Source of the DNA: Limisphaerales bacterium
GTDB taxonomy: Bacteria; Verrucomicrobiota; Verrucomicrobiia; Limisphaerales; UBA11358
Direction: 5' to 3'
Assembly: GCA_003161635.1 (NCBI GenBank)
Contig: PMOA01000050.1
Location: 3,091 to 67,090 of the forward strand
Length of the DNA stretch: 64,000 nucleotides
Position numbers and translations under genes: made by a program. Positions 1 through 64,000 of the stretch are shown piece by piece. The first letter of the stretch is position 1, and each line of letters begins with the position of its first letter. The notes under the pieces are model-generated. The model saw only the letters and a program-made list of their open reading frames with translations, made no database searches and had not been told where the DNA came from.

Positions 1-227
<227 letters not shown>

Positions 228-289
228 CTTAAAAATTCCGGGAACGCAGACAAACTGTCCACGTTCCCGGTCCCCACAAGACCTTGCTT

Positions 290-320
290 AAAAACCCGCG
301 CTACGCCCGGCGTAAACGCG
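290..320 (-). terminator. possible intrinsic terminator downstream of 435..773
   Basis: On the minus strand, an imperfect hairpin CGCGTTTACGCC-G-GGCGTAGCGCG is followed by GGTTTTT. It lies about 115 nt after the stop codon, so support is weak. Confidence 0.3.
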
Positions 321-434
321 AATTCAATGCAAAAAAAGGCGCGGCGAGAAGCTGTTGGCGCGAGCGTCAGATATTTCGCTCGAGCCAACGGCTCCCCGCA
401 CACGCCCGTGTCCCCACTTCAAGCTGGCGCGATT

Positions 435-773
435 TCATACGGCGAGCAGTTCGCGGCTGCTCTCGAAAATGCGCGCCTGGCGTTCAGCCTGGCGGAGGGC
501 AGCTTGGGTTTTTTCCTCGAACAGCACCGGGAACACCAGCAAGGGGTAAAGTGTCGCCCATGCCAGCGCCGCCGCGTCGTTGGCCGCGCGCCGCAACGGA
601 GGGTTCAGTTCCGGCGTCGGCGCTTCGGCCAATTGCCGCGCGAGCAAACGGCTTTTGAGCCGCTCGAACTCGGTTTCCTGCGTGGCGCGAAACGGCGCCG
701 GCGAAGCCGGTCGCACTTCGAACCGCGTTTCGAGGCCGAACCTGGCCGGCACCCGTGTTTCATTTTTGTTCAT
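435..773 (-). CDS. hypothetical protein (112 aa)
   Basis: ATG-initiated ORF with a charged N-half and a hydrophobic segment (WATLYPLLVFPVLF). I prefer it to the overlapping plus-strand ORFs (284..658, 327..824), whose products are Arg/Pro-rich low complexity. No family recognised. Confidence 0.5.
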   Translation of the reverse strand: MNKNETRVPARFGLETRFEVRPASPAPFRATQETEFERLKSRLLARQLAEAPTPELNPPLRRAANDAAALAWATLYPLLVFPVLFEEKTQAALRQAERQARIFESSRELLAV

Positions 774-810
774 GTTTTTTCCTTTCGTTTGGTTTGGGTT
801 AAAAAGCGAA

Positions 811-841
811 AAACCCGCGATTGACTGGCAATCGCGGGTTT
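811..841. terminator. perfect 13-bp-stem hairpin, potentially a bidirectional intrinsic terminator
   Basis: AAACCCGCGATTG-ACTGG-CAATCGCGGGTTT is flanked by AAAAAGCGA upstream and TTAAAAATTT downstream, giving a T-run after the stem on both strands. Confidence 0.5.
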
Positions 842-1087
842 TTAAAAATTTGTCCTTTTAAATCAGAACTTCACTCCCTCGATGCCAGAACGCCGGCAGA
901 CGCGCGTCCAAATGGACATGCGTCCGTTGGTCTGCGCGTGCTTCAGCGTTGGAGCAAATGTGTTTTTCATATTCAACCGCGGGGAAGAAACACCATTTGG
1001 GCACGTTTGTCAAAAAGTTTTTTGTTTTGAAAAGCAGCCTTTCTCAAGGCTTGTCGGATGGAAAAGTAGTGTTAAATTGGTTCAAGC

Positions 1088-2086
1088 ATGAGCGAACAAT
1101 TACGAATGGTCACATGCGGGTGGTGTGAGACGAAGGTCTTTATTCCCGGCGACCTGGAGCCGTTGGGCTCCGTGCCGTGTAACAAGTGCGGGCATCCCAT
1201 CATGATGCCCATGATGATCCGGCAATTCGAGTTGCGGAGCGTCGTCGGTTCGGGGGGCATGGGCACGGTCTATCGTGCCTGGGATACGACACTGGAGCGC
1301 ATGGTGGCGGTGAAGTTGATGCGGAAGGAATTGCTCACCGATCAGAACGCACTGGAAAGTTTTTATCGCGAAGCCCGCGCCTGTGCCCGGCTCAACCATA
1401 CGAATATCGTTCACATTTACTCCTTCGACGACTGGGAGGGCCAACAGTATCTCGTGATGGAGCTGGCCGATCATGGCAGCCTGGACGCGCGCATTGAGAA
1501 ACTACGCCTGCTGCAGGAACTGGACATGCTCGACATCGGCGTCAAAATCGCCTCCGCGCTCGACATGGCGCTCAAGCACGACTTGCTCCACCGCGACATC
1601 AAGCCGGGCAATATTTTGTTCAACGCGGACCACGAACCAAAGCTGATTGACTTCGGCCTCGCCCGCAAAGCCGACGTGGAACACGAAGTGGAGGACGTGA
1701 CGTGGGGCACGCCGTATTACGTCGCGCCCGAAAAAATCAAGCGCGAGCCGGAAACTTTTCTGTCCGATATGTACAGCCTCGGCGCCACGCTCTATCACGC
1801 GATGACCGGTCATGTGCCGTTTGAAGCACCGACGGTCGAGGAAGTAATCACTGCCCAGGTGCAAACGCCCCTGACGCCGCCGAATCTGGTCGTGCCTGAA
1901 ATCACGCAGCCCACCAGCGATGCGCTGGTGAAGGCAATGGCAAAAAATCCCGCGGAACGTTTCCTGAGCTATGACGAATTCATCATGGCGCTGACGGCGG
2001 CGCGCAGCCAGTTGCTCGTGATGCAAAATCAATCGCCGCAGGCGCAAAAGTCCAAAAGTCTCACCAGTTGGTGGAAGCGGGCATAA
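1088..2086 (+). CDS. Hanks-type Ser/Thr protein kinase with N-terminal zinc ribbon
   Basis: CGWC..(17)..CNKC zinc ribbon, followed by GSGGMGTVY (Gly loop), AVK (catalytic Lys), HRDIKPGNILF, DFGLA and GTPYYVAPE. Confidence 0.9.
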   Translation: MSEQLRMVTCGWCETKVFIPGDLEPLGSVPCNKCGHPIMMPMMIRQFELRSVVGSGGMGTVYRAWDTTLERMVAVKLMRKELLTDQNALESFYREARACARLNHTNIVHIYSFDDWEGQQYLVMELADHGSLDARIEKLRLLQELDMLDIGVKIASALDMALKHDLLHRDIKPGNILFNADHEPKLIDFGLARKADVEHEVEDVTWGTPYYVAPEKIKREPETFLSDMYSLGATLYHAMTGHVPFEAPTVEEVITAQVQTPLTPPNLVVPEITQPTSDALVKAMAKNPAERFLSYDEFIMALTAARSQLLVMQNQSPQAQKSKSLTSWWKRA

Positions 2087-2088
2087 AA

Positions 2089-2112
2089 AAGGCGGGCGTT
2101 GCCGCCCGCCTT
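2089..2112. terminator. hairpin between convergent genes (best fit as terminator of 2137..2568)
   Basis: AAGGCGGGCG-TTGC-CGCCCGCCTT is a 10-bp perfect stem. On the minus strand it is followed by TTTTTTAT. Confidence 0.6.
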
Positions 2113-2136
2113 GAAGATTCAAAAAACTCCGGACCA

Positions 2137-2568
2137 TTAATGGCTGCCACCGGTGCCCGAAGTTTCCTTCTTTTTCATTTCGGCTTTGGCGCCGAAGTGG
2201 ACGTTGTTAGCGTTGAGTTTGCCATCGTTGGTTTTCTTGTAAGCGCCACTGACCAGCTCTCCCACCACGCCGTCAGCCAGTGTGGCCAACTTGCCATCCC
2301 TGGTAATCATGGTGTCGGACGTGACTTGCAGCGTGAGCGTGCCCACGGTAAGCGTCATCGCCTTCGTGTCCACCGCGCTCAGGTTGCCATGGAAGGGCAG
2401 GTTGCCATGTTTCGGCTTGGCGGGGGTTTGGTCGGACGACGCCGGTGCGTTCGTGCTGGTGCCTTCCGCGCGCGATAACGCGGGCATTGCGACGAGAGCC
2501 GCGGCAAAGAGGCTCAGGACTGTGATTTTAGAGATATTTTTTGTCATAATGGTTGATGGTTTGTCCAA
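2137..2568 (-). CDS. secreted hypothetical protein
   Basis: Signal-peptide-like N-terminus (ITVLSLFAAALVAMPALSRAEG), a beta-rich body and a Lys-rich tail. The start could instead be the internal ATG at 2547. Confidence 0.7.
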   Translation of the reverse strand: MDKPSTIMTKNISKITVLSLFAAALVAMPALSRAEGTSTNAPASSDQTPAKPKHGNLPFHGNLSAVDTKAMTLTVGTLTLQVTSDTMITRDGKLATLADGVVGELVSGAYKKTNDGKLNANNVHFGAKAEMKKKETSGTGGSH

Positions 2569-2626
2569 TTATTCGTTACGAAAAACAAAGCAGAATACGA
2601 ATTGGTCCCAACAAATCCAACTGTTT

Positions 2627-3139
2627 TTACCACACGCCTTCGGTCAGCAATTCCGTGACGTTTCGCGCCAGATCTTCCGCCAGCAGCGGCAGCGACTGGC
2701 GCTCCGAGTCCACCAAATCCGTGCCAACATGAATCAGCGTGTAGCCGTTCACGGGTTTGTCGAACAACACTTTGCCCGTGACGCGTTCGCGCGCGATGAC
2801 GCGCGCGGTGATGCCAACCCGGTAATTCTCCGTCGTTGTGACGTCATTGTTCAAATAGCTCAACCCTTCACGGTTGTAGCGCGTAAGCACACCGCTGACG
2901 ACGACGTCACCGGGACCGTGCGTGGCGAGGTGGTAAGTGCCGTCGGTTTGGAGCCGTTCACGCAACGCCTGGGTGACCGCGTCGCCGAGCCGCGGTTGAA
3001 GCGTCTGGTTGTTGAACGGCAAAACTTCAACCGACTTTTCACCCGCGACCGCGCCGTTGACCGGGCCGAGATGATAGCCGGCGCAACCGGCGAGCAACGC
3101 CGCCACCACGGAAACGGCAAAAATTTCCGGCAGACGCAT
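2627..3139 (-). CDS. lptE: LPS-assembly lipoprotein LptE-like
   Basis: Starts at ATG 3139 (MRLPEIFAVSVVAALLAGCAGYHLGP). The lipobox LAGC followed by GYHL resembles the LptE N-terminus. The longer track ORF (to 3496) would overlap the upstream gene. Confidence 0.6.
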   Translation of the reverse strand: MRLPEIFAVSVVAALLAGCAGYHLGPVNGAVAGEKSVEVLPFNNQTLQPRLGDAVTQALRERLQTDGTYHLATHGPGDVVVSGVLTRYNREGLSYLNNDVTTTENYRVGITARVIARERVTGKVLFDKPVNGYTLIHVGTDLVDSERQSLPLLAEDLARNVTELLTEGVW

Positions 3140-3140
3140 T

Positions 3141-4133
3141 TCAATTGGCGGTTGACGCTTGAACGCGCGGTTTGAGGGCTTCAATGCGCTGGCGCGCGGA
3201 CGCGGCGTAAGGCGAGTTTGGATCCAATTGCAGCACTTCGTTGTAATAAACCAGCGAGCCGTTCCATTTCTTGCTCTTTTCGTAGAATTGCGCGATTTCA
3301 AAATTACCGCGCACCTGTTCAGCCTTGAGCACGGCAATGGCTTTTTGCGCCTGCGGCACGCGCTTATCGTCGGGATAAAGCGTGATGAAATCAGTGAACG
3401 TCGCAATCGCCTGCACCGCGGTGTTTTGGTCGTATTCAGCTTTCGCCGCCTGCCGCGCATACGAAACGCTTTCACGGAACAGCGCGTCGGAGGCAATGGC
3501 CGGCAGGTTGTAGTAACGATCGGCGGCGGTGGCGTAAGCCTTCACCGCATCGGGATAATTTTTCTCCTTTTCGCGCGCAGCGCCGATGCGCAATTGCGCG
3601 TGCGCGGCGACGTCGCTGTAAGGGCCGTTGTTGACGACCTTGTCAAACATTTGCGCCGTTTGACTCATCGAGCGATACAGCGGGAGGTAACCCCAGAAGA
3701 TTCTGAACCGCTGGCCGCCGAGGAAACGGTTGGCGATTTCATACTGCCGCCAGAGCACTTCTTCATAGCGACTGCTGCGCGGATATTTTTCGATGATGTT
3801 TTGGTAGGCTTTGAATGCGGCTTCATCATTGCCTGTCGCCTCGAGGCAGCGGCCAATGAGATATTCCGCGTCCGGCGCGTAGTCTGACAACGGCCACACG
3901 CGCAAGACGCGGTGCGCGGCATGGAGCGTGGTGTTGTAGTCGTTCTTGGCGAAAGCCTGCTCCGCAACGTCCAATTGTTCCTTGGCACGGGTGCGCTGCC
4001 ACTTGGTGTTCTGGCCATACAGCTCGTAATACCAGCCTTCGCCCGGCACATAGAATAACGGCGCGGGCGCGCGAAACGGAAACAACACCACGGCCGCAGC
4101 GACCAGGAACAGGAAACCAAACCGGCGATTCAT
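3141..4133 (-). CDS. bamD: TPR-repeat outer-membrane assembly factor BamD/YfiO-like
   Basis: Hydrophobic N-terminus from ATG 4133 (MNRRFGFLFLVAAAVVL). Repeated TPR-like helices carry Y/W/A patterns (AEQAFAKNDYNTTL, AEYLIGRCLEATGNDEAAFKAYQNIIEKYP, NFEIAQFYEKSKKWNGSLVYYNEVL). It lies 1 nt upstream of the lptE-like gene. Confidence 0.6.
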   Translation of the reverse strand: MNRRFGFLFLVAAAVVLFPFRAPAPLFYVPGEGWYYELYGQNTKWQRTRAKEQLDVAEQAFAKNDYNTTLHAAHRVLRVWPLSDYAPDAEYLIGRCLEATGNDEAAFKAYQNIIEKYPRSSRYEEVLWRQYEIANRFLGGQRFRIFWGYLPLYRSMSQTAQMFDKVVNNGPYSDVAAHAQLRIGAAREKEKNYPDAVKAYATAADRYYNLPAIASDALFRESVSYARQAAKAEYDQNTAVQAIATFTDFITLYPDDKRVPQAQKAIAVLKAEQVRGNFEIAQFYEKSKKWNGSLVYYNEVLQLDPNSPYAASARQRIEALKPRVQASTAN

Positions 4134-4185
4134 GTGGCGACAATAACGACCCGAAATCGGCAAGTCAAGGCGGGTGCAACCAGTA

Positions 4186-4698
4186 TCATCCCCGATACAA
4201 AACCATCACGCCATAATCCGTCAGTAGCTTTTGCGTGCCGACGTCAAAATGCGAGTAGCTGACCGTGTGAACGCCGATGAGATTGGCCTCGCCGACTTCA
4301 TGCAAAAATTCCGTAACCTTTTCATCAAACTTGTCGTGGCCCGCTTCAATGCACATGTTGTGGCGGATCGTCCGGACCCGGACTTTTTTGTCAGCGCCCC
4401 TGGCCACCGCTTCCAATGGCGGTTTCGGTTTGGCAATGAGAACCTCGCCCGGCTTGTCCCGCACGGGCACCTTGAGGTGCATTTCGATTTTGGCGGCGGC
4501 GGACGAGGCGATGGTGTGGCTGGCTTGAGAGCCGCCGCCAACCGCTCCCGCCGGGGCGGATTCAGGAGCGGGCGGCGTTGCTGCTGACGGAATCGTAATT
4601 TTCGCGCCGCACGACGGGCACTGGATTTCCGAGCCAGCGCCGGAATTGTCCACGGCCATTTCCTGTTCGCAATGAGGGCAATTGAAGATGATGTCCAT
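4186..4698 (-). CDS. zinc-ribbon protein, function unknown
   Basis: N-terminal CPHC..(17)..CPSC ribbon, an Ala/Pro-rich linker and a globular C-terminal half. Confidence 0.7.
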   Translation of the reverse strand: MDIIFNCPHCEQEMAVDNSGAGSEIQCPSCGAKITIPSAATPPAPESAPAGAVGGGSQASHTIASSAAAKIEMHLKVPVRDKPGEVLIAKPKPPLEAVARGADKKVRVRTIRHNMCIEAGHDKFDEKVTEFLHEVGEANLIGVHTVSYSHFDVGTQKLLTDYGVMVLYRG

Positions 4699-4770
4699 AA
4701 GCCGGAATAAAGTTTGTATGTCCAGATTAAACCCACAGCCCGCCGCAAACCAGCAAAAAATCGCGCCGTT

Positions 4771-6312
4771 TTACTCCCACTCGATCGTCCCCGGCGGCTT
4801 GCTGGTGATGTCAAACACACACCGATTCACGCCTTTGACTTCGTTGATGATGCGGCTGGCGAGTTTCTCCAGCAATGCGTAGGGCAGTTTCACCCAGTCT
4901 GCCGTCATGCCGTCCTGCGATTCCACCGCGCGGATGGCGATGGTGTAATCATAAGTCCGTTCGTCGCCCATCACGCCCACGCTGCGCACGGGCAGTAATA
5001 CCGCGAAGCTCTGCCAGATTTTGTAGTAAAGCCCATTCGACTTCATTTCCTCAACGACGATGGCGTCGGCGTTCCGCAAAATCGCGCAGCGCTCCGGCGT
5101 CACTTCACCGAGAATGCGCACGGCGAGTCCCGGTCCGGGAAACGGCTGGCGCAAAACAATTTCCTTCGGCAAGCCGAGTTCGAGCCCGAGCTGGCGCACC
5201 TCGTCCTTGAACAGGCATTTCAGCGGCTCAACGAGCGCGAATTTCATTTTCTTCGGCAGCCCGCCGACATTGTGATGGCTCTTGATGAGCGCGGCGGGAT
5301 TGCCGTCAATCGGCACGGACTCGATCACGTCGGGATAGAGCGTTCCTTGCGCGAGAAATTTCGTCTTGCCCGCATGCTGGGCCGCATTCTGAAAAACTTC
5401 GATGAACGTCTTGCCGATGATCTTCCGTTTGCGTTCGGGTTCGGTCACGCCTTTGAGCCGTTTCAAAAACAGCTTCGAGGCGTCTTCGTATTGCAGTTTG
5501 ATTTTGAAATTGCGCCCGAAAACTTCCTGCACGACTTCCGCCTCGCGTCCGCGCAACAGGCCGTTGTTGACGAAAATGCAGGTCAGTTGGTCGCCGATGG
5601 CTTTGTGCAGCAACGCCGCCGCCACGCTCGAATCCACGCCGCCACTCAAGCCGAGAATCACTTTTTCCGTCCCAACCTGGGTGCGGATTTCCTCGACGGC
5701 TCGCTCAACGTAATTCCGCATCGTCCAGTTTTTGCCACAGCCACAAACGCCGTGGACGAAATTGGCGATGATTTCCCTGCCGCGCGTTGTGTGGACGACT
5801 TCGGGATGAAATTGCAGGCCGAAAAATTTCCGCGCGCGGTTTTCGATGGCGGCGTATTCGGAGTTTTCGGTGACGGCGACGGATTTGAAATCGCGCGGCA
5901 GTTTCGTGAGCTTGTCGCCGTGCGAATTCCAGACCTGCAACTTTTCCGGCAGATTGCCGAACAGCGCGCACGACGCGTCCTTCACTGTGAGCACACCTTT
6001 GCCGTATTCGCGTTTCTGGCCTTTCTCGACCTTGCCGCCGAGAAACTGCGCGAACAATTGCACGCCGTAACAGATGCCGAGCACAGGCACGCCGAGCGCG
6101 AAAATATTCTTGTCCGACAACGGCGCATTTTTGGCATACACGCTGGACGGACCGCCGGACAAAATGATGCCACTGGGCGCCAGCGCGGCGATTTCCACCG
6201 CCGGAGTGTCGTGGCACAGAATGACGGAATACACGTTGCATTCGCGGATGCGCCGCGCAATCACCTGTGTGTATTGCGAACCAAAATCAAGGATGACAAT
6301 TTGTTCGGTCAT
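4771..6312 (-). CDS. guaA: GMP synthase (glutamine-hydrolysing)
   Basis: Full-length 513 aa. GATase domain ([27 protein letters not shown]), ATP-PPase SGGVDSS loop, and C-terminal KPPGTIEWE. Confidence 0.97.
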
Positions 6313-6352
6313 TTTTCAGAGGCATCCTCTTTGCCTGCCGAAAGGCGCTTTG

Positions 6353-6392
6353 GCGAGACAAAAAAACAAAAACACCAGCCGGTTCCGGCTGG
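6353..6392 (-). terminator. intrinsic terminator of 6429..6800
   Basis: CCAGCCGG-TT-CCGGCTGG stem, followed on the minus strand by TGTTTTTGTTTTTTTG. Confidence 0.5.
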
Positions 6393-6428
6393 CTGTCCCG
6401 GACAATTTTTGTGGAGGCAACGCGAAAT

Positions 6429-6800
6429 TTACTGCTGCACCACTTTGACCTGGCCGGTATTCGGGTCATAGTCGAGTTTCGTTCCGTAAGACGTCGCCGG
6501 CAGTTTGCCCACATAATTCGGCACCAGTTCATTCAGGTCTGTGGGCAAACGGCCTTCCTGCGTCTTGAACAGTTCGACAGCCTCGTTGAGATACGACACG
6601 TCAATCGTCTTGACCGCGTATTTGTCGGCTTGCATTAACGCGCCCAGATAGCCCCCCGACGGCGCAGCGGGATGGGCGCTGTCCGTTGTGTTGGTGGTTT
6701 GACTGGTGTTGGTGCCCTGGGGATGAGGACTGGAATTGTTATTGCCGCAACCGGCCAGAAGCAATCCGGCCGCAACCGAAATCAAGAAGGACGGTTTCAT
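6429..6800 (-). CDS. lipoprotein, function unknown
   Basis: MKPSFLISVAAGLLLAGCG lipobox, followed by an Asn/Ser/Thr-rich linker. Confidence 0.7.
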   Translation of the reverse strand: MKPSFLISVAAGLLLAGCGNNNSSPHPQGTNTSQTTNTTDSAHPAAPSGGYLGALMQADKYAVKTIDVSYLNEAVELFKTQEGRLPTDLNELVPNYVGKLPATSYGTKLDYDPNTGQVKVVQQ

Positions 6801-6950
6801 GCCGGCAATTTAACCCAAACTGCGAAAAATCCAAGCCGAACTTGGGCTGGGCGATTTGGTTGCAGCGTCGGGCTTGTGGCTCGATCCTTTCGGCCATCCG
6901 CCTTCGCGGCGCCAAAGCACCGCTACGGCGCGACGGCGGCAGGCCGAACG

Positions 6951-9026
6951 CTACGCCATTTTCGCCGCCAACTCGCGCGCCTGCAGGATCAAATCGAGAT
7001 CGTCAGCCAGATTGCCGAAACGGAATTTCGGCAAACCGCTTTGCTGCTGACCGAGCAACTCGCCCGGCCCGCGCAATTTCAAGTCCGTCTCCGCGATGCG
7101 AAAACCATCGTTCGTTTCCTCCAGCACTTTCAAGCGTTCATTCGCCCCGGCAGTTTCCGCGTCGGAAACCAAAATGCAATACGACTCATGTGCGCCGCGT
7201 CCGATGCGCCCGCGCAACTGGTGAAGTTGTGCCAGCCCGAACGCCTCGGCGTTTTCGACGAGCATGACCGTGGCGTTCGGCACATCCACGCCGACCTCGA
7301 TGAGCGAAGTCGCGAGCAATGCGTTCACCCCGCCGGCACGAAATTCCGTCATTACCTCGTCTTTTTCGCGGCTCTTTAATCGCCCGTGCAGCAACCCGAC
7401 GCGAAATGGCGCAAGCAAAGTTTTCAAATTTTCAAATTCTTCCGTCACCGCTTTCAAACCTTTCCCGCCCGATTCTTCGACGCGAGGATAAACCACATAA
7501 GCCTGTCGCCCGGCGGCGAGTTGTTCGCGGATAAACTCCCAAACCTTCGGCAATTTGTCAGCCGTGCGGATGAACGTTTTGATTTGGCCGCGGCCACCGG
7601 GCAATTCGTCAATCACCGACACCTCGAGGTCGCCGTAAAGCGTGAGGCCGAGCGTGCGCGGAATCGGCGTCGCCGTCATCACGAGCAAATGCGGATAACG
7701 ACCTTTGCGCACAAGCTGTTCGCGCTGTGCCACACCAAACTTGTGCTGCTCGTCAATGATGACCAGGCCCAGCTTCGGCAGATCAAAACCGGACTCAATG
7801 AGCGCGTGGGTGCCGATGAACAAGGTTGAAGGTTGCGTGTTGCGTGTTGCGTGATTCGCGCACGCCGTTCGTTGGACGTTGGACGTTCGATGTTCGATGT
7901 TCGATGTTTTCCTGTTCCCCGTTTGCAACTCGACTTTGACTTCCAGTGGTTCAAACCACCTCTGAAAATTGGTGTAGTGCTGTTCCGCCAGAATTTCCGT
8001 CGGGGCCATGAGCGCGACATTAAAGCCGCTTTCCAACGCCATCAGCGCCGTGCAAGCAGCCACGGCGGTTTTGCCCGAACCGACATCGCCTTGCAGCAAC
8101 CGCCGCATCGGATGCGCGCCGCCCATGTCCTTGCGGATTTCGCGCAGCACTTTCGTTTGCGCATCGGTAAGCTTGAAGCCGAGCCGGGCAAGAAACGGTT
8201 TGATGAGGCGATTGTTGCCGCCGCACGGCAGCGCCGCTGCGTGCGATTCAAATTTTTTCCGCCGCTTTTGGATTTGAACCTGCAATTCAATGAACTCGTC
8301 CAGCGCCAGCCGCCGGCGCGCAATTTCCACATCGGTCAGTTCTTCGGGGAAATGAATCATTCGAACCGCATTGGCGCGGCTTGGAAATGTAGCGGCGACT
8401 CGGGAGAGCGCCGCCATCTTTTCTTCCACTGCATTCCACTCAGGGAAATTGGCCGCGCTCTCACGAGACGCGGCTACAAACCTTTCCAGCGTGCGCCAGA
8501 TCAGCCCGCGCAGCCAGCGTTGCGGCAGGCCATCAGTGAGCGGATACACGGGCGCGATGCGGTTGATGTGGATGAAGCTTTCCTCGCCGCCTTCGATGAC
8601 TTCGGTTTCGGGATGAGTCATCACGCGCGGTTTGGTTTCGCTCAATTTGCCGTAAACAAAAACCTCGTCGCCCATGGCAAAATAATTTTGCATGAACGGC
8701 AGGTTCCACCAGCGGCAATGCAACCGCGCCGAGCCGTCGTCGAGAATGATTTCAAAAACAGACTTGTCGCCGCCGCGAAAACGCCTCAGGCCGGATGCGA
8801 CAATCGTGCCGCGCGCCGTGGCCGGTTCATCCTTCGTGAGTTCGGCGATTTTGCGGAAATGCCGGCGGTCTTCATAACGCCGCGGGCAGTGCAACAACAA
8901 ATCCTCGATGTTATGGATGTCGAGGCGCGCAAGTTGAGCCGCGCGTTCCGCGCCGACACCCCAGAGCGAACCCACCAGAGCGGCGAGCGGAGAAGTCTTG
9001 GATTCCGACGGCGACATTGGCCGCAC
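6951..9026 (-). CDS. recG: ATP-dependent DNA helicase RecG
   Basis: Wedge domain, GDVGSGKT (motif I), IIDEQHKFG (motif II), MTATPIPRT and QLHQLRGRIGRG (motif VI). The start is GTG 9026 or ATG 9017. The gene contains an in-frame repeat-encoded segment (see findings). Confidence 0.93.
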   Translation of the reverse strand: MRPMSPSESKTSPLAALVGSLWGVGAERAAQLARLDIHNIEDLLLHCPRRYEDRRHFRKIAELTKDEPATARGTIVASGLRRFRGGDKSVFEIILDDGSARLHCRWWNLPFMQNYFAMGDEVFVYGKLSETKPRVMTHPETEVIEGGEESFIHINRIAPVYPLTDGLPQRWLRGLIWRTLERFVAASRESAANFPEWNAVEEKMAALSRVAATFPSRANAVRMIHFPEELTDVEIARRRLALDEFIELQVQIQKRRKKFESHAAALPCGGNNRLIKPFLARLGFKLTDAQTKVLREIRKDMGGAHPMRRLLQGDVGSGKTAVAACTALMALESGFNVALMAPTEILAEQHYTNFQRWFEPLEVKVELQTGNRKTSNIEHRTSNVQRTACANHATRNTQPSTLFIGTHALIESGFDLPKLGLVIIDEQHKFGVAQREQLVRKGRYPHLLVMTATPIPRTLGLTLYGDLEVSVIDELPGGRGQIKTFIRTADKLPKVWEFIREQLAAGRQAYVVYPRVEESGGKGLKAVTEEFENLKTLLAPFRVGLLHGRLKSREKDEVMTEFRAGGVNALLATSLIEVGVDVPNATVMLVENAEAFGLAQLHQLRGRIGRGAHESYCILVSDAETAGANERLKVLEETNDGFRIAETDLKLRGPGELLGQQQSGLPKFRFGNLADDLDLILQARELAAKMA
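7825..7908. repeat. two heptanucleotide tandem arrays inside recG
   Basis: 7825-7852 holds GTTGAAG plus GTTGCGT x3. 7871-7905 holds GTTGGAC x2 plus GTTCGAT x3. An 18-nt spacer separates them. Confidence 0.9.
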
Positions 9027-9065
9027 GATACAAACCGTTCACCGCCGCTTCAACGGGAAAGCAGT

Positions 9066-9119
9066 GTTGGAGTTCAAGCTTTAGCTTGTTCGGGGACACG
9101 CTGAAGCGTGAACTCCAAC
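9066..9119. repeat. palindromic intergenic element
   Basis: GTTGGAGTTCA ... TGAACTCCAAC are 11-bp arms around an internally self-complementary core. It lies between the recG start and the 3' end of the next gene. Confidence 0.6.
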
Positions 9120-9145
9120 GCGGACAAGCTGTCCGCGCGCCGGAC

Positions 9146-9844
9146 TCAAGCGCGTTTTGGAGTCTTTCGATTTTGTGTTGGTAAGAACCAAGTAGCCAAA
9201 GCGATTGCAATCAACGGCAGCGGGGTATTTAACAGCATGGCTACTAGCAATCCCTGTTCTGCATGATTCAAGCGAGCGTAACTTAAAGATTTAATCATGC
9301 TGCAGGTCTCAAGGGTTAGAAACATGATTGTCAGCACTAGGCAGAAAATAATACGCGACTTCAACAGTAATTTTAACTTCAGCCCTGCTCGCGGAATTCG
9401 GTTGTGTGTGAGAAAAAGAGCAAAAGCCAGCAAGGGCAACAAAAACAGCAAAAGAAAAACTAAGTTCGCACCTGGCGCCTGATGCAACCAAATCGTATCG
9501 GGGAATAATGCACGCAATGCATCTTCCAAAAACCCGCAAAAGTGTGACCAAAAAGTAAAAGTCAATGTGGCAATAGCCATCCAAAAAATCCTTTCGCGCC
9601 AGATTTTGGCCGGGTCGGCTTTGACAAATTCCTCGCCGAGTTGTTGCGGCTGGCCGACGCGCCGGCGCGCCAGCCAGAAGGATTCTTCATCGTTCAAACC
9701 GCGTTGCTGAAATCCGGTGATAGCATCGCGCAGGTGCGTTTCCAATTCGCGTCGGACATCCAACGTGAGACCAGCTTGCGCAGCCAGTTCCTGCCGCCAG
9801 TTTTCAATCGCGGTGTTCAGATCGTAACGGGTTTGATTTTCCAT
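9146..9844 (-). CDS. membrane protein with PadR-associated N-terminal helical prefix domain
   Basis: From ATG 9844 the protein begins MENQTRYDLNTAIENWRQELAAQAGLTLDVRRELETHLRD, the pattern typical of proteins encoded after PadR genes. Four to five TM helices follow. The track ORF start (9964) lies inside the PadR gene. Confidence 0.65.
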   Translation of the reverse strand: MENQTRYDLNTAIENWRQELAAQAGLTLDVRRELETHLRDAITGFQQRGLNDEESFWLARRRVGQPQQLGEEFVKADPAKIWRERIFWMAIATLTFTFWSHFCGFLEDALRALFPDTIWLHQAPGANLVFLLLFLLPLLAFALFLTHNRIPRAGLKLKLLLKSRIIFCLVLTIMFLTLETCSMIKSLSYARLNHAEQGLLVAMLLNTPLPLIAIALATWFLPTQNRKTPKRA

Positions 9845-10170
9845 AATTTGCTCAAGGTGTTGTGAACGGTCAGCCATTGCTGGCGTTCGGTTTTGAGAAC
9901 TTTGCGTCCGTCGGAACTGATGAAATAGTATTTCCGCTGGCGTCCGGTGTCGGCTTCCTTCCATTCGGAATCAATCAGGCCGTCGCGCTCCAGCCGGTGC
10001 AGCACCGGGTAAAGCATTCCATCGCTCCACTCGATGTGGCCGCCGGAAAGCTCGCGGACTTTCTGGATGATTTCGTAGCCGTAACTTTCGCCTTCGGCAA
10101 GGATGGACAGCAGCAGCGGTTTCGTGGAGGCGGCCACCATGTCTTTAGCAAGCATGGCGGTCTTATACAT
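9817..10170 (-). CDS. PadR family transcriptional regulator
   Basis: LLLSILAEGESYGYEIIQKV...MLYPVLHRLERDGLIDSEW...RKYYFISSDG winged-helix signature. Confidence 0.9.
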   Translation of the reverse strand: MYKTAMLAKDMVAASTKPLLLSILAEGESYGYEIIQKVRELSGGHIEWSDGMLYPVLHRLERDGLIDSEWKEADTGRQRKYYFISSDGRKVLKTERQQWLTVHNTLSKLWKIKPVTI

Positions 10171-10185
10171 TGAACTGTAATGTAT
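10165..10185. promoter_or_regulatory. candidate PadR operator palindrome
   Basis: ATACATT-GAACTGT-AATGTAT has 7-bp perfect arms. The arms contain the start codons of both divergent genes (CAT 10168-10170 and ATG 10184-10186). Confidence 0.4.
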
Positions 10186-11947
10186 GTCAACAGAAAAATT
10201 GCGCTCAAAAACATTGGCGGCTATTTTTCACACGGTGTCCGAACCGAAAACCAAACCTGTACCCGCGCCGCTGTGGTTGCTCGTGCGCGTCAACGCGCTT
10301 CAAAGCTGGCGGCGGCTTTTGTCCGTGCGCGATCAATCGCGGTTGCTTACCGGCATCATCGCGCTGTTCCTGGCCGGTTATCTCGTCGTGTCGTTCGGGC
10401 TGTTCTATCACGGGCTGAGATTCATAGCGAAATTTCCGGGCCTGGGTGCGGTGCTTACGGAGCGGCTGATGTATGTGTTGTTCGCATTTTTGTTCGCGCT
10501 GCTGCTGTTGAGCAACCTCATCATCGGCTACACCAATTTGTTCCGCAATCGGGAGACGGCGTTTCTGCTGACGCTGCCGGTTCCGACCCAGACTATTTTC
10601 CGCTGGAAATTCATCGAATCCACGGTGCTGGCGTCGTGGGCGTTTGTTTTTTTGATTGCGCCGTTGCTCGCGGCGTTTGGTTTGTTGCGCGGAGTGCCAT
10701 GGCATTTCTATCCGGTGACGATGGTGCTCATCGCACTGTTTATCGTGCTGCCGGGCGTGCTGGGCGCGGTTCTGGCAATTTGGGTGGGGAGATTTTTGGA
10801 CCGGCGCAGTTTTCAAATCGCCATGATCGGAACGGCCATCGTTTTGCTGGCGGTGGCGGCGTTTTGGTGGAAGGCCCAGCCGGTTGACGACGAGTTGCTC
10901 GACAAGCGCACACTCGAAGCGCTCGATCTGCTGCTCGCCAAGACACGATTCACAATGTTTCCGTTTCTGCCGAGCTACTGGCTGTCGTCGTCCGTGTTGC
11001 AATGGGCCGAAGGCGTCCTGCGCGGCGCGGCATTTTTCACGCTGGTGCTGTTGAGCTACGCGCTGTTTTTCGGCGGAATTGCGTTCACATGGTTTGGCAA
11101 TGTGTTTTACAACACGGCGTCGGCGGTGCAAAGCCGCGCGGGCGGCGGATGGAATTGGTTTCACGCCCGCCAGAACCGCCGGCATTCCGCCGGCTTGCTT
11201 GAAAAAAGCGCGGCGAAATTATCCTGGCTCGACCGCGACACGCGCGCGCTGGCGGTCAAAGACCTGCGGATGTTCTGGCGGGACACCACGCAATGGGGCC
11301 AGTCCGTGATGCTGTTCGGCCTGCTGGGCGTCTATATCATCAACCTGCGCAATTTCACGCACCACTTGACCAGCCCGTTTTGGGTCAACCTGGTCGCATT
11401 TCTGAATCTCGGCGTTTGCTCGTTAAATCTCGCCTCGGTGACGACGCGGTTCGTGTTCCCGCAATTTTCGCTGGAAGGCCGGCGGCTGTGGATCATCGGC
11501 ATGGCGCCGATGGGCATGGCGCGCGTGGTCAAAACCAAGTTCTGGCTGGCCAGCATCTCGTCGCTGTTTGTCACGTCCGGCCTCATCACGCTGTCTTGTT
11601 ATCTGCTCAAGATGAGTTGGGACCGCGTGCTGTTTTTTGCCGCGGTGATTACCGTAATGACGTTCGCACTCAATGGTCTCGCCATCGGACTGGGTGTCCT
11701 TTATCCCAACCTGAAGGAGGCCAACCTGAACAAAATCGTCAGCGGTTTTGGGGGCACGCTCTGCTTCGTGCTGAGTTCGTTTTACATCCTGGCCTCCGTG
11801 CTGTTGCTGGTGTTTGGCGCGGCCGGCCTGCACTCGCGCGCAAGCTGGGCGGCAGAAGGCATCACCGGCTTTGTGCTGCTGTCCGTTTGCATCGGCTGGC
11901 TCCCGTTGAAATTGGGACTGCGGCAATTGAAAAATTTCGAGGCGTGA
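10184..11947 (+). CDS. polytopic membrane protein (putative ABC-exporter-like permease family)
   Basis: 587 aa with at least 12 hydrophobic helices. The N-terminal LWLLVRVNALQSWRRLL motif resembles putative-ABC-exporter domain proteins, but the functional call is weak. Confidence 0.75.
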   Translation: MSTEKLRSKTLAAIFHTVSEPKTKPVPAPLWLLVRVNALQSWRRLLSVRDQSRLLTGIIALFLAGYLVVSFGLFYHGLRFIAKFPGLGAVLTERLMYVLFAFLFALLLLSNLIIGYTNLFRNRETAFLLTLPVPTQTIFRWKFIESTVLASWAFVFLIAPLLAAFGLLRGVPWHFYPVTMVLIALFIVLPGVLGAVLAIWVGRFLDRRSFQIAMIGTAIVLLAVAAFWWKAQPVDDELLDKRTLEALDLLLAKTRFTMFPFLPSYWLSSSVLQWAEGVLRGAAFFTLVLLSYALFFGGIAFTWFGNVFYNTASAVQSRAGGGWNWFHARQNRRHSAGLLEKSAAKLSWLDRDTRALAVKDLRMFWRDTTQWGQSVMLFGLLGVYIINLRNFTHHLTSPFWVNLVAFLNLGVCSLNLASVTTRFVFPQFSLEGRRLWIIGMAPMGMARVVKTKFWLASISSLFVTSGLITLSCYLLKMSWDRVLFFAAVITVMTFALNGLAIGLGVLYPNLKEANLNKIVSGFGGTLCFVLSSFYILASVLLLVFGAAGLHSRASWAAEGITGFVLLSVCIGWLPLKLGLRQLKNFEA

Positions 11948-11954
11948 ATCATCT

Positions 11955-12108
11955 GTAGCAGCCGAGGTAACGAGGCTCATTTCAAATGCAGAAGGCAGAA
12001 TGAAGAATGATGAAGCTATTCCGGGACCGTTTCACGTCAAATAGATGTTTTTTCATTCAGCATTCTTTTTTCATCCTTCAGTTTGAGCCTCCTCACGTCG
12101 GCTCCTAC
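11955..12108. repeat. REP/MITE-like long palindromic element (GTAG...CTAC)
   Basis: GTAGCAGCCGAGGTAACGAGGCTCATTTCAAA ... TTTGAGCCTCCTCACGTCGGCTCCTAC, with a second internal inverted repeat (GAAGGCAGAATGAAGAATGATGAAG / CATTCAGCATTCTTTTTTCATCCTTC). The right end overlaps the coaB stop codon. Confidence 0.8.
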
Positions 12109-12761
12109 GGGGAACGCACAAATTTATCCAACGCTTCAAACAACAACGGCGCACTCGACAGATGCACCACCTTGCCATCCCGCGCCACCAAACCAAAGCC
12201 CTCACCGTAAGCCGGACCGTTCGCAATACACAAATCGGTTGAACATTCGGCGATTTGCCGTTGGGCGGCGCTGATGGCATCGGCGCGCGCGCCGTCCGCC
12301 TCGAATTTCCATCCCACAATTCGCGTTCGCGGAAACCAACCGCGCAGCCCGGCAATGATTTTTGGCGTCGCCACCAGCTCGACGAGCCACTTGCCCTGCC
12401 GCGTGGAAATTTTATTGACCGCCTTGATTTCGGCGAGTTTGCCGGCTTCGTTGGGCGTGAAAATTCTTCCGAAGGCGAAATCGCTGACCGCCGCCGCGTG
12501 AAAAATCGCGTCCACTTTTTTGGACGACACCGCTTTCAGCTTTTCGCGCAGATCAGTCGTCGTGGTGAAAGTCTCCACTCGCTGCGCGCGCCGTTCACCG
12601 CCATGCGTGGCCATGGTGCCAATGAGCAGAATCACCTTGTGGCCGCGCGCCGCCAGAAAATTGGCCAGCTCCGTGCCGAGGCGGCCGGTCGAGAAATTCG
12701 TGAGCCGCCGCACGTCGTCCAGCGGCTCATAAGTGGGTCCGGCGGTGACGATGCAGTTCAT
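12105..12761 (-). CDS. coaB: phosphopantothenate-cysteine ligase domain protein (stand-alone CoaB-like)
   Basis: IVTAGPTYEPLDDVRRLTNFSTGRLG matches the CoaB motif (TAGgT.EpiDpVR.itN.SSGk.G). There is no CoaC flavoprotein domain. Confidence 0.8.
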   Translation of the reverse strand: MNCIVTAGPTYEPLDDVRRLTNFSTGRLGTELANFLAARGHKVILLIGTMATHGGERRAQRVETFTTTTDLREKLKAVSSKKVDAIFHAAAVSDFAFGRIFTPNEAGKLAEIKAVNKISTRQGKWLVELVATPKIIAGLRGWFPRTRIVGWKFEADGARADAISAAQRQIAECSTDLCIANGPAYGEGFGLVARDGKVVHLSSAPLLFEALDKFVRSP

Positions 12762-12820
12762 GCCGCAATGATACGGCGGACGGCGGAGGTAGGCGAGTGC
12801 GATTCAAACCCGTTGATCCT

Positions 12821-12889
12821 GTAGGAGACGACGTGAGGAGTCTCAAATTTTCAGGAATACAGTTAGAGACTCGTTACCTCGTCTCCTAC
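12821..12889. repeat. REP-like palindromic element (GTAG...CTAC)
   Basis: GTAGGAGACGACGTGAGGAGTCTCAAA...GAGACTCGTTACCTCGTCTCCTAC. The arm sequence is related to the 11955-12108 element. Confidence 0.85.
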
Positions 12890-13021
12890 GGCAGAAAAAT
12901 CACGTTGGGATTGAGCCGGACGTAACGGCGGCTCGGCAGAGCGCCGCAAAACCAACGGGAGTATTTCAGATGGCGGCTTTCTCCCGAAAGCCGCTACGCC
13001 GCGAGAAACGATTTCATTTTT

Positions 13022-14632
13022 TCAGCGGGCGAAGTCAGCGGGCGAAAACTTTTGGTTTACGACAATGTTCTCGTGCGTCTGGGTGGAAACAATTTTTCCA
13101 GACCCTATCGCGCTTTGAGCCTGTTGAGCCTGTTTGGTTATCGTCTGCAACTGCGTTCTCATCGCCGCGACGGCTTCAGGTGTTGCCGGTTTGTTTTGTC
13201 GTTCCACCATCGCTTTTATTTGCGAATCGCTAAATTGCGGCAGAGTGATGGACGCTCCTTCCACGATTGTTTGGGCTTGATGAATAAGATAATCCTGCTT
13301 ACCGATCCAAAACGTAGTGGTTGTTTTTCCCACCTTGCCCGCGTTATTCGGCAGCTTTCCTTTGCTGGGCAGGTTTGCCGCGTCTATGATGGTGGATAGA
13401 ACAAAACAATCAACGTCATCAACTGTCTCGTCTTTAAGTTTTTGAAGCGTAGATTTGGCCGGATTCAATTTTAGAACATTACCCCAGTTTTGGTTGAAGA
13501 AAGTTCCGGGAATGGTCGATGAAGCTTGGCCCGAAATACCTGTGGCATCGGCCAATGCCGTTTGCATATCCCGACACTTTTCTGGTTGGGCGTTGTATTG
13601 CCCATGTTTCATCACCAAAAAGTCACCGTTTCCAGCAGACCACACGGTTCCACCGTTGGTAAAGAATGCCGTCGTTTGAGTCCATTCGATGCGATAAAGA
13701 TTTGGACGCTGCAACCGAATGTTAAAAGTAGTCGGGATAGTTTGATTGCCAACTTCAGCGGAAATTTTCCCGCTGTCGCTGTAACTGGAAAGCGCGGCGT
13801 AAGCATCTTGTGACTTCTTGATAATTTCCTGCGCCAGTTTGTCGTCGCTGCTGGTTTGAGAAATGGCCACTGTCACCGCACCGCCCGCCAATAAAATTCC
13901 GGCGGTGATGCCGATGGCCAGTTTTAGTTTTGCGTAGGACATAATTTTTAGAGTTCCTTTCACAATGGTTGTTATTGATGTCGTAACCGCCGCTCCTTTT
14001 GCCGCCACGACAGAAACTTTCACCGCCAGTCCCACAGGCGCAGCCTGCACCGAGTTTGCCGCCACCGCTCCGGCGATGACCGTAGCCGTCAGCGTCACAC
14101 CGCGTTTCACAAAGATGGCGCGCAGTTTTTCCAGCGCCCGTGCCACGCGTTTCTGCGCCGCGGCTTCTTCCATCCGCAAAGCCCCGGCGATTTCGCGGGC
14201 GGTTTTGTTCTCGAAGAACCGCAGCACCAGCGCGGTGCGGTCGGTTTCGCCCAATTCGGCCAAGGCGTCATCAAGCAGCGGCGCGAGTTGCGCCCAGGCG
14301 TCGGTGTCCGGCTGGTTCAAGATGGATTGCATGTGCGCCTCCTGTTCGCGGGCCTGACGGCGGCGTCTGGCTCTGAGAGCATCCGCTGCCGCGTAGCGTG
14401 TGGTGCGATACAGCCACGCGGAGAGAATGGTCTTCGGTCCGAGCGACACGGCTTTGCGCGCGAGGATGATGAACACAGCCTGAGTGATTTCCTCCGCCAG
14501 ATGCGCGTCGCCCACCTGCCGCAGTGCCGCCGAGTGGACGAGGGCGATGTGCCGTTCCACAAGCGCGGCAAACGCCGGTTCGGATTGATTGGCGGCGAAC
14601 CCCCGCACCAACGTCATGTCATCGCTCATCAT
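13022..14632 (-). CDS. ECF sigma-70 factor fused to a transmembrane segment and a ~270-aa C-terminal extracytoplasmic domain
   Basis: Region 2 (FAALVERHIALVHSAALRQVGDAHLAEEITQAVF) and region 4 (LGETDRTALVLRFFENKTAREIAGALRMEEAAAQKRVARALEKLR), then an Ala/Val/Thr-rich hydrophobic tract and a TM helix (LKLAIGITAGILLAGGAVTVAI), then a globular domain. All lie in one ORF with no internal stop. Confidence 0.9.
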   Translation of the reverse strand: MMSDDMTLVRGFAANQSEPAFAALVERHIALVHSAALRQVGDAHLAEEITQAVFIILARKAVSLGPKTILSAWLYRTTRYAAADALRARRRRQAREQEAHMQSILNQPDTDAWAQLAPLLDDALAELGETDRTALVLRFFENKTAREIAGALRMEEAAAQKRVARALEKLRAIFVKRGVTLTATVIAGAVAANSVQAAPVGLAVKVSVVAAKGAAVTTSITTIVKGTLKIMSYAKLKLAIGITAGILLAGGAVTVAISQTSSDDKLAQEIIKKSQDAYAALSSYSDSGKISAEVGNQTIPTTFNIRLQRPNLYRIEWTQTTAFFTNGGTVWSAGNGDFLVMKHGQYNAQPEKCRDMQTALADATGISGQASSTIPGTFFNQNWGNVLKLNPAKSTLQKLKDETVDDVDCFVLSTIIDAANLPSKGKLPNNAGKVGKTTTTFWIGKQDYLIHQAQTIVEGASITLPQFSDSQIKAMVERQNKPATPEAVAAMRTQLQTITKQAQQAQSAIGSGKIVSTQTHENIVVNQKFSPADFAR

Positions 14633-14666
14633 CTATACATGGCCGCCCGGCGTGGATTCGGACAAT

Positions 14667-15407
14667 TTATTTAAGCCACCACGCGAGCAGCGGCGCGACG
14701 GCGAGTCCCGGCAGAAAATTCGCCAGTTCGACCCGGCGGACCTCAAAAATCATCAACGCAATGGCGCACGCGATCAGGCCGGCGGCGGCATTGACCGGAT
14801 CAACCAGACCGTGCACGGTGAGAAACGGTTTCGCGTAAAACTGGCAGGCGAACGTGATGGCACTGAGAAAAATGAAAGCTGGAAACGCCGACAGGGCGGA
14901 CGGCCAGCCGAATACTTTCACGAAACCGGTCATGGCCAAACCGTCCATCACGGCTTTGATCGCCAGCAGCCAAAAGCAACCAAACTGGCCGCCTTGGCTT
15001 GGTAATCCATCCGTCACCGCGCCGAGCAGACCCAGGGGCGCGGCGCAAAATAAAATTGTACACGCGATGAAGCCGCCGCCGATTTTACGCGGCGCGTCCG
15101 ATTGTGCCGACACGATCAAACTGCCAGCGTAACGGCCAAGACGATTCGATAATTTTTGCAGGCGCAGCAGTTTGCCCGTCCAAAACCCGAGCGTGACGGC
15201 AAGGACGGCAATGAATATCTGCTTCGCCACCGACAAAAAAGTTCCGCTCACGCTCAACCAAACTAGTTGCAGGCCGAAGAAAATGGTGCCGGCGCCGAGT
15301 GCCGAACGAAAGAAAATCTGCGTTCGGATGGACAGCGGTTTGCGCAGCGCCAAACCGAACAGCCCCCCGATCAAAATGCCCATTGCGTTAAGAAATGCGC
15401 CGGTCAC
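14667..15407 (-). CDS. DUF554 (YdfK/YqgA-like) membrane protein
   Basis: TGAFLNAMGILIGGLFGL N-terminus and overall hydrophobic pattern. The start is GTG 15407 or ATG 15383; the track start at 15497 is probably too far upstream. Confidence 0.8.
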   Translation of the reverse strand: MTGAFLNAMGILIGGLFGLALRKPLSIRTQIFFRSALGAGTIFFGLQLVWLSVSGTFLSVAKQIFIAVLAVTLGFWTGKLLRLQKLSNRLGRYAGSLIVSAQSDAPRKIGGGFIACTILFCAAPLGLLGAVTDGLPSQGGQFGCFWLLAIKAVMDGLAMTGFVKVFGWPSALSAFPAFIFLSAITFACQFYAKPFLTVHGLVDPVNAAAGLIACAIALMIFEVRRVELANFLPGLAVAPLLAWWLK

Positions 15408-15555
15408 ACGCTGACTCAACGCGGGGCGCGGCCAAAGCGCAAGCCGGAAAATGCGCAGGGTGGGGCTGGCACTCCAAATCAACCCGAAATGCGGCACTAC
15501 GGAGAAAGCCCCTGCCTGCTTGCCCGCATGGCTTTGGCCTGTTACTCAAACGCGG

Positions 15556-16845
15556 ATGGCCGACGCAAAAACCAGTCCCCGCAGTCCGTGGTTTTGGATT
15601 CCCACGCTTTATGTGGCCGAAGGACTGCCTTATGCGCTGGCGATGTCGGTGTCGCTGGTACTTTATAAAAACCTCGGCGTGTCGAACACGGACATTGCGT
15701 TCTACACGAGCTGGCTTTATCTGCCATGGGTCATCAAGCCGCTGTGGAGTCCGGTGGTGGATTTGCTCAAAACCCGGCGGCTGTGGATTTGGATGACACA
15801 ATTGCTCCTCGGCGCGGGTCTGGCGGGCGTGGCACTGACCATTCCCGCGCCGCATTTTTTCCAGCTCACGCTCGCATTTTTCTGGTTGCTGGCATTCAGT
15901 TCCGCGACGCACGACATTGCGGCGGACGGCTTTTACATGCTGGCGATGACCGAACGCGAGCAGGCGTTTTTCAGCGGCATCCGCAGCACGTTTTACCGCG
16001 TGGCAATGATTTGCGCACAGGGCGGGCTGGTAAGTCTGGCCGGAAAATTTTACCAGCGCACCGGCGATTATTCGACCGCATGGTTGATGGCGTTTGTGTT
16101 CGTCGCCGGATTTTTTTTGTGTCTGGGCATTTATCACTGTTTCATCCTGCCCCAGCCACCGGCGGATCACCCCGGGAGGATTGGTTCGTCAGAAACTTTC
16201 TTCGCCGGATTTTTTAAAACCTTCGGCACGTTTTTCCAGAAACCAAAAATCGTCGCGCTCCTGCTCTTTTTACTGCTCTACCGGCTGGGCGAGGCGCAAC
16301 TCGTTAAAATGGTTCAACTGTTTCTGCTCGACCCGCGCGAAAAAGGCGGGCTGGGATTGGTGAACGAACAAGTCGGTCTGGCTTACGGTACGATTGGCGT
16401 CATCGCGTTGATGCTCGGCGGATTGCTCGGCGGTTTTGTTGTGGCGCGGCACGGACTGAAATTCTGGCTGTGGCCGATGCTGCTGGCGATTCATCTGCCG
16501 GACGCGGTGTTCATCTGGCTGGCTTACGCGCAGCCGGACAACTTTTGGGCGATTGGCACGGGCGTCGCCGTCGAGCAATTCGGCTACGGCTTCGGTTTCA
16601 CGGCGTTCATGCTTTACATGATTTACATCGCGCGCGGCGAACATCAGACGGCGCACTACGCGATTTGCACGGGCTTCATGGCGCTGGGCATGATGCTGCC
16701 GGGCATGTGGAGCGGCTGGTTGCAGGAACATATCGGCTATCCGCATTTCTTCATCTGGGTGCTGCTGGCAACGATTCCGAGCTTCATCGTCGCACTGCAA
16801 ATCCCGCTCGAGGCGGAGTTTGGCCGGCGTCGTCAGGCCGGCTGA
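15556..16845 (+). CDS. ampG: MFS transporter, AmpG (muropeptide permease)-like
   Basis: From ATG 15556: WFWIPTLYVAEGLPYALAMSVSLVLYKNLGVSNTDIAFYTSWLYLPWVIKPLWSPVVD matches the AmpG N-terminal pattern. Twelve or more TM helices. Confidence 0.75.
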   Translation: MADAKTSPRSPWFWIPTLYVAEGLPYALAMSVSLVLYKNLGVSNTDIAFYTSWLYLPWVIKPLWSPVVDLLKTRRLWIWMTQLLLGAGLAGVALTIPAPHFFQLTLAFFWLLAFSSATHDIAADGFYMLAMTEREQAFFSGIRSTFYRVAMICAQGGLVSLAGKFYQRTGDYSTAWLMAFVFVAGFFLCLGIYHCFILPQPPADHPGRIGSSETFFAGFFKTFGTFFQKPKIVALLLFLLLYRLGEAQLVKMVQLFLLDPREKGGLGLVNEQVGLAYGTIGVIALMLGGLLGGFVVARHGLKFWLWPMLLAIHLPDAVFIWLAYAQPDNFWAIGTGVAVEQFGYGFGFTAFMLYMIYIARGEHQTAHYAICTGFMALGMMLPGMWSGWLQEHIGYPHFFIWVLLATIPSFIVALQIPLEAEFGRRRQAG

Positions 16846-16903
16846 ATTGACGCCGAAAAGAATTGCTTTGAACGCACCGGCCTTTCCAAAATCCAAGGTC
16901 ATA

Positions 16904-18298
16904 ATGAAATCAACCTGTTTCAACTGTTCCCGCCGGACGCTCATCCTGGCGTTGCTGTCGGGCACGGCGCTGTTCGGATTTTCACCGGGTGCCCGCGCGG
17001 AATTGTCGTTCATCTTCACCAACTCCACGGCCGCCGCCATGCCGCGCCGCCCGAGCATCATTTTGATTGTCGCCGACGATCTTGGCTACGGTGATTTGAG
17101 CTGCTACGGCCAGACGAAATTCCAGACGCCGAATCTCGACCGGCTCGCCGCCGGGGGCATTCGCTTCACGAGTTACTATGCGGGCGACGCGGTGAGTTCA
17201 CCGTCACGCGCGTCGTTAATGCTGGGCAAGGATTCGGGTCACTTGAAACAGCGCGCCGACGTGGACGTGCCGCTGACGGCGGACGACATCACCGTCGCGC
17301 AAGTGCTCCAGCAATCCGGCTATCATACGGCCTTGATTGGCGAATGGGATTTGGGTGGTGACGGCACGAGTGGCGCACCATGGAACAAGGGTTTTGATGA
17401 ATTCGCCGGTTACTTCGATTCCGCCGATGCAGAAAATTATTACGCCGACTATATCTGGCGGCATGATCCCACGACCGGTTTTCACGGCAGGGAAATGCTG
17501 TATCCGAACACCGGCGAAAAAAAAAGCCAATACCTTCCCGATATATTCACGACAGCAGCGATAAACTTCGTCAAAAATAATCAACCTGACCAGTTCAACC
17601 GCTATCGCCCGTTTTTCCTGCTGCTGAATTACAAAATGCCGGGCGTTGGCAAGGCAGCGGTCCCAACCGACGCGCCGTTCTCCGGCGAATCGTGGCCGCA
17701 GCCGGAAAAAAACCAAGCCGCCATGATTGCGCGGCTCGACGGCTACATCGGGCAACTGCTCGAACAATTGCAAAAGCTCGGCATGACAAACAACACGGTG
17801 ATTTTCTTCACCAGCGACACCGGGCCGCAAACGAACGGCGGCGTTGGTCTAAAATTTTTCCAAAGCGCCGGGCCGTTTCGCGGCATCCGCGGCGACCTTT
17901 ACGACGGCGGCCTGCGAGTGCCAATGATTGTGCATTGGCCGGGTAAAATTCCTGCCGGCCAGGTCAGTGATTTTCCCTGCGCGGCGTGGGATTTTCTGCC
18001 GACGGCGACGGACATTGCCCTGATCCAATCGCCGACGAACATTGACGGCATTTCCATTTTGACGACGCTGTTTAACCAAATCCAAACCAACCGGCATGAG
18101 TCGTTTTATTGGAAGCTCCAAAGTCGCGATGAGGCCCAGGCCGTTCGCATGGGAGATTGGAAGGTTATGCGTTCAAAAGCCGATGCGCCACTGGAACTTT
18201 ACAATCTCAAAACTGATCCGGGCGAAACCAACAACGTCGCAGGTAAAAATCCTGATGTAATCAAAAGGTTCCAGGGCGTCTTGAAAAACAGCCGCTAA
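16904..18298 (+). CDS. arylsulfatase-family sulfatase (Ser-type active-site motif)
   Basis: Signal peptide, IVADDLGYGDLSCYG, and the active-site box SSPSRASLMLG (S-x-P-x-R rather than C-x-P-x-R). Confidence 0.9.
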   Translation: MKSTCFNCSRRTLILALLSGTALFGFSPGARAELSFIFTNSTAAAMPRRPSIILIVADDLGYGDLSCYGQTKFQTPNLDRLAAGGIRFTSYYAGDAVSSPSRASLMLGKDSGHLKQRADVDVPLTADDITVAQVLQQSGYHTALIGEWDLGGDGTSGAPWNKGFDEFAGYFDSADAENYYADYIWRHDPTTGFHGREMLYPNTGEKKSQYLPDIFTTAAINFVKNNQPDQFNRYRPFFLLLNYKMPGVGKAAVPTDAPFSGESWPQPEKNQAAMIARLDGYIGQLLEQLQKLGMTNNTVIFFTSDTGPQTNGGVGLKFFQSAGPFRGIRGDLYDGGLRVPMIVHWPGKIPAGQVSDFPCAAWDFLPTATDIALIQSPTNIDGISILTTLFNQIQTNRHESFYWKLQSRDEAQAVRMGDWKVMRSKADAPLELYNLKTDPGETNNVAGKNPDVIKRFQGVLKNSR

Positions 18299-18462
18299 CG
18301 TGCCGAAGCGCCTGGCAATGGGGCATTCACGTCGCGTTCCTGTTTTTCACGATGGACGGCAAAGCTCATCCACACAATCGCCAGCCCCACGCCCAGCAAA
18401 AACGCCGCCAGTACAAACCACGGCCATCGGTAGCGTTGGGGATTTTCATTCTGGTCGCTCAT
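18295..18462 (-). CDS. small single-pass membrane protein (55 aa)
   Basis: From ATG 18462: MSDQNENPQRYRWPWFVLAAFLLGVGLAIVWMSF. Its stop overlaps the sulfatase stop convergently. Weak support. Confidence 0.4.
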   Translation of the reverse strand: MSDQNENPQRYRWPWFVLAAFLLGVGLAIVWMSFAVHREKQERDVNAPLPGASAR

Positions 18463-18647
18463 GCGGGTTATTGTATCGCCAGTCTGCGGCCACCGCAAAT
18501 CAAGGTGAAGCCGGTTCTCCCCGCCCGGCGTGCCGTCCCGCCCGGCGGGACGGTCTGACCAGCCCTGTTTTCTTTGCCGCGTAAACACGGAACTCCAAAC
18601 GGCTCGACCAACGGAGAATTTAAGCTAGATTAAAAGCCATTGCGTCC

Positions 18648-19964
18648 ATGAACGAAGCCGGACCACCCGCAGACTTGCCATCGCCGACGCCGGTTAAAAC
18701 CGGCGACGACCATCCCTACGCCATTTTCCGGAACCGGGACTTTACCCTGTATTTGATCGGCCGGCTCGTGGCCGTCACCGGCCAGCAAATGTTCACCATA
18801 GCCATCCTCTGGGAAATTTATGAGCGCACCGAGTCGGCACTGGCGCTCGGCCTCGTGGGGCTGATACAAATGATCCCGATGTTTTTGTTCACGCTGCCAG
18901 CGGGGCACGTCGCGGACAATTACAACCGCAAACGGACCGTGGTGCTGATGACGGTGGCCATCGCGACTTCGAGCCTTGGCGTGGCCTTCGTCTCCTGGCG
19001 CCACGCGCCGGTCTCCTGGATTTATTTTTATCTGTTCATCGGCAGCACGGCCAACACGTTCATGCGGGCGGCCAACGCCGCTTATTTGCCGGCGCTGGTA
19101 AGCCGCAAGGAATTTTCGCGCGCGGTGAACTGGAACGCCGGCGCATTTCAACTCTCCTGCATCATCGGCCGGGCGGGCGCGGGCGCCATCATCGCCTGGA
19201 TGGCCGGGCATCATTCGACTTCTCCCGCGGCGTTGGTTTATGTGATCAATACGCTGGCATCATTGGCCTTTTGCGTTCTCATTGGCATGATCCGCCGGCA
19301 ACACACCGTCAAGACCAAGGAACCCATGACGCTCCAGGCGCTGCTGACGGGTTTCAAGTTCGTCTATGCGAGCAAAATTATTTTGGGACTCATCACGCTC
19401 GACATGTTCGCCGTGTTTTTGGGCGGCGCGACGGCGTTGCTGCCGATCTATGCGAAAGATATTTTGTTCGTCGGGCCGACCGGACTCGGGTTTTTGTCGG
19501 CGGCGCTGCCGATGGGCTCCGTGCTCTGCGCGTTCATCTTGAACCACCGGCCGCCGTTGCAAAAAGCCGGGCGCGCGATGCTGTGGGCCGTGGCCGCATT
19601 CGGACTGGCCACGATTGCGTTCGGGTTTTCGACGTGGTTTTGGTTCTCGCTCTTCATGCTGTTCACGTGCGGCGCGGTGGACAACATCAGCGTGGTCGTG
19701 CGGCACACGCTGGTGCAGATGCTCACGCCGGACGACAAACGCGGACGCGTCTCCGCCGTCAACAACCTCTTCATTGGCACGTCGAACGAACTGGGCGAGT
19801 TCGAGTCCGGCTTCGTCGCGCAAATCTTCGGCCCAACCATCGGGAACACCATTGTGATTGGCGCGATGATTTCCGTCGTCTCCGGCGGGGTGGGAACCAT
19901 TCTGACCGTCCTCGCCGTGGCCTGGCTCTGGCCGGAGATCCGGCGTTACGGAAAATTGGCGTAA
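18648..19964 (+). CDS. MFS transporter
   Basis: 438 aa, 12 TM helices, with the N-terminal FRNRDFTLYLIGRLVAVTGQQM motif typical of MFS_1/EntS-like transporters. Confidence 0.85.
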   Translation: MNEAGPPADLPSPTPVKTGDDHPYAIFRNRDFTLYLIGRLVAVTGQQMFTIAILWEIYERTESALALGLVGLIQMIPMFLFTLPAGHVADNYNRKRTVVLMTVAIATSSLGVAFVSWRHAPVSWIYFYLFIGSTANTFMRAANAAYLPALVSRKEFSRAVNWNAGAFQLSCIIGRAGAGAIIAWMAGHHSTSPAALVYVINTLASLAFCVLIGMIRRQHTVKTKEPMTLQALLTGFKFVYASKIILGLITLDMFAVFLGGATALLPIYAKDILFVGPTGLGFLSAALPMGSVLCAFILNHRPPLQKAGRAMLWAVAAFGLATIAFGFSTWFWFSLFMLFTCGAVDNISVVVRHTLVQMLTPDDKRGRVSAVNNLFIGTSNELGEFESGFVAQIFGPTIGNTIVIGAMISVVSGGVGTILTVLAVAWLWPEIRRYGKLA

Positions 19965-20099
19965 AAAATCTTCGCCCTCACCGTCCACGTTCCCGCAATC
20001 GAAACCCGGTCAAATAAACCGAGGACGAAGACGGGAAGGAATCCAATTTTCCGAGTCAACGCGACTTGACGCGGGCGCACGACGGTTTATTGTCGGCGC

Positions 20100-20684
20100 A
20101 TGAAACGAATTTTAATCTGGATTTTTATCCTGGGCATTTCCCTGGCCGCGGCGCGGGCACAGGATGACGCCACCCAGCAGCAAATTAACAAACTCAACGG
20201 CCAGGTCCAGGACCTGCTCGACGCGCAGGCGGTGCAGGCCAAGCGCATCACCGCGCTGGAGAAGGAAATCGGCGAACTGCGCGACAAATCCAGCCAGCCG
20301 GGCGCCACGGACACTGCCAACGCCGATGATTTGAAGAAGCTCGCCGACCAGGTCCAGGAAATTGACAAGAAACGGCAGGCCGACCGGGAATTGATTTTGA
20401 AGGAAATCGGAAAACTCGGCAAAGTCGGCGGTTCGTCTCCGGGACGCAAGCCAACCCCGACAATGACCACAAATTCGGCAACCGGCGGTTCAAACCCAGG
20501 CGGCAAGGAAAACGGTTACGAATACAAAGTTGCGGCAGGCGACACGCTTTCGATCATTGCCAAGGCCTATCGGGATCAAGGCATCAAGGTGACCGCCGAC
20601 CAGATTCAGAAGGTAAATCCGGGTTTGAATCCGAACAGTCTCAAGGTCGGGCAGAAAATTTTCATTCCCGCGCCGGCACCGTAG
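20100..20684 (+). CDS. secreted coiled-coil protein with C-terminal LysM domain
   Basis: Signal peptide, a heptad-rich region, and LysM (YKVAAGDTLSIIAKAY...KVNPGLNPNSLKVGQKIFIP). Confidence 0.85.
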   Translation: MKRILIWIFILGISLAAARAQDDATQQQINKLNGQVQDLLDAQAVQAKRITALEKEIGELRDKSSQPGATDTANADDLKKLADQVQEIDKKRQADRELILKEIGKLGKVGGSSPGRKPTPTMTTNSATGGSNPGGKENGYEYKVAAGDTLSIIAKAYRDQGIKVTADQIQKVNPGLNPNSLKVGQKIFIPAPAP

Positions 20685-20771
20685 GTTCGCGTCTGGCATC
20701 TGGGATTGGGCGTCTGGGGCAACAGGAGTTTTCGAGTCCTTCCCCAAAACCAAGACGCCAGAACCCAGCCC

Positions 20772-21563
20772 CTATCGCATCAGGACAAAAATCGCAATCG
20801 CCAGCGCGATGCGATACCAGCCGAACGCGTTGAAGGTGTGCGTCTGGATGTAGCGCAGCAGCCATTTCACGGCAATGAAGGAAACCACCGACGCAATGAC
20901 GGTCGCCAGCAAAACCATTCTCCAATTTTCATGCGGCGCATTGGCGACGGGATGATGCAACGCCTTGAAAATGGTCAGGCCACCGGCCGCCAGCATGGTC
21001 GGAATGCCGACCAGAAAAGAAAATTCCGTCGCCGCCGGGCGGTTCAAACCGAGCAACAGCGCCAGCAAAATCGTCGAGCCCGAGCGGGACGAACCGGGAA
21101 AAACCGCCGCGATCAACTGGCCGACGGCGACGGCAAAGACGATGGGCCAGGTGATTTCATTGCTCATTTTTTTCCCGCGCAACCACCATTCGATGGCAAG
21201 GAAGGCGACGCCGCCGATAAGCAATGCCCAGGCAATGGGGACCGGATTTTCCTCAAGTCTGAAGCCCTTTTTGACGAGAACGAAACCCACAGCCCCGGTG
21301 ATGACGAAGGCGGTGAGCATTTTCAGCAGGTAATCCTGGGTTTCCTTCTGGCGCCACTCAAAAACGAATTTGTAAATACGCTGGGGAAACAGCGGCAGGA
21401 CAGCGATGACCGCGCCGCATTGGATGACGATGTTGAAGAGGTCGCTTTCGTGGACTTTCAGGAGGTGCTCCGCCAGCAGCAGATGGCCGGTGGATGAAAC
21501 GGGAATGAACTCGGTGATTCCCTCGATGATCCCCAAAATGACAACGGCAATCCAGTCAGGCAT
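20772..21563 (-). CDS. uppP: undecaprenyl-diphosphate phosphatase
   Basis: IIEGITEFIPVSSTGHLLL and PGSSRSGSTI motifs. 263 aa polytopic protein. Confidence 0.95.
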   Translation of the reverse strand: MPDWIAVVILGIIEGITEFIPVSSTGHLLLAEHLLKVHESDLFNIVIQCGAVIAVLPLFPQRIYKFVFEWRQKETQDYLLKMLTAFVITGAVGFVLVKKGFRLEENPVPIAWALLIGGVAFLAIEWWLRGKKMSNEITWPIVFAVAVGQLIAAVFPGSSRSGSTILLALLLGLNRPAATEFSFLVGIPTMLAAGGLTIFKALHHPVANAPHENWRMVLLATVIASVVSFIAVKWLLRYIQTHTFNAFGWYRIALAIAIFVLMR

Positions 21564-21617
21564 GAATCATTTGGACGCGAAACGGGCGCGGCGGGCAAGG
21601 AAGAAGTGTCACGGACG

Positions 21618-22010
21618 TTACTTTTTTGATCTCCAGAAGGTTTTAACTTCCTCGATGTGCTGTTTGACCTTGAGCTGGCCCAGGATGGAGTGCCAGGCGA
21701 TGTAAATTTTGTGCCACTGGGTTTCCAGGCCGCGGAGCGCGCCTTCGCTCATTTCGCTGAGGTAGCGCAACGACGGCGCGTTGCCGATGAGCGCGTGGAT
21801 TTCCTCGCGTGTGGGCGAGGCGACTTCAATGGAGGCGTAAATCAGTTCAATCTCCTGCACGATGATGCTTTTAATTTCGAGAAAATGACCTTCTTCCGCC
21901 GGCCCGAATTTTTTTCCGCGCGCGACGTTAATGAAATAGTTGAACTGTTTCCAGCACTCAATGTGGGTTTCAATCTGAGTGACCAGTTGGTTGAGTTCTT
22001 TGGCGGTCAT
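21618..22010 (-). CDS. hypothetical helical protein (130 aa), last gene of the response-regulator operon
   Basis: ATG 22010 overlaps the upstream stop as ATGA. No family recognised. Confidence 0.6.
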   Translation of the reverse strand: MTAKELNQLVTQIETHIECWKQFNYFINVARGKKFGPAEEGHFLEIKSIIVQEIELIYASIEVASPTREEIHALIGNAPSLRYLSEMSEGALRGLETQWHKIYIAWHSILGQLKVKQHIEEVKTFWRSKK

Positions 22011-22324
22011 AAGCGTGGTCGGGTTGTTATCGGCGAAAAAGCGGCTTGTGGGAACAGGAAAATGATGGCGCCGCCGCGCAATTCGCGGGCGGTGATGTGG
22101 AGGCTGGCGAAATGGATGCTGACCTCGGCCAGCGGCATTTGCGCCGCGCGCGCCTCGCGGAAGAGGGACAGCACTTCCTGCCCGATGTCGCGCAGCAACT
22201 CCTTTGGATAGGCGGACGAGACGGTGTACGTGAGGACGTGGCCATTGCGGTCCACGGCGACACTGCCGGCCGGCAGTTGCTGGACTGCCGCACGGGAACG
22301 GAAAAATCGTTTTAAGAATCCCAT
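22007..22324 (-). CDS. hypothetical small alpha/beta protein (105 aa)
   Basis: ATG 22324 overlaps the response-regulator 3' end by 13 nt. GSVAVDRNGHVLTY...GGAIIFLF resembles Roadblock/LC7-sized proteins only weakly. Confidence 0.55.
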   Translation of the reverse strand: MGFLKRFFRSRAAVQQLPAGSVAVDRNGHVLTYTVSSAYPKELLRDIGQEVLSLFREARAAQMPLAEVSIHFASLHITARELRGGAIIFLFPQAAFSPITTRPRL

Positions 22325-23382
22325 GACGAAACAAGTTTTTTGCTTTTTTCCAATAATGGTCCGGCAGCGACATTGGGCGGCCAGCCAACGAGAAAACACT
22401 CGTTTCCCCGGTTCAAAACAAGCATCTGACGTTCCAAATTATGGCCGGCGATGTGCGAAAGTGGCCCGGCTTCGATCCGTTCCCCAAGACGTTTGGCGGT
22501 TTCGACGGCCCGGCGCGCCCATTTGGCGAGCGGCTCGGAAGGTTGCGTGCCCATGGTTTCGATTTCGCCCTGGCCTTCGGGCGGCACAACGATGACGAAT
22601 TCCGCGCCTTCGCGCGTGAGCAGCGCAAGTTTCCAAATGGTTTTTCGGTGAGCGGTTTGCTCGATGGAACCGGGCTCGACGGAATCAGCGGTTTCATCAA
22701 TCGACTGCGCGGATTCGAGCAGCAGGGCGTTGACGGGTCTGGTGATGGTGCGTTCGCGCCCGGATTCGGCGGGCAAATTTTCAAACGTGCCGGACTTCCA
22801 TGCGAGAATTCTGAGGAACGCCGCCTCACCGCGCGCACCTTCGGTTTCAGCGTCAATCAATTCGCCGTTTTGAATCCAAAGTTTTGCCACGAGCGGTCCG
22901 CGCGTGATGCGCAGGACGGTGGAACTGCGCGAGAGACATTCCATCTGGATGATGTCCATGAGGCTTTTGCTTTGAATGCCGCGAAAGCCGCCTTCCATGT
23001 CGCGTCCCAAAAGCGATTCAATACAGTCCAGAAACATCTGCGAATTGACCTGCATGTCGGTTTTGAGCCAGAACAAATCCACACCCAGGGCGTAGGCGCG
23101 CGAGCGAAATTCCTCGTCTTCCAGCCCGCTCAAAACAACCGTGCGCAATTCGGGAAACCGGCGGCGGACGATGGACAACACCTGCAGGCCGTCCATGCGC
23201 GGCATCTTCAAATCACAGACCAATAGCCGGAACGGCTCGGTTTCCAGGAGCGCCAATGCGCGCGCGCCCGACACGACGGTGCGGATTTCAGGCTCGCTGG
23301 GAAGGTGCGCAAACATTTCGTTGCACAAGTTCAGCCAGTCTGCATCGTCATCCAAAACGAGAATTTTATGGCGCATTTCCAT
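22312..23382 (-). CDS. response regulator: receiver + PATAN (DUF4388) domain + C-terminal extension
   Basis: REC domain (ILVLDDD, LLVCDLKMPRMDG, VVLSG...K), then the DUF4388 pattern (SLMDIIQMECLSRSSTVLRITRGPLVAKLWIQNGELIDAETEGARGEAAFLRILAWKSGTFE). Confidence 0.9.
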   Translation of the reverse strand: MEMRHKILVLDDDADWLNLCNEMFAHLPSEPEIRTVVSGARALALLETEPFRLLVCDLKMPRMDGLQVLSIVRRRFPELRTVVLSGLEDEEFRSRAYALGVDLFWLKTDMQVNSQMFLDCIESLLGRDMEGGFRGIQSKSLMDIIQMECLSRSSTVLRITRGPLVAKLWIQNGELIDAETEGARGEAAFLRILAWKSGTFENLPAESGRERTITRPVNALLLESAQSIDETADSVEPGSIEQTAHRKTIWKLALLTREGAEFVIVVPPEGQGEIETMGTQPSEPLAKWARRAVETAKRLGERIEAGPLSHIAGHNLERQMLVLNRGNECFLVGWPPNVAAGPLLEKSKKLVSSWDS

Positions 23383-23689
23383 TCCGATGGCGTTAATCGC
23401 TAACGCCGCCGCTCCGCAAATACAAGCGCGAAAAAAGCCAACAGCGCAAATTAATTAAAAGGAAGCAATCGGCGTTCCCAAATGAGACAGGGCGGCAAGA
23501 AAATCTAAATGCCAGAATGTGAACAGACTAGGGACAAAGAAGTCCAACGCTGAGACAAATTTCCCACCCGCCCAACGCTCCTTTCAAAGCTTTCAAAGGT
23601 TCGGGCGGCTAAGTCAGACAAAAAACCAACCATGGCGTGCTTCCTGCTGAAACAAAGGAGCCTGCCGGTTGACCGGCCGCCAGTAAAGC

Positions 23690-25459
23690 ATGAGTGCCAT
23701 CTCAAACAGTGTGAAAATAAAGTTCGCCGGGTTGCTCCGAGGTTTGCTGCACCGCCTCGACGATGATGAAGCAACCGCACCCCAAACGCCTCGCGGTGTC
23801 GCCGTTGCCGCACCGCCCGTGACAGTCGCACCGGCTGCCGCCGCGCGTCCGCAAACCGCGCCGCCGGCATCCCCGGCACCCACAATGCCGCCCGCGCCAG
23901 CAGAGAACCCCGATGAATTGCAACTGCCCCTGCAATCAATCCTTGCCGCGATGCCGATGGATTTGCGCGCGAAAGTCATGCAAACACCGCCCGCAGGGAT
24001 GATGATTGCCGTTCCGCTGGAAAAAATTCTCACGCAACTCGCGTTTGGCTCCGTGAAAATCGCTTTCGGTGAATTGCGAAAGGCCGCTCCGGGCGTGTTC
24101 GTCAATTCCGGCGGCGAACATGACCACAAGCCAGTGATGCTGCCGCTCAATGAAATCCTCACCCGGTTGAATCCTGCTCTGCTGTCACGCCACTCCGCCC
24201 AGAAACAAGTCGAAGTCACCGAAGACATCACCGGACCATTCGGCGCCGGCGGAGAAGGGGTCAAAATTTCCGTCGCAGCCAAACCCACGCCGTCCGCCGC
24301 CATGCCACCGTTGCGAATGACCACGCCGCCATCGTTTTCGTTTGCCTCACGCGCCATTACGCCTGCCACCAGCGCCACGGCTCCGCCCTCGCCGCCATTC
24401 ATGCCGCACGCCCCCACGCCTGCCACCAGCGTCGTCACGCCACAAAGCAATGGCGCGCCGAAACCCGTTGCACCCGTTCCTTCACCTGCGCCGCAAATTC
24501 CGGTTGAACCGGCGGCCATTTCCGCACCATTGGCCGCACTCTCGGAAAATTGGCCGGAAGGACTGCGACTCGAAATCAGACAGTCGAATCTGGCAAATGC
24601 CCAAGTTTTGTTGCCGGCGAACTTGATTAAACCGGCGTTGAAGCGCGGACGCATAACCTTCACCTGGCGAAATTTGCGGCCTTTGATCAAACCCACGCCC
24701 CCGCCGGCGTCCGTCCTCCACGATGGCATCGAATTGGAGCTGCCGTTGAATGTCATCGCCCCGCTGTTTTTCGCACGACAAAAAACGGCGCCGCGGCCGC
24801 ACCAGGTGGAACAGCCACCGGCTGACATCCCGAACTTGTTTTTTGGTTTTCCGCAACCCGAAACATCGCAGCCAAAACTGCCGGCGAAATTGCCGGCACA
24901 GCCGGTGAAGTTGCCGGAGCCGCTGGCGCAGTTGCCGGAACCGCCGGCGAAATTGCCGGAGCCGCAGGCGATCCGTCCCGCCCTCAAGCCGGTGGATGCC
25001 AAGCTGTCGGACACAAACTACTATATCTGGAGCGACACCGCCGAGGCTCCCAGAGTGGACGAAACCGAATACAAACGTTCGCAAAGGCCGGCGACGGATT
25101 TCTCCAGCCGTCACGCGACGCCAAACGAGATCGTCGCCCGCGCGATGGCGTTGCCCGGGATGGTGGGCGCCATCGTGGCGTTGCCGGACGGCTTGAAAGT
25201 GGCCAGCCAGATTCCGCCCGACCTCAACGCCGACACGCTCGCGGCGTTTTTGCCGCAAATTTTTGACCGCGTGAGTCAGAGCACAAGGGAATTGAGGATG
25301 GGCGCGCTGAATAATTTCAATTTCACCGTTGGCAACGTGCCGTGGAAAATTTTCCGCGTGAACGCCGTCTATTTCGCCGCGTTCGGTCGCGCGGGAGAAG
25401 CGCTGCCAACCGTGCAACTGGCCGCGCTGGCCGCCGAACTCGACCGCAAAAAACAATAA
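23690..25459 (+). CDS. Pro/Ala-rich protein with repeated N-terminal motif and C-terminal Roadblock/LC7-like domain
   Basis: 589 aa. The C-terminal IVARAMALPGMVGAIVALPDGLKVASQIPPDLNADTLAAFLPQIF fits the Roadblock pattern. It lies immediately upstream of mglA (6-nt gap). Confidence 0.75.
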   Translation: MSAISNSVKIKFAGLLRGLLHRLDDDEATAPQTPRGVAVAAPPVTVAPAAAARPQTAPPASPAPTMPPAPAENPDELQLPLQSILAAMPMDLRAKVMQTPPAGMMIAVPLEKILTQLAFGSVKIAFGELRKAAPGVFVNSGGEHDHKPVMLPLNEILTRLNPALLSRHSAQKQVEVTEDITGPFGAGGEGVKISVAAKPTPSAAMPPLRMTTPPSFSFASRAITPATSATAPPSPPFMPHAPTPATSVVTPQSNGAPKPVAPVPSPAPQIPVEPAAISAPLAALSENWPEGLRLEIRQSNLANAQVLLPANLIKPALKRGRITFTWRNLRPLIKPTPPPASVLHDGIELELPLNVIAPLFFARQKTAPRPHQVEQPPADIPNLFFGFPQPETSQPKLPAKLPAQPVKLPEPLAQLPEPPAKLPEPQAIRPALKPVDAKLSDTNYYIWSDTAEAPRVDETEYKRSQRPATDFSSRHATPNEIVARAMALPGMVGAIVALPDGLKVASQIPPDLNADTLAAFLPQIFDRVSQSTRELRMGALNNFNFTVGNVPWKIFRVNAVYFAAFGRAGEALPTVQLAALAAELDRKKQ

Positions 25460-25465
25460 AATTTT

Positions 25466-26080
25466 ATGGCCCTCATCAACCAAGCCACCAAGGAATTGCA
25501 GGTTAAAATCGTCTATTACGGCCCCGCCATGGGCGGCAAGACGACCAACCTCGTGCAAGTCCACGACCATGTACAAACCGCCTCGGGCAACAAGGGCAAA
25601 CTCGTGTCGTTGGCGACGAGTTCCGACCGCACGCTGTTCTTCGATTTTCTGCCGATTGAGGCGATGACCATCAAGGGCTTCAAGACGAAGTTCCAGCTTT
25701 ACACCGTGCCCGGCCAGGTGATTTACAACACGACGCGGCAACTGGTGCTGCGCGGCGTGGACGGCATCGTGTTTGTCGCCGATTCGCAATACGAAAAGAT
25801 GCCGGAAAACGTCGAGAGCTTCCAGAATCTCGTGGATAACCTGAATGCACTCAAGCTCAACCTCGCGGAAATTCCCTACGTGCTGCAATACAACAAGCGC
25901 GATCTGCCGAACGCCGCGCCGGTGGAATACATGGAATTTTTGCTGAACAATCGCGAAGCGCAGGTGCCCCCGTTCAACGCGACGGCGCACAAGTGCGAAG
26001 GCGTGTTCGAAACCCTGAACATGATCACGCGCCTTCTGTTGCACAAATTCATCAACCAAAGCGTTCCACAATACGCATGA
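25466..26080 (+). CDS. mglA: MglA-type Ras-like small GTPase
   Basis: KIVYYGPAMGGKTTNL (P-loop), DRTLFFDFLP, YTVPGQV (the MglA-specific T in place of D in DxxGQ), and QYNKRDLP (NKxD). Collinear with Myxococcus MglA as I recall it. Confidence 0.93.
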   Translation: MALINQATKELQVKIVYYGPAMGGKTTNLVQVHDHVQTASGNKGKLVSLATSSDRTLFFDFLPIEAMTIKGFKTKFQLYTVPGQVIYNTTRQLVLRGVDGIVFVADSQYEKMPENVESFQNLVDNLNALKLNLAEIPYVLQYNKRDLPNAAPVEYMEFLLNNREAQVPPFNATAHKCEGVFETLNMITRLLLHKFINQSVPQYA

Positions 26081-26081
26081 C

Positions 26082-26564
26082 ATGGCCACCCTGCCCCAAC
26101 TTATCGAGGATGACATTCGGCGGTGCGATGAAACGTTACGCGCATTCATCGCGAACACAGACGCGACGGTCGCGCTGATCATTGACAAGGGCGGTTTCCT
26201 CATCACGCATCAGGGCGACGCGCATGATTTCGACCTGATCACCATCGGCGCACTGGCGTCCGGCGCGTTCATGGCCAACCAGACCATCGCCGGCCTGGTC
26301 AACGAAACCAATTTCAGCAGCATTTACCAGCAGGGCGAAAATTTCAGCATGTTCGTCATCAATGTTGACGAACACTCCCTGCTGGTCGTGATTTTCAAGT
26401 CCCACTCCGGTGTAGGTGTGGTGAAGTATTATGCGGCGGCGGCGGTCAAACGCATTGCGCGCCAGCTTAAAACCGCCAAGGAGAGGGCGCCGGAGTCGGG
26501 ACTTGATCTTTCCGTTCTCAACGTCGCCGAAACCGGACAGTTCTTTAGGAAAAAGAAAGCGTGA
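26082..26564 (+). CDS. mglB: Roadblock/LC7 protein, MglB-like
   Basis: TDATVALIIDKGGFLITHQGD...GALASGAFMA...HSLLVVIF Roadblock pattern. The gene starts 1 nt after mglA. Confidence 0.8.
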   Translation: MATLPQLIEDDIRRCDETLRAFIANTDATVALIIDKGGFLITHQGDAHDFDLITIGALASGAFMANQTIAGLVNETNFSSIYQQGENFSMFVINVDEHSLLVVIFKSHSGVGVVKYYAAAAVKRIARQLKTAKERAPESGLDLSVLNVAETGQFFRKKKA

Positions 26565-26584
26565 GACCGACCGTGCAACCAGTG

Positions 26585-26887
26585 TTAATCCTCCAATCCG
26601 GATCGCAACCCCGCCCCACCCGCCCGATTATGATTGTGGGGGGTGTCCTGACTTGAAAATGGCGTTCTCATTTCGTCCCAGAGTTTCTCAGCGTGAACGC
26701 CCAGCGGTGATAGATGGAGAATGACCAGATCGTAACATCGCTTCAAATCCAGCATCGTTCGCTGGATTTCTGGTTCCGCCGTTTTTTGGCATACCGTTCC
26801 AGACTCTTTGTAGGCATCGAAAATTTCCGCGAGAATCGCGTCCTTGAATTTGCGAGTTTCAATGCTTTCGGCTCCCCCTGTATCCAT
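26585..26887 (-). CDS. hypothetical protein (100 aa), weakly supported
   Basis: ATG ORF in a lower-GC patch with a plausible helical N-half. The C-terminal third is low complexity. Confidence 0.3.
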   Translation of the reverse strand: MDTGGAESIETRKFKDAILAEIFDAYKESGTVCQKTAEPEIQRTMLDLKRCYDLVILHLSPLGVHAEKLWDEMRTPFSSQDTPHNHNRAGGAGLRSGLED

Positions 26888-26947
26888 GGAGTAACTTTTT
26901 GTTTTGCTGACGATTTTTACGTTTTAACGATGTAACGATTTAACATT

Positions 26948-27187
26948 TCACGGCAGATTGCTGTGACTGCCATCGCAGAACGCGCCGTTCTTCGAGTGCT
27001 TGCAACCGCACCACGCGATGGTTTTCGCTTCGGCGATATCCACTTTGCGCGGCCCGAGGCCGGTGCCTTTGTGCGAGCCGTCGCAGAACGGCTGCTGCTT
27101 CGACGCGCCGCACGCGCACCACCAAAAGGTGCCCGCCCCGGCTTTTTGAACAAATGGAGATTTTTGGGCGATTACTGGTTCTGGCAT
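26948..27187 (-). CDS. CDGSH-type iron-sulfur domain protein
   Basis: From ATG 27187 there are two CDGSH boxes (CACG..PFCDGSH and CGCK..AFCDGSH). Confidence 0.85.
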   Translation of the reverse strand: MPEPVIAQKSPFVQKAGAGTFWWCACGASKQQPFCDGSHKGTGLGPRKVDIAEAKTIAWCGCKHSKNGAFCDGSHSNLP

Positions 27188-27259
27188 AAATAAAATTGTT
27201 TGTTGGACTGATGGAGTAATGAAAGAACCGGAAAGAAGCAACCCCCAAAACATCTCACA

Positions 27260-28105
27260 TTAAAAATCACCACCACCCGGCGACGCCTTCTCTGAAGCGG
27301 TGAACTGACCGGCCCGCTCGGCGGCTTCGCGGCGGCGATATTCATCCAGGATCGCGGCTGTGGCTGTCACCCCACAACGGCTGGCGCCGAGATCGCGCAC
27401 GAGAATCAAACTGTCCAGGTCGCGCACGCCGCCGGCCGCTTTGACCTGAACCTTTGGCGAGCACATCGCCCGCATCAGTTTCAAATCGTGCGCGGTTGCA
27501 CCCTGGTAATTGTAACTGCCGTCCGGCTGTTTTACGAAGCCGAAGCCCGTGGACGTTTTCACCCAGTCGGCCCCCGCACGTTCGCAAATCTGGCTGAGCT
27601 TGCGCTTGAAACTGTCGCCGTCCAGGCCGGCGCCGCCTTTGGTGAGATAATCGTTTTCGAAGATGACCTTTATTTTTGCTCTATGCCGATAAGCCTCGTC
27701 ACACACGGCTTTCACATCACGCTCGACGTAAACCCAATCCCCGCTGAGGGCCTTGCCGATGTTGATGACCATGTCAATTTCCACCGCGCCATCCCGGCAG
27801 GCCAGTTCGGTCTCATAACGCTTTGATTCCGTGCAGGCGTTGCCGTGGGGAAATCCGATGACACACCCGACGAGCACGCCGCTCTTGGCCAGCAGTTCGG
27901 CGGCGCGCTTGACGGCGTAAGGTTTGATGCAAACGGAGGCGACGCCGTATTTCACGGCGAGTTTGCAGCCGTCCTCCAGCTCCTGGTCCGTCAGAGTCGG
28001 ATGCAGCAGCGAATGATCAATCATTTTGGCAAGTTGTTCGTAGGTGTATTTCACAACGTTCCTTTGCGCCTTATCAACACGCACCGGATTCCGGTATTTG
28101 AACAA
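27260..28105 (-). CDS. deoC: deoxyribose-phosphate aldolase
   Basis: IDHSLLHPTLT, SVCIKP, IDMVINIG, KVIFE and KTSTGFG (Schiff-base Lys region). Confidence 0.9.
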   Translation of the reverse strand: MFKYRNPVRVDKAQRNVVKYTYEQLAKMIDHSLLHPTLTDQELEDGCKLAVKYGVASVCIKPYAVKRAAELLAKSGVLVGCVIGFPHGNACTESKRYETELACRDGAVEIDMVINIGKALSGDWVYVERDVKAVCDEAYRHRAKIKVIFENDYLTKGGAGLDGDSFKRKLSQICERAGADWVKTSTGFGFVKQPDGSYNYQGATAHDLKLMRAMCSPKVQVKAAGGVRDLDSLILVRDLGASRCGVTATAAILDEYRRREAAERAGQFTASEKASPGGGDF

Positions 28106-28204
28106 ATGAAGATTTTTGTGCGATGGTCGGTTTCACAATGTGCCAACCATATTCCAATCCACCAAAAACGCAAATCGTCCCAACTGCGGTATCAGTCTGA
28201 AAAA

Positions 28205-28263
28205 GTAGCGCCGGCGTCCCGCCTGCACGTTTGTTGATTCTACAGGCGGGACGCCTGTGCTAC
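28205..28263. repeat. REP-like palindromic element (GTAG...CTAC)
   Basis: GTAGCGCCGGCGTCCCGCCTG ... CAGGCGGGACGCCTGTGCTAC, located 50 nt upstream of rtcB. Confidence 0.75.
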
Positions 28264-28312
28264 TTTCAAATTGGCAACACCCCTTTGCCAGGCTTAACTT
28301 CTCCGTGCAACT

Positions 28313-29485
28313 ATGCCCGGCCAACCCATCCCCTACCGCCAGTGGGGCGTGGACCTGGACGCCAACGCGCTCCAGCAGATGGAGAACGCCTGCAAGCTGC
28401 CCGTGTCCGTCGCCGCCGCGCTCATGCCCGACGCCCATGTCGGCTATGGCCTGCCTATCGGCGGCGTGCTCGCCACCGACAACGCCGTCATCCCCTACGC
28501 CGTGGGCGTGGACATCGCCTGCCGCGTCAAACTCACCGTGCTCGATTTGCCGCTGGATTATCTCCGCCGCCACGAAACCGATTTCATCCGCGCCATCGAA
28601 GCCGAGACGCGCTTCGGCGTCGGCGTGGAATTCAAACATCGCCGCATGCATCCGGTGATGGATGAGGACTGGTCGGTCAGCCCTGTCACGCAACGTTTTC
28701 GCGACAAGGCCGCGGCCCAACTCGGCACCAGCGGCAGCGGAAATCATTTCGTCGAGTTCGGCGAATTCACCATCGAAAACAAGGAACTCGGCCTTGAACC
28801 GGGCACGTATCTCGCCTTGTTGAGCCACAGCGGCAGCCGCGGCACCGGCGCGCTCGTGTGCGACCACTACAGCCGTCTCGCGCGCCAGAAACACAAGGAT
28901 TTGCCGAAGGAACTCAGCTATCTCGCGTGGCTCGACCTTGATTCCGCCGACGGCCAGGAATACTGGTCGGCGATGGAATTGATGGGCAAATACGCCTCCG
29001 CGAATCACTACCTCATCCACAAACACATCGCGCGGCATCTCGGCGCGGGCGTGCTGCTGGACATTGAAAACCATCACAATTTCGCGTGGAAGGAACGCCA
29101 TGGCGGACGCGACGCGATTGTGCATCGCAAAGGTGCGACCCCGGCGGGCGCGGGTGTGCTGGGCGTGATCCCCGGTTCAATGGCCAGCCCGACATATGTG
29201 GCGCGCGGCAAGGGCAACGCCGCGTCGCTTAACTCCGCCTCACACGGCGCGGGCCGGGTGATGAGCCGTCATAAGGCGAAGGAAACCTACAACTGGAAGA
29301 TGGTGCAGCCCTATCTGGACGAACGCGGCGTGAAATTGATTTCCGCTGGATTGGATGAAGTGCCGATGGTCTATAAAAACATCGAAGAAGTCATGGCCGC
29401 GCAAACCGACCTGGTGGAACCGCTCGCGAAATTTTTCCCGCGTATCGTCAAAATGGCTCCAGCGGGCGAGCGGGCGGAGGATTGA
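28313..29485 (+). CDS. rtcB: RNA 3'-phosphate ligase RtcB
   Basis: MPDAHVGYG, GVDIACR, SGNHF, SHSGSRG, NHHNFAW, HRKGATPA and SASHGAGR motifs. Confidence 0.95.
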   Translation: MPGQPIPYRQWGVDLDANALQQMENACKLPVSVAAALMPDAHVGYGLPIGGVLATDNAVIPYAVGVDIACRVKLTVLDLPLDYLRRHETDFIRAIEAETRFGVGVEFKHRRMHPVMDEDWSVSPVTQRFRDKAAAQLGTSGSGNHFVEFGEFTIENKELGLEPGTYLALLSHSGSRGTGALVCDHYSRLARQKHKDLPKELSYLAWLDLDSADGQEYWSAMELMGKYASANHYLIHKHIARHLGAGVLLDIENHHNFAWKERHGGRDAIVHRKGATPAGAGVLGVIPGSMASPTYVARGKGNAASLNSASHGAGRVMSRHKAKETYNWKMVQPYLDERGVKLISAGLDEVPMVYKNIEEVMAAQTDLVEPLAKFFPRIVKMAPAGERAED

Positions 29486-29516
29486 GAAGAATTGGGAGAA
29501 AAATGGTTTGAACGCT

Positions 29517-29669
29517 CGCCCTCATCCCGGCCTTCTCCCCCAGGAGAAGGAGAATCATTCGCCGTGTATTTGAAATGTCGTGTGACGGGATTGGCCGACA
29601 ATTTGTAGCCAGTCGGAAATCATGCGCTGGCATGTCCTCTCCTTGGGGAGAGGAAACAGGTGAGGGAGG
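29517..29669. repeat. inverted-repeat (MITE-like) element
   Basis: The left arm CGCCCTCATCCCGGCCTTCTCCCCCAGGAGAAGGAGAA pairs imperfectly with the right arm TCCTCTCCTTGGGGAGAGGAAACAGGTGAGGGAGG, about 80 nt away. Confidence 0.7.
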
Positions 29670-29720
29670 TCGTAAATACAAATCAAGAAAATCTAACGAG
29701 CTATTTTCAAGAAACCGGGA

Positions 29721-29778
29721 GGCGACAAAGATTCCGCCCCTCACGGAGCTGGGCGGCGTGCGGTGGCGGGGATTTCAC
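29721..29778. repeat. R2 dispersed repeat, copy a
   Basis: Core GGCGACAAAGATTCCGC, then a G-rich tract, then GGGGATTTCAC. It overlaps the stop codon of 29741..30796. Confidence 0.75.
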
Positions 29779-30796
29779 TCGAATGTTGTTGCCACCATTT
29801 AAGCCAGCGCGCTTTTGCTGCCGCTGGCGTTATGATGTAGATATTTGTTCCCGTCACTTGGAAATTGAAAGGGTCACTCAAATCGCAATAACGAAAAACA
29901 AAATCCCGGTCACTGAGCAGCGCATCATAAACCACTTCATGAACGTCTCTGCCACTAAAGTATGGCGAGAATCGTTTCCGAGCCTCGGTGGAATCTCGAA
30001 ATTTCCAAACAATTCGCTGACCGCCCGGTTTTTGAGATTGAGTCACAATGTTCGTGTCTAAATCAATGAGCTTGTTGATCCGATCGAATCTTTCGTCAGG
30101 TTGCTCTTTCGTGAAAACATATAATTCGCCGATTTCTGTGTTGGCGCCCAGTTCAACGACAGCTACGCGCGCTCCATCCGAATCTTTGGGCAGAGTGCCG
30201 CCAAAAGACGAATTGGTAAGATTATATCGGAAGATGGCATTGACGAGTGGCTTGCATTTGTCGTCGGAAAGATGTCCGAATAGCGTGAACAGATGAGAGA
30301 GGTCATCAGGCCACGGATCGCGCACAAGAAGAAGTATCACCTGATCTCGAAGCCCCTCGTCATTCAACAATTCGTAAAAAATGTTTCGGACCCGCTTGTT
30401 TTTGAATCCCTCATGAAATCGGCCCGCGATTTTGCTTTCGATTCCAATCAGGTGAAGTGTCAGGAGCGCGCCGTAGCGCGCCTTGGTGGATTGGCTGTTC
30501 TTGATGAAACTTAAAAGAGGATCAATTGCCTCCTCGCCGTGAGCTGCGATGGAATACATGTCATCCGTGTAGCCAATCCAATAAGCTTTGCCCGTTTGGA
30601 CTTTTCTCCAATCACTTTCAAGTCTCTGAATGAGTTGAGGCAGCGGTGTGTTTGTATCAATTCCAATGTGCTGCGAGCCACCTTGAACAGCGCGCTCATT
30701 CTTTTCACCGCTGGGATTAACATCCAATATCCATTGCGCGGGTAGTTGTAAAGCTGCCAGGCAAAACAAAGAAAGAAGGAGTAATTTTCTTCTCAT
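29741..30796 (-). CDS. secreted hypothetical protein (351 aa)
   Basis: Signal peptide MRRKLLLLSLFCLAALQLPAQ. Visibly AT-richer codon usage than its neighbours. One HEAT-like helix pair (AIDPLLSFIKNSQSTKARYGALLTLHLIG). No family recognised. Confidence 0.7.
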   Translation of the reverse strand: MRRKLLLLSLFCLAALQLPAQWILDVNPSGEKNERAVQGGSQHIGIDTNTPLPQLIQRLESDWRKVQTGKAYWIGYTDDMYSIAAHGEEAIDPLLSFIKNSQSTKARYGALLTLHLIGIESKIAGRFHEGFKNKRVRNIFYELLNDEGLRDQVILLLVRDPWPDDLSHLFTLFGHLSDDKCKPLVNAIFRYNLTNSSFGGTLPKDSDGARVAVVELGANTEIGELYVFTKEQPDERFDRINKLIDLDTNIVTQSQKPGGQRIVWKFRDSTEARKRFSPYFSGRDVHEVVYDALLSDRDFVFRYCDLSDPFNFQVTGTNIYIITPAAAKARWLKWWQQHSSEIPATARRPAP

Positions 30797-30848
30797 GTTT
30801 TCCTTGGCGCTTTGTAGCTAATTGGTATCTGTGCAGAACTGTCGTCGC

Positions 30849-31646
30849 TTAAAGCGCGTTCCCGGGCAATTCCTTTTTCCGGTACTCGTCGATGTAGATC
30901 GTCATCGGCTCGGGCATCAAATCGCGATATAATCCCATCTTGAAATAAAACCGGCTGGGATGGGTGTAGCCGGTGGTTGGGTTTTCGGGATAAGCGTTGA
31001 CGCCCAAGTAATCTACCACCTGTTTGCTCCCGAGCCACGCCTTGATTCGTCCATTCTCGTTGGTTGAGAAACGGATTTGGAATTTAAAATCGAGCCATTG
31101 GTTTCGCAGCTCCTCCTTCGTTTCATAAAGGGTCGTTTGGTGGGGGCCGATCTGATGGGTGATTTTGAGCTCGCCGGAAACATATCGGATGACCAGCACC
31201 GGACTGTCGTCCGAGCAATTGCCGCCTGCGGGGCAATTCTGCTTCCACTGCGCGATGACCAGCCGCGTCGGCACGATGGGAAAATTCGTCGGGATGAACA
31301 TGCTGAAGGAATATTCGTAAGCTGCGTTTTCTTTCGAGGTCAGCTTTTTGGCCTCCATCAATTCGTCCCGCTCGCTGTCCCGGCTGCCGTTGATTCCCGC
31401 TTCATATGTATCACGGGGGAGAATAGTAATTTTTGCCGCGCCGCGACCTGTGTGAAAAATGTTCGTCTGCATCTGCACCGCGCCGGGAACGAATCGGCTG
31501 GTGTCCCAAACCTTGCTCAAACCAGCCGCTTCAAAGCCGTCGTAAACGTCAATCGCCGGGGCCGTTGCGTTGGTAGCTTGGGCGCGGGAAATGACACCTG
31601 ACAAAAGCGCCCAGCCAATAACCGACATGGTAATGAGTTTAAACAT
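30849..31646 (-). CDS. secreted polysaccharide lyase-like protein (heparin-lyase-I / PF14099-type fold)
   Basis: Signal peptide. ERDELMEA, LVIAQWKQ, SPVLVIRY and FYFKMGLYRD resemble the concanavalin-like Polysacc_lyase family as I recall it. This is a family-level call only. Confidence 0.6.
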   Translation of the reverse strand: MFKLITMSVIGWALLSGVISRAQATNATAPAIDVYDGFEAAGLSKVWDTSRFVPGAVQMQTNIFHTGRGAAKITILPRDTYEAGINGSRDSERDELMEAKKLTSKENAAYEYSFSMFIPTNFPIVPTRLVIAQWKQNCPAGGNCSDDSPVLVIRYVSGELKITHQIGPHQTTLYETKEELRNQWLDFKFQIRFSTNENGRIKAWLGSKQVVDYLGVNAYPENPTTGYTHPSRFYFKMGLYRDLMPEPMTIYIDEYRKKELPGNAL

Positions 31647-31649
31647 AAG

Positions 31650-32888
31650 TCACCTGGGCTCTTCCAACCCGACACCTTGAACGTTGGTCTGCGTGAGGAA
31701 CGGACCTTCGTAGCCGGTTACATGGATATTGTGGAGCACGGCATTGGTGATATTGGCAAGATTGATGCCTTTCGTGCATGTTCCCGTGATGTTTTCAAGG
31801 ATAAGATTTTCGAGCGGTTTCTCTCCGGAAATCTGGCTGACATCGGCAAGGGTTGTGGCAGCGACGCGGACGTTGGAGAAGCTGAAGTTCCTGCCAACGG
31901 GATAGCCGGCCAGACCCTCAACCGGATCGTCCGCCGTGTTGTTGTTACCGCAGCTGATCAAGTTAACGCGGAGGAAGCCGCCCGCCAAAACATCGAGGTC
32001 GTCGCCCGAAATGTTTTCAATGATCCCCGCGCGACCAATGCGTGTCTTTACATACACGCCGTAGGTGTTGCTGGTTAATTTGCAATGTTCGATCCGCACA
32101 TTGCGGATGCCACCGGAGGTCTCGCTGCCAATGCCGATGCAGGCGAAGCGGCGACCGCGCAATGTGCATTGGGTGATCAGCACGTCCTCCGTGGCCTTCC
32201 CCAGACGCGCGCCGTTCAGGCCGCGACCGGATTTCAGGCTGATGGAATCATCGCCCGTGTTGATGTCGCACCCTTCGATGCGGACATTTTTGCAGGAATC
32301 GATGTCAATGCCGTCGCGACCGCCGTTGATGTTCACGTTTTTTATCACAACATCGGTGCAGTAAGTCGGGTGCGTGGCCCAATTGCCGCCTTGCGTGACG
32401 GTGAATCCTTCCCAGCGGACGTCGTTGCATGAGATGGGCTCAAGGACGACAACCCCACGCGGGTTTTGCGGGGCCGCGACGGCGGGATTTCCTTCAATGC
32501 GACCCGGGCCAATGATTCCCGTGTGGTCAACATATGCAGAATAAATGAGCGCGCGACGCCCCGGCTGCCAGCGCCCTTCCCAACGGATGTCCATCATCGG
32601 ATAATCATTTGTATCAGGGCTGCCGGTGATGATGCTGTCTGCTTCGAGCCGGAGAATGGTGTGGTCGCCGATCTGCACGCTGCCGATGAGATATTTGCCG
32701 GCGGGGACAAGGACTTCGCCGCCACCGGAAACGGCGCAGGCGTCGAGCGCTTTTTGGAAGGCGACCGTGTCCTTGTTCGTGCCATCACCAACCGCGCCAA
32801 AGTCACGGACGTTAAACGGAGGTTTCGTCGCGGCGTCAGCGCAGAAAAGCGAGACCGCGAGAAATGAGAGGGAAAATAATTGTTTCAT
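31650..32888 (-). CDS. glycoside hydrolase family 28 (polygalacturonase-like beta-helix)
   Basis: FNVRDFGAVGDGTNKDTVAFQKALDAC, GGRDGIDIDS, NTGDDSISLKSG and IGIGSE motifs. Confidence 0.9.
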   Translation of the reverse strand: MKQLFSLSFLAVSLFCADAATKPPFNVRDFGAVGDGTNKDTVAFQKALDACAVSGGGEVLVPAGKYLIGSVQIGDHTILRLEADSIITGSPDTNDYPMMDIRWEGRWQPGRRALIYSAYVDHTGIIGPGRIEGNPAVAAPQNPRGVVVLEPISCNDVRWEGFTVTQGGNWATHPTYCTDVVIKNVNINGGRDGIDIDSCKNVRIEGCDINTGDDSISLKSGRGLNGARLGKATEDVLITQCTLRGRRFACIGIGSETSGGIRNVRIEHCKLTSNTYGVYVKTRIGRAGIIENISGDDLDVLAGGFLRVNLISCGNNNTADDPVEGLAGYPVGRNFSFSNVRVAATTLADVSQISGEKPLENLILENITGTCTKGINLANITNAVLHNIHVTGYEGPFLTQTNVQGVGLEEPR

Positions 32889-32893
32889 TGGAA

Positions 32894-34414
32894 TTATCGG
32901 GATGAAGGCGACGCGGCCTTGGTGGCCGCCGCAGCGTCGAGTTCTGCTTCCGTTGGAAAATGATCAAACGTGCGCCCGACTTTCATTCCCCGAAGATGCT
33001 TGTCGGCAAAGTCCATCATCGCGGTCCAATCCTCCTGTGTGAATGCGTGCCCATGATGCGCGTAATTTACACCGAGCCGGTCTTTCGCACCGAAAAGTTC
33101 ATAGGCCGGTTGCGCGCCAAGGATTGATTGCTTGACCGCTTCGGGAAAGGAAATCATATCGGTGTCGCCTTCCAACGCGATAAAAGGACGCGGCGCACAG
33201 AGCGCGAGAAACCAGTGTTCGTCGAAGGGCAATTTCTCGCGCTGACCCCAGAACTCATGCAGGTGCGGCGAAAACCAGTTCGGATATTTTTTCTGCATGA
33301 TGTCGAGTGTCTCGCTGTTACGCGGGCCGGCGAAGCGATACGCGCCGATACCGCCGCCGCCGGTCACGACCGGCGCGCCCATCAGACGCTCGTCAAACGC
33401 CGCCGCGATCATGGCGGATTTTCCGTTGCGCGACGCGCCGGTGATGATGAATCTCGTTTTGTCAATCGCGGGATCGGTTTCGAGATAATCGGCGACGCGC
33501 GACGCGCCCCACGCCCAGCCCGCGAGGATGCTCCAATCGTAGCCGGGATAAGCGGGAAAAAACCGTGTATTGCGAAACGCCCAGCTGCCGTCTTCATTCC
33601 GCAACGTCGTGTCCTCGGCGCAATCGTTGGGATTGAACATCACCAGCGCATAGCCGCGACGAAACAATTCACTGTTGCGCTTCGCAATATCTTCGGCATT
33701 GGCCGGTCCGCCAAAACCGCCGCGACCAGCGCGACCATCACGGCCGGTTGTTGCTGATGCTGCCGGCTCCTGACCGGGAACCACCGGCGTCGTGTTGGTG
33801 ACGGTCACAGTCGCACTGGCGTTCGTTGCCGGGCCGACTACGAGTAAAACGTCTTGTCCTTTGCCTTGGTTTGGGCCTTGCGGCAGGCGCGGCAACGGCG
33901 TCGCGCCGGGCGGCGTGCCGCTCTGCGAGATGATGGCCGGGAACGGCCCTTTGCTGTCGGTGGGCGTGAAGATGCCGATGTTCAATTCCAGTTCTCTTTT
34001 CGGCCCGAACGTCAGTTGCACCAGCCGATACTTCACTTTTCCATCCAGCACCAACTGCGATTTGATCTCGTGCCCTTTCACGTTGCCTGGCGGCGGCGGC
34101 ATCTGGCCGACAGCGTAATACTCGAGAATTTTTTTCATCTCCTCGCGGCGCTTTTTCCATTGTTTAACCGTTGTGACTTTTTGCCCGTTGTTCATCGTCA
34201 TCACGTCGGGCATCCCGGTGCGAACCGGCAAATCATTCACGCCCGGCAACGTTCCCATCGTAGTCTTGATTGGAGGCAATGGAATTTCTCGCGGGTCTGG
34301 CCCGGCAACGGAGTTGGAAGACTGGGCTTGTGCTGCGTCAGCCCACAATCCGATGGAGATTGTTGCAACTAAGACGGTTAAAACACTAAACAGCCAGGTC
34401 TGCCGGTGATTCAT
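32894..34414 (-). CDS. carbohydrate esterase, CE15 glucuronoyl-esterase-like
   Basis: Signal peptide. ITGASRNGKSAM resembles the CE15 G-C-S-R-x-G-K nucleophile box, with a C-terminal HHGH. An alpha/beta-hydrolase order is plausible. Confidence 0.7.
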   Translation of the reverse strand: MNHRQTWLFSVLTVLVATISIGLWADAAQAQSSNSVAGPDPREIPLPPIKTTMGTLPGVNDLPVRTGMPDVMTMNNGQKVTTVKQWKKRREEMKKILEYYAVGQMPPPPGNVKGHEIKSQLVLDGKVKYRLVQLTFGPKRELELNIGIFTPTDSKGPFPAIISQSGTPPGATPLPRLPQGPNQGKGQDVLLVVGPATNASATVTVTNTTPVVPGQEPAASATTGRDGRAGRGGFGGPANAEDIAKRNSELFRRGYALVMFNPNDCAEDTTLRNEDGSWAFRNTRFFPAYPGYDWSILAGWAWGASRVADYLETDPAIDKTRFIITGASRNGKSAMIAAAFDERLMGAPVVTGGGGIGAYRFAGPRNSETLDIMQKKYPNWFSPHLHEFWGQREKLPFDEHWFLALCAPRPFIALEGDTDMISFPEAVKQSILGAQPAYELFGAKDRLGVNYAHHGHAFTQEDWTAMMDFADKHLRGMKVGRTFDHFPTEAELDAAAATKAASPSSR

Positions 34415-34616
34415 GATTCGTCTTCATCCTGCGCCGACAGGATGGAAATGGCAATGGCGGGATTCTTGTTTCTGGCAAGGCCAAACGCGAGTTCGAGGCC
34501 GGAGTTGCGGGGTGGCTGGCGGTCGAGTGGTCAAAATTCTGTAACCCGGGAGAATTTCCAGCGTCTGTTCCAGTGCAGTTTAAACCAACAAATTCAACAT
34601 TTATTACAATACGAAC

Positions 34617-34904
34617 ATGAAGAAACTATTAGTAGCAGCCCTCGGGCTCCTCTGTGCAACCGCAATCGTGGTCCAGGCCCAGGACGCCAAACCCAAGAAG
34701 GCGTTGACCCCGGAACAACAGACGGTCATGAAGGAAATGCTGGCGAAATACGACACCAACAAGGATGGCAAGCTCGACAAGACCGAGCGCGCAGCCATGA
34801 CCCAGGAAGACAAAGACAAGATGACCAAGGCCGGCTTGGGCAAGAAAAAACCTGCCGCCCCTGCCGATGCTTCCACCAATGCTCCGGCTGCCACCGACAA
34901 GTAA
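34617..34904 (+). CDS. small secreted EF-hand protein
   Basis: Signal peptide and a canonical 12-residue loop, DTNKDGKLDKTE. Confidence 0.8.
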   Translation: MKKLLVAALGLLCATAIVVQAQDAKPKKALTPEQQTVMKEMLAKYDTNKDGKLDKTERAAMTQEDKDKMTKAGLGKKKPAAPADASTNAPAATDK

Positions 34905-34928
34905 TTCCCTTCCCGGTCTTAAACCATT

Positions 34929-34963
34929 ACGCTCCACTGAATCCAGTGGAGCGTTTTTTTTTT
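34929..34963 (+). terminator. intrinsic terminator of the EF-hand gene
   Basis: ACGCTCCACTG-AATC-CAGTGGAGCGT followed by T9. Confidence 0.8.
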
Positions 34964-35044
34964 CAGCGGGATGCCGACTTCAACGCAATGGCTTTGGGCA
35001 TCGCGGCCAAAATCACCAGGTTTGTTTGTGGAAATACATTCCCG

Positions 35045-38000
35045 TTACTGTGTTTGATAGCCTTGACTGGCAAGCGACTTGGTCAGGGAATTGACCAGGT
35101 CGGCCAGGGTCTGGCCGGTATTATTGGCGGTCTGGGTGCTTTGCGGCACGAAGGTGTAAATCGAAGAGGATTCGCTGAGGACCAGGTTGCCGGTTTGTGA
35201 ATCCGGATAGACATGGGTGGCATCGCTGGCAAAGGTGTTGGGAAATGAAAAATACTTTTTCTTGCCAATGGTGAGCACCGTGTTCTGCCCCTTGTGCAGA
35301 TCCGCCCAGATGTTCGGATAGCCATTGGTATCAATGCCCTGCCCCGCCTGTCCCAGAACGGTGAAGCTCTGGTTGCTAACCCCGGAAATGGTGATCCACA
35401 AATACTCCGGCAAGGGATTTACCCAGTATTGTTTTTTCCCCTTGATCGTGGCCCAGCCGACGAACACGCCATTAGTGTTGTCGGGAATGAAAAACATCTG
35501 CCCGGCGTAGGCATACGAAAGTGCCAGGCCGGACGTGATGATCTTTTGGATGCCGGCATATTTGTAAACCAGAATGTTCTGGGCAATCACCGTGACACTG
35601 GCGTTGGAGCTCGTGATGCTTCCATAGGGCGTGGTGATGGTCACGGCATAATTGCCCGACTGATTCGGATGAAGGTTCGTCAGGGTCAACGTGGCATTCG
35701 TGGCCCCAAAAATGTTTGTCCCGTTAAAACTCCATTGATAACTGAAAGGTCCGGTCCCGCCCGCAACCACGGACAAAACAATGCTTGAGCCTTCCACGGT
35801 GGTTTGATTCACCGGCTGCACGGCGATCCCGGGGGGCAAAGGCCCGGCGCATTTGCCCGCGCTGCCGGCGTTGTAGATAGCTGCAATTTCATTGGAAGAC
35901 AGAGCCCGGTTGAAAATCGCAGATTCATCTATTACGCCTTGGTAATAAAGATCGCCAAAATCCATTCTTCGCCCAAGCAGGAACGAGGTATCAGTTTTTG
36001 GTGTGAAGCTGCCCAAATTGCCCGACGATACAAGAGAACCGTTGTAATATATTTTGCCCACCCCACTAGCCTTGTCGTAGGTAAGGGCTACATGCTGAAG
36101 TATGCCGGCCTGAACGATTCCTGTAGGCGATGCAAAAATGTGAAGGCCACCCACCGAATCAACAATGTTCGCATAAATGCATCCCGGACCTCCAACCCCG
36201 CCGAAAACCCCCGAGATCCAAAAATGAGCTCCATTGTGGATACTGCCACCGTTTCCGCTCCACTCCATCAGTGGTTCCTGATTGGCCACAGATGTCGGGG
36301 CTATCCAACATTCCAACGTCATTCCTTGGCCGGCTCCGACATTAAGTGAAGAAGAAGCAGGCACACTTATTCCGTCATCCACACCATCAAAATTGAAGGC
36401 GTGCCCCACTTCGCCGGCGGTAAAGTTTATTCCCCCCTGCAAAAATCCGTTGTTGTTGCCCATGATGTCGTTGGCATTGCCTTCGCCCGGCCACCAGCTA
36501 ACCAGGCCCGATGGCGGGGACACGCAGGCGACGGCGCATTTGCCCGCGCTGCCGGCGTTGTAAATGGCCTGAACTTCAGCCGCTGTAAGGGCGCGGTTGT
36601 ACAGGGAAATCTCGTCTATATCTCCGGTAAACGGAAAATTGTTTTGACCGTCATTGAGATTCCCGATGCCGACGCCGGGAGAATCCTCGGGAATCAGATC
36701 GCCAAACGGTCTGACGGCCGTCACGGTCTGGCTGGCAAGTTGCCCGTTTATATATAACTTCATGATGCCAGATTCCCCATCCCAGGTGGCCGCCACATGA
36801 TACCACTGGTTATAGTTAATGTTGGTTCCAACAAAAGCGGAATTGCCCGACTCATCCTCAATATAAAAACGAAGGTTATTGTTTCCCTGCATGGACAGGA
36901 CGTAGGGATCCAGTCCTGGACGGTTGTCTCCCCGCCAGAAGATGCAGTATCCGTCTCCTCGCGGCCGGATCCAACCCTCGATGGACAAGGAGTTGGTCAG
37001 CACATAAGCCTGCTGGTCGGGAATCTGAATTCCGGTGTAAGTGCCGTAGGGAAAATTATTCGGGTCACAGGCAAACGCCTGGCCGACCACGCCGCTGGTA
37101 AAGGTCACGTTTTCAAGCAGACCGTTGTTCATGCCGACGATGTCATTGGCATTGCCTTCGCCCGGCCACCAGCCCACCAACCCTGAAGGCGCAGGCGTGC
37201 AGGAAGGCGGACACTTTCCTGCACTGCTGGCATTGTAGATGGATTGAATCTCAGCCGTGGTGAGGGCGCGGTTGTACAGGGAAATCTCGTCTATATCTCC
37301 CGTGAACGGAAAATTGTTTTGACCGTCATTGAGATTCCCGATGCCGACGCCGGGAGAATCCTCGGGAATCAGATCGCCAAACGGTCTGACGGCCGTCACG
37401 GTCTGGTCGGCAAGCACCCCGTTGGTATAAATGCTCATGGTCCCGGTGCTGCCATCCAGGGTCGCCGCCACATGCGTCCATTGGTTGTAGGTCAGGTAAG
37501 TTCCAACCGTGACTGTGTTGCCATCCTGATCACAAATCTGGAACTTGATATTGTTATTGCCCCACATGCCGATGAAGTAGGGATCCATGCCCGGACGGTT
37601 GTCTCCCCGCCAGAAGATGCAGTATCCGTCTCCCCGCGGCCGGACCCAGCCCTCGATGGACAAGGAGTTGGTCAGCACATAAGCCGGCTGGTCGGGAATC
37701 TGGATTCCGGTGTAAGTGCCATAAGGAAAATTATTCGGGTCACAGGCAAACGCCTGGCCGACCACGCCGTTGGTATAAGTGATATTTTGTGCGACCCCGT
37801 TGTTCCCCAATACGCTGTCGAGTGTGTTGCCATCGCCTTTCCACCAACCCACCAAGCCGGACGGCGGCGTGACGCAACTGGGGTCTTGAATCGGCGTGGG
37901 CGGCATGATCGGCGTGGGCAGCATGGGTCGCGTGGGCGGCATGATTGGCGTAGGCGGAACGCGCTGATACCGCCTAATATCCAAACCTTGAGCTGATACG

Positions 38001-38071
38001 CTGGCAACCAAGCTGAAAACCAAGAGGCCCGGCACGATGAACGACTTGAGAACTTTTGACGATCTTTTCAT
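35045..38071 (-). CDS. large secreted protein: Pro-rich leader, 3 x LamG/concanavalin-like lectin domains, Ig-like domain, C-terminal domain
   Basis: Signal peptide. Each of the three repeated units carries GLVGWW.G.GN..D, ...SIEGW.RPRG, ...FPF.G.IDE.S.YNRAL. An Ig-like segment (VEGSSIVLSVVAGGTGPFSYQWSFNG...SGNYAVTITT) follows. Confidence 0.9.
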   Translation of the reverse strand: MKRSSKVLKSFIVPGLLVFSLVASVSAQGLDIRRYQRVPPTPIMPPTRPMLPTPIMPPTPIQDPSCVTPPSGLVGWWKGDGNTLDSVLGNNGVAQNITYTNGVVGQAFACDPNNFPYGTYTGIQIPDQPAYVLTNSLSIEGWVRPRGDGYCIFWRGDNRPGMDPYFIGMWGNNNIKFQICDQDGNTVTVGTYLTYNQWTHVAATLDGSTGTMSIYTNGVLADQTVTAVRPFGDLIPEDSPGVGIGNLNDGQNNFPFTGDIDEISLYNRALTTAEIQSIYNASSAGKCPPSCTPAPSGLVGWWPGEGNANDIVGMNNGLLENVTFTSGVVGQAFACDPNNFPYGTYTGIQIPDQQAYVLTNSLSIEGWIRPRGDGYCIFWRGDNRPGLDPYVLSMQGNNNLRFYIEDESGNSAFVGTNINYNQWYHVAATWDGESGIMKLYINGQLASQTVTAVRPFGDLIPEDSPGVGIGNLNDGQNNFPFTGDIDEISLYNRALTAAEVQAIYNAGSAGKCAVACVSPPSGLVSWWPGEGNANDIMGNNNGFLQGGINFTAGEVGHAFNFDGVDDGISVPASSSLNVGAGQGMTLECWIAPTSVANQEPLMEWSGNGGSIHNGAHFWISGVFGGVGGPGCIYANIVDSVGGLHIFASPTGIVQAGILQHVALTYDKASGVGKIYYNGSLVSSGNLGSFTPKTDTSFLLGRRMDFGDLYYQGVIDESAIFNRALSSNEIAAIYNAGSAGKCAGPLPPGIAVQPVNQTTVEGSSIVLSVVAGGTGPFSYQWSFNGTNIFGATNATLTLTNLHPNQSGNYAVTITTPYGSITSSNASVTVIAQNILVYKYAGIQKIITSGLALSYAYAGQMFFIPDNTNGVFVGWATIKGKKQYWVNPLPEYLWITISGVSNQSFTVLGQAGQGIDTNGYPNIWADLHKGQNTVLTIGKKKYFSFPNTFASDATHVYPDSQTGNLVLSESSSIYTFVPQSTQTANNTGQTLADLVNSLTKSLASQGYQTQ

Positions 38072-38257
38072 AACTTGTTCCTATTGCTTAAATTGGCTTG
38101 AAGCTCCACTTCATCATTTTCCCAAGTTATGTCAACCAAATTGATTATTAGCTGCTCAATCAACCGGCACCCCTCCAACACGAAGAACCAAGGGATTCAA
38201 CCGCCCGCTCGGTACGCTACGCTCATCAGGCCACAGGCTCGACGCTAAATCGAAACC

Positions 38258-39010
38258 TCAGTCCCAGACTCCCAGTTGGACGAGTTCCTTGGCCGCCGTT
38301 TTCGTCCAGTCGTGGCGGTTGGCTTTGGGGCTGGCCGGACTGGGATGCAGGATTTGCCCGACGCGAATCTTCGTGTTTTCACAAACCAATCGTCCGCGTT
38401 CCGCCGCGAAGCCGCCAATCCCAACCAACCATTCCGGCTGGAGAATTTCCAGGACGCGGCGCAAATGCTCGTCACAGATTTCAAACAGACGGTCGCGTTC
38501 GGCCCGGGGCAGTTTGTCGGGAGTTTGATTGCGACCGCTCGCTTCGCAGAATGCCAGCGGACAATAATTCGCCACGAAATGACCGGTAAAGAATCTTTCC
38601 GGCGAGTCAAAGCGTTCGGCGAAAAGTTTCCACAATCGCCGGCCGCTGACTTCGGAGCGCGGGCAATTAAAACCCAGGATGGGCCGTTTGGGATGTTCCG
38701 AACGGGGCCTTTCGATTCTGGCGCGAATGCCCAGCCAATCGCGCACGGCGGCAACTTCACCGAAGGGCACACCGGTTTGCACCATGCCGAACGGCCCGGG
38801 GTTCATTCCGAGAAACACCACCCGCTTCCGGCCGTTGCTGAACCGGCGCAAGTATTCCTCGTGCGCCTTCCACGCATAAGTCAGCGGATTATAGACGTGC
38901 GCGACGGGCGGCTGGAATTTCAAGCGACCGACTTGGGCCGAAAGCCTGCGAGCGGCGGCAATGAGACGTTTGCTGGTGGCAGAAAGTCGAGGTAACTCAG
39001 CTTTTCTCAT
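38258..39010 (-). CDS. SMUG1-family (family 3) uracil/5-hydroxymethyluracil DNA glycosylase
   Basis: FLGMNPGPFGMVQTGVPFGEVAAVRDWLGI and ILHPSPASPKANRHDW match the two SMUG1 signature motifs closely. Confidence 0.9.
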   Translation of the reverse strand: MRKAELPRLSATSKRLIAAARRLSAQVGRLKFQPPVAHVYNPLTYAWKAHEEYLRRFSNGRKRVVFLGMNPGPFGMVQTGVPFGEVAAVRDWLGIRARIERPRSEHPKRPILGFNCPRSEVSGRRLWKLFAERFDSPERFFTGHFVANYCPLAFCEASGRNQTPDKLPRAERDRLFEICDEHLRRVLEILQPEWLVGIGGFAAERGRLVCENTKIRVGQILHPSPASPKANRHDWTKTAAKELVQLGVWD

Positions 39011-39435
39011 GATGAGATTTCCGGCAAAATTTCGAGTGTCAGAGAATAATCTTTGTAACCAACCGCCCGCCAGAACGCGACCGCCGCTTCATTTTGAACC
39101 AAAACTTCAACCGTCAGCCGCTTATTTTTCGGCCAGATTTTTGAGCGCAGAATTTCCACGGCCTGACGGCCAATCCCCTGCCGGCGCCGGTTCCGGACGA
39201 CGGAAAGCTGCCGCAAATAAATCTCCTCCGGCTGCTCGCGATACAAAGCGTAAGCAACCACTTCACCGTCATTTTCAAAAAGCACCGCCGCGTATTCGGA
39301 CGCCAGCCAGCCTTTCATCCGCTGCTCCAGCTCAGGAACCGTCATGCGATTCCTGTGCCCTTCGTCACGAATCAACTGATGGTTGAGTTCCGCCAGCAGG
39401 GCACAATCGTTCAATGTTGCGCGCCGGAAGTTCAA
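39007..39435 (-). CDS. GNAT family N-acetyltransferase (copy 1)
   Basis: The RNRRRQGIGRQAVE acetyl-CoA (Q/R-x-x-G-x-G/A) motif. The TTG start overlaps the ORF6N stop (TTGA), and its own stop overlaps the SMUG1 start (ATGA). Confidence 0.85.
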   Translation of the reverse strand: MNFRRATLNDCALLAELNHQLIRDEGHRNRMTVPELEQRMKGWLASEYAAVLFENDGEVVAYALYREQPEEIYLRQLSVVRNRRRQGIGRQAVEILRSKIWPKNKRLTVEVLVQNEAAVAFWRAVGYKDYSLTLEILPEISS

Positions 39436-40064
39436 GTTTTCTTCCTTCCTTTGGCTCCCGCTTCATCCTCCGGCCGGACGTGAAAGCCAATCTGCCGTTT
39501 CGGCGGTTCGGGCGGCAGCGGCGGCGGGTCGAGAATTTCCATGACGCGCCGGAGCACGTCCACAATCACGCTCTCATGCACATCCAGACGGGCAGTTAAT
39601 TTCTTTTCCAAGTCGGCCAATTGGCGCGCGAGTTCCTTCGTGCCGCCGAGCAGGTCGCGCATCTTCACGAACGCGCGCACCACGAACACGCTCATGCGCA
39701 CGGCCTCCGGGCTGTTGAGAACATTGGCCGCCATGATCGCGCCGTTTTCGGTGAAGGCGTAAGGAAGAAAGCGGACATTGCGTTTATATGCGGTCGCAAT
39801 TTGCGACCGCATGGCTGACGCGGTTTTGGATGCGGTCGCAATTTGCGACCGCATCGGCATCAACGTTTCAGCCTCTTCAATTGTAAGCTGGAACAAGAAA
39901 TCAGCTGGGAATCGCTTTGCGTTACGCTTGATCTGCTCATTCAGCCGCCTTGTTGGCACGCCATAAATACGCGCCAAGTCAAAGTCGAGAATGACCTTCT
40001 GCCTGCGAATTGTGCGGATTACCGAACTGATGTCATCTATACGCGATAAACTTTGTTGGCTCAT
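39432..40064 (-). CDS. ORF6N (KilA-N-related) DNA-binding domain protein
   Basis: From ATG 40064: IRTIRRQKVILDFDLARIYGVPTRRLNEQIKRNAKRFPADFLFQLT ... RSQIATA (twice) ... LPYAFTENGAIMAANVLNSPEAV. Confidence 0.8.
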   Translation of the reverse strand: MSQQSLSRIDDISSVIRTIRRQKVILDFDLARIYGVPTRRLNEQIKRNAKRFPADFLFQLTIEEAETLMPMRSQIATASKTASAMRSQIATAYKRNVRFLPYAFTENGAIMAANVLNSPEAVRMSVFVVRAFVKMRDLLGGTKELARQLADLEKKLTARLDVHESVIVDVLRRVMEILDPPPLPPEPPKRQIGFHVRPEDEAGAKGRKKT

Positions 40065-40329
40065 GTTCGTTGCATCTTTGAACCGGTCACAATTTGTGAC
40101 CGCATACCTCTTTCCTCTTGATATCGCAATTTGCGATATCAAAGCGATTACTCGTTGCTCAAATGAACCGATCGCAAATTGCGATAGGTTCAAAGCTCAA
40201 CTCGAAGTACCAATTTGGCACTTCAAGTTTTCAAATTCTCTGCGCCTAAGCCTGTCGTTGGTGATTCGGTGATCCGGTCACAATTTGTGACCGGCTGGCT
40301 GCCCGAATCAAGGTCGCATTTTGCGACCT
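39790..40329. promoter_or_regulatory. array of 7 related palindromes (core TC[GA]CAA-A/T-TTG[CT]GA)
   Basis: Positions are 39790-39810, 39832-39852 (both inside the ORF6N CDS), 40084-40102, 40121-40139, 40171-40185, 40274-40294 and 40311-40329 (upstream of it). Confidence 0.8.
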
Positions 40330-40386
40330 TAAATAGCGGAGAAGATCTCGTCCCCGATGGGGCGAAAGGGATTAAAGGAAGCGGTT

Positions 40387-40448
40387 GGCGACAAAGATCC
40401 CGCTCCTCACCGGACGGGGCGGCGGGCTACGGCGGGGGATTTGAACAC
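40387..40448. repeat. R2 dispersed repeat, copy b
   Basis: GGCGACAAAGATCCCGC, then a G-rich tract, then GGGGGATTTGAACAC. Confidence 0.75.
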
Positions 40449-40607
40449 AGTCGTGCGCCTCGTCAAAGTTGTTCGGTACAAATGGCGGCGGTGAACCGCA
40501 CGCAGTCCAAACGCTTCGCGAGGTTCAGAGACGCCTGGCTGTCGCGTCAGTCCCGCTTTGCGGGAGAGTGCGGTTGCTTTAGCACCGCTTTCTTGCACGT
40601 CTGGCGA
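40448..40607. repeat. R3 dispersed repeat, copy i (~160 bp)
   Basis: CAGTCGTGCGCCTCGTCAAAGTTGT...CGCAGTCCAAACGCTTCGCGAG...TCCCGCTTTGCGGGA...CACGTCTGGCG. Collinear with 42583-42742. Confidence 0.8.
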
Positions 40608-40631
40608 GGCTGGGGTTTTAAGAAACCGGAT

Positions 40632-40706
40632 GGCGACAAAGATTCCGCTATACACGGTGCGGGGTGGCGGGTGGTGGCGGCGGGCGATGGCGGGGGATTT
40701 GAAAAC
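40632..40706. repeat. R2 dispersed repeat, copy c
   Basis: GGCGACAAAGATTCCGC, then a long G-rich tract, then GGGGGATTTGAAAAC. It lies 67 nt downstream of the stop of 40773..41903. Confidence 0.75.
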
Positions 40707-40772
40707 AGACATGCACGGTTGGCGCTGGTAGGGTCAGGCCGTGGGCTGTTTGGACCGTGTGCTCCGGTCTGG

Positions 40773-41903
40773 TTATTCGGAATTGAAACCCGAAACCCGG
40801 CTTCTCAACGGCATTCTGATGGTCCGCGCCGGGAGCGGTTCGACCCGGCCACCGGCGTTCGCCGCATATTCGGCGTAGATGGCATTGACTTCATCCGCCG
40901 ACAAGGCCCGGTCATACAAAGCCATCTCATCAATTTCACCAATGAACGGGAAATTGTTTCCCCCGTCATTGACGTTGCCGATACCGACGCCGGGAGATTC
41001 ATCGGCCAGCAAGGCACCAAACGGACGCACGGTTGTGACGGTCTGCGCTGCCAGCACGCCGTTGGTGTAAAGGCTCATCGTCCCCGTGCTGTCATCCAAA
41101 ACACCCGCCATATGAATCCACGCACCCAGCCCCACGGGCGTGCGCACCGCAGCCGTGTTGGCGTCCGCACCACAGATGGTAAATACAAGATTGAGGTGAC
41201 CATCCAAGGACAAACAATACGGGTCAAGGCCCGGACGATGGTCGCCGCGGAAAAAAATCACATAACCATTCCCGCGCGGACGGATCCAGCCTTCGATGCT
41301 CAAGGATTGGGTCAGGGCATAGACGGGCTTGTCGGGAATCTGCACGCCGACGTAAGTGCCGTAAGGGAAACTGTCCGGAGCAAAGGTAAACGCCTGCCCG
41401 ACCACCCCGTCCGTGAAGCTCACATTTTGCATGACCCCGTTGTTGCCGCCCACGGAATCCACCGCATTCCCTTCGCCTGACCACAAACCAATCAACCCGT
41501 CTCTAGGTCTGCCGGTCTTTCCGAGAACCGACACCCGCACGCTTTTAATCAAGGAAACCGGCAGCTTGACATCGCCATACGACGTCTCTATCCGGATCTC
41601 CTTCATGGCAAACTGAACCGCCAACGTGTCGCCACTGGACGTGGTCAGTTTTGCGGAATTGGTTTTAGCCTGACATTCGACCGAACGGACCCGGTCCAGC
41701 GGCAGTTTCATGTCGCCCAAAACATCGGAGCGGAATTTAAAAGCATCGTCACCACCTTTGCCGATGATGCGCGATCCGTCCCACAACTCAACGGTCAAAC
41801 GGAAGCCGGTCGGTTTATTGGTGGCCGCTGGTGCTGCTTGAAGCTTATGAAAACCCAACACCAAAACCGTCAGCAGACAGAAAAAACGCAGGATGGCATT
41901 CAT
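40773..41903 (-). CDS. secreted protein with one LamG/concanavalin-like lectin domain
   Basis: From ATG 41903 there is a signal peptide (MNAILRFFCLLTVLVLGFHKLQA). The C-terminal domain is a paralogue of the repeats in 35045..38071 (GLIGLWSGEGNAVD...SIEGWIRPRGNGY...FPFIGEIDEMALYDRAL). Confidence 0.85.
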   Translation of the reverse strand: MNAILRFFCLLTVLVLGFHKLQAAPAATNKPTGFRLTVELWDGSRIIGKGGDDAFKFRSDVLGDMKLPLDRVRSVECQAKTNSAKLTTSSGDTLAVQFAMKEIRIETSYGDVKLPVSLIKSVRVSVLGKTGRPRDGLIGLWSGEGNAVDSVGGNNGVMQNVSFTDGVVGQAFTFAPDSFPYGTYVGVQIPDKPVYALTQSLSIEGWIRPRGNGYVIFFRGDHRPGLDPYCLSLDGHLNLVFTICGADANTAAVRTPVGLGAWIHMAGVLDDSTGTMSLYTNGVLAAQTVTTVRPFGALLADESPGVGIGNVNDGGNNFPFIGEIDEMALYDRALSADEVNAIYAEYAANAGGRVEPLPARTIRMPLRSRVSGFNSE

Positions 41904-41959
41904 GATTAGGAGTCTGCATCCAATCGCACCTTCCGTCAAGGATAAGCATTTCAAACCCG

Positions 41960-42077
41960 CCGGGTCCAACGCAAGGATGGAGCCTCCCGAACACCCCCGC
42001 CCGCACGGCCGGAATCGGGTCGGTTTCCCTCGTGGCGATGTGCAGGTTGTAGAGGCTCACGGGCGATTTGTGTCCGG
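41960..42077 (-). pseudogene. decayed fragment of the argG 3' region (remnant a)
   Basis: In the argG-like frame it reads [20 protein letters not shown], against arg[24 protein letters not shown] similarity to 44945-45063 is visible by eye. The boundary is at CCGG 42074-42077. Confidence 0.6.
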
Positions 42078-42488
42078 TAAAATTTCCAATGTCAAACAAT
42101 AATCTTTGTAGCCGACGGCCCGCCAGAACGCGACCGCCGCTTCATTTTGAACCAGAACTTCAACTGTCAGCCGCTTGTTTTTCGGCCAGATTTTTGAGCG
42201 CAGAATTTCCACGGCCTGCCGGCCAATCCCCTGCCGGCGCCGGTTCCGGGCGACGAAAAGTTGGCGCAAATAAATTTCCTCCGGCTGCTCGCGATACAAG
42301 GCGTAAGCCACCACTGCACCGTCATTTTCAAACAGCATCGCGGCGTATTCGGACGCCAGCCAGCCTTTCATCCGCTGCTCCAATTCGGGAACCGTCATGC
42401 GATTTCTGTGTCCCTCGTCGCGGATCAACTGATGATTGAGTTCAGCCAGCAGAGCGCCATCGTCCAACGTTGCTCGTCGAAAGGTCAT
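42057..42488 (-). CDS. GNAT family N-acetyltransferase (copy 2, chimeric 3' end)
   Basis: 9 substitutions against copy 1 over the first 137 aa. The last 6 codons and the stop are read out of frame from the argG-derived fragment. Confidence 0.8.
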   Translation of the reverse strand: MTFRRATLDDGALLAELNHQLIRDEGHRNRMTVPELEQRMKGWLASEYAAMLFENDGAVVAYALYREQPEEIYLRQLFVARNRRRQGIGRQAVEILRSKIWPKNKRLTVEVLVQNEAAVAFWRAVGYKDYCLTLEILPDTNRP

Positions 42489-42582
42489 ACGAAACCCTGA
42501 CAGAAACTGTGCGTTTTGGCGAGGTCACGCTTTGCCGCACCGGGACGGGAATGATTAAAGGAAGCGGGTGGGGCTTTGCGCG

Positions 42583-42742
42583 CAGTCGCGCGTCTCGTCA
42601 AAGTTGTCCGGCGGGAACAGCGGCGGTAAACGCGCCGCAGTCCAAACGCTTCGCGAGCTTCGGAGACGCCTAGCTGTCGCGCCAGTCCCGCTTTGCGGGA
42701 GAGTGCGGATGCTTCAGCACCGCTTTCTGACACGTCTGGCGG
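42583..42742. repeat. R3 dispersed repeat, copy ii
   Basis: Collinear with 40448-40607 and shares CGCAGTCCAAACGCTTCGCGAG and TCCCGCTTTGCGGGAGAGTGCGG. Confidence 0.8.
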
Positions 42743-42768
42743 AGCGAAAGGGGTTAAAGGAAGCAGGT

Positions 42769-42833
42769 GGCGACAAAGATTCCGCTCCTCATGGGGCGGG
42801 GCGGCAGGCGGTGGCGTGGGATTTTACATTCAC
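42769..42833. repeat. R2 dispersed repeat, copy d
   Basis: GGCGACAAAGATTCCGC, then GGGGCGGGGCGGCAGGCGGTGGCGTGGG, then ATTTTACATTCAC. It abuts or overlaps the stop of 42830..43672. Confidence 0.75.
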
Positions 42834-43672
42834 ATGTCTTCTGGCCTCAATCTTCTTGGTATGAAGACCCCGGCTGGGGGTGGTGGCTGTCCAATAGTTG
42901 AAGATGATTTGAAGACTTTCTCAAAGTGACCGAGTGAAAGGGCAAAGAATTGGTCAATGCTTTTTGCAGAATTGGTGGCGAAATCCTGCAAGTAGGAATC
43001 TGACAGAATATTCACAATTGTATGCGGCTTGCCAGCAATTGGGTTTCGCCAAAGCAAAGTTCCGCGAGAGGTTTCAGTAACAGAAATCGACGCATCATCC
43101 TGAAGAACACACGAAAACAATTTACCTTCGACAACAACAACAGGAAAGAAGAAGGCGTATTCCAGCTCACCCGCCTCCTGTGCCTCAGCAGTTACGGCTG
43201 CGCCGACACTGGTCAAGGCCATATAAACGACATCGTTCCCAGTTGTGAACGCTTGCGTTGCTCCGTAGGCAGCCGGCTCAGTCACTCTAAATAAGTCAAG
43301 ATCTTGGATGTTCTTTCGTTGTGCAAACCCCTCCAGAAAAACAGCAGCCCTTCTGGTAGCGGTTCTTTGGGCGACTCGCGCTGGGGGCGCAAGTCGCAGA
43401 TCAGAGGAACAGAACATGAGCCAAGGTTTGCTACGCGACAACTTGCACTCGATCATAAACTGAACACGAACGAGCCTCCCCTCGATTTCACGATCAATGT
43501 GCGCAACGACATCTATCTCGCGTTGGGCATTTGTCGTTGGGTCGCGATAATAGTCGGATTGCCTGACCCGGAATCCAGCCCTGCGAAATGCACAGGCCAC
43601 CCGCATTTCAAGCGGATAGCCTTGTTCGTCTAACCAAGCGCGAACTTTGTTTTCTAGTTCAGACATGGCCAA
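42830..43672 (-). CDS. PD-(D/E)xK (Mrr-like restriction-endonuclease fold) N-terminal domain protein with unknown C-terminal domain
   Basis: LENKVRAWLDEQGYPLE...REIDVVAHIDREIEGRLVRVQFMIECKLS fits the D...(D/E)-x-K core of the Mrr_cat-type nuclease fold. Codon usage is AT-richer than the flanks. Confidence 0.7.
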   Translation of the reverse strand: MAMSELENKVRAWLDEQGYPLEMRVACAFRRAGFRVRQSDYYRDPTTNAQREIDVVAHIDREIEGRLVRVQFMIECKLSRSKPWLMFCSSDLRLAPPARVAQRTATRRAAVFLEGFAQRKNIQDLDLFRVTEPAAYGATQAFTTGNDVVYMALTSVGAAVTAEAQEAGELEYAFFFPVVVVEGKLFSCVLQDDASISVTETSRGTLLWRNPIAGKPHTIVNILSDSYLQDFATNSAKSIDQFFALSLGHFEKVFKSSSTIGQPPPPAGVFIPRRLRPEDM

Positions 43673-43693
43673 ACAGATTTTTGACAGTGCATC

Positions 43694-43826
43694 TTATTTC
43701 TTCTTCCCGTGCACCAGCGCCGCGATCCCGCTTGCGGGACGTAGCGCGTTGAGCCGGATGAAGCCGGTGGCGCGCCCTGGTTGTGGTCCGCACGGGCGGG
43801 ATCGGTTCGGTTTCCATCATGGCAAT
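43694..43826 (-). pseudogene. decayed duplicate of the argG 3' end including its stop (remnant b)
   Basis: TTATTTCTTCTTC...GCGTTGAGCCGGATGAAGCC...CCTGGTTGT...GGTTTCCATCATGGCAAT is collinear with 44886-45001 (TTATTTCTTCTTC...GCGTTTAACCGGATGAAGCC...CCTGGTTGT...GGCTTCCATCGTGGCAAT). Confidence 0.8.
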
Positions 43827-43870
43827 CAGCAAACTCCCGTTCTCCCTTTCTGGCAAGGCCAATCGCAAAT

Positions 43871-43925
43871 GGCGACAAAGATTCCGCTTCTAATTGGGGC
43901 AGAGTGGTGGGGTGAAGAGTTGGTT
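43871..43925. repeat. R2 dispersed repeat, copy e (more diverged)
   Basis: GGCGACAAAGATTCCGC followed by a G-rich tract, 5 nt downstream of the stop of 43930..44877. Confidence 0.6.
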
Positions 43926-43929
43926 TGAG

Positions 43930-44877
43930 CTAGAAATGACGCCAATAGCCGAGGGACTCTAGAATAAGCCGACGAGCAAGATGTTGAACATTTACAACAT
44001 CATATGGTGACAACCCTCTTGTTAAATGTTTAACACTATGAGAGGCAACGCAATCTCGAAGCCAGTCTGCATATGCGATGGCATCACTTATGTGTAACTC
44101 CGAGTCTCGAACGGTCCATGCAGACCATGTCGCTTTGCCTTTCGCCGGCACAGGCCTTTTCTTTTCTATTCTTCGTTTAGGACCACGCATAGTCCATAGG
44201 ATTGTTTCACTAAGATTAACACCTGCATTTTGAAGCCGGGATTCCAATTCTTGTTTTACAATAGGATTCCATTGACCATTAATCCGACTTGGTCGTTGTG
44301 ATGATGCTCGAATCTCCAGTCCGAGTTCCTCAATTGCTGAGTAGGCCGAGATAATTGCGTGGGAAAAAGTGATATGGTCTCTAGGAAACTGAGAAATGGG
44401 GAGATTGGGTGATCTGAACGGCTCAAGGTCAGCGCCATGAATAGCAAAGAGGGATGTGCTAAATCGGTATTTAGCAATAGCGTAGATCCATTTGCGCCGC
44501 CGTGTAGCTTTTTTAGCAATAGAACAAGCGCGGGGAAATCCTGTTATGCAATAGTTTCCCTCCGAAAGGGCTTGGCGTTCGTCTTGATTCATCCAACTAG
44601 GTTCAGTCTTGTTGTGAGCGACTAAATGCATCGGGAAGATTGGAGGATTTCCCAGTAGTACTTCGTGACACCCCTCGATCAAATCTAGAGTGCGTTGAGC
44701 CGAATACCAATTCTTTGCGTAAACGACTACTTCCCGTCCATCATGGACCGAAGAGGGTTTTTCCCTCTGATACTCAAACTTAACCTTCCAACCAGATCCT
44801 ATTAACGAATGCGAAACTCCATCACCCTCATCTCCAATTGTGATCAATCCCGTCCAAAAACGTTCTTGCTTTGCCAT
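43930..44877 (-). CDS. hypothetical protein (315 aa) with C-terminal Rx5H (HEPN-like) motif
   Basis: Uninterrupted ATG ORF that starts 8 nt after the argG stop. It has the lowest GC of the window by eye. The C-terminal helix is ISDAIAYADWLRDCVASHSVKH. No family recognised. Confidence 0.8.
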   Translation of the reverse strand: MAKQERFWTGLITIGDEGDGVSHSLIGSGWKVKFEYQREKPSSVHDGREVVVYAKNWYSAQRTLDLIEGCHEVLLGNPPIFPMHLVAHNKTEPSWMNQDERQALSEGNYCITGFPRACSIAKKATRRRKWIYAIAKYRFSTSLFAIHGADLEPFRSPNLPISQFPRDHITFSHAIISAYSAIEELGLEIRASSQRPSRINGQWNPIVKQELESRLQNAGVNLSETILWTMRGPKRRIEKKRPVPAKGKATWSAWTVRDSELHISDAIAYADWLRDCVASHSVKHLTRGLSPYDVVNVQHLARRLILESLGYWRHF

Positions 44878-44885
44878 CGTTTAAC

Positions 44886-46112
44886 TTATTTCTTCTTCTG
44901 CACCTTCGCCGCGACTTTCAGGCGCAGGGCGTTTAACCGGATGAAGCCAGTCGCGTCGTCCTGGTTGTAAGCCTTTGTAGGATCGGCTTCCATCGTGGCA
45001 ATGTGCGGATTGTAGAGGCTCACCGGACTCTTGCGGCCGGCGACCATGATGTTGCCTTTGTACAGTTTCACGCGCACGGTGCCGGTCACGTTCTTCTGGC
45101 TCTCGGTCACGAGCGCCTGCAACGCATACCGTTCCGGCGCGAACCAGTAACCGTAATAAACCAGCTCCGCGTAACGCGGAATCAGCGAGTCCCGCAGGTG
45201 CATGACCTCCCGGTCCATGGTGAGGCTTTCCATCTGCCGATGCGCAAAGTGCAGGATGGCGCCGCCGGGCGTTTCATACACGCCCCGCGATTTCATGCCC
45301 ACGTACCGGTTCTCCACCATGTCCACCCGCCCGACACCGTGTTTGCCGCCGATTTTATTCAGCGTCTTCATCACGCCGAGCGGGGAAAGGGTCTTTCCAT
45401 TCACTGCAACGGCGTTGCCTTTCTTGAAGTCAATCGTCACGAATTCCGGTTTGTTCGGCGCGTCTTCGGGAAACACCGATAGCGTGGTGAACGAGCCGCG
45501 AAACTTTTTGTCGCTCGCATCCATCCACGGGTCTTCGAGAATGCCCGCCTCGTAGGAAATGTGCAGCAGGTTCCGGTCGCTCGAGAACGGTTTCCTGGCG
45601 CTGGCCTGGACGGGAATCCTGTGCCGGGCGCAGTAATCAATCATCTCCTGCCGGCCGGGAAAGTCGGTGCGAAATGAAGCGTCCCGCCACGGGACGATGA
45701 CCTGCAAGTCCGGCGCGAGCGCGGCGGCGGTGAGTTCAAACCGCACCTGGTCGTTGCCTTTGCCGGTGGCGCCGTGCGCGATGGCGTCGGCCTTTTCCTT
45801 TTTGGCGATTTCCACCATGCGTTTGGCGATGAGCGGCCGGGCGATGCTGGTGCCGAGGAAATACTGGCCCTCATAGACCGCGCCGGCCTGGATGATGGGG
45901 TAGATGAAATCGCGGGCGAACTCCTCCTGCAAATCGTCAATGTAGATTTTGGACGCGCCGGTTTTCTTCGCCTTGGCTTCGAGGCCGCGGAGTTCCTCCT
46001 CCTGGCCGATGTTGGCGCAGAAGGCGATCATCTCGGCGTCGTAGGTTTCCTTGATCCACGAAAGCAGCACCGACGTGTCGAGGCCGCCCGAGTAAGCTAA
46101 AACAATTTTCAT
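44886..46112 (-). CDS. argG: argininosuccinate synthase
   Basis: [26 protein letters not shown], and the SxD.NLLHISYE region. 408 aa. Confidence 0.97.
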
Positions 46113-46204
46113 GTCCCCACATTAAACCGCCAAGCCGCCAGGAACGCAAAGGGGAAATGCAAGGTGTTGGAAACCGCGAAACACACGAACCACGCGAAAG
46201 TCGC

Positions 46205-46309
46205 GGAGCGCCGATCCCTGCCGCGCCGAAGCTTCTGAGCGAAGGCTGGTCCGAATCGGCGGGTTTCGATTCGTTGCCACCATCACGCCGAATCGGAGTT
46301 CGGCGCTCC
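46205..46309. repeat. inverted-repeat element upstream of argG
   Basis: The terminal arms GGAGCGCCGA / TCGGCGCTCC enclose internal CCGAATCGG repeats. Confidence 0.55.
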
Positions 46310-46332
46310 AATCCGGCGAAAAGGAGAATGAA

Positions 46333-47031
46333 TCATTCCCAGCCGTGCAGGGAATCGTAACGGAAGGTCATTTCGCCGGCATCGTAACCTTTGTACCATT
46401 TTGAATGGCCGTCGGCGAAGAGAACGTTCTGGCCCCGGGAATGAATCTGCCAGAGTTCAAAAGGAGAGCCATTGGTCGGGCCGCCGACACAGTTCTGCGT
46501 GTAATCGTCCTTGTCTGCGTCCAACGGGACAAACGTTCCGCCGCCGGTCAAACCGGGTATGCCGCCGGTATCGCCGCCCAAAACATAAGTCGCGGGCAGA
46601 ATGATGGCCGTGCCTTTGACCGGAGCAAAATTGGTGACCGCCACATAGGCCGCGCGGTCGCCGTTGAAATAGTTGAAAGGCCCCTGTTCCGCCGCCGGCA
46701 ATTGCACATTTCCGGGACAATTGTAGGCGTTCGTGCTGCCGACATAGGAAAAAATTTGCTCCATCCAACTGGCTTTCCCGGTCGTGGGATCTGTCGCGCC
46801 CCAATAAATTTTGTCGCCGGATTCGGGATAAAGCTCATTGTTATCATCCGCAAACATCCTCATGCCCAGGCCGATCTGGTGCAGGTTGGAGTTACAACTG
46901 GTGGTCCAAGCCCTCTGTTTGGCCGTGCTGAGCGCGGGCAACAGCAAGGCGGCCAGAATGGCGATGATGGCGATGACGACCAGCAGTTCGATCAAGGTGA
47001 ATCCGGCGCGACGGGATTTATTTTGTCGCAT
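46333..47031 (-). CDS. prepilin-type N-terminal cleavage/methylation domain protein with H-X9-DG C-terminus (paralogue 1)
   Basis: From ATG 47031: [32 protein letters not shown], and C-terminal [12 protein letters not shown]. Confidence 0.85.
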
Positions 47032-48317
47032 AAAAATTTTCCGGTGGTGAATGATCGGGATGCTGAATCGCTTGAAGACTGATTGGCTGCGCGGCCAGCA
47101 TGATTTTCCTTTACGGTGGCGGCGGGGTCGGCATGGTGCCGGTGCAGTCTGCCGAAGTCCGTTCCCGCATCCATAGCCAGTCCTGGTAGTCCGCCAAACT
47201 ATCAACTGCAACTCCATTGCTGCCTTTTTCACTGCGGCTCACCCACCGGTGGGTTTCGGAATGTCCGTCTGCAAAGGCAAAGCCACAACCTCCGTTGTGG
47301 TAGGTCCCGGGCGCGTCAAACCATTGGGGGGATTCCATGCCAAAGGCAAAAGCCGCGTCATTGAGGCCTCGGGCATCCTCGTCCAGCAACACCCAGAGCC
47401 CGGAAGGTCCCGGGGCATGAATATCGGTTGCCTTGCCAAACGTGTGCCAGGGCGAATCCCGGTGATGCGTGAACTGGTTGTTCAGCCACGGGCCGTTGAC
47501 CGACAGGTTCGGAATCCCGGTGTGGATGGTTCCCACCCCCGGGCCGTTGGCATCATAACCGGGGTCAATGGTGCCCACCGCTTGACTCATCGAAAATGTC
47601 CTGGCCGCAGGGACGAGCTGGCCGATGAAAGCCGGATTGCTTCCCTGATACAGGCCCATGCGCTGGTCCGCCGGGCAGCGGAATATATTCACATTCCCGC
47701 CCAGATAACTGATGAGCAACGAACGGGTCGGGTCCCTGAGCACATCGGGGTCGAATTCCTGCGGACCGCCAATGCCCGCCGAGCCGGGGCACCAATTGTA
47801 ACCGACATTGGTATTGCCATCGTCGGGATTCGGAGGGAAAAACTCATTGTTCTCGCTCGTGTAAAGGAGCATCGCCGTCATCATCTGCTTGCCTTGGTTC
47901 AGGCAGGCAGCGCCTTGCGCCCGGCCTTTGGCCTTGCCCAGCACGGGCAACAACAGCGCCGCCAGGATGGCGATGATGGCAATCACCACCAGCAATTCGA
48001 TCAATGTAAATCCGGCGCGACGGGATTTATTTTGTCGCATAAAAATTTTCCGGTGGTGAATGATCGGGATGCTGAATCGCTTGAAGACTGATTGGATGCG
48101 CGGCCAGCATGATTTTCAGTTACGGTGGCGGCGGGGTCGGCATGGTGCCAGTGCAGTCTGCCGAAGTCCGTTCCCGCATCCATAGCCAGTCCTGGTAGTC
48201 CGCCAAACTATCAACTGCAACTCCATTGCTGCCCTTTTCACTGCGGCTCACCCACCGGTGGGTTTCGGAATGTCCGTCGGCAAAGGCAAAGCCACAACCT
48301 CCGTTGTGAGCTGTGCC
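46985..48317. repeat. tandem segmental duplication, period 1009 bp (two near-identical ~325-bp junction blocks: 46985-47308 and 47994-48317)
   Basis: I counted about 9 mismatches across the ~325-bp blocks. Each block covers the first ~15 codons of one prepilin-like gene, the 79-bp spacer and the last ~65 codons of the next. Confidence 0.9.
47111..48040 (-). CDS. prepilin-type N-terminal domain / H-X9-DG protein (paralogue 2)
   Basis: [32 protein letters not shown], and [13 protein letters not shown] near the C-terminus. Confidence 0.9.
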
Positions 48318-49088
48318 GGGAGCGTCATACCATATCGGTTGCTCCATTCCAAAACATAAAGCTGCGTCATTGAGGCTTTGGACGTCTTCGTCCACCAGCA
48401 CCCAGAGCAGGGATGGTCCGGGAGCGCCGGTGTCGGTGGCTTTGCCGAAGGTGCGCCACGGCGAGTTCCGACGATGAGTGTACTGGTTGTTCAGCCACGA
48501 GCCGTTGACCGACAGGTTCGGAATCCCGCTGTGGATGGTTCCCACCCCCGGGCCGTCGGCATCATAACCGGGGTCAATGGTGCCCACCGCATTATTCATC
48601 GAAAAAGTTCTTGCGGCGGGGACAATCTGGCCGGATAAAGCCGGATTGTTTCCCTGATACGGGCCCATACGAGTATCCGCCGGACATTTGAATATGGAGA
48701 TATTTCCGCCAAGATAACCTATCAACAACGAATGCGTCGGCTCTTTGAGCAGGTCAGGATTGAATTCGTCCGCGCCACCGATTCCCGCCAGCCCGGCGCA
48801 CCAATTGTAGCCGGGATCAGTAGTGCCGCCGTCGGGGTTGGGCGGGAAAAATTCGTTGTTCTCACTCGTGTAAAGGAGCATGGCGCTCATCATTTGTTTG
48901 CCATTGTTGAGGCAGGCGATGCCCTGCGCCCTTCCCTTGGCTTTGGACAAGACCGGCAGCAGCATGGCGGCCAGGATCGCAATGATGGCAATGACCACCA
49001 GCAGTTCAATGAGGGTGAAGGCACGCCGCCTTGGTGCCCGGTCAACGGACACCCGAGCATTCAAACGGTCTGTTTCGTTCATTGTCAT
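48120..49088 (-). CDS. prepilin-type N-terminal domain / H-X9-DG protein (paralogue 3)
   Basis: From ATG 49088 (or 49082): ...[26 protein letters not shown]. The C-terminal 50 aa are identical to paralogue 2. Confidence 0.85.
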
Positions 49089-49098
49089 TTGTTTGATG

Positions 49099-49890
49099 TC
49101 AACGGGCCTTTTCCACGACCAGCATCTGCACGGACTCGTTGCCGGGCTCCAGTTTAAGCCCCAGGTCGTCAAGAATTTTTTCCGTGGATTTTTGATCCGG
49201 CCCGCCGGGTCCGCGCCAGCCCATTTCGACTGAAAAATCGTAAAAGTTTGTCAGTCCCGTCCGATCCAGCACCGGCTGCTTGAGGGTGTATTCCATGAAT
49301 CCCATGACCGATTCAAGCCGCGTGTGGGTGAATTTGTATTTCCCATTTTTGAAGGAAACATTTCCGTTCCCCGCAGTACTCACTTTGAGGCCGGGCGGAT
49401 CCGGCGTCCGGGTTTCGAGCAGGAGCACGTCGGTATCGCGCGTTTCCCAATGCGCGGCATAGCCGATTTTTTTCCGGATGGCCGCCTTGAAGCGTTCTTG
49501 GGATGGATCCGGCACGGTGACCAAAAAATCAAAATTGCCCTTCGGTTTGGTCGGCGGCGGAACAATTCGCGACGGGTTGCATTGATAGGCCATCGCAATG
49601 ACCCGTTCCAACGGCACGTTGCGACCCATCTGCCGCACGACGTATTGTCCGGATGGGGAGCGGGTGGACGACGAAAAACTTGTGCCGTTCGCAGGAAAGG
49701 AGAAATGCGTCGGTCGAACCACCAGCAGATTGCCCGGCACTTCCTGAAATCGCCGGTAATCCGACTTGAAATATTCGTCCTTGATGGAGGGGAAATAGCG
49801 CCATTTGACGGCCACTGCCAATGCGATCACCGCCAAAACGACCACGCCAGCCACCACGGTCTTCGTTTTTGTCCACGCCATAATTTTCAA
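49099..49890 (-). CDS. TIGR03435 / DUF3738 family protein
   Basis: N-terminal TM anchor. The family pattern includes [43 protein letters not shown] and [20 protein letters not shown]. Confidence 0.85.
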
Positions 49891-50131
49891 GGCTCCCGGA
49901 AACGAGCAGCTAATGGGTCAGTTGTCTGTTAAATGACGCGCTTATGAATACAATTTGTCCGGCACAAATATGGTTTATTGGCCTGGCAATCCGACCAAGG
50001 TGACGGCGCGCCGGGTTCACTCTCTTATAGACACCGTCGTTGAAGATTCGTTTCACGGTTTTTATCAGCCAATGCCCGTCAATCCCCCGGATTTCAAATC
50101 CCATTCAGCGTTTATCAGCGAAGACCAGCGG

Positions 50132-51121
50132 TTAATCTTTCTTTCGCCGTGCCGCGATGCCGAGCGGCTCGATGTGCACGAGCACGTCGCTGACGGCAGG
50201 GATGGCGTCGCGGATTTTGTCCTTCACGTCGTGGGCGATTTTATGCGAGCGCAGGACGGTCATCTGCGGGTCCACTTCCACGTGCATGTCCACGAAATAT
50301 TGATAGCCCACCTTGCGGACGATGCATTTTTCCACGCTGTCCACGCCGGGCGTGGCGGTCGCAACCTGTCGAATCTGGTCAATCACCTCCGGACCGGGCG
50401 CAGTATCCATGAGTTCGTTGAGCGCCGGACGGAGCAGATGCCAGCCGTTCCAGGCAATGACCCCCGCCGCCGCAATCGCCGCCACGTCGTCGGCGGCTTC
50501 AAAACCCTTGCCGCCGATGAGCGACACGCTGATGCCGATGCCGGCGGCCACGGACGTGATGGCGTCGCTGCGATGATGCCAGGCGTCGGTTTTGACGGCC
50601 GAGCTGTCCACCGCTTTGCCCTCGCGCGAAACAAACCGGAACAAAATTTCTTTTACCACCACGACCAGCAACAATACGATGAGTGTGAACGGCGCCGGTG
50701 ACAGGTGCGGTTCCATGATTTCGCCAAACGCCGTGAGCACGATCCACAGGGCCGCCCCCAACAACATGGCGGCAACAATGGCGGAGGCAATCGGTTCGGC
50801 CTTGCCGTGACCGTAAGGATGGTCCTCGTCCGCCGGCGCCGCGGCCACGACCAGTCCGCGCCACACGATGAGCGAACTGAAAATGTCGGCGAAGGATTCG
50901 ACGGCGTCCGCGACAAGCGCGTGCGAATGGCCGACAATGCCCGCGGCGAGTTTCGTGCCCGACAACACGACGTTGACGGCCATGCCCGCAAAGGTGGCGC
51001 GCAAGCCACGTTGGAGACGGTTCAATGGCACGGGCGGATTTAAGCACGGACCGGGCCGGTTCGCCAAGCTCGGAGCAATGGGGCAAAACGTGCTGCCAGC
51101 AAGATGCCGGCAGCACGTCAA
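50132..51121 (-). CDS. cation diffusion facilitator (CDF) family transporter
   Basis: SHALVADAVESFADIFSS and DEDHPYGHGKAEP motifs, 6 TM helices and a C-terminal cytoplasmic domain. The start is uncertain (TTG 51121 overlaps the upstream stop). ATG 50983 would truncate TM1. Confidence 0.85.
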   Translation of the reverse strand: MTCCRHLAGSTFCPIAPSLANRPGPCLNPPVPLNRLQRGLRATFAGMAVNVVLSGTKLAAGIVGHSHALVADAVESFADIFSSLIVWRGLVVAAAPADEDHPYGHGKAEPIASAIVAAMLLGAALWIVLTAFGEIMEPHLSPAPFTLIVLLLVVVVKEILFRFVSREGKAVDSSAVKTDAWHHRSDAITSVAAGIGISVSLIGGKGFEAADDVAAIAAAGVIAWNGWHLLRPALNELMDTAPGPEVIDQIRQVATATPGVDSVEKCIVRKVGYQYFVDMHVEVDPQMTVLRSHKIAHDVKDKIRDAIPAVSDVLVHIEPLGIAARRKKD

Positions 51122-52329
51122 ACCATGTGGCAGAACATCGCGTCGCGGAGCTTCGGCTCGAACCAGGTGCTCTTGGGCGGCATGATGCCGCCGGCGTCCG
51201 CAATGGCCATCAGGTCCTCAATGCTCGTCGGGAACATCGAGAACGCACAGGCGTATTCGCCGCTGTTCACCAGCTTTTCCAGTTCCGCCGTGCCGCGAAT
51301 GCCGCCGACGAAGTTGATGCGCTGGCTCGTGCGCGGGTCGTCAATGCCGAAAATCGGCGCGAGAATATTTTTTTGCAACAGCGTCACGTCCAGATTTTCA
51401 ATCGCGTCTTTCGGTAATACTTTCGGCTGTAACGAAAGTGTTTGCCACTTACCTTGAAAATAAAATCCGAGTTCGTATTTCCGTTTTGGCGTCGCGTTTC
51501 CGTTTTTTGAAATCACAAAAAGAGTTTCCAGTTTTTTCAGGAATTGCTCCGGTGTCCAGTTGTTCAAATCTTTCAGCACGCGGTTGTAGGGCAGGATTTG
51601 CATCTGGTCGTGCGGAAAAATCACGGCGAGAAATTGTCCGCTGTGGCCCGCGCCCTGGCGCGATCGAAAAACCCGCGCCGCCGCCGCGTTGCGATGATGG
51701 CCATCGGCAATGTAGAGAAACGGGATGGTTGAGAATTGCGTCTCGATGAATTTGATCCCGTCCTCATCGGCGATCACCCAGGCCGTGTGCCGCACGCCAT
51801 CCCTGGCAGTGAAATCCACGTCCGGTTTTTGGGAAATTTTCTTCGCGACAAATTTGTCGAGTTCAGCGTTGGCGCGGTAGGTCAAAAAAACCGGGCCGGT
51901 TTGCGAGTTCAGGGCTTCGATGTGCCGGACACGGTCGTTTTCCTTGTCCGGTCGCGTCAGCTCGTGCTTTTTGATGACCCCGCGCAAGTATTCCTCGCAA
52001 CTCGCCGCGGCGACGAGGCCAACTTGCGAATGTTTGCCCATGATCTGCCGGTAAAGATAAAAGCACGGTTGCGAATCCTGCTTCAGCGCGCCGTCACGGA
52101 TGAGCTTTTGAAAATTTTCCCTGCCCTTCGCGTAGACTTCCGGCGCATAAACGTCGGTTGCTGGCGGCAAATCAATTTCCGGTTTGCTGACGTGCAAAAA
52201 ACTGAGCGGATTGCCGGCGGCGATTTCACGCGCTTCGTCCGACGACATCACGTCGTAGGGCAATTCGCAAATGCGCGCGGCCAGTTCAGGCTTGGGGCGC
52301 AGCGCGGCGAAAGGTTTGATCGCTGCCAT
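51118..52329 (-). CDS. DUF1015 family protein
   Basis: From ATG 52329: MAAIKPFAALRPKPELAARICELPYDVMSSDEAR... and HELTRPDKENDRVRHIEA, characteristic of DUF1015. Confidence 0.85.
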   Translation of the reverse strand: MAAIKPFAALRPKPELAARICELPYDVMSSDEAREIAAGNPLSFLHVSKPEIDLPPATDVYAPEVYAKGRENFQKLIRDGALKQDSQPCFYLYRQIMGKHSQVGLVAAASCEEYLRGVIKKHELTRPDKENDRVRHIEALNSQTGPVFLTYRANAELDKFVAKKISQKPDVDFTARDGVRHTAWVIADEDGIKFIETQFSTIPFLYIADGHHRNAAAARVFRSRQGAGHSGQFLAVIFPHDQMQILPYNRVLKDLNNWTPEQFLKKLETLFVISKNGNATPKRKYELGFYFQGKWQTLSLQPKVLPKDAIENLDVTLLQKNILAPIFGIDDPRTSQRINFVGGIRGTAELEKLVNSGEYACAFSMFPTSIEDLMAIADAGGIMPPKSTWFEPKLRDAMFCHMV

Positions 52330-52438
52330 AAAGCAGCGCGAAGATACGGAGGCCGTCACGCCGGCGCACGCATAAATTGAGCAACCGGCATGGAGCGTTC
52401 GTTCAATGCGGATTGAACGGGTTGCCGGCCGCTCTTTT

Positions 52439-54031
52439 TCATTGGGAAGGCTTGGCGTTCCAAATGGCCATGGTGTCCGGCGAACCCTGGCTGCGGACAC
52501 CGTTGTCCGTCAGGATTTCGTCCGTGACAGCGGGCATTTCAGCGCGCGGAAATACCATCGTCTCACCAGCGCGATTGTTGAACTCGACGATGATGAACTG
52601 GCTCTTTGCGTCGCGCAGGACTTCCACCAGGTGGCCAAGATTTTTGATGGGAATGCCGTTGACGGTTTTGACCACCTGGCAAAACGGGTCTGAATAACCC
52701 TTGGCCAGTCGGTGCGGGAAAAACGGGGACGGAACCACCGCGAGTTCCTCCCCGGCAAAGGCCGGTTTGTCACCGATGCGCTTCACCAGCGGGCTGCCCA
52801 TGGCGCTCAACCAGTTGATCCAGCGGGGAGCGCGCGTGCCGCGCAGCAAACCACTGACAAATTGTTCCGTGGCGGTGGAAAACACCAGCGGCCCGTACAC
52901 GAAATAAGATGGGTAAGCACCTGCCAAATCAGGCATGACCATCGGATGCTTCGGAGACACCGGAAGTTCAACCTGAGTCTCTTTCCCGGCGCGCACCACA
53001 GTCAATGGAACTTTCCCGTTCTGCGCGATTTTCTGAACCAAATACTGGAAGCGGACACGCAGGTTGGCGCCCAGCTTGATCATGCCCTGGTCGTCCACCG
53101 GCGTGTCCCCGATTTTGGTGATGACATCCCATTCCTTCAACGGGTACGCCGGGTCGGTGCTGTCGGGCTTGTGCACCACCATCCCTTCGACTGACTTGTC
53201 GAGCTTGAGAAACGAGCGCAGCGCCGGGTTTTCCAGCGTTTGCAGGTCGTCGAACATGGCCGGCTTCCCGTCGTAATGGCCGTCCGCGATGTCCTGAAGA
53301 AACAGCTCGATTTCCTCGTTGGGAATGATGTAGCCGATGTTGTCCGCGGAACCAAGACGGCTGAACGCGAGGCCGATCATTTTGTCGCCCACCACGGCGG
53401 GTCCGCCGCTGTTGCCGGGATTGATGGCCGCGTCAATCTGGATGCGCAGGCCGGAAACGGGATAATTGTAGGATTCAAACTCGATGCGGGAAACGATGCC
53501 CTTGGTGATCGAAAGACTGGTGCCACCCTCGGGATAGCCATACGCCATGACCATGTCCCTGATTTCGGGAAGAACTTTCGCGCGTGACAGGGGTAGATGC
53601 GAATCGAAGAATGTTTCGTCATCCGGTTTGAGCACAGCGAGGTCAATGCCCGGTGCGATGGCTTCGACCTTCGCGGAAATTTTATCACCCGCTTGATTGG
53701 CCTGTATCTGTACCTGGCTGGCGTAAAGGACCACATGAGCACAGGTGAGAATCCGTTTGCCTTCGATGACCACGCCGCTGCCTGTCGCTTCACTCGGAGC
53801 ATCCTTGGTCCAGGGTTTGTACAGATCGGGGTAGCGCACCGTGGAAAACACTTTCACAACCGAGTTCGCCACGGCGTCAGCCTTGGTCTCGATCGGCGCG
53901 TTGGTTGTCGCATCGGTTTTGGCGGCATCGGAATCCGCCGCCGCGGCGCGAACCGCGATGAAGGGCAGCGCGAGACCAGCGACTAAAAACAGTGTTTTGA
54001 GCGGGTTACGGCCAGGCAAGTTGAAATTCAT
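52439..54031 (-). CDS. secreted trypsin-like serine protease with PDZ-like C-terminal region (HtrA/Deg-like)
   Basis: Signal peptide from ATG 54031. Catalytic triad context: LTCAHVV (His), IDLAVLK (Asp), NPGNSGGPAV (Ser). Confidence 0.85.
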   Translation of the reverse strand: MNFNLPGRNPLKTLFLVAGLALPFIAVRAAAADSDAAKTDATTNAPIETKADAVANSVVKVFSTVRYPDLYKPWTKDAPSEATGSGVVIEGKRILTCAHVVLYASQVQIQANQAGDKISAKVEAIAPGIDLAVLKPDDETFFDSHLPLSRAKVLPEIRDMVMAYGYPEGGTSLSITKGIVSRIEFESYNYPVSGLRIQIDAAINPGNSGGPAVVGDKMIGLAFSRLGSADNIGYIIPNEEIELFLQDIADGHYDGKPAMFDDLQTLENPALRSFLKLDKSVEGMVVHKPDSTDPAYPLKEWDVITKIGDTPVDDQGMIKLGANLRVRFQYLVQKIAQNGKVPLTVVRAGKETQVELPVSPKHPMVMPDLAGAYPSYFVYGPLVFSTATEQFVSGLLRGTRAPRWINWLSAMGSPLVKRIGDKPAFAGEELAVVPSPFFPHRLAKGYSDPFCQVVKTVNGIPIKNLGHLVEVLRDAKSQFIIVEFNNRAGETMVFPRAEMPAVTDEILTDNGVRSQGSPDTMAIWNAKPSQ

Positions 54032-54248
54032 TTGATTCAAAGACAACGGCAATCAAGCGGGAAAGCCAAGCCCATTTTCAAACTTCTGGCGATGAGGCTG
54101 CATTCGGTTGTCCGCATCATGTCAGCCGCCAGTCCCCGTGCAGGTGCCAAATTGCACCTTGGTCATGACCCGAAGCCAAAATCCCCCGGAAATAGTGCCG
54201 GTTCTCTCCTTGTTCATGCGGGTTGTTCTGCTATCCTGAGCGACCTTT

Positions 54249-55931
54249 GTGGATATCGCCAAAGAAATTCAGAAGCGGCGCACGTTCGCCATCATCTCGC
54301 ATCCGGACGCAGGCAAGACCACGTTGACGGAAAAGCTGCTGCTTTACGGCGGCGCGGTGCAGCTCGCCGGCTCGGTCACCGCGCGCAAAAACCAGCGCGC
54401 CACCACGTCCGATTGGATGGAGCTGGAAAAAAAGCGCGGTATTTCAATCAGCTCGACCGTGTTGCAGTTCGATTACAACGGCTACCGCCTCAACCTGCTC
54501 GACACGCCGGGCCACAAGGATTTTTCCGAGGACACCTATCGCGTGCTCACCGCCGTGGATTCGGTGGTGATGGTGATTGATTCGGCCAAGGGCATCGAGC
54601 CGCAGACGCGCAAGCTCTTCGAGGTCTGCCGCCAGCGCGGCGTGCCGATCTTCACGTTCATGAACAAGTGCGACCGGCCCATGAAAGACCCGCTCGCGCT
54701 GCTCGATGAACTGGAGCACGTGCTCGGCATCGGCGCGTTCCCGGTGAACTGGCCCATCGGCAACGGGTTCGACTTCCAGGGCGTCTATGACCGGCAGACG
54801 AAGCTGATGCATTTGTTCGAGCGCACCGTGGGCGGCCAATACCGCGCGCCAGTGCAGGTCGGTGGACTGGACGATCCCGCCATTCGCGGTCAACTCGACG
54901 ACGCGACGTTTCACAAAACGGTTGAAGAACTCGAAATGCTCGAACACGCCGGGCACGACTGGGATGACGCCGCCGTGCTCGCGGACAAAACCACGCCGGT
55001 GTTCTTCGGCAGCGCCAGCAACAACTTCGGCGTGCAGCTTCTGCTCGACGGTTTCCTCAAACACGCGCCCGGTCCGAAGGGGAGGCATTCCGCCACACCC
55101 GTAGGACAGGCTTTCAGCCTGTCTCAAACTGAAAAAGAAAATAATCATGAAGATGGAGACAGGCGCGACGCCCGTCCTACGTTCATCGCACCGGAGCACC
55201 CTGCTTTCTCCGGGTTCATCTTCAAAATCCAGGCGAACATGGACCCGAAACACCGCGACCGCATCGCGTTCGTCCGCGTTTGCTCCGGCAAATTCGAGCG
55301 CGGCATGACGGTGCATCACTCGCGTTCCGGGAAAAAGGTGCGCCTCTCCAGCTCGCACAAACTGTTCGGCAACGAACGCGAGACGGTGGACGAGGCGTAT
55401 CCCGGCGACGTCATCGGTCTCGTCGGCCACGACAGCTTCGGCATCGGCGACACGCTCACGGCCGAGCCGGGCATCGCCTACAAGGAAATCCCACGCTTCA
55501 CGCCGGAAGCCTTCAGCTATCTGCACAATCCGAACACGGCCAAGTTCAAGCAATTCCGCCAAGGCCTGGAGCAACTGTTGCAGGAGGGCGTTATCCAGGC
55601 GCTCTACCTGCGTAATTCCACCGTCAAGGTGCCGTTGCTCGCGGCGGTCGGCCCGTTGCAATTCGAGGTCGTGCAATTCCGTCTCGAAAACGAATACGGC
55701 GCGGTGTCGCGCCTCGAATCCACGCCCTGGACGGTCGTGCGCTGGCTGCCAGCGGACATGAAAGAAGACGAACTCGACGCCCTGTCGCTGCCGACCGGCT
55801 CACGGGTCGCCTACGACGTGGGCAAAAATTCCGTGGTGTTGTTCCCCAACGAATGGTCGGCGGATTATTTCACCAAAACCAACGAGCGGGTTCCGCTTTC
55901 GGCTCTGCCCGTCCAGACGGCACGGGAATAA
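54249..55931 (+). CDS. prfC: peptide chain release factor 3
   Basis: GTG start. RRTFAIISHPDAGKTTLTEKLL, LLDTPGHKDF, NKCDR and FKIQANMDPKHRDRIAF. Contains an in-frame palindromic insert (see findings). Confidence 0.95.
   Translation: MDIAKEIQKRRTFAIISHPDAGKTTLTEKLLLYGGAVQLAGSVTARKNQRATTSDWMELEKKRGISISSTVLQFDYNGYRLNLLDTPGHKDFSEDTYRVLTAVDSVVMVIDSAKGIEPQTRKLFEVCRQRGVPIFTFMNKCDRPMKDPLALLDELEHVLGIGAFPVNWPIGNGFDFQGVYDRQTKLMHLFERTVGGQYRAPVQVGGLDDPAIRGQLDDATFHKTVEELEMLEHAGHDWDDAAVLADKTTPVFFGSASNNFGVQLLLDGFLKHAPGPKGRHSATPVGQAFSLSQTEKENNHEDGDRRDARPTFIAPEHPAFSGFIFKIQANMDPKHRDRIAFVRVCSGKFERGMTVHHSRSGKKVRLSSSHKLFGNERETVDEAYPGDVIGLVGHDSFGIGDTLTAEPGIAYKEIPRFTPEAFSYLHNPNTAKFKQFRQGLEQLLQEGVIQALYLRNSTVKVPLLAAVGPLQFEVVQFRLENEYGAVSRLESTPWTVVRWLPADMKEDELDALSLPTGSRVAYDVGKNSVVLFPNEWSADYFTKTNERVPLSALPVQTARE
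55101..55181. repeat. REP-like palindromic element (GTAG...CTAC) in frame inside prfC
   Basis: GTAGGACAGGCTTTCAGCCTGTCTC ...30 nt... GAGACAGGCGCGACGCCCGTCCTAC. It is exactly 27 codons (VGQAFSLSQTEKENNHEDGDRRDARPT). Confidence 0.85.
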
Positions 55932-55956
55932 GCCATCGGTTCAGGCAGTGAAAGCA

Positions 55957-56028
55957 GGGACAGCGCGTCCACCCTCCGCAGTACTGCTACGGAGGACGGG
56001 CTGCGCTGTCCGGATCCCGCAATGCGGG
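55957..56028 (+). terminator. hairpin cluster downstream of prfC (repeat-derived, possible terminator)
   Basis: GGGACAGCGC...CCCTCCG...CGGAGG...GCGCTGTCC is a long imperfect hairpin, followed by CCCGC-AAT-GCGGG. There is no clear T-run. Confidence 0.4.
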
Positions 56029-56144
56029 ACGGCGTCCCTACCAACGGAAATGATACATTATCAGGTTCGGGCTTGTGTTCCGGGGTTGGGGATTGGAAGA
56101 TTCATCTCCAAACCAGTCTGTAGAAACAACAACAGTTTTTAACT

Positions 56145-56597
56145 ATGGAACCGAAAGCACTTGCGGGCCTGATCCAGACCATCATCGCGGCGGTTGAGAA
56201 ACGAGTCCCGGAATATCTGGCGGTCGAGGCGGACCGGAAACTCAATGACGGCAACAGCGCTCTTTGCATCGTGGATGAAGCCGGGGGAGTATACGGAAAA
56301 ATGTTCGGCACCGACAAAGTCCGGCAGCGACAATGCTTCCGCATCGCCTGGATCAAGGCGAGCCAGGTCTGGATCACCGGTTATAAGACGGGCGAGTATG
56401 AAACACTGGTGTTTGCGGGCAAAGTTGACGAGAAACGGTACGGCATCATCCGACCGGACTTCATCGGTTGGGAAGGCGGCCAACCAATTGCCGTAGACGG
56501 TCAAACAAAGTTGTCCGTCGGTTTCAGTGGTTTTCGCGGCACCAGCGACCTGGAGATAGTCCAAAAGGCCGTTGCCGACGTGACGGGCCGGAAGTGA
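56145..56597 (+). CDS. GlcG/HbpS-like (DUF336) protein
   Basis: GGQPIAVDGQTKLSVGFSGFRGTSDLEIVQKAV resembles the GG.PI...G..IGAIGVSG...D motif of DUF336. Confidence 0.65.
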   Translation: MEPKALAGLIQTIIAAVEKRVPEYLAVEADRKLNDGNSALCIVDEAGGVYGKMFGTDKVRQRQCFRIAWIKASQVWITGYKTGEYETLVFAGKVDEKRYGIIRPDFIGWEGGQPIAVDGQTKLSVGFSGFRGTSDLEIVQKAVADVTGRK

Positions 56598-56744
56598 AGT
56601 CCGGTTTCTCCGACCCATCTTTCCCGGCTTGTTACCGTCTGATTCCCTGCTATCGTCCACGCTCCTGTGACGACGATTTTGCATTTTTCCGCCTGTGCTA
56701 TGCTTCGGTGCGACAGGCGGCGCTTTTTTTGGGCTTGATCTAAA

Positions 56745-58670
56745 ATGTCCACCATCCTGACTGCCACTGAACTGACCGTGCGCTACGGCGAGCACGCGGT
56801 GCTCGACCGCGCGACGCTCGCCATTGATGAGGGCGACCGCATCGGACTGGTCGGGCGCAACGGCTGCGGCAAGACGACGTTCGTCCGCATTCTGGCCGGG
56901 CTGCAATCGCCGGACAGCGGCAACGTCACGCGGCGGCGCGAGCTCGTTGTCAGCTACCTGCCGCAGGACTTCATGCTCGACGAGGCGAAGAACGTTCTTG
57001 AAAACATCCGTGACGGTGCGAAGCCGGTGCTCGATTTGATTGCGGAATTTGAATCGCTGCCCGCCGAATCGAAGCGGCATGAGCACTTGGAACATCGCAT
57101 CGCCGCGCTGGAAGGCTGGACGCTGGACCGGCGCATCGAGACCGCGATGTCGCACCTGAATTGTCCCTTCGGCGACCGGCGCATTGACACACTTTCCGGC
57201 GGCGAGAAACGGCGCGTGGCGATGTGCCGCGCCCTGGTTTCGCAGCCTGACCTCCTGATCCTCGACGAGCCGACGAACCATCTAGACCCGGAATCCATCG
57301 AGTGGGTCGCGGAATTTCTCGACGAGTTCCATGGCTCGTTCCTCGTCGTCACGCATGACCGCTACTTTCTCGACCGCGTGGCGAAGCGCATGGTCGAGTT
57401 GTCCGATGGCCGGTTTTTCTGGCACGACGGCAACTATACCGATTACCTGCTGGACAAAGCCGAACGTCAGGCCGCGGACGCGACCGTCGAGCACAAGCGC
57501 CAGATGTTTCTGAAAAAGGAACTGGCCTGGGTGCGACAAGGCCCGCGGGCGCAGCGCAGCAAACAGAAGGACCGTTTCGAGCGTTACTACGATACGGCCG
57601 CGCAGGACGGGCCGGTGATTGAAGAGGAAGTCGAGCTTTGCATCCCGCCGCCGCCGCAACTGGGCAACCGCGTTGTCGAGTTGAGCAATCTCGGCATGGA
57701 CCTCGGCGGGCGCACGTTGTTTCGCGGATTCAATTTCACGTTCGAGAACGGCCAGCGCATCGGCGTCGCCGGGCGGAACGGTCTGGGCAAGACCACGTTG
57801 CTCAAAATCATCATCGGCCAGCTTGCGCCCACGGAGGGGACGGTGAAGACCGGCCAGCTCACGAAGTTCAATTACGTGGACCAGGGCCGGATTCAATTGC
57901 GAGAGGAACGCACGGCGCTGGAGGAGGTCAGCGACGGCACGGAATTTGTCATCTTCGGCGACGGCAAAATTTCGCTGCGCTCCTATCTCAAGCGGTTTTT
58001 GTTCGCCGACGATCGCATCACGACGCAGGTGAAATATCTGAGCGGCGGCGAGCGCAGCCGGCTGTTGCTCGCGCGCATCCTGAAAAACGGCGGCAACTTT
58101 CTGATTCTCGACGAACCGACGAACGATCTCGACCTGCCGACGTTGCGCGTGCTGGAGGAGGCGTTGATCGCGTTCCCCGGTGTCGTGCTCGTGGTGAGCC
58201 ACGACCGCTATTTTCTCAACCGCGTTTGCACCGACGTGCTGGCGTTCGAAGGCGACGGCAAAATCCATCACAGCGTTGGCGACTACGATTATTACCTGGA
58301 AAAGAAACAACGTGCGCTCGTAGCCGCGTCTCGTGAGAGCGCGGCCATTCTCGCAACCAACAAGTCTTCCGCACTCTCACGAGCTGCGGCTACGAAGGCG
58401 ACGAAGACAGCGAAACCGGCCAAACCCCGCAAACTTTCGTTCAAAGAAGCGCGCGAGCTGGAAGGCATGGAGGCGCAAATCCACGGCGTGGATGCGGAAA
58501 TCGTCCGCATCGAAGGCTTGTTCGCCTCGCCGGATTTTCACCGCACGCACGCCACCCAAACCAATCAGCTCACCGCCGACCTCGCCGCCGCGAAGGAAAA
58601 CCTCGCGAAACTCTACGCGCGCTGGGAGGAGTTGGAGGCGATCAAGGCCGCAGCGAAACGGCTCGGCTAA
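56745..58670 (+). CDS. ABC-F family ATPase (Uup-like, C-terminal coiled coil)
   Basis: Two ABC cassettes (GRNGCGKTT / LSGGEKRR / LILDEPTNHLD and GRNGLGKTT / LSGGERSR / LILDEPTNDLD), no TM domain, and a C-terminal helical tail. Confidence 0.95.
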   Translation: MSTILTATELTVRYGEHAVLDRATLAIDEGDRIGLVGRNGCGKTTFVRILAGLQSPDSGNVTRRRELVVSYLPQDFMLDEAKNVLENIRDGAKPVLDLIAEFESLPAESKRHEHLEHRIAALEGWTLDRRIETAMSHLNCPFGDRRIDTLSGGEKRRVAMCRALVSQPDLLILDEPTNHLDPESIEWVAEFLDEFHGSFLVVTHDRYFLDRVAKRMVELSDGRFFWHDGNYTDYLLDKAERQAADATVEHKRQMFLKKELAWVRQGPRAQRSKQKDRFERYYDTAAQDGPVIEEEVELCIPPPPQLGNRVVELSNLGMDLGGRTLFRGFNFTFENGQRIGVAGRNGLGKTTLLKIIIGQLAPTEGTVKTGQLTKFNYVDQGRIQLREERTALEEVSDGTEFVIFGDGKISLRSYLKRFLFADDRITTQVKYLSGGERSRLLLARILKNGGNFLILDEPTNDLDLPTLRVLEEALIAFPGVVLVVSHDRYFLNRVCTDVLAFEGDGKIHHSVGDYDYYLEKKQRALVAASRESAAILATNKSSALSRAAATKATKTAKPAKPRKLSFKEARELEGMEAQIHGVDAEIVRIEGLFASPDFHRTHATQTNQLTADLAAAKENLAKLYARWEELEAIKAAAKRLG

Positions 58671-58724
58671 AGCACATACGCTCCTGCCGTGCGCCGGCCT
58701 GCCCCTTAACCTTGTTTAATCCTC

Positions 58725-58920
58725 TAGGGCGTATTTTCAAAATGAGAAATTTTGGACTGCGGCGGCAAGCGGAGCGCGACGCCGCTTTGGAAAACGATCG
58801 CACCCTGATTCACCCGGCGAAAGCGCTGTCGTCGCTGTGCTTTGCCAGCGCAGTCCAAATGCTGTCGCCCTTGCCGCGCAACCTTTTCCGGCGGCAAGCT
58901 GATTTTGAAAACACGCCCTA
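58725..58920. mobile_element. MITE-like element with 19-bp terminal inverted repeats
   Basis: TAGGGCGTATTTTCAAAAT ... ATTTTGAAAACACGCCCTA (18/19 complementary). A second internal IR is TTGGACTGCG / CGCAGTCCAAA. No ORF. Confidence 0.7.
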
Positions 58921-58977
58921 ATTACCGTCCTCCCCCTTGCGGCTTGATTCTTTCCAAAGTAATGCTAGGCTTACCGC

Positions 58978-59301
58978 ATGATTGCCAACGTATCAGTCAA
59001 AGGACAGATGGTCATTCCCGAAGCCATCCGCGAACAGGCGCGGATCAAAACCGGCGACCAGCTGGATGTCGGTTACACCAACGGGCTGATTGTCCTGCGG
59101 AAACGCCGGGCATTGACCCCGGCCCGGGTGCGGTCGCTGCTGCTGGCCGGACGCGAGCTTCCCGAAATGACCCCGGCGGATGAAACTGCCGTCGCCCGCG
59201 CCGTGCAACAGGTGAGAAACCGCATAAAAGGCCTAGAGCCTCACGTGGCAAGCCACGTAAAAGACCTTCAGTCTCACGCGGCAAGCCGCCGCAAACAGTG
59301 A
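58978..59301 (+). CDS. AbrB/MazE/SpoVT-type antitoxin
   Basis: VSVKGQMVIPEAIREQARIKTGDQLDV swapped-hairpin motif. Its 3' end overlaps the toxin start by 4 nt. Confidence 0.8.
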   Translation: MIANVSVKGQMVIPEAIREQARIKTGDQLDVGYTNGLIVLRKRRALTPARVRSLLLAGRELPEMTPADETAVARAVQQVRNRIKGLEPHVASHVKDLQSHAASRRKQ

Positions 59302-59705
59302 AAGTGGTTTTCGACACTAACGTGGTGGCCAGCGCGAGTTTCTGGCGCGGCGCGCCTTTTGACTGTCTGGCGGCATGGGCACAAGGCCGCTGCGAAGCCG
59401 TGGTCAGCCCCGCGATGCTGGCCGAGTATCACGAAACCATCGAGGAACTTCGGCTGGAATATCCCCGGCGCGAGCCGGTCGAATGGGTTGACGCCCTGAC
59501 CGAATCGGCGGAATTGATTTTCCCCACGGAACGCGCCACGGGGGCGACGCCGGATCCCGGTGATGAAATGGTTCTGGAATGTGCCTTAGCGGCGGAAGCG
59601 GATCACATCGTAAGCGGCGACAAAAAACATCTGCTGTCGCTCCGGGAATTTCACGGCATCCGAATCGTCTCCTCGTCGGATTTTCTGCGTCGTCTGGCGA
59701 TCTGA
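59298..59705 (+). CDS. PIN-domain toxin (TIGR00305-like)
   Basis: KVVFDTNVV (first acidic residue), DEMVLECA, and IVSGDKKHLL. Confidence 0.9.
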   Translation: MKVVFDTNVVASASFWRGAPFDCLAAWAQGRCEAVVSPAMLAEYHETIEELRLEYPRREPVEWVDALTESAELIFPTERATGATPDPGDEMVLECALAAEADHIVSGDKKHLLSLREFHGIRIVSSSDFLRRLAI

Positions 59706-59719
59706 AACAATCAATGAAA

Positions 59720-59836
59720 GCAACGCAAACCAGCCAGCTCAATGCCGACCTCGCCGCCGCAAAGGAAAACCTCGCAAAACTCTGCGCGCGCTGGGAAGAG
59801 TTAGAAGCGATCAAGGCCGCGGCGGAGAAGCAGTAG
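59720..59836 (+). pseudogene. displaced duplicate of the ABC-F gene 3' end
   Basis: Encodes ATQTSQLNADLAAAKENLAKLCARWEELEAIKAAAEKQ*, against ATQTNQLTADLAAAKENLAKLYARWEELEAIKAAAKRLG* at 58551-58670. I counted about 11 mismatches in the first ~100 nt. Confidence 0.8.
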
Positions 59837-59944
59837 GGTGAAGGATTACACGCTTCAGCCTGTCTTTGTAAGTGGCTTTCGTTAAATTTGTAACGACATA
59901 TTGTTCCTCGGTCTGGAATGGTTGGGAGCAGCATTGCCCGGAAA

Positions 59945-60006
59945 GTGTGAATATTTCGCACTTTTATGTTGACGCCTTGGTTTTAATGTGCGACAAAGTC
60001 ACACAT
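59945..60006. promoter_or_regulatory. two related dyads upstream of / overlapping the BlaI-family gene start (candidate operators)
   Basis: GTGTGAA-TAT-TTCGCAC (59945-59961) and ATGTGCGAC-AAA-GTCACACAT (59986-60006, which includes ATG 60005). The shared pattern is GTGYGA-N-TCRCAC. Confidence 0.35.
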
Positions 60007-60388
60007 GCGAGCGACATCTTTGAATCAGAACGAGCTGGAGGCTTTGAGAATCCTTTGGGAGGGGGGCGAACTGAAGCCCGCCCATATTCAGAGCCGTTTT
60101 TCCTGGCCCATTGAAAACGCAACCTTGCGCTCAGTTCTCGTCAACTTGGTGGAAAAAGGGCACATCATCCGGAAGCTTCATGGCAAAGCATTTTTCTACG
60201 GCGCGTGCGCCAAAAAAACGACCCTGCTCCAAAACATGCTCCAGACGATGGCGCGGGTTTTTGCCGGAGGTTCGAGCCGGGAACTGGTCGCCCAGTTGGT
60301 GGAGACCGGGGACATCAAACCCGAGGACTTGGAACTGATCCGCCGCACCACGGCTGAAACCATCTCACGAAAAACAAAAAGGAAATAG
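60005..60388 (+). CDS. BlaI/MecI/CopY family transcriptional repressor
   Basis: LNQNELEALRILWEGGELKPAHIQSRF...TLRSVLVNLVEKGHIIRKLHGKAFFY winged-helix pattern. Confidence 0.9.
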   Translation: MRATSLNQNELEALRILWEGGELKPAHIQSRFSWPIENATLRSVLVNLVEKGHIIRKLHGKAFFYGACAKKTTLLQNMLQTMARVFAGGSSRELVAQLVETGDIKPEDLELIRRTTAETISRKTKRK

Positions 60389-60390
60389 CT

Positions 60391-62469
60391 ATGAAAACAC
60401 TGCTCGATCTCTCTCAGTCGCCGGTTTTTGTGATCCTCTGGAAGTGGACCGTCCTGCTCGTGCTTGGATGGACGGCTCATGGGCTGCTTCGCTCCCGGGA
60501 TGCCCGGTGGCGGCTGATCCTCTGGCGCGGTGTTTTCTGTTTTGGGCTGGCCCTGCCACTCATACAGTTTCTCCCGCTGCCGGTGTTTCAGATCCCGGTT
60601 CATGACTTTGCCGAGATCGTCCCGGCAACACCAAGTGTGGCTGCGCCGAGCCTGGCGGAGGCTACTATTCCGCCTGGGACGGCGCGGTCGGTTGCGCCTG
60701 TGGTGGTAGAGGCGGCGAAGGACGGCGCGGCGGTCAATGGGGTTCATCGTCCAGCGGGCAGCTTTTTTTCGACGATTTCATTGAATGGCTTGCTGATCAC
60801 CATCTGGGCCACTGGTGCCCTTTGGGGAGCGCTTCGCCTGGTGCGCTTTATGATCCAACTCTCCACTTTGAAGAGATCTGCGATCCCGGCTGCTCCAGCC
60901 ATCCAAGTGCTGGCCGGGGAGATTTTGCAGCGATTGCGGATCAAGCGTTTCGTTCGAGTGCTGGTTTCGGATTCGGCTGTTTCGCCGTTTGTTTCCGGAG
61001 TCATTCAGCCTGCCATCATGCTGCCTGGAAAACTGGCGCAAAGCCTGTCTTCCGAGGAAATGGCGGCGCTGTTGGGACATGAAATTGCGCATCTGCGCCG
61101 GCACGATTTGCTCTGGTGTGCCGGTTGGCGGTGGATGAAGGCGCTTTTTTGGTTCCACCCCCTGGTTTGGAAAGTTCCCGAGGTCCACAGTTTGGCGTGC
61201 GAGGAGGAAGCCGACAGTGTGGCTTCCTCTCAAACGGAAAATCGCGCTTCCTATGCGCACCTGTTGGCCCAGATCACTCTTCGCGTGCTGGCCGTTCCAG
61301 AAATGGAAACCCAACTCGCCGTCAACGGAACGGCACAGATCACCCATCGGTTGCGCCGCTTGGGAAAGGAACTGGGAATCTGGAAACCAACGCATTCCTT
61401 GGCCGCGTTTGGGCTGGTATTGGCGATGGCCTTGATTTCAGCGGGGTGCAACGTGACCGGAGAGAAAGATACCCAGGAAGTGAAGCAATTGAAGGCACAG
61501 GTGGCGGCTTTGGAGAAGAGGATAAGTGAAATGCAGAATTCATTGCAACCGGTGGAAAGACAGCGTGCCTTTCGTGAGAAATTCGAGCGACGCAGCGAAC
61601 TGGACCAAAAGAAATATACCCAGGAGCAATTGATGGAAGCGGAGAAGCTGTATATGGTTGCCAACCAGAAATGGGGCTCCCCTGAAGTGGTCGAGAGTCT
61701 TCAGACAATGATCAAAAAGTATCCCGACATTAACCGCACAGGTTGCGCAACGCTGTATCTTGCCCAGCTATCCCAAGGCGATGAGAGCGCCAAGTATCTC
61801 CAGGACTGTATTGAGAAATACAACGATTGCTATTATGGCGACGGCGTCCAAGTCGGAGCCTACGCGCGGTTTCTGCTGGCCGAGAATTACCGGAGCAAGG
61901 GCGAAAAGGAAAAGGCGGAGGCGTTGTGCAAGGAAATCAAGGATAACTATTCAGATTCGATAGACCACCGCGGTCAACTCTTAATCAATCTCATACCGAC
62001 AAAATCTCAAGCGGAGCAGCAGGCAAGGCAACGTGCCTATCGCGAGAAATTTGACCGCCGCCGCGAATTGGACCTAAAGAAGTACACCCAGGAGCAATTG
62101 ACGGAAGCAGAGAACATGTACACGGCGGCGGAGAGCAAGTTGAGATCACCGGAGTCCATTGAGAGCGTAAATCAAATGTTACAGAAATTCCCCGATGCAA
62201 ACCGAACCGGGTGCATCCTCCTCGAGTTAGCGCAAACCACAACTGGACCGGAAATCGAGAAATATTTCAAAGACTGTATTGAGAAATACAACGATTGTTA
62301 TTATGGCGACGGAGTCCAGGTTGGACCCTTTGCACGGTTTTGGTTGGCGGATTACTACAGCAAAACCAAGGAGATTGAGAAAGTGGCGGCGTTGTACAAG
62401 GAAATCAAGGACAACTATTCAGATGCGATAGACCACAACGGTCAACTCTTAATCACTCTCATAAAATAG
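60391..62469 (+). CDS. BlaR1-type M56 peptidase signal transducer with duplicated C-terminal helical module
   Basis: N-terminal TM helices, HEIAHLRRHD (HExxH), a further TM helix, a coiled coil, then two ~150-aa repeats. Confidence 0.9.
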   Translation: MKTLLDLSQSPVFVILWKWTVLLVLGWTAHGLLRSRDARWRLILWRGVFCFGLALPLIQFLPLPVFQIPVHDFAEIVPATPSVAAPSLAEATIPPGTARSVAPVVVEAAKDGAAVNGVHRPAGSFFSTISLNGLLITIWATGALWGALRLVRFMIQLSTLKRSAIPAAPAIQVLAGEILQRLRIKRFVRVLVSDSAVSPFVSGVIQPAIMLPGKLAQSLSSEEMAALLGHEIAHLRRHDLLWCAGWRWMKALFWFHPLVWKVPEVHSLACEEEADSVASSQTENRASYAHLLAQITLRVLAVPEMETQLAVNGTAQITHRLRRLGKELGIWKPTHSLAAFGLVLAMALISAGCNVTGEKDTQEVKQLKAQVAALEKRISEMQNSLQPVERQRAFREKFERRSELDQKKYTQEQLMEAEKLYMVANQKWGSPEVVESLQTMIKKYPDINRTGCATLYLAQLSQGDESAKYLQDCIEKYNDCYYGDGVQVGAYARFLLAENYRSKGEKEKAEALCKEIKDNYSDSIDHRGQLLINLIPTKSQAEQQARQRAYREKFDRRRELDLKKYTQEQLTEAENMYTAAESKLRSPESIESVNQMLQKFPDANRTGCILLELAQTTTGPEIEKYFKDCIEKYNDCYYGDGVQVGPFARFWLADYYSKTKEIEKVAALYKEIKDNYSDAIDHNGQLLITLIK

Positions 62470-62527
62470 ATTGTAATCGCGCATCTGCCTTTTCAATACC
62501 GCTCTGCCTCCGTAGAGTGGGTGGCCT

Positions 62528-64000
62528 GTGCCGGCCACGTTATATGATCTGATTCCGCGGGATGAGAAGCCCGGCAATGATGTCTTGCTGGGGCGCTTTC
62601 TGGATTACGTGGAAGGCCGGCGGCTGCAACTTTATCCCGCCCAGGAATCGGCCATCCTGGCGTTGTTCGAGGAGAAGAACGTCATCCTGAACACGCCCAC
62701 CGGGTCGGGCAAATCGCTCGTGGCCACGGCGCTGCACTTCCAGGCCGTCGCCCAGGGCCGACGCTCCATTTACACCTGCCCGATCAAGGCGTTGGTGAAT
62801 GAAAAGTTCATGGCCCTCTGCCGCGAGTTCGGTCCCGACAACGTTGGCCTCAGCACCGGCGACGCTTCGGTCAATCGTGACGCGCCCATCCTCTGCTGCA
62901 CCGCGGAAATCCTCGCCAACATCGCGCTGCGCGAAGGCGCGCAGGCCAACGTGCAGGAGGTCGTCATGGACGAATTCCATTACTACGCCGATCGCGAGCG
63001 CGGTGTGGCGTGGCAGGTTCCACTGTTGACGCTGCCGCAGGCGCGGTTTCTCCTGATGTCCGCGACGCTGGGCGACACGACGTTTTTCGAGGAGGAACTC
63101 ACGCGGCTCAACCGGCGGCCGACGGTTGCGATCTCGTCCACGGACCGGCCGGTTCCGCTGGAACATGCCTATTCGGAGTTGTCGCTGGCCAAGACGCTGG
63201 AAAGCCTCGCCGCCGAGGGCAAGGCGCCCGTGTATGTGGTCCACTTTACGCAACTGGAGGCCGCGCAGAGCGCGCAGGATTTCACGAGCATCAACGTCTG
63301 CACCCGTGAGGAGAAAGCCACGCTGGCCAACGCACTCGAAGGATTCAAGTTCAGCAGCCCATACGGTCCCGACATTAAAAAGTGGCTGCGGCACGGCATC
63401 GGCTTGCATCATGCCGGTTTGCTGCCGAAGTATCGCGTGTTGATCGAGCAGCTTGCGCAGAAGGGTTTGCTAAAAATCATCTGCGGCACGGACACCCTCG
63501 GGGTGGGCATCAACGTGCCGATTCGCACGGTGCTGTTCACGCGGCTGTGCAAGTACGACGGACAAAAGACCGGCATCCTGAGCGCGCGCGACTTTCACCA
63601 GATTGCCGGCCGGGCCGGGCGCAAGGGCTTCGATGATCGCGGCTGGGTGGTGGCGCAGGCGCCGGAGCACACGATAGAAAACCTGAAGCTCGCGGAAAAA
63701 TCCGCGCGGGACGGAAAGAAAACCGTGAAGCGCCAGCCGCCGGAAAAGAATTTTGTTAACTGGGACAAGAACACCTTCACGCGTTTGATTGCCGCGCCGC
63801 CGGAGCGCCTTATCTCGCGATTCCAAGTGACGCACGGGATGTTGCTGAATGTGCTGAGCCGGAAAGGCGACGGATGCCGGGCGATGCAAGACCTCATTGC
63901 GCGCTGTCATGAATCGCCGCGGCAGAAGCAGGCGCACATCAAACGCGCCTGGCAACTGTTCCGCTCACTGCTGGACCGGAAGATTGTCGAGTTTATCGAA
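62528..64000 (+). CDS. DEAD/DEAH-box (Ski2-like, DUF3516-type) helicase, N-terminal 491 codons (continues past the window)
   Basis: Absent from the ORF track because it has no stop in the window. The frame is open from the TAG at 62513 to base 64000, and the first start is GTG 62528. Motifs: NTPTGSGKS (I), MDEFHYY (II), MSATLG (III), [12 protein letters not shown] (V) and [10 protein letters not shown] (VI). Confidence 0.9.

Follow-up and report, generated by a model that had tools for sequence, protein, structure and literature searches.

How does the gene of a translation factor come to carry a palindromic repeat, and what becomes of the codons that the repeat adds? The question is raised by prfC, which encodes peptide chain release factor 3 (RF3), in a 64,000-nucleotide stretch of DNA from a Limisphaerales bacterium (the window). 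A reading made from the sequence alone had described a REP-like palindrome that begins on a codon boundary of this gene and adds 27 codons in frame. The sequence and the intact ORF confirm that description. The element is very probably a selfish doublet of the REPIN type, belonging to a repeat family here termed T1, and its product a passenger peptide in a permissive linker of RF3. Taken alone, it is one more selfish palindrome carried as an extra peptide in a housekeeping protein.

The element and its host gene

The features of the prfC locus are listed below in window coordinates.

54249..55931, + strand: prfC (peptide chain release factor 3), host of the element; intact ORF of 560 aa (ORF listing, matches to RF3s in the PDB)
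55101..55125, + strand: left REP unit of family T1, GTAGGACAGGCTTTCAGCCTGTCTC, consisting of a GTAG head, the hairpin GACAGGC-TTTCA-GCCTGTC and a final TC; pattern common to at least 120 loci
55126..55155, + strand: A/T-rich spacer of 30 nt, AAACTGAAAAAGAAAATAATCATGAAGATG, with ends AAACT... and ...AGATG that recur in other T1 copies (cf. L049, L070, L099)
55156..55180, - strand: right REP unit of family T1, GAGACAGGCGCGACGCCCGTCCTAC, an inverted copy of the left unit; the minus strand reads GTAGGACGGGCGTCGCGCCTGTCTC
55101..55181, + strand: 27 in-frame codons added to RF3, VGQAFSLSQTEKENNHEDGDRRDARPT, residues 285-311, at the junction of the G domain and domain II (RF3 alignments)

The element (55101-55180) measures 80 nt and consists of two 25-nt units in inverted orientation, both headed by GTAG, with the A/T-rich spacer of 30 nt between them. 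An inverted-repeat search pairs arms of 31 nt (55100-55130 and 55151-55181) that are 77% complementary, and each arm also forms a small hairpin of its own with a GC-rich stem of 7 bp and a loop of 5 nt. The RNA fold of the element region reaches -38 kcal/mol, compared with -20.2 +/- 3.0 for 200 shuffled sequences, none of which folds as well (z = -6.0). A REP unit is a sequence of 20-40 nt with a 5' GTAG and a GC-rich imperfect palindrome, and both arms have this form (GTAG followed by GACAGGC-N5-GCCTGTC). The arrangement of inverted units around a spacer, giving one long hairpin, is that of a REPIN. The element departs from the extragenic location typical of REPs by lying inside an ORF. No Rfam family was matched at the element.

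The product of the host gene matches solved RF3 structures in both halves (HMMER against the PDB, E down to 1e-145). An identical protein at JGI (P0001) is annotated as peptide chain release factor 3, with precomputed Pfam domains PF00009 (GTP_EFTU), PF03144/PF22042 (EF-G_D2/GTP_EFTU_D2) and PF16658 (RF3_C), and the full-length RF3 architecture of a translational GTPase G domain, an EF-Tu-like domain II and the RF3 C-terminal domain is present. A codon starts at 55101, since (55101-54249)/3 = 284, and the 81 nt of 55101-55181 translate without a stop. Outside the insert, dN/dS is 0.06-0.11 relative to six relatives, and the gene is under purifying selection. The insert is also found unchanged on an independent metagenome contig (L127, JGI), in a gene 99-100% identical to that of the window, and is therefore no assembly artefact. 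The integrity of the ORF suggests that the 27 residues are translated; a tryptic peptide expected from the translated insert is, for example, HSATPVGQAFSLSQTEK. The earlier description of prfC as an essential-type gene was overstated, as E. coli tolerates the loss of prfC.

An excess of about 27 residues over E. coli PrfC had also been proposed, and a matching excess is recovered in two comparisons with other RF3s. HMMER alignments to solved RF3s (7siq, 3vqt, 2h5e and others) cover the window PrfC from residue 2 to 281 or 285 and restart at 312, leaving ~26-27 residues without a counterpart. In the second comparison, cluster representatives (<=50% identity) of a library of 1.84 billion proteins provided 27 full-length RF3s among the best matches. 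The segment corresponding to residues 277-314 is 38 aa in the window PrfC, 11 aa in 22 of these 27 and 12-17 aa in the other five. The 27-residue insert is absent from these diverse RF3s. It follows the last helix of the G domain and precedes the first strand of domain II. In an AlphaFold (AF2) model, which is poor as a whole (mean pLDDT 58.5), residues 275-310 have pLDDT <50 and are without secondary structure, and the site is likely a surface linker.

A dispersed repeat family

One genome per GTDB species was scanned for the exact pattern GTAGGACRGGCNNNNNGCCTGTCTC, which yielded T1 units at a minimum of 120 loci. The matches listed, together with the window and the relative L001, comprise 166 units in 133 elements, 97 of them inverted doublets and 36 single units. 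Among the matches listed, the doublets are of two size classes, ~60-90 nt and ~120-140 nt. The copies have spacer ends in common (GTCTC[T/A]AACT ... AGATGGAGAC), so that homology reaches past the arms. Most of the matches listed are in MAGs of Verrucomicrobiota (Verrucomicrobiia, Limisphaerales), often at several loci per MAG and at up to 7-8; a minority are in MAGs labelled Planctomycetota, Acidobacteriota, Cyanobacteriota or Chloroflexota, and six loci are in four MAGs labelled Bifidobacterium or Bifidobacteriaceae. T1 is a multi-copy dispersed repeat, although a search of the 64-kb window found no second copy beyond that in prfC.

About a fifth of the elements among the matches listed (25 of 131) are in-frame parts of long ORFs in which Pfam recognises domains. 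These ORFs encode DnaE (two MAGs, one shared site), LeuRS (two different sites), IleRS, Gln/GluRS, PheT, IspG (two MAGs, one shared site), PurL, a PurM-like AIRS protein, MutS, a TrpE-like enzyme, a Mur ligase, MqnC/CofH, a class-III aminotransferase, a peptidase U32, GH95, an alpha-2-macroglobulin, a Type ISP restriction enzyme, an N6-methylase, a sensor with Reg_prop repeats, an LVIVD-repeat protein and DUF5107-TPR proteins (two MAGs). Pfam domains flank or span the element in ~20 of the 25 ORFs and lie on one side only in the others. For neither LeuRS insertion does the other LeuRS gene offer a clean empty site; each site falls in a loop that varies in both proteins. In-ORF REPs are widespread across uncultured Verrucomicrobiota and affect core genes, including those for DnaE, aminoacyl-tRNA synthetases, IspG, PurL and MutS.

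The in-gene copies are read as recurring peptide cassettes in which the left arm gives VGQASRLS... or RRTGVAPVS... and the right arm gives ...DRRDACPT or ...ETGATPVL. Their presence, in recognisable form, matters for annotation and for structural or phylogenetic work on the host proteins. Read forward, the unit has one frame that contains TAG, and none of the in-gene copies among the matches listed uses it. The GTAG-to-CTAC lengths of these copies fall into all three classes modulo 3, which indicates that frame preservation is not built into the element. It must instead reflect selection (a survivor effect), extra bases or later indels.

Apparent turnover at the prfC site

The prfC loop was surveyed in an alignment of 120 relatives with 85-100% identity. 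T1, or a recognisably decayed T1, occupies the loop in ~73 of these. A second palindromic family, T2 (FGVPPSGG...PPEGGTPN), is found in 25 and a third, T3 (VAAEVTRR...PPPHVGGY), in seven, for example L003. The loop is empty (VMGGIEI) in 14, and P0051 shows a near-complete deletion. Nested or mosaic cassettes, included in the counts for T1 and T2, are present in P0023, P0061 and P0105. At the DNA level each type of cassette has perfect or near-perfect inverted arms, and the fetched loci contain multiple copies of T2 and of T3 as well. The comparison of PrfC orthologues gives an insert that is missing from diverse RF3s and cassettes that vary among relatives.

T3 at the prfC site is the family of the window's two intergenic doublets at ~12 kb. 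These, with a further intergenic doublet, had been likened to the prfC element in the sequence-only reading.

11955..12108, no strand assigned: intergenic doublet of REP family T3, GTAGSAGNCGASGTRASGAG...; family also at the prfC site in relatives
12821..12889, no strand assigned: second intergenic T3 doublet (repeat comparison)
28205..28263, no strand assigned: intergenic GTAG...CTAC doublet of another family, GTAGCRCMGGCGTCCCGCCTG (repeat comparison)

The GTAG...CTAC architecture is indeed shared, but the sequence families differ from T1. A segment of recG had been suggested as a second in-gene case; it consists of tandem heptanucleotide repeats, is not palindromic, and does not belong with these elements.

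The type of cassette does not follow the relatedness of the genes that carry it. The nearest relatives, L126 and L005, carry T2 at a dS of 0.14-0.19 from the window, with flanks that are 97.6% and 91-94% identical in nucleotides, and their differences from the window prfC fall only in the two 100-nt bins with the cassette. L001 carries T1 at a dS of 0.57. Relatedness was assessed here by pairwise distances and average-linkage ordering, in place of a proper phylogeny; the mismatch between cassette and gene is read from these distances, from dS and from where the differences lie. Among the 120 relatives, a clean empty site was not found in any very close relative, the closest carrying a different element, and alleles with an empty loop (VMGGIEI) have other changes in the loop codons on either side. 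The pattern points to rapid turnover confined to a site that is either permissive or targeted, through repeated re-colonisation or replacement, or else through short-patch exchange between lineages.

It is conceivable, though we consider it rather doubtful, that the RF3 linker joining the G domain to domain II is a preferred landing pad and more than a tolerant loop. T1, T2 and T3 (and GTAG-17 in Opitutus) would then repeatedly insert there and displace each other, guided by the site or by its structure, for instance if a RAYT inserted a new copy into or next to a REP hairpin already present. If so, near-identical prfC alleles with alternative cassettes would form a natural, datable record of REP-by-REP replacement, a process that to our knowledge has never been directly documented. 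How REPs choose their sites, and how quickly they turn over, are questions for which the prfC loop offers a concrete place of study.

The arms of T1 are not evolving neutrally. A comparison of the window with L001 gives 1 difference in the 40 positions of heads and stems and 12 in the 40 of loops and spacer (Fisher p = 0.0015), which leaves room for function or for homogenisation. The insert could have been exapted, with the mRNA hairpin (e.g. as a translational pause or stability element) or the peptide serving RF3 expression or function and being kept by selection. Such a role would fit the conservation of heads and stems across a dS of 0.57, the very stable RNA hairpin (-38 kcal/mol) and the T1 or T1-derived inserts of ~73 relatives. 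However, stem conservation would be no less expected if a transposase recognises the stems, if copies are homogenised by gene conversion or if re-insertion was recent. Close relatives with the unrelated T2 or T3, with decayed remnants or with an empty site have a protein that is otherwise 86-97% identical, and the T1 cassette also occurs in more than 20 unrelated proteins. Exaptation therefore appears improbable, and we infer that the prfC insert is neutral.

Proposed mobilisation of T1

At one locus (L064, from a Verrucomicrobiales MAG), a Y1_Tnp gene (PF01797, E 9e-8) has T1 REPs at both sides. The gene was first found with an E. coli RayT sequence as phmmer query over all ORFs of the fetched loci, as the one match and a weak one (E 3e-4), and was kept after confirmation by Pfam and NCBIfam. 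Its top NCBIfam model is 'REP-associated tyrosine transposase' (NF047646), at 70.7 bits and so under the cut-off of 80, with IS200 at 25.9 bits. The protein has an HVH motif and a C-terminal motif containing Tyr. With this protein as query, no further RAYT gene was found in the fetched T1 loci, and the 64-kb window has none. Together, T1 and the L064 gene have the anatomy of a REP/REPIN-RAYT system in which the link to the transposase comes from one locus, and T1 would be moved by a RAYT of this kind.

On the selfish-doublet reading, T1 would be a non-autonomous repeat family of Verrucomicrobiota and the prfC segment one REPIN-type doublet of that family. A RAYT, that is an HUH/Y1 tyrosine transposase acting on single-stranded hairpin DNA, would have copied T1 into the linker codons of prfC. 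The copy would have persisted because it is free of stops, keeps the frame and falls in a loop tolerant of extra residues. It would then be read into a functional RF3 as a passenger peptide of 27 residues, probably with no function of its own.

MITEs are characterised by IS-like terminal inverted repeats, target-site duplications and mobilisation by DDE transposases. Like T1, they are short, do not code for protein, carry inverted repeats and can be read through, and bacterial examples (Nezha, Correia/NEMIS, ERIC) are sometimes found in ORFs (PMC3733652). A conventional MITE moved by a DDE transposase via its terminal inverted repeats, with no dependence on a RAYT, would likewise have such repeats, a length of 60-140 nt and no coding capacity, and the role of a RAYT in moving T1 is itself a deduction. 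T1 differs in having arms of the REP type, each a GTAG-headed hairpin, and in its flanks. Target-site duplications were sought at the flanks of 87 doublets among the matches listed; 65 have no direct repeat and the others have one of <=3 nt. The prfC element, in the context ...CACCC | element | GTTCA..., has no duplication of the MITE type either. Among the matches listed, the flanking base is usually C at -1 (61%) and G at +1 (53%). Single units also stand alone (36 of the 133 elements), and the sole transposase adjoining T1 units among the matches listed is Y1/RAYT-like. A MITE of this kind is very unlikely.

That the segment is an ordinary lineage-specific RF3 loop with a chance palindrome, or that prfC is a pseudogene or misassembled, can be dismissed almost outright: loop length does vary in the clade, but the 25-nt unit recurs exactly in at least 120 other loci, the fold has z = -6, an independent contig carries the identical insert, and the ORF is intact with dN/dS of 0.06-0.11. 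Fold, copies, L127, dN/dS and flanks were the grounds on which chance palindrome, pseudogene, assembly artefact and DDE-type MITE were rejected.

Comparison with known systems

The REP/REPIN-RAYT systems reportedly described by Nunvar in 2010, by Bertels and Rainey in 2011 and by Ton-Hoang in 2012 resemble T1 in most respects. Both have a GTAG head with a GC-rich imperfect hairpin, inverted spaced doublets and many dispersed copies, which for T1 are spread over many MAGs. Both also lack target-site duplications and have a Y1 transposase gene between the same REPs, which for T1 is a putative one in a single MAG. Classical REPs and REPINs are almost entirely extragenic. T1 is unlike them in that about a fifth of its recovered copies among the matches listed are inside ORFs, and the REPs of Opitutus terrae depart likewise.

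In-frame palindromes are also known from Rickettsia, an obligate intracellular alphaproteobacterium, where the peptide segments from Rickettsia palindromic elements (RPE) are tolerated by host proteins; RPE-1 is longer. A large number of housekeeping genes reportedly contain RPEs in frame (Ogata et al. 2000, Science 290:347). The likeness to these elements drawn in the sequence-only reading holds up, in that T1 is a dispersed REP family with many in-frame copies and its prfC host is under purifying selection. RPE-4 and RPE-6 are REPs of the CGTC type (PMC3733652), whereas T1 is of the GTAG type, and the two are probably unrelated in sequence. By the description in the literature, T1 is treated here as an analogue of the RPEs and not a member.

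The closest precedent is in Verrucomicrobiota. The GTAG- and CGTC-tagged superfamilies of REPs were defined by Di Nocera, De Gregorio & Rocco (2013, BMC Genomics 14:522; PMC3733652), who list ~70 intragenic GTAG REPs in O. terrae (Additional file 3). One of these is a GTAG-17 dimer in prfC (Oter_2700, residues 304-318), and others are in PurL, an N-6 DNA methylase and DnaE2 (PMC3733652). The sequence-only reading, which knew of no equivalent in PVC bacteria, was mistaken on this point: in-frame GTAG REPs in Verrucomicrobiota, even in prfC, were already published in 2013 (PMC3733652). That paper does not describe alternative families at one site in near-identical alleles, nor the spread across uncultured Verrucomicrobiota. 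Beyond it, the present data give three palindromic families, or none, at the same prfC codons in close relatives.

The elements of O. terrae are like T1 in coming from the same phylum, in occurring as singles and dimers in frame in known genes and in encoding 20-30 residues. The target protein families are shared as well (prfC, PurL, N-6 DNA methylase and DnaE-type). The host lineages differ, being uncultured Limisphaerales-like Verrucomicrobiia here and Opitutales for O. terrae, and the family in prfC is T1 here and GTAG-17 there. From the residue numbers, the O. terrae prfC insert would lie in the same loop as that of the window. The peptides of a further O. terrae family, GTAG-19 (GTGVPPV, GTGVSPV, TTGATPVL; PMC3733652), closely resemble the peptides that T1 encodes in other frames (RTGVPPVS, ETGATPVL). 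This match, which is between peptides and not between DNA sequences, suggests that T1 is probably a relative of GTAG-19.

Cassette and flanking DNA of prfC

Comparison of related PrfC proteins provides an additional sign that the in-frame cassette and the prfC gene may not have one common history. The spacer peptide of the window protein, QTEKENNHEDGDRRDA, is found exactly in P0003, the remainder of which is 7.8% different. Yet P0002 is closer to the window protein (4.9% different) and carries a different spacer.

The DNA directly 3' of prfC in the window also contains palindromic sequence.

55958-56041, intergenic, from prfC towards the following gene: REP-like elements (inverted repeat and hairpins)

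Two perfectly inverted 9-bp arms, GGACAGCGC / GCGCTGTCC, lie 36 nt apart and enclose a second hairpin. They are adjoined by a GTAG-headed hairpin on the minus strand, GTAGGGACGCCGTCCCGCATTGCGGGA (~56013-56041). These hairpins are REP-like and belong to other families, and could serve as a terminator.

Repeats within other genes

Doublets occur in further coding sequences among the fetched loci, and those of L071 and L107 each seem to share one ORF.

L002, 9184-9247: second T2 doublet, in frame in clpB (gene 6973-9624)
L071, 7810-7856 and 7088-7154: T2 and T1 doublets, peptidase U32 ORF
L107, 164-233 and 1426-1495: T3 and T1 doublets, Type ISP restriction enzyme ORF

The first of these loci comes from a 4.64-Mb relative that also has T2 in prfC. 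Its clpB doublet encodes ESRLQAESGRRGSDKPPKGGTP, which is preceded by the sensor-2 region (TSNLGS...IQE) and followed by the motif HFRPEFLNR; the matching stretch of E. coli ClpB is ~18 residues shorter. Both L071 and L107 appear to have a single ORF that hosts doublets from two families, similar to the double insertions reported in uvrA of Opitutus terrae (Di Nocera et al. 2013, PMC3733652).

The sequence-only reading had raised recG as a possible second gene with a prfC-type insertion.

7832-7908, within recG (ORF 6954-9038, minus strand): three adjacent tandem heptanucleotide runs

On the coding strand the runs are ACATCGA (~3.4 copies), ACGTCCA (~2.6) and ACACGCA (~3.1), read in frame as ...KTSNIEHRTSNVQRTACANHATRNTQPST... 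immediately upstream of an IGTHAL motif. A 7-nt period is unusual within coding DNA. The segment consists of tandem repeats and not of a palindromic REP, and therefore does not represent a second case.

Arrangement and distribution of T1 units

The minus strand of L064 (1-800) is free of stop codons between four successive features: an ORF for a zinc-type alcohol dehydrogenase, a REP doublet of T1 type, a RAYT-like ORF and a downstream T1 REP, at which the fetched block stops. In these predicted ORFs the frame continues across the REPs, giving GRTGVSPV... and GRTGILPV.... A Pirellulales MAG (L059, JAXMBK010000003.1, 5993-7119) has seven T1-type units in one orientation, spaced by ~154-168 nt inside long minus-strand putative ORFs, forming a tandem array rather than inverted doublets.

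Among the matches listed, six loci with exact T1 units (L008, L018, L030, L077, L102 and L119) come from MAGs that bear the label Bifidobacterium or Bifidobacteriaceae and are binchicken and co-assembly bins; L008 has T3 units beside T1. Because such REPs are elsewhere characteristic of Verrucomicrobiota, this suggests mis-binned or mislabelled contigs, with true actinobacterial REPs less favoured.

Follow-up and report, generated by a model that had tools for sequence, protein, structure and literature searches.

The last 40 codons of an ABC-F gene occur twice in the window (the whole 64-kb stretch of DNA analysed), once at the end of the intact gene and once downstream of a toxin-antitoxin (TA) cassette. 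On the sequence comparisons made here (the loci compared carry L numbers), this duplicated tail is best read as a recombination scar, one among many at a hotspot whose content varies, and not as the signature of a special end-replacing mobile element. The explanation that we favour, and to which we give about an even chance, is that the window is a fusion of two haplotypes, A and B, through an illegitimate joint at the ABC-F/helicase hotspot, with duplication of the tail that they share. The tail duplication would then be an instance of a known phenomenon, resembling homology-facilitated illegitimate recombination (HFIR) and C-terminal displacement.

Two alleles of the ABC-F gene end

The left flank of the hotspot is an intact, Uup-like ABC-F gene of 641 aa (56745..58670, + strand) with Pfam matches to ABC_tran (twice), ABC_tran_Xtn and ABC_tran_CTD. 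The protein has two ABC domains, an inter-domain linker, a C-terminal coiled-coil domain and no transmembrane part; its nearest NCBIfam models are EttA and Uup, and its orthologues in Verrucomicrobiota/Limisphaerales MAGs show 51-93% amino-acid identity. The ABC_tran_CTD domain (aa 563-631) is complete with the in-gene tail, hereafter copy 1 (last 40 codons, 58551..58670, + strand), which ends in AAAKRLG before the stop codon. The original prediction that the last ~120 nt of the gene recur downstream was borne out: a direct repeat of 105 nt without gaps pairs 58551-58655 with 59720-59824 (88% identity, 13 mismatches), the similarity extends with one 3-nt indel to both stops (58670 and 59836), and no other repeat longer than 40 nt is found in the local 5 kb. 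Also as predicted, the displaced tail, or copy 2, is in frame to its own stop. Its homology starts at 59720, within a 40-aa ORF (59714..59836, + strand) that begins with ATG, ends in AAAEKQ and is annotated by gene callers in independent assemblies. An assembly artefact was ruled out, as the stretch 58400-60100 shows 100% identity among six metagenome contigs assembled independently (L001-L006).

Comparison with relatives indicates that the two copies have different affinities. Copy 1 has four derived synonymous states and the RL(G/D)-stop ending in common with the sister lineage L089. Of the 7 sites that separate copy 1 from L105, copy 2 agrees with L105 at 6; it is 92-93% identical to the in-gene tail of L105 and has the same tail end (GAGAAGCAGTAG). 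The two endings are different natural types, each present in other genomes. The 13 differences between the copies fall mainly at third codon positions (10) and never at a first one (P = 0.0016), which also speaks for alleles. Since copy 2 has the L105-type end and a spacer homologue follows within ~45 nt, the tail copies are, judged by sequence, different alleles and not a fresh in-place duplication. Copy 2 is of the BlaI-linked type, because in TA-less relatives the full ABC-F tail runs directly into the spacer upstream of BlaI. Alignment of the copies, proposed earlier as a way of deciding which is ancestral, did separate an L105-type from an L089-type allele; it does not tell which side came in, and the incoming part could have been either tail 1 with the TA or tail 2 with BlaI/BlaR1.

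The earlier reading also implies a left edge of the imported DNA at 58551, and nothing in the data marks such an edge. The ABC-F gene is closest to L089 uniformly along its whole length (93.1%, vs ~90% for other relatives), with no breakpoint in the identity profile, at 58551 or elsewhere in the gene. A recombinant gene with an L105-like 5' part and an L089-like 3' part was discarded on the same profile.

The toxin-antitoxin cassette and the MITE

The DNA between the copies contains, as first described, a 196-bp MITE-like element and an AbrB/PIN pair with a 4-nt overlap, and terminal inverted repeats, a hairpin fold and Pfam matches support these assignments. The TA cassette, comprising promoter region, antitoxin and toxin, spans 58936..59698 (+ strand) with bounds set by homology across contexts. 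The AbrB-type antitoxin (58978-59301, + strand; MazE_antitoxin/AbrB E = 5e-8, 33.2 bits for a cut-off of 24.7) comes first and is co-oriented with the PIN_3 toxin (59298-59705, + strand; E = 2e-18, 67.8 bits for a cut-off of 27), which it overlaps by the four nucleotides GTGA. The cut-offs of TIGR01439 and TIGR00305 are also passed by the pair. Gene order, overlap and Pfam matches are those of type II VapBC-like modules (AbrB/MazE-fold antitoxin and PIN toxin), with nothing unusual. The cassette is found at 89-94% nucleotide identity in at least four genomic contexts with a common left boundary (CTTGYGGCTTGATTC), and related proteins fall into more than 120 clusters (79-98% identity). The toxin of L104 is 97% identical to that of the window in amino acids at 92% nucleotide identity, a pattern which suggests purifying selection on the TA. 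We regard it as an ordinary, putative type II module, apparently intact and with its own upstream region.

The MITE (58725..58920, no strand assigned) consists of an element proper at 58727-58918 flanked by a duplicated TA dinucleotide, with terminal inverted repeats of 22 nt (2 mismatches) and nested inverted repeats. It folds as a single long hairpin (-59.2 kcal/mol, z = -7.9), its internal ORF has no Pfam match, and it carries no transposase. The inverted repeats, TA target duplication, hairpin fold and lack of a transposase liken it to IS630/Tc1-type MITEs. In the window and the 184 loci compared it was seen at one locus only: no further copy of it or of the motif that it interrupts lies in the 64-kb window, and among the 184 loci compared it matches the orthologous site in L089-L091 only, apart from a partial match in L046.

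The interrupted motif of ~47 nt (GCCGGC..CCCCTTAACCTTGTTTAATCCTCTA) has its left part, together with the post-stop spacer, at 58671..58726 (+ strand), and is continuous with 58921-58931 once the MITE is removed. It is uninterrupted in L092 and L181-L184, where 40 of its 47 positions align across the point of excision; a homologue follows the stop of a 109-aa ORF in L182, and in L092 and L181 it lies downstream of the TA. The MITE is a separate insertion at a TA dinucleotide inside the motif and not part of the TA unit, so that the composite proposed originally, a surrogate 3' end followed by MITE and TA, does not hold as a unit. The MITE, present in L089 at 94% identity, and the TA predate the split from the sister lineage (~94% identity), since that lineage has ABC-F, MITE and TA and lacks copy 2 and BlaI/BlaR1.

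Empty site and proposed parental haplotypes in relatives

The right flank of the hotspot is the 5' part of a DEAD/DUF3516 helicase gene (62528..64000, + strand). In L021, 55 nt separate the stop of ABC-F from the beginning of the helicase gene, an adjacency that is probably ancestral. Between the two genes the window holds, after copy 2, a spacer forming the BlaI upstream region (59837..60004, + strand; 76-94% identical in L096-L112), a BlaI-type repressor (60005-60388, + strand; Penicillinase_R) and a BlaR1/M56 sensor-protease (60391-62469, + strand; Peptidase_M56). BlaI/BlaR1 (60005..62469), absent from L089 and L021 and present in many relatives, is a second cargo of the same hotspot. The spacer begins ~45 nt past the stop codons of the full-length ABC-F genes of L105 and L106, and its first 19 nt are found unchanged directly 3' of the ABC-F 3' fragments in L103 and L110.

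A search of relatives for an empty site, suggested with the original prediction, found one for the TA: the arrangement in the window is derived, and L105 and L106 have a full ABC-F gene that runs directly into spacer and BlaI with no TA. L096 fits this order on a contig that starts inside ABC-F (3' 341 codons only). Both parental haplotypes are present in relatives. Haplotype A, with neither copy 2 nor BlaI/BlaR1, occurs in L089-L091 at genome-typical identity (prfC 95%, ABC-F 93%, MITE 94%, TA 93-96%, helicase 94%). Haplotype B (full ABC-F, spacer and BlaI/BlaR1, no TA) occurs in L105 and L106, and L096 is consistent with it. Segregation of A and B within the species was not found, every contig read with the exact ABC-F protein being of the fused form. 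Helicase identity was uninformative as to the direction of transfer, as its values against the window lie at 92-96% for L089, L096, L102 and L110 alike.

Variable joints at the ABC-F/helicase hotspot

The TA side meets codon ~598 of ABC-F at junction S (GATCTGAAACAATCAATGAAAGCA, 59699..59719, + strand), which holds both the PIN stop and the ATG of the 40-aa ORF. Homology of the window with L089 ends at 59709, the first 10 nt of S being kept in L089-L091. The junction is also present in L104 and L176, and the L104 form (…AACCAACGCACGCC) is the nearest to ABC-F CACCGCACGCACGCC. In L104 and L176-L180 the order TA, junction, tail stands without an upstream tail or MITE; across genomes it is thus the downstream tail that stays with the TA, which runs against the idea of the upstream tail as the travelling end of the cassette.

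Displaced fragments of the adjacent conserved genes lie beside foreign cargo in the window and in other loci compared. The left ends of ABC-F 3' fragments represent at least six independent joints, near codons 546, 552, 598, 600, 603 and 612. Two lineages have a duplicated helicase 5' head, of 105 nt in L098/L099 and of 73 nt in L176, and the L098 head joint shows a 3-nt TTG microhomology common to both parents. The cargo comprises AbrB/PIN, Doc-type and ParE-type TAs, BlaI/BlaR1, MITEs and a 395-aa ORF, in differing orders: L104 and L176 carry arrays of tail, BlaI/BlaR1, TA, tail, ParDE and tail, and L098 has a Phd/Doc cargo after ABC-F without a tail repeat. The variable joints and duplicated helicase heads have the pattern expected of generic homologous plus illegitimate recombination at a hotspot, and speak against a cargo built to bring a replacement end.

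A fusion of haplotypes A and B would proceed as follows. The ABC-F-helicase interval would be a recombination hotspot in this group of Limisphaerales-like Verrucomicrobiota, with cargo differing by lineage. Haplotype A would have provided a complete ABC-F gene, the post-stop motif, (the MITE) and the AbrB/PIN TA, as in L089, and haplotype B would have provided ABC-F, spacer, BlaI and BlaR1, as in L105 and L106. One side of the exchange may have been ordinary homologous recombination in a conserved flank; the other would be an illegitimate joint (junction S, ~59699-59719) leading from the DNA after PIN to codon ~598 of a second ABC-F allele. Because both haplotypes hold the tail, and the joint falls after it in A and before it in B, the tail would end up present twice, the upstream copy being selected as the real gene end and the downstream copy left as a displaced scar, in keeping with the relaxed constraint on copy 2. 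The gene would be preserved since ABC-F-breaking recombinants are lost, not because the cargo is built for repair. Tail remnants, once there, could act as extra homology anchors, which would explain the arrays of L104 and L176. The structures, the empty site, the shared junction, the several breakpoints and the allelic state of the copies are what the comparisons show; an HFIR-like mechanism, its direction and the anchor role of the remnants we infer.

Several observations sit less well with the fusion. The same sharp left boundary of the TA in four contexts, and the motif lying upstream of the TA in the window and downstream in L092 and L181, could be traces of a dedicated or circular intermediate. 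The TAs with a tail remnant are paraphyletic in the TA tree, so that secondary losses or further recombination would be needed. A systematic mechanism might also lie behind the copies of the argG gene end elsewhere in the 64 kb. These had been put forward as a second, independent example; partial argG 3' copies do exist, and the look-up of variant contexts by exact protein returned only the same species with the same structure.

Comparison with known systems

Displacement of 3' ends by one-ended homologous plus illegitimate recombination has been described (PMC5361080): displaced ends and orphan modules in rhs, CDI and T6SS effector-immunity loci are attributed there to HFIR, with citation of rhs C-terminal displacement (Jackson 2009, PMC2935791) and of HFIR itself (PMC122324, PMC122325; de Vries & Wackernagel 2002; Prudhomme 2002). 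As in those loci, incoming DNA and resident gene have a conserved anchor in common, the old 3' end is moved downstream and survives as a fragment of partial homology, and repeated events may build arrays with no dedicated recombinase. Unlike them, the gene in the window is a housekeeping ABC-F and not a polymorphic toxin, the new end has the same function so that nothing is diversified, the cargo consists of TA modules and BlaI/BlaR1, and the downstream flanking gene leaves duplicated heads.

At this locus, uncultured peat Verrucomicrobiota provide a natural series that is well resolved, with empty site, parental haplotypes, fused form and arrays. To our knowledge, the entry of small accessory modules such as TA pairs into chromosomes without a visible mobility gene is poorly documented outside model organisms. 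Conserved flanking genes can serve as recombination anchors, with duplicated gene ends as scars, and a genome-wide search for such scars could serve to mark past events of one-ended recombination. A caution follows as well: an in-frame gene-end copy beside cargo does not by itself prove an element-borne replacement end. More speculatively, and with rather low confidence, displaced core-gene ends (ABC-F tails, helicase heads, perhaps argG tails) might be portable homology anchors for integrase-free cassettes, stacked by general recombination alone at many Limisphaerales core-gene borders. If true, TA modules, BlaI/BlaR1 and others would be added, swapped and stacked in an integron-like cassette economy that needs no integrase.

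Alternative explanations

Campbell-type single-crossover integration of circular DNA bearing a gene-end fragment is familiar from suicide plasmids. A circle carrying S, ABC-F tail, stop, motif and TA could have entered by one such crossover in the resident tail, giving the gene a surrogate end and pushing the resident end downstream; we consider this, the RecA form of the original prediction, possible, though improbable. A single crossover with a 3'-end fragment gives one full gene with the incoming end, the cargo and a 5'-truncated resident copy, as observed. TA, S, type 1 tail and stop are contiguous in L104 and L176, and the block of tail 1, stop, motif and TA in the window and L089 is a circular permutation of the L104/L176 block. 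The motif adjoins a rolling-circle Rep (REP_ORF2-G2P) element in L181-L184, which makes a circular replicon plausible as the source. Unlike in Campbell integration proper, no circular vector or replicon with the ABC-F tail was found, and we only infer that such integration occurs naturally. One unit would also leave unexplained the other joints and the helicase-head duplications with other cargo. L092 was tried as a circular permutation whose post-TA DNA would be a diverged ABC-F tail; local alignments with six tails gave z from -0.5 to 3.1, not significant, and this DNA is the 3' remnant of the 109-aa ORF that is full-length in L182. Circle and fusion yield the same final structure and are not distinguished by it.

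Site-specific integration appears unlikely. An integrase element whose attP held the ABC-F 3' end would have inserted, cassettes would have accreted successively, and later deletion of the integrases would have left CIME-like cassettes between att repeats. There are well-documented cases of integration at protein-gene 3' ends with restoring repeats, accretion and decay to CIMEs that lack an integrase (ICESt1/3 at fda, SGI1 at trmE, MGIs at yicC), and TA cargo is common (PMC5704250). The ABC-F locus is similar in its direct repeats holding the gene 3' end, the intact gene, the tandem arrays and the persistence of integrase-less TA cassettes; in L104 and L176 the cassettes are separated by tail copies, and the empty site of L105 resembles a precise attB. 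However, no integrase or other recombinase, nor a remnant of one, was found among the genes called up to 6 kb on either side, or in those tail-array and BlaI-linked loci that were examined (the integrase of L092 sits beyond a tRNA-Leu gene). Further differences are that the boundaries vary over the six or more joints, that the repeats are 75-270 nt long and only 78-93% alike, against a usual 8-60 bp of near-identity, that the helicase 5' head is duplicated too, and that the Phd/Doc cargo of L098 has no tail repeat.

Retention of copy 2 for a function, be it as a coiled-coil peptide of 40 aa derived from the C-terminal domain of ABC-F or as an element that regulates BlaI, is very improbable. 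It would account for the ATG, the intact frame and the gene calls, for the mostly synonymous differences from copy 1, and for the ~90-aa ATG-initiated ORF over the C-terminal domain upstream of BlaI in L110 and L103. The synonymous bias is, however, explained by divergence between functional alleles before displacement. The ATG is derived from ACG in the window's lineage only, and the junctions matching S in L104 and L176 lack it; of the remnants elsewhere, tail t2 of L176 is frameshifted, and the stop is lost in L100, L104 t1 and L101. The 40-aa ORF is not conserved. Relative to L105, copy 2 is enriched in second-position changes (three, including Tyr to Cys in the conserved LYARW, with none in functional tails), and it shows some relaxed constraint. 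Over 58300-60100, promoter and terminator motif counts are at chance level, and searches for known RNA families gave only sub-threshold miRNA-like matches to a coding hairpin.

In-place tandem duplication of the gene end, with later cargo insertion between the copies and neutral decay of the second, is the simplest route to a direct repeat and would suit the partly relaxed constraint, but it is the least credible reading, as the copies have no lineage-specific substitutions in common, differ at third positions like orthologues from different lineages and end in two natural types.

The 40-aa ORF and the L110-type ORF both start with MKAT, and the former was considered as an internal deletion of the latter; the DNA upstream of the two is unrelated, and an internal repeat of ABC-F (TKAT / THAT) accounts for their likeness.

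Duplication of the ABC-F tail

The 3' end of the Uup-like ABC-F gene (56745-58670), which is complete and includes the C-terminal coiled-coil domain, was found to recur downstream. Positions 58551-58655 and 59720-59824 align over about 105 nt with 88% identity and 13 mismatches, and the similarity extends to both stops once one 3-nt indel is allowed. As originally predicted, the displaced tail (copy 2, 59720-59836; the tail within the gene, 58551-58670, is copy 1) is in frame to its own stop, within an ORF of 40 aa (59714-59836). The description of the intervening DNA was also accurate: a 196-bp MITE-like element with 22-nt terminal inverted repeats, which folds as a single long hairpin (-59.2 kcal/mol, z = -7.9), and a toxin-antitoxin (TA) pair in which an AbrB/MazE-type antitoxin (58978-59301) overlaps a PIN_3 toxin (59298-59705) by 4 nt.

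In L007, a further contig of the same species, the antitoxin lacks 29 nt, with a 6-nt repeat at the edges of the deletion (L007 3896-3901, window 59154-59176); the resulting frameshift generates a 232-aa antitoxin-toxin fusion ORF, attributable either to decay of the TA or to misassembly. The ABC-F coding region also contains, in the linker that precedes the C-terminal domain (58318-58395), an inverted repeat with 27-nt arms, 89% complementary, whose Rfam matches are miRNA-like and sub-threshold.

Two arrangements in related genomes

The nearest genomes are Verrucomicrobiota/Limisphaerales MAGs, and in most of the closest ones prfC lies directly 5' of ABC-F. In L021, one of the related metagenome or MAG loci compared with the window (all L numbers denote such loci), 55 nt separate the ABC-F stop from the start of a DEAD/DUF3516 helicase; since the helicase starts at 62528 in the window, the latter has about 3.85 kb extra between the two genes. 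The sister lineage L089-L091 shares 92-96% identity with the window in prfC, ABC-F, MITE, TA and helicase, in the order prfC, ABC-F, a short motif, MITE, TA, a different palindromic element and helicase. Copy 2, BlaI/BlaR1 and a 150-aa gene of the window are absent from L089-L091. The presence of the MITE and TA in this lineage indicates that both predate its split from the window lineage, in which they are vertically inherited. Homology stops at 59709, L089 retaining the first 10 nt of the joint between the PIN side and the second tail (junction S, ~59699-59719). At the place of copy 2, directly after these 10 nt, L089 has a second hairpin MITE-like element (5408-5600) with ends CCCCAATTCCGAAGCTTGCC / GGCAACTTCGGTTTTCGGG.

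The 150-aa gene (56145-56597, weak HbpS-like match) lies between prfC and ABC-F in the window. It is present in L105 and missing in L089 and most relatives, where prfC abuts ABC-F; it is another variable insert, at the opposite border of ABC-F.

The empty site sought in related genomes was located by scanning BlaI relatives. In these TA-less lineages ABC-F is followed by a homologue of the window spacer 59837-60004 and then by BlaI/BlaR1; L105 and L106 have the full-length gene, and the TA-less L096 contig begins inside it. A Phd/Doc pair sits between ABC-F and spacer/BlaI in L098. Copy 2 is 92-93% identical to the in-gene tail of L105, including the ending GAGAAGCAGTAG, and the first 19 nt past the stop in L103 and L110 are identical to those past copy 2, which identifies copy 2 as the tail type of spacer/BlaI. 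The C-terminal part of BlaR1, the most variable portion of this gene among relatives (69-97% nucleotide identity), contains in the window an internal 213-nt repeat (61783-61995 and 62251-62463, 79%).

A proposed fusion of two haplotypes

Third codon positions account for 10 of the 13 differences between the copies and first positions for none (P = 0.0016). Seven sites separate copy 1 from L105, and at 6 of them copy 2 agrees with L105; copy 1 has in common with L089 four derived synonymous states and an unusual ...RL(G/D)* ending. The two copies are alleles, copy 1 being L089-like and copy 2 L105-like. Copy 2 also shows relaxed constraint: it departs from L105 at three second codon positions, one of the changes putting Cys in place of the conserved Tyr of LYARW, and functional tails have no such changes.

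The simplest account is a fusion between alternative haplotypes of one hotspot, the first with ABC-F then TA (as L089) and the second with ABC-F then BlaI/BlaR1 (as L105). One side of the exchange would be homologous recombination within a conserved flank, and the other an illegitimate joint, junction S, where post-PIN DNA meets the second ABC-F allele at codon ~598. The tail, contained in both haplotypes, would thereby be duplicated. The ABC-F identity profile has no discontinuity at 58551, and the helicase is equally close to L089 and to BlaI-bearing relatives, so that either half may have been the incoming one. In both cases the "surrogate end" amounts to nothing more than the other allele's end. 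The same logic has been described, under homology-facilitated illegitimate recombination, for T6SS, rhs and CDI loci with orphan 3' ends (PMC5361080). The locus is a recombination scar of a known kind, of which it provides a new, well-documented example.

The dispersed TA cassette, and the motif

Homologues of the PIN toxin form more than 120 clusters (79-98% identity). The TA (window 58936-59698) recurs at 89-94% nucleotide identity in at least four contexts, its left boundary being the same in each: after ABC-F (window, L089), after BlaR1 or truncated BlaR1 (L104, L109, L176-180), adjoining a tRNA-Leu gene (L092-95) and adjoining YfhO (L181-184). It is a dispersed cassette. The L104 and L176 copies of the TA share with the window what comes next, junction S and then an ABC-F tail, and have neither tail nor MITE on their upstream side. 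TAs with a tail remnant are paraphyletic in the TA tree, indicating secondary loss or further recombination.

Removal of the MITE and one TA dinucleotide joins its flanks into a continuous motif of ~47 nt, found uninterrupted in L092 and L181-184 (40/47 positions match). The MITE, originally regarded as part of the inserted unit, is therefore a separate insertion. Apart from the orthologous L089-91 site and a partial match in L046, no further copies were found in the 64-kb window and the 184 loci compared by then. In L181-L184 (for example L182 537-2252 and 5443-5483) a 109-aa ORF adjoining a rolling-circle Rep (REP_ORF2-G2P) has the motif after its stop, and YfhO plus TA are bracketed by two direct motif copies. 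In L092 (3918-4090) the last 29 codons of the 109-aa ORF remain after the TA, with the motif behind them.

A less likely rival, in which a circular unit made of tail, motif and TA integrated by a Campbell-type event, gains some support from the permuted arrangements across loci and from the Rep element next to the motif in L181-184.

Recombination scars at the hotspot

ABC-F 3' fragments have at least six different left joints: near codon 546 (L110, L103) and 603 (first remnant of L104, L100), preceded by a response-regulator context; 552 (L101), by MacAB-like genes; 598 (window, second remnant of L104, first of L176), by PIN; 600 (second remnant of L176), by a ParE-type TA; and 612 (L102, L110), by BlaR1. 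Part of the remnants are frameshifted or lack a stop, and compared with the corresponding junctions of other lineages an ATG at the remnant start, from ACG, occurs only in the window. ORFs of the ABC-F C-terminal domain alone (~90 aa, ATG start) were observed 5' of BlaI, after unrelated genes (response regulator, MacAB-like), in L110 (807-1073), L103 (~108-374) and L101 (3454-3825). The helicase is affected as well: its upstream region and first ~20 codons are duplicated in L098/L099 (105 nt; L098 3759-3863), with a 3-nt microhomology at the L098 joint, and a 73-nt piece of its 5' head in L176 (8841-8913). In L098 the copy has Phd/Doc and BlaI/BlaR1 as neighbours; the L176 copy has a PIN TA.

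An insertion or fusion is upheld, and the original reading as a cargo unit replacing the gene end is supported only in part. A further rival, integrase-mediated accretion followed by integrase loss (PMC5704250), is weakened by the varying left joints and the absence of a recombinase, no such gene being among those called within ±6 kb. An assembly artefact is excluded by 100% identity among six independent metagenome contigs over 58400-60100.

The argG-proximal region

The second example claimed in the same window holds as an observation: the 3' end of argG (44886-46112, minus strand) exists in partial copies (42001-42077, 43740-43831 and 44923-45040), which are found downstream of two ORFs (314 and 279 aa) without Pfam match. 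All contigs retrieved for this locus were of the same species. Two full-length GNAT acetyltransferase genes (39007-39435 and 42057-42488, 92% nucleotide identity), flanking LamG-domain and ORF6N genes, may represent the same kind of anchor duplication. A dispersed intergenic repeat family of ~84 nt, with core GGCGACAAAGATTCCGC, was also noticed in the argG-proximal region, at 29693, 40359, 40604, 42741 and 43865.
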